Assembly: GCF_009914755.1 (NCBI RefSeq) | Contig: NC_060936.1 | Source of the DNA: the human T2T-CHM13v2.0 reference genome, Homo sapiens | Length of the DNA: 64,000 bases | Reading direction: 5' to 3' (one strand) | Part shown: in pieces, positions 1 through 64,000 of the stretch | How positions within the stretch are numbered: position 1 is the first letter of the stretch | Layout: each line of letters starts with the position of its first letter | Program-made: the position numbers and the translations under genes | The notes under the pieces: generated by a model | Database searches by the model: none | What the model saw: the letters and a program-made list of their open reading frames with translations, nothing else | Told to the model about the DNA's origin: nothing

Positions 1-147
<147 letters not shown>

Positions 148-379
148 TAGCCCAAGGGACATTCTTCATGACTCGACAGTGGGACTCCTTCTTCTAGCAC
201 CCTTCCCTGGTTCCTCAAACTGAACTTCCTCTTTTCTGGGTTTTCACAGCACGTCAGGCTCACCTGTTCTTCACACTGTCCCCTAACTGCTGGTTAGAGT
301 TGTCTTCCCAGTTGACTCTGAACTTTGAAAGAAGAACCCTATTTTCTTAATCACTGCATTTCTTGCATAACACAGCTAG

Positions 380-719
<340 letters not shown>

Positions 720-1532
720 TAAAGAATCAATAGTAATCATAATAGTTATAATTTACTGTACACTTATGTGCAGTCATTGTACTAAGTAGCTTTACACATA
801 TTCTTACATTTAATTCTCAGAATGACTCTATGGATTGCATTATTATAACCTCATGTTACAGATGAGGAAACTGAGGCTCAGAGAAGTAATATAACTAGCT
901 CAAGATTGCCTGCCTACTAAGAGGCAGAGCTGGGGCACAGCCCCAGGCCTGAAATCACAGCAGAATGCAGTCTTGTGCATGACGCCATGTGAGGCACTAC
1001 GGGATACAGGGAAAGGGTAAAATGTTGACTCTGCACACCAGGAACTTGCATTCTGAGCAGAAAGACAAGATAAGCATGTGCCAGAGACCGTGAGTGTCCA
1101 GAACACAAAGGCTGGGAGGTTTTCTCTCAGGAGCAGTTGGCCTTCAAGGCCAGGGAGCGTGGATAGTTGGAGAGAAGGCTTTGTTATCACCAGATCTGGA
1201 AATCTCAGGTCTCCCTGTATCCAGGTAGCGCCCACCACAGATGACAGCCTTGCTCTTGAAAGCCTGGCATCCCCCATTCATCCTACGAGGATGCATTGTA
1301 CATCTGCTGTGTGCTAAGATCTGGTCTCTGCCTCGAAGAGCTCAAAACCAGCAAGAAAACCAGAGAAAACAATAGCATAATCCATGTGTGCTGGGGGAAG
1401 CACAGGGGGCTGCTATAGAGGGGGCGCCTGTGCCAAGTTGCAGGGAGGGATTAGGGAAGACTTCCTGGAGGAGGTTATAAATAATTAGAGCCCCCCAAAA
1501 TGGGAAGAGCCACCAGGTGAGAGGGAAGGGCA

Positions 1533-2850
<1,318 letters not shown>

Positions 2851-2962
2851 TAAAAAAAGAGAGAGAGAGGCCCGGCGCGGTGGCTCACGCCTGTAATCCC
2901 AGCACTTTGGGAAGCCGAGGTGGGCGGATCACGAGGTCAGGAGATCGAGACCATCCTGGCTA

Positions 2963-3325
<363 letters not shown>

Positions 3326-4002
3326 CTACATTAAAAAAAAAAAAAAAAAAAGGAAGAAGAAGAAGGGAGGGGGTACAGGTTGCTTTCAGAAAAGCTGAGA
3401 GGAGACCAGCCTGGCCAACATGGTGAAACCCCATCTCTACTAAAAGTACAAAAATTAGCCAAGCGTGGTAGTGCACACCTGTAATCCCAGCTACTAGGGA
3501 GGCTGAGGCAGGAGAATCGCTTGAACCCAGGAGGTGGAGGCTTCAGTGAGCTGAGATCGCATCACCGCACTCCAGCCTGGGTGACAGAGCAAGACTCCAT
3601 CTCAAAAAAAAAAAAAAAAAAAATGCTGAGAGGTGAGAGAGAGAGTGCGCCAGCTGCACTTGAGGGGCTGAAAAGATCTGTGTAGTTGGAGCACAGAGGT
3701 TGGGAGTTAGCCTGAGAGATATGGCTGGAGATGTCAGCTGGCGCCAGATCAGGGAGGGCCATGAGGCTGTGTCAGGATATTGGAGATTTTTCCAGTGGAG
3801 AGCTGTGGGAGGTTTACGCAGCGGTCAGATCCGCAGATTAGAACACTCTCGCTGGCTGCTGTGTCCATGGATTGGAGAGGGCGGAATGGATGGGGGACCA
3901 GCACAGAGTTGGGGCAGTGGCAACAGGGTGGGGTCTGAAGGCAGCAACCTGGGGAGGCCTCTGGCTGCTGCTTGCTCCCCAGCTGCTCCTCTACCCTTCT
4001 AG

Positions 4003-4028
4003 AGTTTGTCCGGATGATGTCCCGCTGA
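4003..4028 (+). CDS. CABP1: Calcium-binding protein 1, last coding exon (..E-FVRMMSR*)
   Basis: Pyrimidine tract and ttctag acceptor (AG 4001-4002), then AG TTT GTC CGG ATG ATG TCC CGC TGA. This matches the CaBP1 C-terminus (EF-hand 4, EEFVRMMSR) as recalled. The position upstream of MLEC fits known gene order. Earlier exons lie outside the window. Confidence 0.9.
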
Positions 4029-4460
4029 GGCCGCGAGGGCCCCTCCAGGACTGCCAAGCTCCCAAAGGCGGGGCTAAGAGGAGCTAGAGCTTGCCTCACC
4101 CGCTGTAGCCGCCGAGAGCCCAGGATGTACTGGCGGATGGGGCCTGCCTGCACCCCGGGGAGGCGCCCACCCCGGACCCCCACCCCTCCGCACTGTGAAA
4201 GACTAACTCCTGCAACTGGAAAGCGGGGGCGCCCGCCGACGAGGAGGCCACCGTGCCAAGCCGGCAGAGGTCATGCCAGGCGCCAAGGGCCATGTGCCCA
4301 GCTGCTGCTGGCTGGGTGGGCCAGGGAGCCCGCCAGCAGACCCCACACAGCATGTCCGCCCCAGGGCAAAGCCTCCCACCTTCGCTCTGCGCCCGTCCCA
4401 GCTCGCCTCAGCCCTGTTATCTCAGAACCAATAAAAATATTTCCAAGAGCAAGACAGCCG
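4029..4460 (+). other. CABP1: CABP1 3' UTR with polyadenylation signal
   Basis: GC-rich UTR after TGA; AATAAA at 4430-4435 with T-rich sequence downstream. The 3' end is approximate. Confidence 0.8.
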
Positions 4461-4539
4461 TGATGGTCTTTCCTCCTTGGGCCTGGTTAGATGACCCTCA
4501 CATTTCCTGAGTACCAACTGCATGCCCAGAACCTGCTGA

Positions 4540-4842
<303 letters not shown>

Positions 4843-5974
4843 TGATCTCAAGGGATCTGCCTGCCTTGGCCTCCCAAAGTGCTGGGATTCCAGGCGTGAG
4901 TCTCCATGCCTGGCCAACATGCATTTATTGAGTACCTATTATGTACTCAGTGACTTCCATTCTCATCCGTGGGCCAGAACCTGGGACTGCTAAGGGAGAC
5001 TGAAGAATGTAGTTAGTTATTTAGCTGGGTACTCAGCTTCCCCAAACAAAATCAGGTTCTATAAGAAGAGAAGCATCCAGCAGAGTCTGTATCACTTCTG
5101 ACTTTCTGGAACTTTTATACTGGTTGGAGAGACAGGCATGAGAGAAACACATCATATAGGATTACAAATTGTGATACTGCTATTGAGGAAAAATATAGGG
5201 ACCTTCGGCAGGATATACTAAGGAGGCCTGGCCTCCTGTAGGGAGGTCAGAAAAGGCTTGCCCAGTGAAGTGATGTCAAGGGTTTTGCTCTGGAGGAAGT
5301 CCCAGTGTGTGTGGACAGACATAGACACAGCTGCCACTGGCTGCGCGCCGTGGCTCATGCCTGTAATCCCAGCACTCTGGGGAGGCTGAGGCGGGAGGAT
5401 CACCTGAGTTCAGGAGTTCAAGACTAACCTGACCAACGTGGCCTGTCTCTACAAAAATAGAAAAATTAGCCGGGCGTGGTGGCATGCACCTAGAGTCCCA
5501 GCTTCAGGAGAATCGCTTGAACCCAGGAGGTGGAGGCTGCAGTGGGCCGAGATCATGCCACTGGGTGACGGAGCGAGACTCCGTCTAAAAAAAGAAAGAA
5601 ATAGCTGCCATCCTCTCTGCTGAGTGGGAGGAAGATGTGTAGCCAATAGGCCCAGGGTTTGCTTGCTGTGTGACTTAGGGCCAGTCGCGTCCCCTTTCTG
5701 AAGCTCAGTTTCTTCCTGTGTAATGTGGGGATGATAAAGGATGGGGTCAGTGCATAGCAAGTGCCCTCAGGGCATTGCACCACACGGCACACCCCAGGGA
5801 CTGCTATTCAGACTGCAGTGGAATCATGCAATTGAAAAGACCCATTGTAATTCGTTTCTATAAGTGAAGTCTTAAAGCAGCCCAAAGGAGAAATCTGTGG
5901 GTAGAAGTTGTCGAGTCTTAGACAGGCTTGGAGCGTACTTGGGCAGGTGTGTGGGGTGGCCGGTGTACCTCAAG

Positions 5975-6160
5975 CCATTGGTTCCCAAATCTTAGCATAC
6001 AGCAGAATTGCCTGGAGCATTTGTGAAGCCCAGATCTGGGCCACCCCCGCAGTGATTCTGATCCCATGTCTGGGGCGCAGTCCATGAATTTGCATCTCTT
6101 ACAAGTTCCCAGAGGATGCTGATGCTGCCAGTCCATGGACAACAACCTGAATAGCACTGC
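5975..6160. mobile_element. MER5A-like hAT-Charlie DNA transposon relic
   Basis: 'gaatttgcatctcttacaagttcccagaggatgctgatgctgc' resembles the MER5A consensus. Confidence 0.7.
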
Positions 6161-7145
6161 TGTAAACCCCAGACACAAGGGAGGCTGGTGTGCCTCCAGG
6201 CAGCCAGGGGAGGCTGCGGGGTTGATGGCTGGGGGTGGGAGGTGGGCAGAGCATCCGCTGCCCGCTGTGCTGCCGCAGAGGGAGGATCCTTATTCTCAGA
6301 CCTGGCAGGGAATGTGCAGGATCGTGGGCCCCAGCCAGAGGCCCGGGTAATCCTCACGTTCCCGAGGTCAGTGGGGCTGGGAGCTCCAAATTCACTCTAA
6401 TAATCCAATTCTGAGACTAAGCCCTTGGCTCTGTGCCCTGCTAGGCAAGCCTGCAGCCCTGCCTGCCTCTGTACTAGCTTGGCTCCGCCCAGAGACTCCA
6501 GAGTTTCACTGTTTCAGAAACACAGTGGCCTTGGAGGGCAACCTGCGGGAAGAGGGCTTCTGTAGACATCTCTATCGGCTGGCAGGGTGAGCCCCCAGGA
6601 ACACCACTCAGGATAGACTTAGGGATAAACTAGGACTTCTTTGTCCCCAGTGTGTGGCTGCCTAAAATCAAAGAAGTGGCAAGCCTGGCCAACATGGTGA
6701 AACCCCGTCTGTACTAAAAATACAAAAATTAGCCAGGCGTAGTGGGGCATGACTGTAATCTCAGCTATTAGGGAGTCTGAGGCAAGAGAATTGCTTGAAC
6801 ACGAGAGGCGGAGGTTGCAGTGAGCCGAGATCACGCCACTTCACCCCAGCCTGGGTGACACAGGGAGACTCTGTCTGAAAAAAAAAAAAAGAATCATAGA
6901 TATGCCAGTTGTGATAAAGGAAATGGAGAATGTAGTCAGGCTACTGTTCAGAGGCCCCTTAATGCTCAGGGTAAGGGGAGGCCCAGGGCAGTCCTCCTGC
7001 CTCCTCCCCTGCTGAAGCTAGGACTCCTCCCCAGTAATTTGTCTTTTTGTTGGTTTGTTCATTTTAAAATTATTTTTATTTGCTTTTGTTTTTTGTTTTG
7101 GCTCCCGCCAGGAAACGTTTTTTTTTCTTTCTTTCTTTGTTTTAG

Positions 7146-7301
<156 letters not shown>

Positions 7302-7588
7302 TAGAGACAGGGTCTCAATCTGTTGTCCAGGCTGTCTTGAACTCCTGGCCTCAAGGGATCCTTCCACCTCAGCTTCCCAAAGTGCTGGGATTACAGGCGT
7401 GAGCCACAGTGCCCAGCAACTTGTCTTATATTTTGGGGTTCCTAGTATGACTGTTTGAAGAAAGGGGTCTGAGACTTTTCAAGGACTGAGATGCACTTTC
7501 CTAGCCAAGAGTTCTTTCTGCAACCTGCACCACTACCTTCCCTGCTGGGGAGCTCTGGGTGTGTCATCTTAGAAAAGCTCTTTGTCTA

Positions 7589-7909
<321 letters not shown>

Positions 7910-8989
7910 TTATTGCACCTGGATTTGCCTCCTGCTGACTCATAAAGGCCAATTTGTCTGCTCATTCATGCACACATGCACTTGATGTTTATTGAGCTCC
8001 TACTATGTGCCAGGCCCCATGCAAGACTTCCTGTCCTCAAGGAGTTCAGACTCTAGCAGGGCAAACAGATCAGAAACCAGAGAAATGTAATCTAGTGGCC
8101 TAAGTGCTACATATTAGTAGTACCCACTAGGTTAGCCTAGAGCCCTGGAGGTACATAAAAGGCACCCGATTCAATCTGGTGGGTGGGTGTGGGGAGGAAT
8201 GGACAGATCTACTAGGACCTCAAGGATCAGCAGTGCTTAGTTAGGAGAGGTGGGCATGGTGGCTCATGCCTGCAATCCCAGCACTTCGGGAGGCCAAGGC
8301 TGGCGGATCACTTGAGGTCAGGAGTTCGAGACCAGCCTGGCCAAATGGTGAAACACCGTCTCTACTAAAAATACAAAAATTAGCCAGGCATGGTGGTGCG
8401 CGCCTGCAATCCCAGCTACTCGGGAGGCTGAGCAGGAGAATCACTTGGGAGGCAGAGGCTGCAGTGAGCCGAGATTGCGCCACTGCACTCCAGCCTGGGC
8501 AACAGAGCAAGAAATAGCAACCACTATTTCTGGTCTGGGAATAGCATATGCAAAGGCCCCGAGGTAAGGGAGAGTGTGGCCCTTTTGGGAAACTAAGTGG
8601 AATTTTGTCTAACTGATGTACTGGGCTGGAGAGAGGAGCAGAGAGAGGTGACGCTCAACAGGGAGGCAGGACCCCATCCCTCCGCAGACCTTGGAGTGTG
8701 GAGAGGCTCAGATGGGAACTCTGAGGGGCTGCCTTCTGGCATTAGCCAGGCCCACGGCCACAGAAACGCTGGTGCTATGAAGGGCTCACCTTTGGGGACA
8801 AATCTGTCCAGAAGATAGAAGAAAACCCAGGCAGCTGAGGGTAGCCAGGAGGCGTCCCCATAGCAGTGTGGTTAAAAGCATGAGTTCTGATCAAAAAGCA
8901 GAGAGCTAGGCTGGGTGCAGTGGATTGCACCTGTAATCCCAGTGCTTTGGGAGGCTGAGGTGGGAGGATCACTTGAAGCCAGGGGTTCA

Positions 8990-9424
<435 letters not shown>

Positions 9425-9455
9425 TCAAATGGCTCATATTCTTCAAAGCAAATTA

Positions 9456-9755
<300 letters not shown>

Positions 9756-10041
9756 TCAAAAGAGACTAAAAAGTATCGTGTTTTAAAAAGTGGGCCTGAC
9801 TAAATGATAGTATGTAGGGATGTGCACTTGGGTGAAAAAAAAAAAAAAACCACAAAGAAACCCAAGGGAGGCTGGGCGCAGTGGCTCACGTCTGTCATCC
9901 CAGTACTTTGGGAGGCTGAGGTGGGTGGATCACTTGAGGTCATGAGTTCAAGACCAGCCTGGCCAACATGGCGAAAACCCGTCTCTACTAAAAACACAAA
10001 AACTAGCCAGGCATGGTGGTGTGCGCCTGCAATCTCAGCTA

Positions 10042-10176
<135 letters not shown>

Positions 10177-11712
10177 TTAAAAAGAAACCCAAGGGAATTA
10201 TTACTATAAAAGTCAGGAAAGTGGTTGCTTTTAGAGAGAAGGAGGGAAAAAGCTATGATTGCAAAGGGGCACAGAGAGGAGCTTCTGGGGTGTCTGACAA
10301 AGTTCTATTTCTTAACAAGTAAGGTGATTACAAGAGTGCTTGCTTCATGATAATTCACCAAGTTGTACAATTGTTCTGTGTGGTTTTCTGTGTCTTATTT
10401 TACAATAAAAAAAATATCTAAAAAGGCCTGGCGTGGTGGCTCACACCTGTAATCCCAGCGCTTTGGGAGGCTGAGGTGGGAAGATCACGAGGTCAGGAGA
10501 TCGAGACCATCCTGGCTAACATGGTGAAACCCCGTCTCTACTAAAAATACAAAAAATTAGCCGGGCATGGTGGCAGGCACCTGCAGTCCTAGCTACGTGG
10601 GAGGCTGAGGCAGGAGAATCGCTTGAACCCGGGAGGCGGAGTTTACAGTGAGCCGAGATCGTGCCACTCACTGCACTCCAGCCTGGGTGACAGGGCGAGA
10701 CTCCATCTCAAAAAAAAGAAAAAAAAGTCTAAAAAAAACCAAGTGCAGGTTCAGGAGCCAGCTATCTGGTTTCCAATCTGAGCTCTACTACTTATCAGCC
10801 GCGTCATCTTGGGTAGGTTATAAGACTCTTGAGGTCTCAGCTTCCTCATCTGTAAAATGGAGATGATGTTATAGGGAGGCAGGAATTCTACTACTAAACC
10901 ACCAGTGCTTCCTGACCAGGGGGATGATGTGATAGGGTTGTTCTGAAGATGAAACAAATTATTCTATGTGAAGCCTTTGGAATAGTGCCTGGCACGCAGT
11001 AAGCATCGTAAATGTTTTTGCTGCCTGGTGTGGTGGCTCATGCCTGTAATTCCAGCACTTTGGAAGGCCAAAGTGAGAGGATCGTTTGAGCCCAGGAGTT
11101 TGAGACCAGCCTGGGCAACACAGCAAGACCCCATCTCTATTTTAAAAAATTAAAAATTAGCCAGGGATGGTGGTGGGAATCTGTGGTCCCAGCTACTCAG
11201 GAGGCTGAGGCACAGGGATCACTTGAGCCCAAGAAGTTGAGGCTGCAGTGAACCATGTTCGTGCCACTGCACTCCAACCTGGATGATGGAACGAGGCCAT
11301 ATCTCAAAACAAAAAATTAAATAGAAGTATTCACTATCATTCTTGTCGGTTGTTATTCTCCAGTTGCCTACCACTCTCTCCCATGTGTCATCACGCCTCA
11401 GCGATTCCTTCTCAAGAAAAGGAGAAGAGAAAGTTGGGCATGGCATTCTTGAATGGCTATGGCAGAACCTCTTATTGACAGTGACAAGATAATCACAGCT
11501 TAAATCTGGGATCTGGCCCTAGACCAGGGAGGGGCTGTCTGCAAGGCAGCCCTGATCCTGCTGTGCCTGTAGCAGGAACTGCAGGGCTGGAGTATCCTTT
11601 CATCTCCCTGGAGGTGCCTGCTGCTTGCTTCTGCACTCCAGCTAATGGTTGTCTTTCCTACAGAGGGGACAGGGGTCTGAGTATCATGATTGAGGGATGA
11701 GCTCTGGTGTTA

Positions 11713-12140
<428 letters not shown>

Positions 12141-12179
12141 TCACTGTTTATTTTTATTTTTAGTTTTTTTAAACATTAG

Positions 12180-12626
<447 letters not shown>

Positions 12627-12909
12627 TAGCTAGATCCTTCTCATTTCTGGAGTTGAACTTAAATGTCTTTTTCTTGACTTATCTTTTGAAGGAAGGACAG
12701 AAGTCACCACCACAGCTCATTTGTATTCTTCAGAGCACACATGAAATCTCTGGCCTGACATATTTATTGTACGACAATATGTTTGTATCTGCTTATTGTT
12801 TGAGGCTCCCTCCCCCTCACTAGAATGTAAGCTCCATGTTGGTAGAGACCATTTCTACCTTGTCCAGCATAGTGTCTTCAGTGTCTAGTAGGCACTTAGC
12901 AATGATTTA

Positions 12910-13246
<337 letters not shown>

Positions 13247-13249
13247 CTA

Positions 13250-13400
13250 GACTCTGCTGTCCAATATGGTAGCCACTAGCCATATGTGACTATTTAAATG
13301 AATTAAAATTAAACAAAGAATTAGTTCCCCAGACATACCAGTCACATATCACCTGTTCAATAGGCACATGTGGTGTGGATAGACTACCTTCCCATCATGG
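13250..13400. mobile_element. MER3/MER33-like hAT relic
   Basis: 'ctgtccaatatggtagccactagccatatgtgactatttaaat' terminal motif. Confidence 0.65.
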
Positions 13401-14130
13401 CAGAATGCTCTTGTCTGGAGGGGCAGCTGACAAGTAACCTGGCCATTTATAATCCAACGTGCAGGTGTGGCTATAGGACTCGTTACCTCCCCAATGTGTC
13501 TGGATCTAGGAAAGAAACTGAAAAGAATAAAACAGCTGCTTTCTTTCTTCTTCTTCTTTTTTTTTTTGAGACAGAGTTTTGCTCTTGTTGCCCAGGCTGG
13601 AGCATGATGATGTGATCTCGGCTCATCACAACCTCCGCCTCCCGGGTTGAAGCGATTCTCTTGCCTCAGCCTCCTGAGTAGCTGGGATTACAGGCATGCG
13701 CCACCACACCCGGCTAATTTTGTATTTTTAGTAAAGATGGGGTCTCTCCATGTTGGTCAGGCTGGCCTTGAACTCCCGACTTCAGGTGATCCGCCTGCCT
13801 CAGCCTCCCAAAGTGTTGGGATTACAGGCATCAGCCACCGCACCCGGTCAGCTTTATTTATTTCTGAGTATGTGTACTTTAGTCCTTTTTATTCACCATC
13901 TCACTCTGTCTTTACACCTCATTTCCAGGTGAGGAAACTTAGGTTCAGAGAAGGAATGTGACTTGCCAAGCTTACACTGACAGTGGATAGTAAAGACCCT
14001 CCTGGCATTCCTGACTCAACAATTGTGTCCTTAACACAATGTAAAAAGTCTGGGAGATGATGATATAGGCAGCTAACAAGCCGAGTGCAGTGGTACACGT
14101 CTGTAATCCTAGCTACTTGGGATCAGTTAA

Positions 14131-14470
<340 letters not shown>

Positions 14471-16032
14471 TAAAGTGCTGGGATTACAGGCATGAGCCAC
14501 TATGCCCAGCCTTCTTTTTTTTTTTTTTTTTTTTTTTTTGAGACAGAGTCTCTGTTGCCCAGGCTGGAGTACAGTGGTACGATCTTGGCTCACTGAAGCC
14601 TCTGCCTCCTGGGCTCAAGTGATCCTCCCACCTCAGCCTCCCAAGTAGTTGGGACTACTGGCATGCGCCACAATGCTCAGCTATTGTTTTTATTTTTTGT
14701 AGAGATGGGAGTGGGGGGTGTCTCACGATGTTGCCCAGGCTAGTATTGAACTCCTGGGCTCAAGCGATCCACCTGCCTCAGCCTCCTGAAGTGTTGGAAT
14801 TATAGGCGTGAGCCACAGCGCCCAGCTGAAGTTGCTTTCTATCGTACTCATTGCAACTCTAGGAGGCTGAAAGTTATCACCATCTCATTCACAGATGAGG
14901 AAACCAAGGTGCAGAAGGGAAATGATTTGTCCAAGGCCACCCAGAAGGGAAGGCACTTGTTTTTTCTGTTCTCTGCCTAGACAATGAGCACACTGGGCCT
15001 GGCTGGCTTCTTCGCTGTGACTCATATCCTCTTGGGGGACATGAAGACACACCAAGTCCATTCTCCCTCCTGCGAAGTTGGGGACCCGGCCAGGTTTCTC
15101 AGTTCGAGTTGCACCCTGGGGGCCAGGACCAGCAGACACGGTGGGCTGGCTCCCCACCTCTCTGGATGGCTCTGGTCCCTCTGTGGTCTAACTCCCAGAG
15201 GCCCAAGGTGAGCAAACTTGGTCTTGGGACCAAACCACCCACCTCAGAGTTTCAGGGCTGGCAGGACTGGCTCCCACCCCTGCCTTGTGTTTGCCTTTTG
15301 AACTTTTGTTGTGAGTTTATCTTTAAGGGGGAAAAATATCCCATAAACTTAAAAATAGGCAGGACTTAATTAATAGTACGCTTTGTTCTTCTGATCCTTA
15401 TCTGGACAGGAAGACACAACCCTTTTCAGTTTTATGGGTCAAGGTGAAATTGCCTCTCGGGGCTCAAACACAGCTGCTGCACCTTCCCCTTTTGAACTCT
15501 GGTTCCCTTTGGTTTTTTCTCCCTTGGGGAGAAGGGTATTTCCCACTCCTTAGCCTCAGCACTTCATCAAGGTCTTTTCTATTTATCAGATTGCCAGCGG
15601 TACCTGTTATAATTATTTCTTCATACATAATTAATAGCTTCTGTGCACTGAGGACTTCTATGGGCCAGGCACGCTGTGAATGGCTCCTAACAGCCCCACA
15701 TGGTAGGTCTTCTAATTATATCCATTGTACAAGTGAGACAACTGAGGCCCAGAGAGGAGAAACGACTTTCCAAGGGCCACACAGCTCTAAGAAGTGGAGC
15801 TAGGCTTTAAATCCAGGTCTCTATGCCCCAAACACCCACGACTATGATTTACTGATCACTTAGCTACGTGCTCAATGGTCCCACAATGCTAATTTTAAAA
15901 ACCACATCCTGGACGGGCGTGGTGACACATGCCTGTAATCCCAGTACTTTGGGATGCTGAGGGGGGGCAGATCACTTGAGGTCAGGGGTTCGAGACCAGC
16001 CTGGCCAACATGGTGAAACCTTGTCTCTACTA

Positions 16033-16221
<189 letters not shown>

Positions 16222-16788
16222 TTAATTTTTTGTTTATTTAAAATATGTTTTCTTATTTTTAACAGTCCTACAAGGTGGGCACAATTATTCTCTCCATCCC
16301 ACAAATGAAGAAACTAAGGATCAAAGAGGTGAATTCATTTACCCAAAGTCACACAGTGACTAATGGCAGAGCTGTGATTTGCACCAAACTATGTTTGCTA
16401 CATAGCCAGGCTCAAAGGAAAAGAAGTATATTAGATGCCAAAACATTGGATTCTGGCTGTTCATTGTGTGACTTTGGACAAATCCCTCAACTCTCTGAGC
16501 TTTAGCTTCTCATCTGCAAAAAAGGGAACATGACCTAGTTTTCCAACGTTTTGAGGTCATTAAGAGCATCGGATAAGTAGGAACCAATGATTATTGAGAA
16601 GCTGCTCTGTCAGGACCTGGGTTTATATGCCTTATATCAGTTTTGGATGAAATTTTGGTGAATTTTGGGCTGGGCGCAGTGGCTCATGCCTGTAATCTCA
16701 GCACTTTGAGAAGCCGAGGTGGGCGGATCACCTGAGGTCGGGAGTTCAAGACCAGTAAGACCAACATGGAGAAACCCCGTCTCTACTA

Positions 16789-17027
<239 letters not shown>

Positions 17028-18304
17028 TCATGCCTGAAATCCCAATACTTGGGGAGACTGAGGTGGGCGGATCACTTGAGGTCTGGAGTTTGAGACCAGC
17101 CTGGCCAACATGGTGAAACCCCATCTCTACTAGAAGTACAAAAATTAGCCAGATGTGGTGGCACATACCTGTAATCCCAGCTACTCAAGGAGGCTGGGGC
17201 AGGAGAATTGCTTGAATCCGGGAGGCAGAGGCTGCAGTGAGCAGAAATCACACCACTGCACTCCAACCTGGGCAACAGAGTAAGACTCTGTATGGGAAAA
17301 AGAAAAATTCTCTTCCATGTCGTCTGCATTTTCTACAAAAAGTGTATCTTTCTTCCACAGAGAAAAATAACTGCTGCCCATTTAAGAACTACCTATTTAG
17401 TCCTTACATCAATGTGGTGTGCGTTTCAGGAGAAAGGAGACTCAGCAAGAAAGGAAGTGATGTGACTGGGAAGCCGCTGAGGAAGGAACTGAACCCAGCT
17501 CTGTCTGACCCCCAAATCTTGGTTCCTGTTACTCTAACGAGGGCAAGTCCTCCATCCTGAGAGAGTGCTGGAGGATTTGCAGAAATGTTTGCAGCAAACC
17601 AGCCCCAGCTGAAAGAGGTGGGAATGCAGCCGCCCCAAGTGTTTCTGGGCTCTCAGATGGGGATGACCTTCCACAGCAGGGAGGGGAAATGGGAGACTGG
17701 AGCCCAAATTCCTCATTGTCTACAGAGAAATGGCCTGGGTCCAGGGCCACCTGGGGACTGACACTCTTCTCAGCTTTCCCAGGGCTCAGACTCCATGCCT
17801 TCTGCATGGTCTATCCTGAGAGCAAACCTGGGGTTATCTGGGGACCCCTCTGGGTCAGTGCTTTTGGATATAATCCTGCCCTGGGTTCAGGCCCTCTAGC
17901 CTGACTCTGGCCTTTTTGTCTTCTGCCCCCAACCCTATCAAGGCTCATGCCTGTAATCCCAGCACTTTGGGAGGCCGAGGCAGGAGGAGAACCCAGGAGT
18001 TTGAGACCAGCCTGGGCAATATAGCAAAAGACCTCATCTCTACAAAAAAAAAGAAAAAAAAATTCAGTGGGGCATGGTGGCACATGCATCTAGTCCCAGT
18101 TACTAGGGAGACTAAGGTGGGAGGATCCCTTGAGCCCGGGAGGTAGAGGCTGCAGTGACCCAGGATTATGTCACTGTACTCCAGCCTGGGCAACAGAAGG
18201 AAACCCTGTCTCAAAAAAAAAAAAAAAAAAAAAAAAAAAAGGACCGGGCGCAGTGGCTCACGCCTGTAATCCCAGCACTTTGGGAGGCCAAAGTGGGTGG
18301 ATCA

Positions 18305-18841
<537 letters not shown>

Positions 18842-18904
18842 TGATCCGTCTGCTTTGGCCTCCCAAAGTGCTGGGATTACAGGCATGAGCCACTGTGCCT
18901 GGCC

Positions 18905-19342
<438 letters not shown>

Positions 19343-19790
19343 ATTTTATCAAGAGTTCCTAAAAGCGTATATCTGGGACCAGGTGCAGTGGCTTATGCCT
19401 GTAATACCAGCACTCTGGGAGGCCGAGGTGTGAGGACTGCTTGAGCCCAGGAGTTCGAACCAGCTTGGGCAACATCGCAAAAGACCCCATCTCTACAAAA
19501 AAATAAAAAAATTAGTGGGGCATGGTGGCACATGCCTCTAGTTCCAGTTACTTGGGTGGCTGAGGTAGGAGTATCCCTTGAGCCTGGGAGATCGAGGCTG
19601 CAGTGACCCATGATTGTGCCACTGTACTCCAGACTGGGCAATGGAACGAGACCCTGTCTCATAAAAAAAAAAAAAAAAGAAAAAAAAAACATAGATCTAG
19701 CAGCTTCTTACAGTACAAGGTGGGGGGTACAAGTTCAGAAGGCAAGAACTCAAGAGACTTTCTTTCTTTCTTTTTTTTTTTTTTTTTTGA

Positions 19791-19895
<105 letters not shown>

Positions 19896-20129
19896 TGAAT
19901 AGCTGGGATTACAGGCATGCACCACCATGCCCGGCTAATTTTGTATTTTTAGTAGAGATGCGGTTTCTCCATGTTGGTCAGGCTGGTCTTGAACTCCCAA
20001 CCTCAGGTGATCCACTCACCTCGGCCTTCCAAAGTGCTAGGATTACAGGCGTGAGCCACCGTGCCCGGCCGAGACTTTCATTTCAGAGTAGCAATCGGTT
20101 GAGTGCCTTGGCTTGTGCCAGGCATGAAT

Positions 20130-20500
20130 CTGTCAAAAATAAAATCAGATCAAGTTAAAATTTCAGGAGTTGATTGTGCATACAAAGGAAGAGTCTGTGA
20201 ATCGGGAGATTACAAGATTGGCAAGAAGTCTGAATTGACAGCAGTTGTAGCACAAGAGGAAGTATTTTGACCCTTTACATGATTGGCTGATATATATTTT
20301 TTCAAAGGCAAATAGAGCTGCTTAAGCTGGTTTGTCTATGGCTGATTGGTTTAATTCTGTGGAATCATGCTAATAAGGGAAGAAAACTTATTCTTGTGCT
20401 TTGTTTATGTTTAGAGTTAGCATTTTGGAAAATCAGGTGCTAAAATTTTGGTTATGTGGCTATGGTGGTTGGTCTCGGAGTATCTAAACAATTGTTTCAG
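20130..20500 (-). mobile_element. Probable ERV1-type solo LTR fragment
   Basis: Begins 'tgtcaaaaataaaatcagatc' (reverse complement ends ...tttttgaca) and contains two gattgg boxes. Family uncertain. Confidence 0.35.
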
Positions 20501-20582
20501 CTCTTTATCAATTCTAATGACTTTATTATATGCATTACCACCTTCTCCTCCTCTTCTTCATGCGGTTTTATTACCTTCTTTA

Positions 20583-21776
<1,194 letters not shown>

Positions 21777-22573
21777 TATCTCTATTTCACAACTGAGGAA
21801 ACTGAAACTCAGCGAAGTGCATCACTTGCCCAAGGCCACACAGTGGGTAAATGGGACTAGGCATGGGATGCAGGCAGCCTGTCTTAGATCCCACGCTCGG
21901 ATCCCATACCCTGCCTCCAGGGTCTCAGACTTTACGTTTTACTGAAAAGACAGCCTAATTCATGAGCAGCTGGATCTCAGAAAGGGAGCCAAGCTCCTTG
22001 GTACAAAGATGGCCCAACCATGAATGGTATCTGAAGGGCTCAATAACAGGAGCCAGCCGGGTATCTTCTTCACCCTCTGGGGTGACCAAAGACACGAAGG
22101 ACTGAGAGAAGGCCTTTAGAGGCCTCCCCCAAAATTTAATCCGTTTTTGTGATTGTTTCTCCTGGACTAGACTGCCTTGAGGATAAAATAAACATGAGCG
22201 CCTGGTGGCAGTGCAATACCTGAGTGGTACGTGGGCTCTGCAGGCCAACTGCCTGGAGGGAGGAAGCCCCATCACCACTACTTGTGTTTCTGTTCCCCAT
22301 TTGCACCACACCCCTCCTTTGAGGGTAACTGAAGCCTCTGAGTTGTCAAGATCCTTAAAAGATGACAGTTTGAGAGAGAGAATAGTAGAATTAGAAACCC
22401 CAAGAGGCCAGGTGTGGTGGCTCACACCTGTAATCCCAGCACTTTGGGAGGCCGCGGACCCCGAGGTCAGGAGATCGAGATCATCCTGGCCAACATGGTG
22501 AAACTCGGTCTCTAATAAAAATAAAAAAAACTAGTTGGGTGTGGTGGCGCGCGCCTGTAGTCCCAGCTACTCA

Positions 22574-22804
<231 letters not shown>

Positions 22805-23034
22805 TTACCCCCATGGGGTCTGAATTTGGGGCCTGGGAAGGAATTTGGGTGCATTTAGATCCACCACTGATAGTCTCTATTTTGGCACCCTGTTTTGTTC
22901 CCGTATAGCACTTACCACTGTTCTAACTAAACAATTAATTTCATTATGGGTTGTGCAAAGTCTATGATTCTCATGCGGGACCCCAGGTGTGTTTTTTGTT
23001 CATGTAGCACAAAGCTCATTGCCTAAGTAGTAGG

Positions 23035-23185
23035 TAGGATTGGTAGATAAAATACAAGAAGTCCAGTTGTTTAAATTTTAATAAACAATGCATTTTTTTT
23101 TTAGTATAAGTGGGTCCCATTTGCTTATCTGAAATTCAAATATAACTGGGCTTCTCCTATTTTATCTGCCAAATCTGACAACCCT
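23035..23185. mobile_element. MER53-like palindromic hAT MITE
   Basis: 'agataaaatacaagaagtccagtt' ... 'tatctgaaattcaaatataactgggc...ttttatctgcc...aaccct' inverted ends. Confidence 0.7.
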
Positions 23186-24335
23186 GGTAGCAGGGACTTG
23201 ATACATTTTTTTCCTTTTAGGGAGAATTTCTAAATCGACCAGTATTTATGGAAAATGCATAAGCGTTTTTTTGTTTTTTTTGTTTTTTTTGTTTTTGCCT
23301 TGACTCTGCCCTACACTTGCGGTGCGACCCTTTGGCAAAATTCAGTCCCTTTCTATGCCTCAGTTTCCCCATCGGAAAAATGGGAGTTTGAACAGCGACC
23401 GAAGCGCAGGGATCGCCAGTGTGGGAGAGCGCCAGGTGAACTGTGAAGGAGCAGGGAGGGAGTTCGGGCCGTGCCCGTGCGGGACAACCCCGGTCTCCAC
23501 TCTGGGCACCGCCGGCGGCGACTCCCGCCAGCGCCTAGGGTGCCTCGGTCCCGCCCCTACGCAGCGGAGGCCGGCCAGAGGCCGTCGCCATGGAGACGCG
23601 AGCAGCCTGGCACCCACTCGCTCTCAAAGCCACGCGTTTCCGCTGCGTTGGAGCCTTCTCATTGGACGGCCGTCTGGACGCTACCACCCGCCCCGAGCCC
23701 GCTAAGGGGAGGGGGCGGGGCCTTATTCTCATGGGATTCGTTCCCTGGAGACCTGTGTCCGCGGCCTCTCTGGGAAAGCATGGGTCCTCTCCCTCACGCG
23801 GGGAAAAGGACTGCGTCTCTTAGGTCTGGAGAGTGTCCATTGCTTCTCCTACTAGAATTTATGCTCATGCTGCTCCCTGAGAAAAGAAGAGGGGGCGGGA
23901 AAGTCGGCCACGCCCCCTCCAGAGCCTATTTGGTCTCAGGAGCTAGAGCACCGGAAGTGCTGGCGACATGTCAGTGCGCCCTACCCTAAACCTTCCCCCC
24001 CCAGGCCACCTTTCCCATTCAGCTGTGGGATTCCGGGGCCGCCTGGGCGCTGCACCCGCCACTTCCGCATCGAACCGCCGCTTCAACCGAACTCACTCCC
24101 TCTGCGCGCGCTCCATCTGGTGCCCGACTGCTGGGCCGGCGCCTGGGAGAAGCCACGCCCTTTCCCGCGCCTGACAGCCAATGAGCGGGCGCCTCCCGGC
24201 GGGGTGGTGGGTAATTAATGAGGGCCGGGCGCTGATTGGCTGCAGCGTCGTGGTCGGGGGCAGGGCGGCGGGGTAGGTTGTTCCTGAGGTGGGAGGCGGT
24301 ACCCGTGGCTGAGAAGAAGGAGGCCTGAGAGCGAC

Positions 24336-24383
24336 ATGTCCCCGGCGGCTCAGGCGGAGCGGCCCGTGGCGCTGTTTTTCTGA
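24336..24383 (+). other. Upstream ORF in MLEC 5' leader (MSPAAQAERPVALFF*)
   Basis: gacATGt start with purine at -3, TGA at 24381-24383, 117 nt upstream of the main ATG. Translation is not shown by the sequence. Confidence 0.55.
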
Positions 24384-24452
24384 GTCCGGGGTGGCCTGGC
24401 AGCCGGCCGAGGACGAGGGTCGGCGGGGGCTGCCCCCGTGGTGGTGGCCGCC

Positions 24453-24687
24453 ATGCTGGGAGCCTGGGCGGTTGAGGGAACCGCTGTGGCGCTCCTGCGA
24501 CTGCTGCTGCTGCTGCTGCCGCCGGCGATCCGGGGACCCGGGCTCGGCGTGGCCGGCGTGGCCGGCGCGGCGGGGGCCGGGCTGCCCGAGAGCGTCATTT
24601 GGGCGGTCAACGCGGGTGGAGAGGCGCATGTGGACGTGCACGGGATCCACTTCCGCAAGGACCCTTTGGAAGGCCGGGTGGGCCGAG
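24453..24687 (+). CDS. MLEC: Malectin exon 1 (signal peptide and start of lectin domain)
   Basis: gccgccATG Kozak; [24 protein letters not shown]...[33 protein letters not shown]; donor G|gtgaga; 235 nt. Confidence 0.97.
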
Positions 24688-25454
24688 GTGAGAGTCCCCC
24701 TGCCGAGCCGCGGGATCCAGGGCCTGCTGTGCTGGGCGCAGCCGGCCGGGGGCTGCGGGCCCCGAGCCCCTTTCGACCCTGGGGCCGCGTCTCTGGAGCG
24801 AAGTTTCTCTCTGCAGCTTCTTCGGGGGCCCGCTCTGAGCTCAGGGCCTGGCACTGGCTCCAAGGTACCTAGAGTCATACAGGCAGAGAGTTGGCCAGAA
24901 GTTAGTTATATTTGGATTTCTCATCCTGCATTTTCTCAACCCCTCACTCCCATCCAAGCTGGGAGAGAAATGACGAAGGCGGCCTTTTGCTACCTCCAGG
25001 CCTCGCGGGTTGTAGGTCATGGGTGCCCCTGCTTCTCCTGTCGAGACAGTTCTTGGGAGATTCTCGTCGACCCAGGAATCGGCCGCTTTCCTTGCCCCTT
25101 CTGCAGGAGCGGGGCTTGATTCTTAGCCAGAATAGGAAGGAATCTTCGAAGAGAATGGGCCAGGAAAGTTTGATTGTAGCCTCCTCCCCCGCCCTCTTTT
25201 CGAGCGAAGAATATGTGTGCTTAAAAGTAGAATCGGCAGGCCGCCCCCAGAGGGTGGTTCTATCGAAGCCATCCTGCACGTGAGGCTGGTGGCTGTGTGT
25301 GAACTGGGTCAACCAGTGTAAGAATCCGAATGGTCTATCAGAGAATGCTTACAACCTCCCCTAGGTGATCCTGAGAGTTCTAATTCCAGCTTAGGGGGAA
25401 AATGATTGTGACTTAACTTGCTGGGCAACAGTGGTTTTTAACGGAGCTGCTCCC

Positions 25455-25630
25455 TTCCCAAAGTTAGTGTGTGTCAGAATTGCCAGGGCAGCTGGTTAAA
25501 AATGCAGATTCCTAGTCCCCACTCGAAATTGATTATAGTAGATTGAGCTTTTTTGCTGGGATCCAGGTTTCTGCACCAGGGGCTTGTGATGTAGGTTGCC
25601 CCGAGACCACCGTTTTGGAAGATCAGCTTT
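25455..25630. mobile_element. MER5-like relic in MLEC intron 1
   Basis: 'cagaattgccagggcagctggttaaaaatgcagattcctag' resembles MER5. Confidence 0.55.
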
Positions 25631-26360
25631 ATAATCTTTGTTTCTTCTGTTGGAGGGATTGGAAAACAGGTTTCAGAAGGAAGTTCTTTGCTAGGAGATT
25701 GATACTGTATGCTGGGTTCAGAGGCTACCAAATTGGCAGTATGCCACCTCCAGACAACCAGGAGACAGACTCACTCTTCACTTTCTCTCACTCTTTTTCT
25801 GCGATGCCCAGATTTGGCTCTTGCTTTTACTAAAATAGTTAGTTCTTCCCAAGTCGATTGCAGTGTCCTGGAGTTTGTTATATTAAGGAGTTTATTGCCT
25901 TTCACACATGTGAGGGTCTTGGGACACAGGGCTGTTTTGTGAAGTTCTATGTTTGTCTTGGAGTTTGTTGAGCCCTGGCATGTAGATCACAGTAGCCTGG
26001 GTTCAGCTGACTCAGGGCTCCAGTCTTTAGCAGCGGTAACAGCAGCCAAAGCCAGACTTTATAGCAGGAGGTCATTACTATCTCTATCCTGGACCCTTCC
26101 TCTTTCTTCACGAGTGTGGGCAGGGAGGAAAGAGCCCTTGAGGAAACTAGACAGTTTGTGGACTTTGCCTCTTGAGATAGCGGTGGTGAGGGTGCTGAGC
26201 GGATGGTTTCTTTCACTTAGCAGATACCAGGCCTTACATTGGTTACATCGTCCTATTCAGTCTGTTGTGCAGAGAATAAAGCCGAGTAAGACCACACAGG
26301 TTTAGTTCCCAGATACTGCCCTTATTCAGAAATTCTGGTTTTAATTTGCTGATGCAGGTG

Positions 26361-26388
26361 GTGTGTGTGTGTGTGTGTGTGTGTGTGT
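26361..26388. repeat. (GT)n microsatellite
   Basis: Read directly. Confidence 0.95.
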
Positions 26389-27304
26389 TTCTTTGGCTTG
26401 GTCAGCAGTCAGCCAAGATCTGTGTCCTTGGGTTATTGGCTCATGGTTGCAGTTCCTTGGAAGGAGTTTATTGTAGCAGGTAAAATTACATGAGACCTAC
26501 CAAAGCTTGTGTGTACTGGAGTCCTATTTCGGACACTGGCCCTTGGGGCATTGTATAAATGAAGGTTCCCTGCTAAGGTTCCCCTCTCCATTCTACCAAT
26601 CTGGGTAAGAATTGGAGCAGTATTAAGGCATGGATGGGGAGTGGGAGGTGGCGCTTGTCAGCTGCAGTTTGGACCAGCTTGTTGCAACATTGCGCTTGCC
26701 AGGTTCCTGAGAAAGGCATTTTGCTGGCTTTAGGTCGGGCTGAGATGCGCATAAGCTTGCACTCTCAGGAGGCAGCTCTCTACTAAGGAGTCAGTCCTAC
26801 CAAGGGAAGTCCAGCTGTTCACACTGCCTTTCTTCTGGGCCTGTTTGGATAAGGGTGTGCCAGGTATTTGAAGACCCTTGCCTCGTGCAGCTATTTACAC
26901 TGATTGCAGTAGGAACTGTATGCCTTATTTCTTTTCCCGCCTGCCTGTGATATTGTTTCCAGCATGCTGAGAAAAGTTGATTTTATGTTGAATGAATTCA
27001 GGTATTTGTTACCAAGTTAGTCCAGATAAGGGTTTGGCCTTCTTTTGAACTTGCTGTTTCTGTGTAGTTTCTTTGTAGTTCAACATTCTTGTAATTGTGA
27101 GTGGCCCAGGGCACCTAGTGGTTTATGCTTTCAAAAGCAGTTCAGAATATTTATTGAATTTCATTTCTGCCTTGAGGATAGCTAGTGCTTACAGCCTGGG
27201 AAAGGCTTTTTCAGCCTGTGTGCTTCCACAGATGGGAGCACCACTACAGAAAGTGGTTTAGAAGCGTTCACCTTGGGGTTTTGGTATGAGGCACATTCCA
27301 GGGT

Positions 27305-27465
<161 letters not shown>

Positions 27466-29031
27466 TGTTCCAGATTTGTAACTTGGTCATTTTGAGTTCC
27501 TCTTCACTCTGACTAGGAAAAGACCTGGTTATTTGACCTGAGGGCACAGAATTTTGCTTGAGTTTAGGGAAGGCTATTTCCTCTTCAGAGAAAGATACCT
27601 GCTAAAGTCGCAGGTCCTCGAGAAACTTGCTTTACGTCTCTGAGCCTTGTTTTCCTTTTCAAAAAATCTCTCATGCTTTAGAAATTTCTGATAAGACTGT
27701 AAACTCTCCTGTCCAGAGTAGCTTGAAGTGTCTCTGTCACTTTTTTTTTCCTTGATGACCTTTTACATGGAATTAAAAATAGGGCAGAACATAGCTCCAG
27801 AGGGGAAAAAAGTTGGTTGGGGACCAGAGCCTATCAGGTTGCTAATGCTGTAACCTTAAGGAATACCCTTTCCTGGGCTGCCTTCCTTTCACCTGGGGAA
27901 GGATTTGGCTTTGGGGAGGTAAGAGCTTGAAACATGGGATGAGAGAGGAGTCACTGCTACCTCTGATTTGCTCAAAGCCATGGGAGTTGTTTAGAATTCT
28001 CTACCTCTACTGTCACCTAACAGGCAGGCTTCATCTGCAGGCCTTCCAAGTAGTGGAAGTTCACAGGTAGAAAATTTAGGTCCCTGAATCCGTGGGTTCG
28101 CTGTCTCAGCCCATTCAGAACAATTCTTTAGGTACTGGCCTCACTGGAGAAAGAAGTGATCCAGAAGAACAGTCTAGTGACCAGGAGATCTGAGGGTAGG
28201 GTGGGAGTGACGCTAGAGCACCAAGGGGGGCTCTACAGCTGTGTTCTCATGGAGGACAGGCTTCTGCTCATTCTGGTTTTCCCACTCTTGTGGTTCCCAG
28301 TTGCAGTTTTCCAGTTAGTTTTATTACTTCCTTTTCTTTTGATCCATTCCCTAAACTGCCTTGAGTGGAGGCATTTGTTTAGTGCTTATCGTGTGCATAT
28401 CCTTGCCTGGCTAGCATACCCATGTTTCTGTGTCTCTCTCCGTGTGAGGCATTGTATTGAGCTATTTATACAGATTGTTTTATCCTTACCACAATGCTGT
28501 GGGATAGGTGGTGTCCCCATTTTATAGGTGAGAAAACAGACCTAGAGAAAACAACTTGTTCAGTGACACTTCGTGTATGTCTTTTCCTGAACCCTGTGCT
28601 GAATTTTCCAAGGAGCCTAGTTACTACATTGTCTAAAACTAAGAAAGAGCAGACATAATGTAGGCCCTTCGGCCCCCTTCCTTTTTGGTTAACTGAGTTA
28701 TGCCAATTTCAGCAGTATGCTGACTGTACACTTCATTGTATTTTAGAGAAATCTGTTTCGCTGTGAATGCATAAAGGCTAAGGAGGGAGGAACAACCCTT
28801 GTTTGCTGCTGCATCTCTTGGGACTTGGGCAAATTCAACTTTGCACGTGGCAGATCTCTTGGGAAAGCCACTTGGGTTTTAAAGGGAAATATTTTAAAGG
28901 TAATTCCAAGGTTGTTAAGTAATTTTTGTTCACATGGTTGAGTTTTCTTCACTGTGGGACTGAGACTGCCGCAGATTACGTTACTGTCAGTTCCTCACTT
29001 TTTCCACTTGGCAAGAAAAAAAAAAAGATTC

Positions 29032-29451
<420 letters not shown>

Positions 29452-31244
29452 TCAGTTGGAAGAGAAACAGCAGTCTTTCAGTCTTCATAGGTTTGTATCC
29501 CGGGGCAATGGTTTTTTGAGGCTGGAAAGGAGGGGGAGCATGTTAGCAGTACATCCTTTGTATGCATTGCTCAGCTACTCTTTGATTTCTTGAGGAGAAA
29601 TAGAAAGAAAAAAGTCTGAAGACAAAAGTGCAATGAGTTTCCTCTTCCATTGTCTCATCAGTCCCTCTGATCTCGTGGCTAATGTCACTTACAGGAACTG
29701 TTAACAGTTATGTTTATTTTTTTGAGGTCTTGACCTCAACCACTGGGTCTTTTTGTTAATCTTTTACCTTTTGCCATGTCTTCTCCCTTGTTGATGATTC
29801 AGAAGATAAAGCTCTGGGGATGACAGCCCCTGGCCTTCTCCCAAAGGATCTAGTTGCCAGATGTCTTCAGGGTCACCACGTGAGATTGGAAGGCAGTCTT
29901 GAAATCTTAATTTCATGCGGGAGGAGAGACTACATGACGGCTACATCTGTAGTTGGAACAGTATATTTATGGAGCACTGGAAAGCCTTACTGTGTTTATA
30001 GGATAAAGGAGTCAGGCTACTCTCTGGAGGAAGCAGAACTATTTACCTCTGAGACTGAAATGTGATATCTTATATTTGCACAAAAAAGATTCGGCCTGGC
30101 GCGGTGGCTCACGCCTGTAATCCTAGCACTTTGGGAGGCCGATGCGGGTGGATCACCTGCGGTCAGGAGTTTAGTGTGTTGTGCGAGAGGAAGAAAAAAA
30201 CATATATACAACTGTCTTACACCAAGGTTGGGAGAGGGCCAGGGCCAAGAGAGGTTTTCTGCTCTTCTGATACTGACCCGAGGTAAGTAACTTTTTACTT
30301 TTATCCTCTCTCATTCCTTGTCAGTTTGTGAAATGTGAAAGGTGATTCCCCTAGGACTTGGACATCTTAGGCAGATTGCCTTGCCCTGCAGGATGCTCCA
30401 GCCTTGTGGACAGAGTGGCATGGCTTCACTGCTTTGCAGGCACCTCCTTCATTGTCATTTATTCATTCAGCAAACTGTATGAGTGGCGACTATGTGCCAG
30501 GTCCCGTGCTAGGCACTGGAGGTGCAGTGGTGACTTTTTTTTTCTGCTGTTGGTTTATCTGAGTGAATGTTCAAGTAAGTAGGTGAGGTGGAGTTTTGTG
30601 AGTCTGTGGGAAGGAAGGAAATTAGCATCACACCTTTCTTTTATGAGCCTGTTTTTGTTTACAGCTTTGGAACTTTTTGAATGAAAATTATAAAAAAAAC
30701 ACACAACAACTAAAGCTGGAATTTTATTCGTAAGGACAATGAAGAATGACTTTCCAAAGCAGATATCCTGTTTGTTTTAGACTCTGGGCTTTTCTGAATG
30801 AGAGAAAACATTCTTTGAACTTCATCTTGTATGGAGTTCCTGGCCATCCCCCTTGTTTTAGGAGGTTTCTCTGAAGCCCTCCCTCTTGGGGAACCAGGCA
30901 GCTGCAACACAGCACTTTCTTCTGGTAATGAGTTAGACTTGTTCTCCGTACAGTCAGGGGGAAAAAGTCATTTTAATGTGCTTTTAGAAAGTTCCGCTCT
31001 GAGGTTTACAGGGGCTGTTGGCCTGATTAGTGTTTAGTTTCTTTCATTTTACTCTTCCATAGTAATGGCTGTATGATTCCTGCCTTTGTTGGAGCTCTGT
31101 TTGGAGCCAGGTGCAGAGTGGGTGGCCCCTTTTATGGAGAGGGTTATTAGCATTGCCCTGGAAATGCCTCTGGCTGTTCTGGGGTCTTTGCTTTTCTTTT
31201 GTGTCTTGCCTCTGATGTGCTTTCTCTTTGTCTTTTGTCCTTAG

Positions 31245-31423
31245 CCTCAGACTATGGCATGAAACTGCCAATCCTGCGTTCCAACCCTGAGGACCAGATC
31301 CTGTATCAAACTGAGCGGTACAATGAGGAGACCTTTGGCTACGAAGTGCCCATCAAAGAGGAGGGGGACTACGTGCTGGTCTTGAAATTTGCAGAGGTCT
31401 ACTTTGCACAGTCCCAGCAAAAG
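31245..31423 (+). CDS. MLEC: Malectin exon 2
   Basis: ttag| acceptor; [60 protein letters not shown]; |gtgagg; 179 nt. Confidence 0.97.
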
Positions 31424-31977
31424 GTGAGGCCTAGTCAGGCTGCTGCTTGATCAGTAGGACATTGCTGCTCTTGGACAATCCACGATTATGGGGCTAGAGA
31501 GTGTGAGAGTCTCTCCAGAAAGGCAGAACAGATGAGCTCTAGAGAAGCATGTTCCATAGTGCACAAGGCTGCACTTGCCTTGGGGGTGAGTGACAGAAAG
31601 CAATGCCAGAATCCTTGTTTTGCCAACTAACTGATCCTGTTAAGGCCCTCCTGGCTACTTCCCTCCATGGTTTGCCGCACCTTCTTGTTTTTAGCCTTAT
31701 TTTTCCTCTGTCCCTTCCTGTGAATTTCCTTCTTCCTATGCTAAGCTTTTTGTTTGTATTCTTTGTTCCTTAAAGCCAATATAAGAACTCCTGGGCAGTG
31801 AAGGAACACGGCTTTGATTTGACCCGGGTTAAGGATGCTAACCACCCTGGATATCCAGACCCATCATTTCTTAAATTATTTTTGAACTTCAAGCCCAAAC
31901 ACGTGCATGATGTCCAACTGCTTGAAAGGATGTAAAGCTGATGGTTTTGACATTGTTTTCTTTTCTTATCCTGGAAG

Positions 31978-32154
31978 GTATTTGATGTACGATTGAATGG
32001 CCACGTCGTGGTGAAGGACTTGGATATCTTTGATCGTGTTGGGCATAGCACAGCTCACGATGAAATTATACCTATGAGCATCAGAAAGGGGAAGCTGAGT
32101 GTCCAGGGGGAGGTGTCCACCTTCACAGGGAAACTCTACATTGAGTTTGTCAAG
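31978..32154 (+). CDS. MLEC: Malectin exon 3
   Basis: gaag| acceptor; [59 protein letters not shown]; |gtaatt; 177 nt. Confidence 0.97.
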
Positions 32155-32248
32155 GTAATTCCCCTATTCTGCCCATTGCTGAAGAGAGTGGGTACAGGGG
32201 AAGTTGTTTGCTGCTGTGTGGGGTTGACCACTGTTTCCCTTTTCCTAG

Positions 32249-32306
32249 GGGTACTATGACAATCCCAAGGTCTGTGCACTCTACATCATGGCTGGGACAG
32301 TGGATG
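32249..32306 (+). CDS. MLEC: Malectin exon 4
   Basis: cctag| acceptor; [19 protein letters not shown]; |gtaggt; 58 nt. Confidence 0.95.
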
Positions 32307-33469
32307 GTAGGTTGTGTTCTGACCTGCTTTTTTGACTTGAGTGGAGGGATATGGTTGAGGAAGCCCTTGGGAGGTAATTGAGCTGATCACTATTTTGGAA
32401 ACACTTAAAGCTAAATTGTAGGGGATTCAGAATCAGTTGGATAAGGATGAAGCATAACATGGTACTAGCCACAAGCTTTGGAGTCAGGTCTATGTATATC
32501 TTGTTGCTGCCATTTAATCAGATGTTTGTCTTGGATGGATGCTTTTAATTTCCCTATAAATTGGGATTAATAATGGTACCTATTGGTGTACCCTGACCTT
32601 TGTAGTCATTTGGGATCACCTAAAACTTGTCCTTATTCTGTTTGTTTGACATCTCTTTCCTAGGGGAAAAAAAGGTAAAAGGAGGAGTCCTGTAGGCTTT
32701 TGGTATGCTCTGAAAGATTCCAGCATTGCTGGACTGCACTGGGACAAAACTTCACTTATTTATGTCTCCTTATCCTTGGGATCAAGTCTTAGAGTATATT
32801 TCTTTCTCAGGGTTTAGATTCTCCTGGCTGCCAGCATCTCAGGCTGATTTTTGCAGAGAAAGCTGCGTCTTTGTGACATTTCTCCCCCATTCCACCTCTG
32901 TACCTTTCCCCAACTCAATCTTGAATGCACTGAGGATTTCATCCTGTTGTCTTGATGTCCCCCAAATGCTGATATTATGACATCTAGGAGGATGAATGTC
33001 TTACCACCAAACAGACCTGTGTTCAAGTCCCTGAGGAGGAGGCAGGACAGAGGGATAGTGTGTGCTGGGAACCCAGAACTCTCTGGGTCAACGTTTCTTC
33101 AGTTGTTGTGTGAATCAAAAGGGAATGTGGGCTTGTGGGAGGAGGAGGGATTTGAAAAGGCTAAAGTTTAGGCATTGGATCATTGTCCCTGTCCAGTCTG
33201 GTTATCTTGGGGCTCTGTAAAAGTAGAACAGGAAGGTAAGATAGTGAACCTCCCTATGAGCACGGCTTTTTCTACTTTCTAGTTAAATCTAAAGCTTTTG
33301 CAGCACTCTGCTGTTCTGTAGACCAGAGGCTATTTCTGCTACTTCTGGTCTTTTCTCTGGACCCGGGTTCAATCACAGCAATCTCTTTATTGTGGCTTAT
33401 TTGCTGCTTTTAAGGGTCTCTCTTACTTAAATGCTGTGGGTCTTAACAGTGTTTTCTTCCTTGTGTTAG

Positions 33470-33699
33470 ATGTACCAAAGCTTCAGCCTCATCCGGGATT
33501 GGAGAAGAAAGAAGAGGAAGAAGAAGAAGAAGAATATGATGAAGGGTCTAATCTCAAAAAACAGACCAATAAGAACCGGGTGCAGTCAGGCCCCCGCACA
33601 CCCAACCCCTATGCCTCGGACAACAGCAGCCTCATGTTTCCCATCCTGGTGGCCTTCGGAGTCTTCATTCCAACCCTCTTCTGCCTCTGCCGGTTGTGA
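33470..33699 (+). CDS. MLEC: Malectin exon 5 CDS (poly-Glu linker, C-terminal transmembrane anchor)
   Basis: ttag| acceptor; [26 protein letters not shown]...[26 protein letters not shown]. Exon total 235+179+177+58+230=879 nt = 292 aa, the known malectin length. Confidence 0.97.
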
Positions 33700-36600
33700 G
33701 AACAAATGACTATCCTGAACAGGGTGGAGGGGTGTGGGAAAGAAACCAGCCATATTGGTTTTGGTTTCTGTATTTTTCACAATGATTAATGAACAAAAAC
33801 AAAGAGAAAAAAACACACATCAATTAAAGGAGACAAAAAGAGGCAGAGCGAGTAGAGAGCAGCCCTCATTCACCACCTGGTCCCAGACGTGCTTCAGTCC
33901 TCGTCCTCTCTTTGTGGCTGGCTCCCAGCCTTCTCTTTCCTCTTGAGGATACTTAGGGTAAACTGGATCCTTCCTGCTCAAGGATCCTCATTTGTATACC
34001 TAGTGGAAAGGACTCTGAACTCAGAGGAGTCACTGTTCCTTTTTTTAGGTTAGAAATTAACAGCAGGGAAATGCCATCTTATTACCTGAGACGACCAGCA
34101 CTGGGAGTTAGGTACGGTCTGAAGTTATGTCTAGATAAGACTTCAGACGTCCTGGGATTGAAAGAATGTGTGTGAAGGGGTAGAATTTGTGCGGTAAAGA
34201 CTTAAAAAAAAAAGTAGGGAGATTAAAAAAAAAGAAAGAAAATGCTTCCTTATCTGGAAGCCTTTCTGGATTAATCCAGTGATGGTCCCACCTTTAGTGT
34301 TTGAGCTTTGTCATTGCTTGTCTCCCTGGCATGTGCCAGTTATAGACTGTCCAGCATCCAAGACGTTTCGGTTATGTCGGGTCCTCAGATCGCCTCTGAC
34401 TTGTTACCACAACAAATCATTTTGATTTCAGTGCCTGTTGGGGACTTGATTTCTTCTCAGTTTTGTTTGTTTGTTTGTTTCCTTAATCTGGCTCATTTGA
34501 AATTTCTTCTCCCTCTCAACCATCCCACTAAGTTATAGCCAAGAAGGGAAGGAGACACGGGGATTTGGGGTTCTCTGCTTGAATGTCTTCTCCTTTACCA
34601 CCTCACCTTGTTGGTACCTCCCTCCCTGGATCTCTGAGCCAGCAGCCAGGAGGACCTGACCCAGCAGTTCTTTACTGGCCCCTTTGTAGGGCCTTGCTGC
34701 CAGGGGGCAGGGATGCTTTCCAGCCTGCAGCAACAGAACACTTGACCTTAAAAGTCTCTTCTGGTCTTTGGATTAGAAAAGGCTTATGTTAGCATAGCTT
34801 AAGAGCAACCTCAGAGACTTGAGCCCTACTAAGTGACTGACCACTGTTTAGAGTGTCTGGTATCTGATGTTCATTTATTCCCATGTTCTTGTGTGTCACA
34901 GTTCAGCCAGTTTTGGTTTATGCCTAGAGCTACTTCAAGGAACTAGACTAATTAGCTATATAGGCCCAGCGATGCTTCTTATTGATCTTAATAGTATGCC
35001 CCTCCTTCCCCTGTCCTTTCATTTCTCTATCCAAGTAGCAGTCAGGTTCTTGGTGTGATGGGACTGAAAGAATTCCAGTCAGCCAGAGCCTTGGCAGCTC
35101 TGAAGCTAACCTTAGCATCTAAGTGTCGATCTTGAATTCCCTGAAAAAATTTCTATAGGAAATGAAGCTTCCCTGGTCCCCTCCTTTCTGGCCATTGTCA
35201 TCCATTTCCCAGTTAGGGCAACAATGAAGGAGGACCCAGCCAAGCTAGAAGGAATTTTGTGGATGGGAGACAGCAGGATTAGCTTCAGCTTGGGCTGGAG
35301 CAGTCAATATAGGATCTCAGGCCAGGCCCGCTTTTCTAGAATGTGTTTAATTTTGAGTTTGCTTTATTAGATATGTTTTTTAAGAGCTCTGTATATTTGA
35401 ACTGCTCCTTATGTGACAAAATAGGTAGCTCTTGGGCTCATGTCCTGGGTTTTGGCTCTTTAATGATTACTCCAGGCCAGCATTTAGTCGTTTGAGAATT
35501 GTAGCCTGTTGTTTTCGCTGTGACTTGGGTCTCAGTGCTAGGGTATTGAGTCAGGCAGCTGGAGGGTTGTGGCCCGAGGCTGCAGTCAGAGGTATACTTC
35601 CCATAGTGCTTCACACAGCTCCCCTGCTTCTAAAGGATAAGGTACTGTAGCCTTGGTCCTGGGGACCACCTGCCTGGGGCAGTGGACATCCTAACTAAAC
35701 AGGCTTCTGGCAGTAGCTTTGGTTCCTATCCCATCGAAATTCCCCAAAGCCCTGGGCCACTGCCATTGGGTTAGTCAAGATGAAGGAGGAGGACTGGCTG
35801 CCTCCATTTTGCCTTGTTTGTTAGTTTGCCTGGGTCTGTCTGAGGAAGGAGGGGGTCCCGCCTTCCACCTCAACACATCCCTTCAGTGACTCAGAGTCTC
35901 AGAAGGAAACCCTGACTCCTGGGGCCATTTCCTAATGGTACTGTAAGCCAAGCAGCTTTGCTTCTGCCTCTGTTTCCAAGCCCACCCTTTTCCCCTGAGC
36001 TCAGGGTTAGGGATGGGCGCTTTCCTCTCTGGTTGTGAACGAAAGGAAGGAACATCTTTCTATGGCTAACAAAAACTAAAGGGGAAGTGAGGAAACAGGA
36101 AGAAGTATGGTGGGGGCTGGGGTAGACTCCCCTGGAGCCAAGCCTATCCAGCTAACAAGAGCTCCCTGGGGCTGGTCACAGCTGGCTCATGATGCTGAAC
36201 TTGAAAGTTTTTTTGTTTTTGTTTTTGTTTTGTGGCTCCTCCAAGATATAGGTACATGAAGTTTAGGTTAAAGGGGTGGGATTCTTTATTTTTATTTTTG
36301 TATTGTATGTGTCAAGAATTACTCTGTTGTTCACCTTTTGCTTTTTGCACTGTTTGTTCTCTTATCTGTATTTTGAGCTTAGTGCTAGGACTGAGAGGCT
36401 GCACCATAGGGAATGTATGGGAGATGGTGAGGGGTGCCAGTGAGGGGTGCGTGGAGGAGAGGCCTGGGCTCCTCTACTGGATCTACACTCTGTCCCAGGT
36501 TTTTAGATCCCACTGAGCCCAGCTGACTGAAAACAAGGACAGTCAGGGTGAAACTTCTTTTGCCAGAAGTGTGGCCTGAGTTGAATTTCTGGGAGGATGA

Positions 36601-39015
36601 CGCAGATGTCTGCTGCAGAGCTGGGCTGAGAGTTCTGCAGTCTAGCTCTGACTTAGGTCAGGGGCCTGTTGGTCTCTCATTGGACGTTTTTGGGTCTCAC
36701 TCATGCTTACTGAAACATTGTGCCAAGAAACTCTGTGGGATTTGTGTCCCTTAAACCAGACTCACTTTTCTGAAAAATCTCCATTGTTGAGGAGAGGCTG
36801 CTCAATCGACACCCCGAGTTCTCATGACTGGGAAGATAGTTTTCTTCAGGTGTCAATGGCGTTAGACTCCCAGGAAGACTAGCCCTGCCCACAGGGCCAC
36901 CTGTTGGTTTGAGAGCGTGTTCGTGTTCTCTTGCCCTCCCTGCCTAAGAGCTACTGGGATCACGTTAGCGGGCATTTAGGCTTTGATGAGAGGGCACAGT
37001 TTGAGTTAGGTTTACCTCCCCCTTTCTGTGCCTGGGAACTGTTTGGTCCAGCTTTAGAACTGTGGTTTTGACTTCCTTATCTCTTGGGAGAAGCTTCTGT
37101 TTTAAGGAATTTCTCTTCCTTCTTCTCCTGCCTCTAGCCTCTCCTGGAAAGGCCTGGATATGGTTTCTAAAATCTCAGCTGAGAACTTCAGAAAACAGCA
37201 GCAGTATTTTCCTTTTCCTAGTGCTAAAATCCCTTTCCCTAGAAATTGGCTCACCTTGGGAAACCCAGGGAAAGAATCAGCAGGTTCTCTGCCCTCCCTA
37301 GGGGTTGGGGAAGGACCCACCCCGGTCAGCACAGTGCCTTTTCCTCTCCTGCTCTGAGCCAGGGTGGGGCATTCCCTCTAGATTCAGGTTTGGGCAGGGG
37401 TCCTATAGTCCCTGCCATGGGGCTGCTTCCCTGTCCCTTCCCTCCCCTTTGCTGGCCTACTCTGGCATAATTCAAGTGTCTTCTTGCCTTGGGGATCCTT
37501 AGTGGCATCAAATGGCAACATGGAATATTGTCCTCCATGCCCCTCCAGAAGGACCTAGGAGAGTAGGTGAGCTTTCCAAAGTGAGAGACGAATCTTTCTT
37601 TCTTTTTTTTTTTAAAGGGCAGGATGGGTATGCTTTGGGCTTTCTCCTTCTGTGGCCCCGGAGGAAGGAGAGACTGAGGCAAGGCAAAGTGATAGTACAC
37701 TGAAGCAGAACCGGAAACACCCAGGAACTGTTCAGAAATCTCAGAAGAAATCTGCTTCTCTTCGATGGAAAGATATAATTAACGATCAAAGAGCTCTAAG
37801 AAAATTGCAAAGAAGCCTTAATGTTCAAGCTTTAGAAAGATCAGAGCAATTTTTCTCTTTCAGTCCAAACTAAGACTCTCTGTATTTAAATCTCTCTGGG
37901 GCAAGAGGGCTAGATTTCCTCATTTTGTTATGAGACTAGATTGGTACCAGTAGATCAGCTGCCTAGCGAGGGCAGGTTTCTTCTTTGCATCTGTGTGGCT
38001 TGCTTCCAGTCTGGCCTGTCCTTTCCAGCTGCCTTTTGTCTAGCCTGCTATGGGGGGCCAGATTATCTTGATAAGAGCAGGTGATTTGGGGACTAGCTGG
38101 GTTGGCAGGAAAAGAGCAGGATGGATCTCTTGGGACAGGTTCCCCCAGGAGTATAAACACAAGGAGCCAGGATTGTGCTGGCAGCCAAGGAAACAGTAGT
38201 GCCTGTTTGAGTTGGCAGAGAGGGCCTTGGCACCTCTTGCATCCAGGCAGTCTTGTGAGATGGGGGCACATAGCACTGGGGAAAGCAGAACTCCATTCTC
38301 ACCTCTATTTTGAGCTTCAGTGCTTTATTTCAGTATGAGGAAAAACAACAACAAACTGAAGTGCGCTTTCCGTCCTTTCAAAGGACAACTGTCGGGAAGG
38401 GAGAGCCGAGTTGCGAGGTAGGAGGGGAGCACTGGCAGGGAGAGACATTCTTGACTCCTCTCTTCCCTGGTGTGTTGTGATCCAGGGAATGAAAAGAAAT
38501 TTGACCCTGGATTGGTTCTCTCCTTGGACTTAAGGAATCTTACCTTTTCCTTCCACAAAGTTCTCCCAGGCAAGGACCAGCTGCCCATTCTGAGCCCAGG
38601 GCAGCCTCTTCAACCATTATTGGTCTAACCTGGCTTGTCAGGAAACCAAGCCCACCCTTCCACATTGGGCCTGGCTGCTCTATTCTGTACCAAGTACTGG
38701 AGAAAAAGCATCAAGTTCTTAGCCCTTGTAGCTTCTACCCTAGTTTCCCATCCTCTCTCTGTGGAGGCCAAACCAACTCTTTGCCAGCAGCCACAACATG
38801 CATTGACAGCGGCACAGTGAGATATAACTGATGGGCTTTGAACCTGGTTGGCCGGGGAAGCTGTAGGGGTGGATAGAGCTGGCTTTCCTTCTGGGCTGTC
38901 TCCATCTGACCCTACCCCTTCCATGTCCCACCCCACTCCCACCAAAAAGTACAAAATCAGGATGTTTTTCACTGTCCATTGCTTTGTGTTTTAATAAACA
39001 ATTTGCAGTGACACT
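33700..39015 (+). other. MLEC: MLEC long 3' UTR
   Basis: Unique, Alu-free sequence up to AATAAA at 38993-38998, followed by a GT-rich element. End approximate. Confidence 0.8.
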
Positions 39016-39519
39016 CTGTGTTGGGACTGAGTTCGAACTTGATCTCAAAGCGCTGAAGTGATGGGGTGGGAAAAAGGAGACCCAGGGGTTCACTTGGCTC
39101 CAAAGAGTTCTCCTGTGACGAGGCTGGGAACTGTTGTCCATTTAGCTGTGTGTCTTTTGCTTTTCTTCTCTCTGGGATGTTTGCTTAGGGGAATCATTCT
39201 GTAAAACCCTTCCTGGTCATTTCAACTAGCAGCGCATTTAAGGACAAAAAATTTGTTTTCACTTTCACTGGAACAACTAGGCACAGACTGTCCCACTCTT
39301 AAGGCACACTGGGCCTATTGCTGCCTCTCCTCACCATTCCCTTAGCCTCTGTGATAGCCCACGGACAAGCTAAGCTAACCTAAGCCATAGGAGATTTTTC
39401 TCTGCTTGCTCCTTCTCTGGTGTTTTGTCATTGTTGATTACACATTAGGAAGAGCAGAATGCAGGAGGGATTTTTTTTCCTATAATTTATAAGCCACGTT
39501 TTACAGGTGAGGATCGTTG

Positions 39520-45290
<5,771 letters not shown>

Positions 45291-46692
45291 AAATATGACT
45301 CTGTGCCTTGCTTTTTGCCCTACTTAATATATGTTTGAGATCTTTCCATACTAATATATATGTCTCATTTTTTAAAACAGCTCTATGTAACGTGAATGGA
45401 TACAAATGTAATTTATTGTAATTTGTCAATATTACAAATCTCTGTGCATGCAGGTAGGGTAAATTCCTAGATGTGGAATTGCAGGTGAAGAGGTTACATT
45501 TGCCATCATCCCTAGAAAGAGAAAAGCCATGGTCCAGGTAACTAGTCTTGGTGCTATGAGAACAAACCTTCCGTAAATAAGTATATGGGAAATGACCACA
45601 TGCTAAACCACCCTCTTGGCCATTCACAATCAAGTAGCATATTAAAAGTTCTGGAAATTCTTCAGTAACCACTCTGTTGAGTGGTTTAAAAAGAGTTGTT
45701 TGTAAAAGGAAAGACTTTAATTCTTTGTACACATTTATTAAAATCTCCCTGAACAGTTAGTTAAATGCCACCATATACTAATCTCTCAAAGACAGTACAG
45801 CATTTGGGTAGGAATTTGGCCACACACTATGCCACCCAATTGGGCAGCTGGGGTGGGGTCAGGTTTGGACTTTGTCCAGGAACCAAGAGATGCCTGTCTT
45901 GGTGGCTTTGGTGAGAGGGACTCAGCAAGCAAGGCCTGGCAAGAACGTCAAGAGGCTCTGGGGGACGGTTGCAATTTTACTCTAGCCTGGCTGAGAGGTG
46001 ATGTCAGACCTAGCAGACACACTGCATCAATCAGGCCCAGGCCTCCAACACAGAACAGTGCAGATCTAGAATCCCTAGAGAAGGAGCCCCTCAGGGTGGA
46101 AGACGGTAGACCACATCCCCCTGTTGACCCACTTCTGGCTAATTGGTGAGGTCATGGCTAACTTCCAAAGCTCAGTGCAGATATTGCCTCTGAAAACTTC
46201 CGAAGCCCTCAAGCTTTTACAGCCAGGTCAGAATAAACCACTCCTGTGTGTTCTCCTAGCACCTTTGCTGCATCTCTTAGTGCAGTCAGTGAATCTAGTT
46301 TGTCTTCCAGTTCATACTAACCTACCTTGTGAAAAGGAAGGGTCACATAATGAATTGTGTACTTTACAGTCTTCTCTAACAAAAGTGGGAGCTCTTCCAT
46401 AGTGGGATACTGTTCAGGCTCTCATTCAATCATTACTGAGCACCTACCACGTGTCAGGCATTAGCTGAACTGCTGGGAATTCAGGGGTGAGGCAGACCCA
46501 ATCCCTGCCCTCACTCTTACATCTCCTGTAGCCTAGCCCAATGTCTAGCCCAGGGCCTGGCACAGTAGGGCTTACGGATGGCAATCTCATTGGAAAGTTT
46601 GTCTTGAAACTGCCTTTGCAAAACAAACACTGCTTTAACTTACCTTCTATGCTAAATATATTAATAAACATTTTCTCAAGATGCATTGTCCA

Positions 46693-47069
46693 CTAATAGC
46701 TTAGTGTTGAAGAACAGGCCTTGGGTCAGATGGACCTGGATTAAAATCCCTGTTCCCTCCTCTTACTGCTTGAGGGACTTTGGACATGTTACCTGACTTC
46801 TCTGAACTTGAGCTTCCTGATCTGTAAAATGGAGACAGTAATACCTCACAGGGTTGTTGTGAGGTGAGGAGCCTGCCCTATAGCAAGTGTCCTGCCATAT
46901 AGCAAGTGCGCAGTAAACACTGGCCATTCTTCTTCTTGGTGTGATTACTGGGAATTAGTTGCCATTGTGCTGTTGGGACTGGTGACAGAACTCTTGGATT
47001 GAGAATGCCGAGATGGTGCACGGAAGATTCTGTGTGCTCTTTCAGACCAGGAGGAGGATGAGGAGGAGG
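46693..47069 (+). repeat. Local duplicate of UNC119B intron 2 end plus first 24 nt of exon 3 (source 53419-53789; includes a MIR relic)
   Basis: Hand alignment: ~20 substitutions and two indels (5 and 1 bp) over ~371 bp. Confidence 0.95.
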
Positions 47070-47240
47070 AAAGTTTATATGACGTAAATTCATTTGACCG
47101 TAAGATATGTATTTAAACATCGTGGAGGATCTTGGGGGTCTGATGGGGAGTGGGGTTGCTGAAGCTCCAGCCACCCCTAGGCCCTCCACCTGGCAGGACC
47201 AAAGTTGGGGCAGTAGCCGAAGCACCGCCCCCCGGGCCCC

Positions 47241-47497
47241 GCAGGAGTGTGCAGTCACCCAGTTAGGCCTATCTTGGCCTGCCCATCACTCCTGGCCTGC
47301 GGTCTCCTAACCCTGTGGCAGCAGCAGCATTCCCTGAATGGATCGAAGGCTGCCATGGTGTCGTCCGCTGAATTGCTATAGGAGTCAGCCCAGGGCTGCT
47401 CATGTGCACCTCAGGTTGCTGATGGCAGCTCTAGTTATTTGGGGATGGAAGTTTGGGGAGAGTGGGCCTTGGTCCACCCTGTGCGAAAGGGAATTCC
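47241..47497 (+). repeat. Local duplicate of UNC119B intron 1 segment (48734-48987)
   Basis: Hand alignment: ~17 substitutions and one 3-bp indel over ~254 bp. The ORF track shows paired peptides at 47338 and 48831. Confidence 0.95.
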
Positions 47498-47499
47498 AC

Positions 47500-48400
47500 A
47501 GCCCCCCGGGCGCCCGCCCCCGCCCCCGCCCCGCCCCCTCCCCGCCCCTTCCCCGCCGGGCCCCGGGCCCCGCCCCCGCTCTCCATAGTTACCGCGCTGT
47601 GGAGGCGGCGGCCATCTTGGCGGCGGAGCGATGAGCGGGTCTAACCCGAAGGCTGCGGCCGCGGCGTCGGCGGCTGGGCCCGGGGGGCTGGTGGCTGGCA
47701 AGGAGGAGAAGAAGAAGGCGGGCGGCGGCGTCCTGAACCGCCTGAAGGCGCGGCGGCAGGCGCCCCACCACGCGGCCGACGACGGCGTCGGGGCAGCGGT
47801 CACGGAGCAGGAGCTGCTGGCGCTGGACACCATCCGGCCCGAGCACGTCCTGCGCCTCAGCCGGGTCACCGAGAGTGAGTGCCGCGCGGGCCGCGCCCTC
47901 CCCTCGCGCCGTGCCCCGGCTCCCGGAGCCTTCAGCGGACCCGGCCACTTGACCAGCGCGGGGGTCCCCGCCAGACCCCCTCGGCCGGCCGGGCCGCGCT
48001 TCCCGCTGCCCCGCCGGCCGGGCTTTGCTCCCGCCACGCTCACGTAGCTCTGGTGGGGAAGGACTCTCCTGGGCTGGACCGCATTCCTGTGAGTCCGGCC
48101 ATGCCCTTCGGCCGGTCGGCTCCCCAGCTCTGCCGGACCTGTTTGGGTAGAGGGCCCCGTTCAGCTGAACTGGATCCTCCTGAGCCGGCCGGGGGCCGAG
48201 GTCCCCTAATAAATGGGCCCCTGGGCCCTCAGCCTGGAACCCCCGGCCATCAGTGAAGTTCCCGCTCAGCCAGGCTCCCCCAGCCCTCTGGCAGGCCAGA
48301 AGCCTTACCTGCTTCCTCCGCCCTGGCCCCATGGCAGCCCTCCCCCATTGCAGCCTGCCCGGCCTCCCTCCCTCTTTGGGTCGGGAGCGTTGCCCCTTAG
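47500..48400 (+). promoter_or_regulatory. UNC119B: UNC119B CpG-island promoter
   Basis: Tandem GC boxes (ccccgccc) at 47513-47578; YY1-type gccatcttgg at 47611-47620; CpG-rich through exon 1. Confidence 0.85.
47631..47874 (+). CDS. UNC119B: Unc-119 lipid-binding chaperone B, exon 1
   Basis: MSGSNPKAAAAASAAGPGG...VTEQELLALDTIRPEHVLRLSRVTE; donor A|gtgagt; 244 nt. Confidence 0.97.
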
Positions 48401-49679
48401 TGTGCAGAGGGGTTCTTCCTCAAAACACATAGCCGTGGCATTTCCTGCTCATTTAAAACTGTGCCACATTAAAACAAAAATAAAGTTTCAGTTTGTGTAC
48501 AGACTCCGACATGTGAATCCTGCTTTTGACATTCTCGTGAATTAAGAATGATTTCAGAGTTTCAGAAATGCGTTTCCTGCACAAAAGGCAACCATCCTAA
48601 GCTTTTTCGTTGATAGGAGGATGGGTGGGAAGAAAAATGTTGCCCAGTCCCTGCCCTGGGTGATCTCCCTTTTTCTGTTCTCTGCCAAGCCAGTCCCTGA
48701 CTTGACGTCTTTTCTCTTGCTGCTGTTTTCCCTGCAGGAGTGTGCACTCACCTAGTTAGGCCTATCTTGGCCTGCCCATCACTCCTGGCGTGCAGTCTCC
48801 TAACCCTGTGGCAGCAGCAGCATTCCCTGGATGGATCGAAGGCTGCCATGGTGTCTGCTGAGCTGCTATAGCAGGCAGCCCAGGGCTGTTCAGGTGCACC
48901 TCAGGTTGCCGATTGCAGCTCTAGTAATTTGGGGATGGAAGTTTGGGGGGAGTAGGCCTTGGTCCACCCTGTGCGAAAGGGAATTCCCATTTCCTAAAAG
49001 AGTTTTAATTTGATTCTAGATATTTGGATGCCCCCGTTTCCCAATACTGTTTGGGTTGAGACTGTCCTTACCAGACCTGAGCGTATCTTTAGACATTCTT
49101 GTTAGTTTTATTGAAACAGTGTGAAAAAGCTTCTTTTCTTCTGAACCAGTTTTCATTTGGGGCTCTGAAAGTACAGATGCTCAGCACCTGGTCTTGGTAA
49201 CCTCATGCCCTCTCCTGCCATCCAAGTGAGTTAGGGTATTCTGTGCCTGGCCCTAAGCAGGATTCTCAGTGGGCACTCAGATCCTATCTGGGGGCTTGGG
49301 ATTGTTGCTCATTGTCCAAACCCACCTCTGCAGCTTCTTAGAGTCTGGCAACCTCTTTGTTACTCTTCTTAACGTCTCGTTCATTCTATCCAGCAGATTA
49401 TTTGAGTACCCTCTAAGAGTCCAAAGCCAATGTTAGCCTTTTTAGCAGTTACAGAATAATCAGTAGTTGTCAAGTTTGTCGTCTTAATAAAGAGACAACT
49501 TGTAAAACACGAAAACAACTAACTCAGGCAATAAAAGATCAAGTATCAAAATGAGCTGTGGAGAAGATGCTATCCGGAATCATCCTAGAAAGAAATCAGT
49601 GAAATTTGCTGTGATTAGAATTATTTCAATTTGCGGCTCATGTTCTAGTCACTTGGGCCTAATGTCTTCACCGGCAGAT

Positions 49680-50000
49680 TTATCCTCTTGCCTGGATATG
49701 TATGATATGTATTGTCTACTGTATGATTTTGTGTAGCCCACAAACTAAGATTAGGTTTGTACATTTTTAAATGGTTGAAAAAAACTTTAAAATCTTGAGA
49801 CACGTGGTTATGTAAAATTCATATTTCAGTGTCCATAAATACAGTTTTACTGGAATATAGCCACATTCATTCATTTGCGTATTGTCTGTGGATGCTTTTG
49901 TGGCTACAATGATAGAGTTGAGTAGTTGTGACAGAGACCATGTGGCGGCAAAGCCTAAATTATTTAGAATCTGGCTCTACAGAAAAGTTTGCTGATCTCG
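49680..50000. mobile_element. MER58B-like hAT relic
   Basis: 'ttttactggaatatagccacattcattcatttgcgtattgtctgtgg...gagttgagtagttgtgacagagacc...agaaaagtttgctga'. Confidence 0.75.
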
Positions 50001-50414
50001 GCTTTCTTACACTGACAGTTGGCAAACTAACGTTGGCAAACTAGCACTGTATTATCTGCTAAGTCAGTTTAAATGTCTTAGATTGGAATTCTATAAAAAG
50101 TTCGCCCTGTTCTGACATCCAACTTGATAGATGATGAAAGATTTTTATGTGTTTCCAAAGAAATCCACCTTTTCTATCCTAGTTTCTAAAAGTTTTGCAA
50201 TTTTTCATCCAAAGCAAGTCCTTGTTATTTTTTTTCTTTGTTGGATCCCCTAATTCTGTCCATACAACTTCTGCTGGTGATAACACATGAGAAAGTTTTT
50301 GGGAGTATTTTAAGTGTGTTGTGTAAGAAAAAATCTGAGTTTGCTTCAAAACTTGAGAATTAAATAAATGGTAGTTTTGGAGGATTATTTAACAGTGTTG
50401 GTTTCTCTTTTCAG

Positions 50415-50528
50415 ATTATTTATGTAAACCCGAAGACAACATCTACAGTATTGATTTCACCCGCTTCAAAATTCGAGATTTGGAGACAGGGACAGTACTT
50501 TTTGAGATTGCCAAACCTTGCGTTTCAG
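50415..50528 (+). CDS. UNC119B: UNC119B exon 2
   Basis: tttcag|; [38 protein letters not shown]; |gtaggc; 114 nt; UNC119/PDE-delta family motif. Confidence 0.96.
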
Positions 50529-51216
50529 GTAGGCCTCTACGTTGTGGTGACCACTAGACAGTTTTGAGCCAAAGGTCTTTGAAACTCAAATCTTTGTGTG
50601 CCACTGCATCCTGTTTCTTGGACTCCAGTGTGTCCCACTTCTGTGACCTCTTCCCGTGGCCTGGTCTGCCAGGCATGGTGGTTTGAAGCTGCGTTCAGAG
50701 GCTGATGTTTGTTGGATGTCTATTCTGTGCTGGTCACTGTGTTCCACGTCTTTGTGCACATCAGTGTATGTAATCCTCACACCTCTTTGAGGAATTACTG
50801 TTATCTCTGTTTTACAGCGAAGGATCTGAGGCCTACAATTCCCAGGCGGCTCTTTCCTAAGGCCCTGTGCTGGTTCATCTTACCATGTTGCCTCCAGTTG
50901 GGAAAGGAATCCTTGAAATTAAACTATAATGAGGAAAACTCACCTGAGCCTGGTGCCCTCTTGGAGGGTGATAGGGAGGATCCTGGTCCAGACATGAGGC
51001 AGTTTGAGCCATCTTCTTGCTCTCTTTTACATATTGCCTTGGAGTTCCCAGACCTAGTTTGGATTTTAATCTCAACCATTTTCTGGAAGAACAGACCCAG
51101 GAACTCAACTACTTGGGGTTCCTTAAATTAGCCTCCCATAGCCGCTTCCTGTGCTTGTGATAAAGTGCCAGGCTGATCTGGACCACAGAAGCCTTTGGAG
51201 CACCTCACTGGAGGTT

Positions 51217-51232
51217 TAGCGCCCCCTGGAGT
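51217..51232 (-). promoter_or_regulatory. CTCF-like core motif
   Basis: Reverse strand reads ACTCCAGGGGGCGCTA versus consensus CCACCAGGGGGCGCTA. Motif only; no binding data. Confidence 0.35.
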
Positions 51233-51344
51233 TAGTCATTTGTTAGAACACTGGTACAGATACCCATAGTATCAGTGTGGTTTGTAAACTTACTTTGCAG
51301 TGTTTCTCATCTGATTTGCTACTTAGAGCCTGCAAATTTGATAA

Positions 51345-51593
<249 letters not shown>

Positions 51594-52626
51594 TGAGATT
51601 ACAGGTGCCCACCACCATGCCTAGCTAATTTTTGTATTTTTAATAGAGACGGGATTTCACCATGTTGGTCAGGCTGGTGTCAGACGCCTGACCTTTGATT
51701 CGCCTGCCTTGGTCTCCCAAAGTGCTGGGATTACAAGCGTGAGCCACCGCGCCTGGTTGCTTATGGGTAGTTTTTTATTGGGATGGTCAGATCAAGACCA
51801 GCTAGCTTCCTGGGTCTGTGGTGTTCTCATCTCTAAGCCACATATCACAGTACCTGGGACATTGCAAGGACTCCAGGCCTACTACAGGTATGTGGATTTG
51901 GATTAGACTCAGAGTTGTCATTTCAATATAAGACGGAACTGTTTCAAGAAGGTCAGCTGAAGATACTGTAAAGTATCTTGGTTTTCAGTCTCTCTAGTTT
52001 TTATATTTAAGGATCTTGATTCACTTGTAATATTCCCCACATTGAGGCTGGGTGCGGTGGATCACACCTGTAATTCTAGCACTTCGGGAGGCTGAGGCAG
52101 GCAGATCACTTGAGCCCCAGGAGTTTGAGACCAGCCTGGGCAACATGGCAAAACCCCATCTGTACAAAAAATACAAAAAAATTAGCCAGGCGTGGTGGCA
52201 CATGCCTGTGGTCCCAGCTACTCAGGAGGCTGAGGTGGAAGGATGGCTTGAGCCTGGGAGATCAAGGCTGCAGTGAGCCGTGATCACTGCATTGCACTCC
52301 AGCGAAGGTGACAGAGTGAGACCCTATCTCAAAATAAATCAATAAATATAAACAACAGATTATCCTCACACTGAATCACTACCTTTCTGCAGCACTTGTT
52401 CTGATGAATTTGAATCCCCAAGATTTGCTGTCTCTCTGAGTCACATTGTTGGAGCCAGGGTTTTAGAGTCTCTGGGGGTGAACCCCTACTCAGCCTGGTT
52501 GCCCAGTCGCTCTTGGGCTTGTCAAAAGCAGAGATGTTTGATGCTGAAAAAGTCTTCTCTTATGTTGTACTCATGTACAGCTTAGACCTGGAGAAAATAT
52601 CCTCACTGGACACTGGAGGGTACTAA

Positions 52627-53091
<465 letters not shown>

Positions 53092-53765
53092 TAGGCCTGG
53101 TATGGCCTAGAAGTAAACATCAGTCAAGGAACTATAGTATCCCAAGGCTGTAGGTCAATGTCTTCTATTTAAATAACAAAATTATTTTTAGTGGTTTATC
53201 TTTGCAGCCTGTCAGAAATTTTTATATTCATTGAAATAACTTTCTGATAAGTGTCAACTTTTGTAGCCTCATTCTTTTAGGTTGGTGCTAGCGCTTCAAC
53301 TTGGTTAACTGCAGACCTAGTCTGAATAGAATAGGCCATGTCAGAGGCCCAGTTCCCAGCTTGTGTTTCAGGTTTCACCCTTAGGATATGGCATAAGCTC
53401 TCAAACTATTAAAAAAGGCTAATAGCTTAGTGTTGAAGAACAGGCCTTGAGTCAGATGGACCTGGATTCAAATCCCTGTTCCCTCCTCTTACTGTTTGAG
53501 GGACTTTGGACATGTTACCTGACTTCTCTGAACTTGAGCTTCCTGATCTGTAAAACAGAGACAGTAACACCTCGAAGGGTTGTTGTAAGGAGTCTGGACT
53601 ATGGCAAGTGTCCTGCTATATAGCAAGTGCGCAGTAAACACTGGCCATTCTTCTTGTTGGTGTGGTTACTGGGATTGGTTGCCATTGTGCTGTTGGGACT
53701 GGTGATAGAACTCTTGGATTGAGAATGTCGAGATGGTGCACTGAAGATTCTGTGTGCTCTTTCAG

Positions 53766-53877
53766 ACCAGGAGGAGGATGAGGAGGAGGGAGGTGGAGAC
53801 GTGGACATCAGCGCAGGACGTTTTGTCCGCTATCAGTTCACACCGGCATTTCTCCGCCTCCGGACAGTCGGGGCTAC
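53766..53877 (+). CDS. UNC119B: UNC119B exon 3
   Basis: tttcag|; [38 protein letters not shown]; |gtgagt; 112 nt. Confidence 0.96.
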
Positions 53878-54007
53878 GTGAGTACCATTACTACCTGAGG
53901 GGAGAACATTCTGTTTGTTCACAGAGAAGAGTGTTTTCGGTTGGGTTTTGGGTTGGCTTTAGAGGAGGGAGGAGGCAAAGTCGGGCTTACAGAGATTTAT
54001 TTTCCAG

Positions 54008-54180
54008 GGTGGAGTTCACAGTGGGAGACAAACCTGTTTCAAACTTCCGGATGATCGAACGGCACTATTTCCGGGAACACTTGCTGAAAAACTTTGACTT
54101 TGATTTTGGCTTCTGCATCCCCAGCAGTAGGAACACTTGTGAACATATCTATGAGTTTCCCCAGCTTTCGGAGGATGTCA
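54008..54180 (+). CDS. UNC119B: UNC119B exon 4
   Basis: ttccag|; [57 protein letters not shown]; |gtatgt; 173 nt. Confidence 0.97.
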
Positions 54181-54423
54181 GTATGTATCCCCTGACCCTT
54201 ACAGCACTCTAGATTCTGAGGGCTACAAGGAACAAACCTTGAAACCCATCTGGTCCAGCGCCCTGGCATTGTCTCGTGGCAGTGCTGACATGATGCGTAT
54301 CTAGTCATTTGACCTCAGGCTTCTCATTTCCTATTGCTCCTGGCTCCTGTTCTAAACTCTGACTCGGCCCGTATGGGAGCAATGAAGGGTTTGTTTGTTT
54401 TTGTTTTTGTTTTTTTCCCCTGA

Positions 54424-54531
<108 letters not shown>

Positions 54532-56273
54532 TGAGTAGCTGGGATTACACCACACTTGGCTAGTTTTTGTATTTTCAGTAGAGACGGGATTTCACCATGT
54601 TGGTCAGGCTGGTCTCGAACACTTGACCTCATGATCCACTCTCCTCGGCCTCCCACAATGCTGGGATTACAGGTGTGAGCCACTGCCCCCGGCCCTTTTG
54701 TTTTTTTCTTTTTTTTTTGAGACGGAGTCTTGCCCTATTGCCCAGGCTGGAGTGCAGTGGCGCAGTCTTGGCTCAGTGCATCCTCCGTCTCCTGGGTTCA
54801 AGTGATTCTCCTGCCTCAGCCTCTCGAGTAGCTGGGATTATAGGCGCCTGCCACCATGCCCGGCTAATTTTTTGTATTTTTTGTAGAGACAGAGTTTCAC
54901 CATGTTGGTCAGGCTGGTCTCGAACTCCTGACCCTGTGATCCACCTGCCTCATCCTTCCAAAGTACTGGGGATTACAGGCGTGAGCCACTGTGCTCAGTC
55001 TGAAGGTTTTTTTTTTTTTTCTTTTTGAGACGGAGTCTTGATCTTGTCACCCAGGCTGGAGTGCAGTGGCGCAATCTCGGCTCACTGCAAGCTCTGCCTC
55101 CTGGGTTCATGCCATTCTGCCTCAGCCTCCTGAGTAGCTGAGACTACAGGTGCCCACCACCATGCCCGGCTAATTTTTTGTATTTTTAGTAGAGACGGGG
55201 TTTCACCGTGTTAGCCAGGATAGTCCCAATCTCCTGACCTCGTGATCCGCCTGCTTCGGCCTCCCAAAGTGCTGGAATTACAGGCTTGAGCCACTGCGCC
55301 CGGCCGGTCTGAAGGTTTTAATAATACAGGCCATCCTTTTAGATGCCTCCTGTGGGAAGACAGTGCCTAAGGGAGTTAAAAGGAGGCCTGTGACCATCCC
55401 TGGGACGCTGATCAGATAAAGCACCTCTCCTGTGCACTGTTAGTCATGGTTTTCCATTGTGTTTTAGTCATTGGCCCTTCACTTTTTTCTTAATCAGAGC
55501 TAGATGTGAAACTGCAGGCTAAATAGAATCAAGGCCAGAGGACTTCTTTTCCATTCCCTGCAGGATAGAGAGTTGATTGGATAAAGTGTTGAGATAGATC
55601 CAGCAGGAAGGAATGGGGCTGTTGCAGATTTTGGGGCAGGAGTGAGAAGGTGGAAATACTGTTTGAGGAAGAGTGGCCTAGACCTGGGGAGGGCACCAGA
55701 GGGAGAAGGCTGCTGCCGTGTAGCCTCGGCAAGGGAAGATGGGGACCAAACGAGAGAGAAAGAACAGCCCTTGTCAGTTTCTGCAACTTTGGCCTAGCCA
55801 CCTCAGGTTCGCATCCTTTGTGAATAGTTAAGGAAAATTCAAGTCATTTATGAGGGTGTGAATAGAATCCTGTGACTAGTGATGCCTGTAGTTGCCTTGC
55901 TGGCATCACTGATTGGTCCTCTCAGAATCCCAGGTCCTTAAGAATTGTCATATTCTGAAAACCAGATAACCTTTAATCGTGTGGCAGTACAGTTCCCAGG
56001 TAAAATGAGGATTGCTGAGATGTGGGGCAGGGTGTTGACGACAGCATCTGGTTCTGACTTGAACCCCTCTTCCCAAGCTGGCTAGAATATGTAGATACTT
56101 GCAAGAAAAGATGATGTATAGTGTTATAAGTTTTACCCATGAAGCCAAATCAGCCTGGAGGGCAATATTATGCATATAAACCGAGTAGTTTTGGCATTGG
56201 TGGGTTCAAAGAACTTTAAAAAATCAGTTTCACTTTTTGAGAACTGTGGTGAGCAACAGCATTTCCTCCAGGG

Positions 56274-56433
56274 GACTCCAAATGGCATGTAATCATTAAC
56301 TCAAAACTGATCAGAGGTAGTATTATCTTTATTCTCCAGTATGGTTAAAGACTCAAAATGGCATGTAATCATTAACTCAAAACTGATCAGAGGTAGTGAC
56401 TGTTAATTATCTTTACTCTCCAGTATGGTTAAA
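56274..56433 (+). repeat. Two-copy tandem duplication (76 bp + 84 bp)
   Basis: gactc.aaatggcatgtaatcattaactcaaaactgatcagaggtagt...attatcttta.tctccagtatggttaaa occurs twice; copy 2 has an extra gactgtta. Confidence 0.95.
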
Positions 56434-57057
56434 GAGGTCTGGGCAATTGCCTGAACAAACAAGACTTTACTTTAGATCCCAAGACAGGCAGACCTATTGC
56501 TGAATCATTTGCGAGTTAATACCCAGAAGGTCTCCGGAGAAGGCTCCCTGCCCTGTGTTCCTTGCACTCATTCCAATCTAGGTTTCCTTGGGTTGTCAGG
56601 GTTGTGTGTGGAGGTGGGCACAGTGAGGCTCAGATTTCTGAATTTGGAGTGGAATGTCTAGAGGTGGGCCACTGACCAGAGGCCAGGGCTGGCTTTGGTC
56701 AGCTGAGAGCACTGAGTAAATAGGTTGGTGGGGTCCATGTTGGGAAGAGGGGTGAGCACATTTCCCTGGTATCTTGGCTGAAGAATCCAGGCTGGAGATG
56801 ACAGAGGAGGCCATGGTGGAGAGTTGATTGCATCCTTATGTTGAAATGGAGATCATGTTCAGCTGGGGGAACTCTGTGGTCTCCCCAGCTGTCAAGGGCT
56901 GCCTCCCTCTGTTCTGACCTCATCGTTATTCTGGCAGAGTATACTCTGAAGCGCTGGCTTATTTTGGAGGGGATGCAAAGTTTTCTCCCACCTACCCTGT
57001 GGGGCAGACTCAAACATAATTCTTTGCTTTTTTCTTCCCCCTTTGCCTGACTTGCAG

Positions 57058-57170
57058 TTCGTCTAATGATTGAAAATCCTTACGAGACCCGCTCTGACAG
57101 CTTCTACTTTGTTGACAACAAGCTGATAATGCACAACAAGGCTGATTATGCCTATAATGGAGGCCAGTAA
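57058..57170 (+). CDS. UNC119B: UNC119B exon 5 CDS
   Basis: ttgcag|; [37 protein letters not shown]. Exon total 244+114+112+173+113=756 nt = 251 aa. Confidence 0.96.
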
Positions 57171-60100
57171 GTGCTGCAAGAGTAGGTAGGGGAGGTGCTT
57201 TGCCGCGGCCACAAGATCCTGGCACACGGAGATGATCGAAGCTGCAGTTTGTCAACACACATCTGGAACCTGGCCCCAGGAAGCCAAGGCTGGGGTGGCA
57301 GTTTCCTGCGCGCCAAAGGAGCTGCCAAACAGTGCTGTGTTTTCTTCCCCAGTATTTTTTCTTCCCTTTTTTTCCTGCCCCGTAGGTTGCAGAGGTACTA
57401 TAGTAAAGTAAAAGGTTAGGATAAGGGTCCTGGAATCCAGATAAAAAAGTTTATTTTCCGTAGTTCTGGCTGCCTGTTGGTTGTCTTGACGACCAGGCAT
57501 AGCTGTGCCTGGTGAGAAGGCTCTGGCCAGGCCCACCAGCAGGTCAGCAGCTCTTAAGGTTCCTGGGTGCTGTGGGAAGCTGAAAGGTAGGCCTCTTCCA
57601 GGTAGCTCCTCCTCTCACCTCCGGCATTGCCATCAGCGCAGTCTGCCCTCGGTCTGTGTGAAGTCTTAAACCAACTGGAAGACACTTGAAAGGGTGGGGA
57701 GGGAGGGAGGTGCCAAGAGTGGAGGCACCAAGGAATGGGTGATGCTGCCAAGCTGAAGGGTCTGCTTTGTGGAGAGGCTGCTGCTCTGTCTGACTTCCAG
57801 GGTCTCAGCCAGCCCTCCTGGGAATAGACCAAGTTTTCAGCCTGGCAGTGCCTTCTGTTCCCATTTTGGAGGACAGACAAGCTTGCTCCACATCTCCTGG
57901 CTCCTCCCTTCTGAGTCTCATGAAATAGAATGAGTCAGCTCTGCTCATGGAACAGTAGTATCTCTTGAGGCCAGAGCAGGTCTTGTATTTTGTTTTTTTA
58001 TTTCCAGACTTCTTTCGGGGAGGTTTTATAAAATGACAGTGGTGTTCCCAGCATATGTGATATGTGGTTAGACTTCTGATAGTATCAGCTTCCAGGGGCT
58101 AATCTGGCTTATGTTGGGAGGATATGCTTACGAATCAGCAGCAGCTTTCTAAAGGAGAGATTTGACTTTTCTCTGCACTGCACAGCCTGGAGGATTGGCT
58201 TTTGATGGGGATTTGCCTCCGAAGCTCTTTGTACATTTCTTGTTTAGGAGGGTTTTCCTATCTACCTTTCTACTGAAGTAGTTTCTGGAACTTTCCTGGT
58301 GGATCAGAGTTACGTAATGCAGTCTGAGCCTTCAGACTGCTAGTTAGAATTGTTTTAGGTGTTCAGAAAGGGCAAAATAGGCTGATGTGGCCTGTCAGAG
58401 TGATGTGTTCTCAAAAAAGTTCACTTGCACATCTGTGGGCTGCTTTTGTCCTCAGACCCTTAGTGGACAGACTCCACAAACCCTCTGATGAGACGATTGA
58501 TGTGGCCAGGGTCCAGTTAGCATCAGTAGAAGGATGTCACTAGGAAAGGCCCAGGTATCTGGTAAGTGACTGTGAGGTGTCACAGTACCTGTGACAGGAG
58601 AGTGTCCTGATGTGCTTGGGAGAAAGGCCGTATGGGGGCCAGGGATGGAAGAGACAGTGTGTGGCCACAGAAATTCCTGTCCATCCACCACCAGTGCTGC
58701 TCCCTGTGTGGGCTCTAGGGCGAGTGGCCCCGAACCTTGGCCCAGTGCTTTGTCCCAGGCCAGAGTCTTGGCAATGCCACATGCTGGCAGCTTTCTCACT
58801 GAGAAGGTCCTAGCTTACCCCTGTGTGCTGGCCTTGGATTCAGCCCCGAGAGAGGGGAGAGACCATTCCTCCTGTGGAGTGGGTTCCTTATCACCAGACC
58901 GGCCACTCTCAGAACTGGCGTCCACTGTAAATCCAGGTGCCTTACGTGTGGCTCTGTCCCTTATGCTGCAGGGGAAAGCTGCATTGCCATTGTTCCCACC
59001 TCCTCACTGGCAGAAAGATGCCAGGGCTGTTAGCACTGTCTCCTCACCTTCTGTTTCTCATTGTGGCTCCTCAAATGGGATTTGCATGTTCCTGTCAAGC
59101 GTAACAACAATCCCTTCTCTCTTTGACAGAGGCCCAGGTGGGACAGTTTCTACTATTTGATATTTGAGTATTATCTGGGATGTGGTTCTGGAGCTGCCCA
59201 GAGCTGTGCTTAGTAGAGTGTGTCTTGGAAACATGCCCCTGGGCACACTGTATCTGCTACATTAGTGGGCTATCTCTTATCTGCAGTGTTCGCTTTTGCT
59301 AGAAAGAGGATGTGGAGGAAGGAGGAGGTGGGCAATCTGGCTTGAGTTGTGCTGTATCCTCTTCCTTGTTAGCTTGCCTTAGTCTCACTGGAGACCATTT
59401 GCGGATAGTGCTTGGTCCATGCCCAGCAGGACAGGGCTTTGCTGCTTCTGAAAGTCTGGTGTTCTGTATCTGGGGCTGTGGGTTCCTGTGTCTAGCTGCT
59501 CAGGAAATCTTGAGAAGCATTCCACTCTGGGGTGTAAACCAGTATGAGTTTGAAATTCAAGCGTTTGTACCTGAGTTGGGGAGAGAATTGCAAGGCATAC
59601 TTTCTCTGAAAGTAACAGAACCATTCAGGCTGCCATGTTATTAAGGAATCTGAACTGTTGATAGCAGTTACCTTGTGGGTGATACAATGGGAGGCGGCAA
59701 AAAAACTACCTGCATAGGAGACCCTGCCCTTTGTCAAGAGCTGGGAGCACATTTCATCAGAGTAGCAGGCCCACCTGGTGCCAGAGGGCCTGCCCCTCCT
59801 GCTTCTGTTCCTTTGCCTTGCAGTCTCCTGGAGAGAGCCTCTCTTTTCCTGTACAGCCTTTGGGCCAAAATGCCCTTCTAGCTTCTCCAAAGAAGATCCG
59901 AGTTTATTTCATTCTATGTTTTAAGAGGTAAAAGGACATAACAAGTGAAGGAAGTTTTGGGCTAAAGTAGGCTATGTCTCCTTATGTATTACTCAATACT
60001 GTTTTGCAGAGAAAACATTTTTCAAGCATGTGCTTCCTGAAGACACCTCAGTCTTTGGGCCATTTGATTTCCAATACATAGGGTGGAAGAATGTGATTTT

Positions 60101-60780
60101 GGGGCTGACCATAAACTGGAAATTTGTGAAATGGCAGTGATTGGGCAATCTTCAGTTTATTTTTTCAGTTGAAGTGGAACTCATTTCTGGAATGGATTTA
60201 ATAGGCTGTGTCTAATGTACAAACTGGGTGAGTCCTGCCTTAGTGTGTCCTGCCCCACCGGTACGCTTCCAGGATACTCTTTTCCCCTCTGTAAAGTCAC
60301 TTTCTTCTGATGGCCAGTGTCACTATGATGTCAGTGAGGTCTGGGGATGAGGACAGTGTGTCCTGAAATTCACAGGACTGACTCCTCACCCCAGTGCACG
60401 AGGATTCCTGTGGCATCAGGTGCTGCTGTACCTGGTGTAGGAGCCTAATCATTGAACCATTGTGTTACTCACATTCCATGTCACAGAACATATCAGCCTC
60501 AAGAAGGATTTGGTGGAGGTGGATTTACCACTGGTTTTACAAAGGACCGTGTAAAGTCATTGAAGTTGTGAAAGTCTATTTTTTTTCCTGTAAATCTATT
60601 TTTTACAGAATATAAGAAACATCAATGACCTGATCTGTCCTTCCTCCTCCTTCCCGCTTCCCCCAAAATCACATTCCAGTTTTTATTGTCTTTGTGTCCA
60701 AAGTAAACTAGGTGACTTATTTGTATAAAATGTTATTTTGCCACATGAGACAGTAATAAAAGAAAGATTTTCACAGTACG
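57171..60780 (+). other. UNC119B: UNC119B 3' UTR
   Basis: Unique sequence up to AATAAA at 60755-60760. End approximate. Confidence 0.8.
60331..60404 (+). ncRNA. MIR4700: microRNA 4700 precursor hairpin
   Basis: Arm ctggggatgaggacagt can pair with actgactcctcaccccag. The sequence matches my recollection of hsa-mir-4700 (5p TCTGGGGATGAGGACAGTGTGT at 60340-60361). Confidence 0.8.
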
Positions 60781-61032
60781 TCTCCCTCGTCCTGTCTCCT
60801 GATTGTTGGGCCCGTTGTGTTGCTGAGGGGAGCAGGGGCGAATGGGGGCTCCAGGTTTCTCTTACTTTGGCTATTATGTGGCCCTTCTGTAAGTAGTTGA
60901 ACTAGAGTATAGCTGGCTTCTAGGGTGATTGAGGAATTGTACTGGACTTTAGGCTTAATATTTTTGCTTTATATTTTCCCAGGGTGAGTGGCTTTGTAAA
61001 TTGAAAGTTTACATGCATGTTTTAAAGGTAGG

Positions 61033-61326
<294 letters not shown>

Positions 61327-62799
61327 ATAAAGGTAGGCTTATTAAGAAATACTTTAACTACAGTAAAATTTACCTCAATTAAGAGTATTGATGCATTTTG
61401 ACAAATGAATACTTTTATTACCCATCACAATCATGATATAGGACATTTCCATCGTACCCACTCAGAAAGTTCCTGAGTTCCTTGTGTTTGCAGCCAGGTG
61501 ACTTCCCCCACTTCGCCTCTTGCAACCACTATCTGATTCTGTCTCTATTGGAAAACTTGGATACTTTTAAAATGAAATTTGAACGTTCATATTTACAGTC
61601 ACAAATTCTCAAGAGTCTGGTTTAGATGCTCTGTGGCACCTGAAGCAATTATTGGCCTTTGCTCACAAACACAACTCACTTATTTCTCCCTTTTCTCCTG
61701 CTTCTTCATCGTTTCTTCCACCCAGGGCTGGTTCCCAGGTGGGATGACTGAAAGGTGAGGAAGCCCTTAGAGCATTTGCCAATGGGAGCCATTCATTTGA
61801 CTTTAAAGTACTGAGAATTTAGAGGCGTTCTTTTAAATGCATTATTTAAAAAGAAAGGTAACACATTAAGGACTTTGCTGCATCTTTTGATTGGCTTTCT
61901 TCTAGGAAGTAGTGACCGAGGTTTCCACTTTCCTCCAAGAGGAAGAGACAGAAGTTTTGGCAAATAGGTCAGTGCTGGGAACAGATGCCTGCCTGGCTGA
62001 GTGCTGGGAAAGAAAGGCAGTTGGAGGGATGTGTGGGTGCCTGGGAGGGCGTGGGTGGTGCCCAGGAGGCTATGGGAATCAGAATCACACTTGCACAAGA
62101 GAAGACCCTTATGGGACAAGTAAAATCAGCATAGTTTCTTGGGCGGGGCAAAGGTGTCCTGATGAGGATGCTAGGGGTCAAATATGTGGCTGGGTTCTGC
62201 CCCAATCGGGAATGAGACACAGTACTGAAGTGGAACGGGGGTAGCATCTCCACCCACCTTCACAGCCTCTGGGGAAAAGAAAGCTTTCCTTGCAGCCCAA
62301 CTCCAGGGGCCTAAATATTGAGCGCCAACATAAGACAGGTCCTTGAGCTTCTCGGAGCGAGTCGGGGAAGCAGATAATTTCAGATGCAAAGTGCCTTGAA
62401 TAAACAGAACGAAAGATAGAGAGCCAGAGGGGGAGAAACGGCTTGGTGTGGTCAGGGCAGGCATCCATGAGACCTAAACGAAGAGGGGGCATTCCAGACA
62501 AAAGGAACAGTGATCACAGAGGCCCCGAGTCAGGAACCAGCTAAGGGTCTTAGAGAAGAGCTGCCTCGTAAAGCTAAGCAACAATAACCAGGGAATGGTG
62601 GGCATGGGCCCTGATAGACAAGGCAGGTCTTGGCTTTTTAAGCCATAGAATTGGATTTTAGGAGGGATGGGCCCGCCGACAAAGCCAACAAAGTTTTAAC
62701 CCGAAGATCGCTATCTTATTTATGCTTTAAAAAGACCTCTCTGGCCTTTCTGCGAAGCTCTATCCTTAGCTTTCTCTTGTTAGCATTTTGATTAACGAA

Positions 62800-63260
62800 T
62801 GTGGGCACGAACAGCCAGCTGACCGACCGCGCGCGCAGTCGAGCGTCGGTTCATCGCCTTGGGAGGGACCACTGGAGGCCCCGCCCCCTGGCCGCGAGCG
62901 CACCTCGGCCCCGCTCCCGAGGCCCTACGGGCGTGGCCTCTGTCCCGGGTCCCGCCCCCCAGCACTCCGGAACAGCGCGCTCGCAGCGGGAGGTCGCGAA
63001 GCCTGGGACTGTGTCTGTCGCCCATGGCCGCCGCGCTGCTCGCCCGGGCCTCGGGCCCTGCCCGCAGAGGTGAGTGCGCTGGGGATCCGTACGGCGGGGC
63101 TTCAGCCCGCGTCTGGCCCAGCGGGCGGAGGTCCTGGCGGCCGGCTCTGTCAGAGCCGCTGGCAGGCGGAGCCCCACTCCGGGAGCGCTCACGGCCTTTG
63201 CCCCAGTTCTGCTGCTCCTTGCGCCGACCCAGCCCGGCCCTTCAGGCGTCCCTGGTTCCT
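62800..63260 (+). promoter_or_regulatory. ACADS: ACADS CpG-island promoter
   Basis: CpG-rich with GC boxes at ~62879 and ~62951; no obvious TATA box. Confidence 0.8.
63024..63069 (+). CDS. ACADS: Short-chain acyl-CoA dehydrogenase exon 1 (start of mitochondrial targeting peptide)
   Basis: cccATGG; MAAALLARASGPARR; donor G|gtgagt; 46 nt; matches the SCAD N-terminus. The rest of the gene lies outside the window. Confidence 0.93.
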
Positions 63261-63887
63261 GCACAGACCCCTACCCCCCGATTGACCCCAGCCACCAGCC
63301 CAGTTCCCAGTTCCCATATCTCCCTCCCTTCATTTCACCCCCACTAGAGGTTCAGGGTGCGTCCTTCTTCCGGAGCCAGGCCTGGGATTGAACCAGACCC
63401 GCATCTGTGACCTTGGGCAAGACAGCCCCTCCTCAGCCTCGGTTGGCCCATGTGTAAAATGTCCACAGAGAAAATCAGAGTTGTTGGGAGGATTAAATCA
63501 TAGGGTATGTAAAGCACTTCGTGCCTGGCGTGTAACAGGTGTTCCACAAATGCTCGTTCTTGCTGGTTAATACAGTACCTTTCCCATCTTACGTGTCTCC
63601 AGTTGTAGCAGCCGTGACACATATAGCCACGGCTTCCTTTGCCTGGCCTGAATTACAAGGGGAACGCTACTGAGAACTGTGTTAAGCGCTAGTTAGTCTT
63701 TCTTTCGCACTCCGAGGAGCGGAATACTATTCGCCTCCACTTGTTATAGAAACGGAGGCTCACTGACGTTTAAAACCCTTGCCTAAGGTCACAGAGCTGA
63801 GGTCTTATTACTGTTGGTATTATACTGAGGACTGAAGGATGTAGTGTATGGAAATGTCTAGTGAGTGTACTAAGCATTCAGTTAGTA

Positions 63888-64000
63888 TGGGGTTTTCAGT
63901 GGCCGCCATGGACATTTTGGGCTGACAGTTCTTTGTTGTGGGGGCTGTCCTCTGCCTTGTTGGATGTTCAGCAGGGATCCCGGACCCCTATCCACTGGGT
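63888..64000 (+). mobile_element. MER20-like hAT relic (truncated by window end)
   Basis: 'gacattttgggctgacagttctttgttgtggggctgtcctctgccttgttggatgttcagcag'. Confidence 0.7.

What the first reader, a model, noticed from the sequence alone, without database searches (positions are those of the whole stretch)
46693..47511. UNC119B upstream region contains two copies of its own downstream sequence, in reversed order
Seen: within ~950 bp upstream of the ATG are two same-strand copies of internal UNC119B sequence. Copy A (46693-47069) matches 53419-53789 at ~94-95%; copy B (47241-47497) matches 48734-48987 at ~93%. They lie A then B, whereas the sources lie B then A, so they are not the eroded remnant of one simple tandem duplication. 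Neither has a poly-A tail. Inference: templated insertions at a promoter break, by replicative template switching (FoSTeS/MMBIR), polymerase-theta-type templated insertion, or copying from the gene's own nascent pre-mRNA. Similar divergence suggests one episode in the primate lineage. About 630 bp of the upstream region would then be lineage-specific, self-derived sequence.
Basis: partly seen in the sequence, partly recalled or inferred. Interest (0 to 1): 0.8.

Follow-up and report, generated by a model that had tools for sequence, protein, structure and literature searches.

The report
Gene's own introns copied upstream
Two short pieces of the human UNC119B gene's own interior were copied and pasted just in front of its promoter, most likely in one old DNA-repair or replication accident; it is real, but an example of a known kind of mutation.

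Summary
Copy A' (46693-47069) matches 53419-53789 at 351 of 371 aligned bases. Copy B' (47241-47497) matches 48734-48987 at 237 of 254. Both lie on the same strand, in swapped order.

A search of the whole human assembly finds each segment at exactly two places. The only other hits to A' are 71-92% matches to an ancient repeat core inside it. The 171-bp spacer is single-copy. So this is not a dispersed repeat.

All four breakpoints are sharp, with no residual homology beyond them. This argues against an eroded tandem duplication or an old pair kept alike by gene conversion.

The direction of copying is settled. A' carries the intron-2 splice acceptor plus the first 24 nt of coding exon 3. B' is bracketed by a 15-bp direct repeat (14 of 15) that looks like a target-site duplication.

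There is no poly(A) tail and no L1 target site, and junction microhomology is 0-4 nt.

The best reading is one complex templated insertion from nearby DNA in cis (MMBIR/FoSTeS-like). RNA-templated repair and capture of small DNA fragments are not excluded.

The date, around the ape/Old World monkey split, rests only on 5.9% divergence; no orthologues could be examined. Moderate interest; new member of a known kind.

The parts
46693..47069 (+). Copy A' (377 bp, -921 to -545 from the TSS): derived copy of the last 347 nt of intron 2 plus the first 24 nt of exon 3. It contains an ancient MIR-like repeat core at A' positions about 34-172.
47046..47069 (+). Exon-3-derived 24 nt inside A' (24 of 24 identical to 53766-53789, codons for QEEDEEE), preceded by the intact copied polypyrimidine tract and AG acceptor (AG at 47044-47045).
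47070..47240 (+). Spacer of 171 bp. It is single-copy in the genome and has no template in the gene body, so it is inferred to be original upstream DNA. Its 3' end holds the left copy of the direct repeat.
47223..47237 (+). Left copy of the candidate target-site duplication (CACCGCCCCCCGGGC).
47241..47497 (+). Copy B' (257 bp, or 261 from 47237 by blastn; -373 to -117 from the TSS): derived copy of an intron-1 segment, inserted at the 5' edge of the CpG island.
47497..47511 (+). Right copy of the candidate target-site duplication (CACAGCCCCCCGGGC), starting on the last base of B'.
47498..47613 (+). CpG-island core promoter (GC 86%, CpG o/e 0.87) up to the annotated TSS at 47614. It is not part of either copy.
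   Evidence: annotation given with the finding
48734..48987 (+). Source B, in intron 1, 1493 bp downstream of B'. No direct repeat flanks it.
53419..53789 (+). Source A: intron-2 3' end (53419-53765) plus exon-3 start (53766-53789), 6726 bp downstream of A'. No direct repeat flanks it.

Best explanation
Two segments of UNC119B's own gene body were copied, without loss of the originals, into two sites 171 bp apart just upstream of the gene's CpG-island promoter. A is the intron-2/exon-3 junction, 6.7 kb downstream. B is an intron-1 segment, 1.5 kb downstream. Both went in the same orientation as the gene.

Shown here:
- The upstream copies are the derived ones.
- Each segment is two-copy in the genome.
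- The breakpoints are sharp.
- B' carries a likely 15-bp target-site duplication.
- Neither copy has retrotransposition hallmarks.

Inferred: both arose in one complex germline event by DNA-templated template switching in cis (FoSTeS/MMBIR-like). In this model a nascent strand leaves the upstream region, copies 377 nt at A and returns. It then copies 171 nt of original sequence, leaves again, copies about 257 nt at B, and returns about 15 nt behind its point of departure, which creates the flanking duplication.

From about 5.9% divergence and a recalled neutral clock, the event dates to roughly the ape/Old World monkey ancestor. As a result about 630 of the 921 bp upstream of the human TSS are self-derived intronic sequence. 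No function is shown.

My odds: derived insertions from the gene body about 0.9; a single event about 0.65; a DNA-templated replicative mechanism about 0.45-0.5. The confidence given for this field is for the full statement, mechanism included.
For: Copy number:
- A' has 2 full-length places in the 3.1-Gb assembly. The other 38 of the 40 scored hits (48 candidates) cover only query 34-172 at 71-92%.
- B' has 2 of 2 places. The spacer has 1.
- The left flank has itself plus one 84-bp hit at 76%.

Sharp edges: flank-versus-flank local alignment scores are no better than dinucleotide shuffles at all 4 breakpoints (151, 125, 185 and 179 of 200 shuffles reach or exceed the observed score).

Direction of copying:
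- A' includes the splice acceptor and 24 nt of a coding exon in an intact 251-aa CDS.
- B' is bracketed by a 15-bp repeat, 14 of 15 identical. Its 11-mer core occurs on the + strand only at these 2 places in 64 kb.
- Controls for the repeat: 0 of 98 GC-rich same-geometry pairs and 26 of 2000 shuffles reach its score. Among 755 windows with GC of at least 0.8, only the 9 overlapping the true site reach it, and only 3 of those abut the junction.
- The source flanks have no such repeat.

A cis process and one episode:
- Both templates lie within 7 kb and in the same orientation.
- The insertion sites are 171 bp apart.
- The two divergences are indistinguishable.
- Nothing else in 39014-47613 derives from the gene. 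Of 66 HSPs, the two copies are the only ones above 90%.

Independent divergence of the two A copies: at 6 of the 7 sites polarised by 20 other genomic copies of the repeat core, the intronic source carries the derived base; at 1 site, covered by only 3 outgroup sequences, A' does.

Against: - Microhomology, the hallmark of MMBIR, is weak: 0 nt at both A' junctions, 1-4 nt at the left B' junction and 1 nt at the right. In PMC8421209, 138 of 155 and 135 of 148 germline junctions had at least 1 bp. About 6% later divergence could have erased some.
- The templated insertions detected in that paper and in its yeast model are mostly short and copied from very near the insertion. Here they are 257-377 bp, from 1.5-6.7 kb away.
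- Both templates lie inside the transcription unit in sense orientation. An RNA template would explain this more naturally than a DNA template.
- The target-site duplication lies in a low-complexity GC-rich promoter. An 11-nt exact match to the same left flank occurs 64 bp further in, at 47561-47571, so a chance repeat is not fully excluded.
- The single-event claim and the date are untested, because no orthologous or population sequence was available.
- The outgroup copies were found with A' as the query, which biases them slightly toward A' states.
Confidence: 0.5

Rival explanations
1. RNA-templated repair. Breaks in the promoter-proximal region of the transcribed gene were patched with reverse-transcribed pieces of its own unspliced nascent pre-mRNA. 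This is like class 2 templated sequence insertions, but in cis.
For: - Both templates lie inside the transcription unit (47614-60778) and both copies are in sense orientation (annotation).
- A' spans an unspliced intron/exon junction.
- The sizes of 377 and 257 bp fall within the 73-414 bp range of experimental TSIs. TSIs are enriched for transcribed sequence and reduced by reverse-transcriptase inhibitors (PMC5110952, parts 1-2 read).
- The A' junctions are blunt, with no target-site duplication and no poly(A), as in class 2.
- Use of nascent RNA in double-strand break repair is reported (PMC5059474 and PMC11390984; listing and start of abstract only).
Against: - Nothing RNA-specific is present: no splicing, no poly(A), and no excess of A-to-G changes (3 copy-G/source-A versus 4 the other way in A).
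- B' has a 15-bp flanking duplication, which class 2 events lack. Class 1 events need a poly(A) tail and a TTTT/A site, and both are absent.
- An unspliced junction is expected equally from a DNA template.
Confidence: 0.2
2. Capture of small free DNA fragments. Pieces of the gene body 200-400 bp long (microDNA-like circles or replication/repair by-products) were ligated by end joining into two breaks that released or flanked a nucleosome-sized 171-bp piece of the upstream region.
For: - The insert sizes of 257 and 377 bp match the 200-400 bp size class of microDNA. microDNA arises preferentially from genes, exons, 5' UTRs and CpG islands, with nucleosome periodicity (PMC6511871, passages read).
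- Three of the four junctions have 0-1 nt of microhomology.
- The spacer is 171 bp.
Against: - No reintegration of microDNA appears in the passages read ('integrat' has 0 occurrences in PMC6511871).
- Random capture does not explain why both fragments come from the same gene and lie in the same orientation.
- The flanking duplication needs an additional 15-nt staggered break with fill-in.
Confidence: 0.12
3. Two independent insertion events at different times, at a site that is recurrently prone to breaks.
For: - B' has its own flanking duplication and A' has none, so the junction types differ.
- The point estimates of divergence differ (0.054 vs 0.067).
Against: - The difference is well within error (about 0.7 SE).
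- Two rare events from the same gene, in the same orientation and 171 bp apart, would be a large coincidence.
Confidence: 0.1
4. An ancient duplication, present in most mammals, kept 93-95% alike by gene conversion.
For: Differences between A and A' are clustered (11 in 70 bp; 33 of 5000 permutations reach this), so the ends are more alike than the middle.
Against: - The boundaries are sharp with no decayed homology outside them.
- Both copies carry private derived changes.
- B shows no clustering (1213 of 5000).
- The flanking duplication around B' is still 14 of 15 identical.
Confidence: 0.03
5. A dispersed repeat family, or an assembly artefact.
For: A' contains an ancient MIR-like core with many genomic relatives.
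Against: - Those relatives are 71-92% identical and cover only A' positions 34-172. No third full-length copy of A' or B' exists in the assembly. The tool states that its counts are lower bounds.
- Copies that differ at 37 of 625 aligned sites cannot be a collapse or duplication error of assembly.
Confidence: 0.01

Closest known systems
MMBIR/FoSTeS templated insertions and complex multi-template rearrangements (e.g. MMB-TIs of Osia et al. 2021, PMC8421209)
   Same: Copy-without-loss of nearby sequence; several templates used in one locus; return to the original template; a short duplication of target sequence at the return point; germline events can become fixed.
   Different: Microhomology is weak (0, 0, 1-4 and 1 nt). 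The inserts are longer (257-377 bp) and the templates further away (1.5-6.7 kb) than the short, very local insertions detected there. There is no associated copy-number change beyond the inserts.
Class 2 templated sequence insertions / TSIPs (Onozawa and Aplan, PMC5110952)
   Same: Patches of unique, transcribed, partly intronic sequence a few hundred bp long; donor intact; no poly(A); blunt or microhomology junctions (A').
   Different: Those donors are at distant loci, often on other chromosomes. Here both donors lie in the same gene, within 7 kb, and in sense orientation. B' has a 15-bp flanking duplication, which class 2 lacks. An RNA origin is untested here.
Class 1 TSIPs / L1 ORF2p-mediated retrocopies
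   Same: B' has a flanking duplication of typical length (15 bp).
   Different: No poly(A) tail, no polyadenylation signal at the 3' end, and no TTTT/A target (the target is a GC-rich CpG-island edge). A' has no flanking duplication. Introns are retained.
microDNA / small eccDNA (200-400 bp)
   Same: The size class and a genic, GC-moderate origin.
   Different: No evidence of a circular intermediate or of reintegration; the orientation and same-gene origin are not explained.
Short-range template switches in great-ape genomes (PMC7954356; listing and start of abstract only)
   Same: Evolutionary fixation of template-switch products.
   Different: From recall, those are much smaller, local and typically inverted; here both copies are direct and hundreds of bp long.

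Membership tests
Dispersed repeat family (SINE/LINE/DNA transposon) | Many genomic copies covering the whole segment at similar identity | tested here: not met
   A': 2 full-length places. The other 38 of 40 scored hits cover only positions 34-172 at 71-92%. B': 2 of 2 places.
Tandem or segmental duplication remnant | Collinear order and residual homology extending beyond the high-identity blocks | tested here: not met
   The order is swapped (A' then B', versus B then A). Flank alignments are no better than shuffles at all 4 breakpoints. There are no other gene-derived blocks in 39014-47613.
Class 1 TSIP / L1-mediated retrocopy | Target-site duplication of at least 5 bp | tested here: inconclusive
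   B': 15 bp, 14 of 15 identical. A': none; the best is 5 bp and does not abut the junctions.
Class 1 TSIP / L1-mediated retrocopy | Poly(A) tail downstream of a polyadenylation signal | tested here: not met
   A' is followed by AAAG and then unique sequence; B' is followed directly by the repeat copy.
Class 1 TSIP / L1-mediated retrocopy | Insertion at a 5'-TTTT/A-3' site | tested here: not met
   The B' target is the GC-rich 15-mer. The left flank of A' ends in TTGTCCA, which is not a TTTT/A site.
Class 2 TSI/TSIP (break patch) | No target-site duplication and no poly(A), with NHEJ-type junctions | tested here: inconclusive
   Met for A' (0 nt at both junctions, no duplication). Not met for B' because of its 15-bp flanking duplication.
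Class 2 TSI/TSIP (break patch) | Donor at a distant genomic region | tested here: not met
   The donors are 1493 and 6726 bp downstream in the same gene.
Class 2 TSI/TSIP (break patch) | Derived from RNA through reverse transcription | not testable with these tools
   No RNA-specific mark is present or expected in an unspliced fragment; an experiment is needed.
MMBIR/FoSTeS templated insertion | Microhomology at template-switch junctions | tested here: inconclusive
   0, 0, 1-4 and 1 nt at junctions J1-J4. About 6% later divergence may have changed junction bases.
MMBIR/FoSTeS templated insertion | [quoted passage not shown] | tested here: met
   Two templates within 7 kb; the pattern needs four switches; original sequence resumes after each insert.
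Processed retrocopy | Introns removed | tested here: not met
   A' is 353 nt of intron plus 24 nt of exon; B' is wholly intronic.
microDNA-derived insert | 200-400 bp unique genic fragment | tested here: met
   377 and 257 bp. The size class is as stated in PMC6511871.
microDNA-derived insert | Circular intermediate and reintegration | not testable with these tools
   No sequence signature would distinguish it.

The most novel reading that the evidence does not exclude
A fixed germline 'fossil' of RNA-templated break repair in cis. Two promoter-proximal breaks of an active gene were patched in one event with reverse-transcribed pieces of that gene's own unspliced nascent transcript. This would explain why both templates lie inside the transcription unit and both copies are in sense orientation. 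The insertion rebuilt about two thirds of the 0.9 kb upstream of the human UNC119B promoter.
Probability: 0.15. Interest if true: 0.7.

Novelty: new member of a known kind. Interest (0 to 1): 0.38.

Why it matters
About 630 of the 921 bp upstream of the human UNC119B start site are copies of the gene's own introns, and are probably absent from more distant mammals. This has four consequences.

- It affects how this promoter should be aligned across species, and how reads and reporter constructs are interpreted.
- It puts a spare, intact splice acceptor with 24 nt of exon upstream of the gene.
- It gives a clean natural example of a double insertion from the same gene. An ortholog-defined empty site could be used to weigh DNA-templated against RNA-templated repair in the germline.
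- It does not open a new category: small templated insertions and complex template-switch products are well described.

Tried and rejected
- Dispersed-repeat explanation: rejected by whole-assembly searches.
- Further templates for the spacer and left flank: none found in the genome or in the gene body (spacer score reached by 6 of 40 shuffles).
- Further patches upstream: 45200-46199 gave only a short high-copy repeat at query 9-98. Only 40 of 961 candidates were scored, so a weak patch could be missed. 39014-47613 versus the gene gave 66 HSPs, none above 86.4% apart from A and B.
- Target-site duplication around A', or around the whole A'-B' block: none (best 5 bp and 3 bp).
- Direct repeats around the intronic sources, which would have reversed the direction of copying: none.
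- Error-prone synthesis as the cause of the mutation cluster in A/A': not supported. The polarised cluster at A' positions 138-157 is derived in the intronic source, not in the copy.
- Literature on this locus: 'UNC119B'+'promoter'+'duplication' gave 4 papers and 'UNC119B'+'insertion'+'intron' gave 5. None is on this topic, judged by title and start of abstract, so I found nothing in print in those two searches.
- Orthologous or population sequences: no tool here holds other mammalian genomes, so the date, the empty allele and polymorphism could not be tested.

Full report
**1. The observation**

- A' (46693-47069) aligns with 53419-53789 over 377 columns. Of 371 aligned positions, 351 are identical, with 14 transitions, 6 transversions and 6 gap columns.
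- B' (47241-47497) aligns with 48734-48987 over 257 columns. Of 254 aligned positions, 237 are identical, with 10 transitions, 7 transversions and 3 gap columns.
- blastn gives 93.1% over 377 and 92.0% over 261, with B' extended 4 nt to the left.
- Both pairs are on the same strand. The upstream order is A' then B', while the sources lie B then A.
- In a self-megablast of the whole window these are the two most similar of 6 non-self pairs (at least 88%, at least 150 bp). The other four are 88-90% pairs of 216-313 bp, three of them involving 52659-52986; I take these to be Alu from recall, not from a tool.

**2. Not a repeat family**

The window's own 3.1-Gb assembly could be searched.
- A' has two full-length places, itself and the intron-2 source. 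The other 38 of 40 scored hits (48 candidates) cover only A' positions 34-172 at 71-92% identity. I recognise this core as MIR-like from recall.
- B' has exactly 2 places from 2 candidates.
- The 171-bp spacer has 1 place.
- The left flank 46200-46692 has itself plus one 84-bp hit at 76%.
- The tool warns that its counts are lower bounds, but a third copy at 90% or more would outrank everything listed.
- An assembly artefact cannot produce copies that differ at 37 of 625 aligned sites (sum of the two counts).

**3. Anatomy and direction of copying**

- A ends 24 nt inside exon 3. The copy contains the intron-2 polypyrimidine tract, the AG acceptor, and the first 24 exon bases at 24 of 24 identity.
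- The annotated CDS translates to an uninterrupted 251-aa protein, and those bases encode QEEDEEE. The gene copy is therefore the original and A' the derivative.
- B' is bracketed by a 15-nt direct repeat, 47223-47237 and 47497-47511, with 14 of 15 identical. The right copy begins on the last base of B'. The left copy ends 3 nt before B', or at its first base if the blastn boundary at 47237 is used.
- The 11-mer core of this repeat occurs on the + strand only at these two places in 64 kb, and once in reverse complement at 47678.
- Controls for the repeat:
  - 0 of 98 GC-rich pairs of the same geometry reach its score.
  - 26 of 2000 mononucleotide shuffles reach it.
  - Among 755 windows with GC of at least 0.8, only the 9 overlapping the true site reach it, and only 3 of those abut the junction.
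- A caution: the promoter is low in complexity, and an 11-nt exact match to the same left flank lies at 47561-47571. I rate the target-site duplication as probable, not certain.
- Neither source has a flanking repeat. Neither A' nor the whole A'-B' block has one (best 5 and 3 nt).
- The repeat implies that the 3' end of the spacer and the promoter were contiguous before B' arrived. The spacer is then original upstream DNA, and there were two insertion sites 171 bp apart.
- B' sits at the 5' edge of the CpG island. The promoter 47498-47613 has GC 86% and CpG o/e 0.87, while B' has GC 58% and o/e 0.24.

**4. Breakpoints**

- All four are sharp. Local alignment of 167-200 nt outside each breakpoint against the matching flank of the source scores no better than dinucleotide shuffles (151, 125, 185 and 179 of 200 shuffles reach or exceed the observed score).
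- This argues against an eroded larger duplication and against an old pair homogenised by gene conversion.
- Junction microhomology is 0 nt at both A' junctions. It is 1-4 nt at the left B' junction, depending on how a C/T difference at a CpG is read, and 1 nt at the right B' junction.
- There is no poly(A) and no TTTT/A target.

**5. Divergence and date**

- p = 0.054 +/- 0.012 for A and 0.067 +/- 0.016 for B (K2P 0.056 and 0.070). The difference is about 0.7 standard errors. Pooled, 37 of 625 sites differ, or 5.9%.
- 2 of the 20 A differences and 4 of the 17 B differences are in CpG context.
- Twenty other genomic copies of the repeat core served as an outgroup. They were found with A' as the query, which biases them slightly toward A'.
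- At A' positions 77, 138, 139, 150, 156 and 157, A' keeps the majority base and the intronic source is derived. At position 51, A' is derived, but only 3 outgroup sequences cover it.
- Both copies have therefore changed since the split, and most of the resolved changes fall on the source.
- From recalled genome-wide figures (human-macaque about 6-7%, human-orangutan about 3%, human-marmoset above 10%; not checked in any call), 5.9% puts the event near the ape/Old World monkey ancestor, with a wide interval.
- No orthologous genome is held by these tools, so the 'primate lineage' claim stays an inference.

**6. Mechanism**

Known classes were compared using definitions I read.
- Class 1 TSIPs need a target-site duplication, a poly(A) tail and a TTTT/A site. 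Class 2 have none of these, show end-joining junctions, and come from distant donors. Experimental inserts are 73-414 bp (PMC5110952, parts 1-2 of 4 read).
- A' looks like class 2 except that its donor is local. B' fits neither class, having a flanking duplication without poly(A) or an L1 site.
- MMBIR-type templated insertions use nearby templates, may use several, and can return to the original template. Most junctions carry microhomology: 138 of 155 and 135 of 148 germline junctions had at least 1 bp (PMC8421209, passages read).
- The present pattern fits a four-switch replicative event:
  - two nearby templates in cis;
  - original sequence resuming after each insert;
  - a short duplication where the strand returns.
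- The weak microhomology does not fit well.
- Both templates lie inside the transcription unit in sense orientation. This gives the nascent-RNA model some weight, although nothing RNA-specific is present.
- The insert sizes also match the 200-400 bp class of microDNA (PMC6511871, passages read).
- My ranking:
  - DNA-templated switching in one event, about 0.45-0.5;
  - RNA-templated repair, about 0.2;
  - capture of small DNA fragments, about 0.12;
  - gene conversion of an old pair, about 0.03;
  - repeat family or artefact, about 0.01.
- Whether there was one event or two is a partly separate question. I give two independent events about 0.1.

**7. Comparison and novelty**

- This is a new example of a known kind: small templated insertions and complex template-switch products.
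- Its particular features are that both pieces come from the gene whose promoter receives them, in sense orientation, 171 bp apart.
- Two searches for the locus found nothing on it, judged by title and start of abstract: 'UNC119B'+'promoter'+'duplication' gave 4 papers, and 'UNC119B'+'insertion'+'intron' gave 5.
- No function is shown. The RefSeq silencer elements listed with the finding (47504-47563 and 47654-47923) lie outside both copies.

**8. Verdict**

Self-derived insertion is supported; the mechanism, the single event and the date are still open.
- Interest is moderate (0.38).

Noticed in passing
window 47040-47101: A' keeps the copied polypyrimidine tract and AG acceptor (AG at 47044-47045). 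Downstream in the spacer there are donor-like GT sites at 47084 (GTAAAT) and 47100 (GTAAGA), which would give possible cryptic exons of 38 or 54 nt. No annotated transcript uses them, and the splice-site resemblance is judged by eye.
   Followed up: no
window 46871-46908 (A' positions 179-216) vs 53592-53629: Two adjacent similar 19-mers differ at 2 positions in A' but at 6 in the source. All 4 A'/A differences in the first unit make A' equal to its own second unit, which suggests one short conversion or slippage event rather than 4 substitutions. Counted as one event, the divergence of A would be about 17 of 371.
   Followed up: partly
window 53556-53575 (source A, intron 2): Five changes within 20 bp (A' positions 138, 139, 150, 156 and 157, including two adjacent pairs) are derived in the intronic source according to 17-19 of the 19-20 outgroup repeat copies covering each site. 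This is a local mutation cluster in the original, not in the copy. Overall, A/A' differences are clustered (11 in 70 bp; 33 of 5000 permutations reach this).
   Followed up: partly
window 46859-46863 and 47360-47362: Both larger indels between copies and sources look like small tandem duplications in the upstream copies: a 5-bp GTGAG repeat in A' and a 3-bp GTC repeat in B'. A further 1-bp indel lies near 46953.
   Followed up: no
window 47227-47240, 47501-47511, 47552-47571, 47678: The promoter region holds several near-identical C-run/GGGC motifs (scores 9-11 against the left flank of B'). They may be GC-box-like elements, and they complicate the reading of the flanking repeat.
   Followed up: partly
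window 47070-47240: The piece of original DNA left between the two inserts is 171 bp, about one nucleosome plus linker. Whether this reflects breaks in linker DNA on either side of one promoter nucleosome is speculation.
   Followed up: no
window 45208-45297: A short fragment (about 90 bp) of a very high-copy repeat, 76-94% identical to at least 44 places across the genome (961 first-look candidates, 40 scored). It is also similar to 55008-55089 on the opposite strand. Probably an Alu fragment (recalled, not tested).
   Followed up: no
window 46433-46513: The left flank of A' contains another old repeat-like stretch, with one 76% hit on contig 3. By eye it resembles a second MIR-type fragment separate from the one inside A'.
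   Followed up: no
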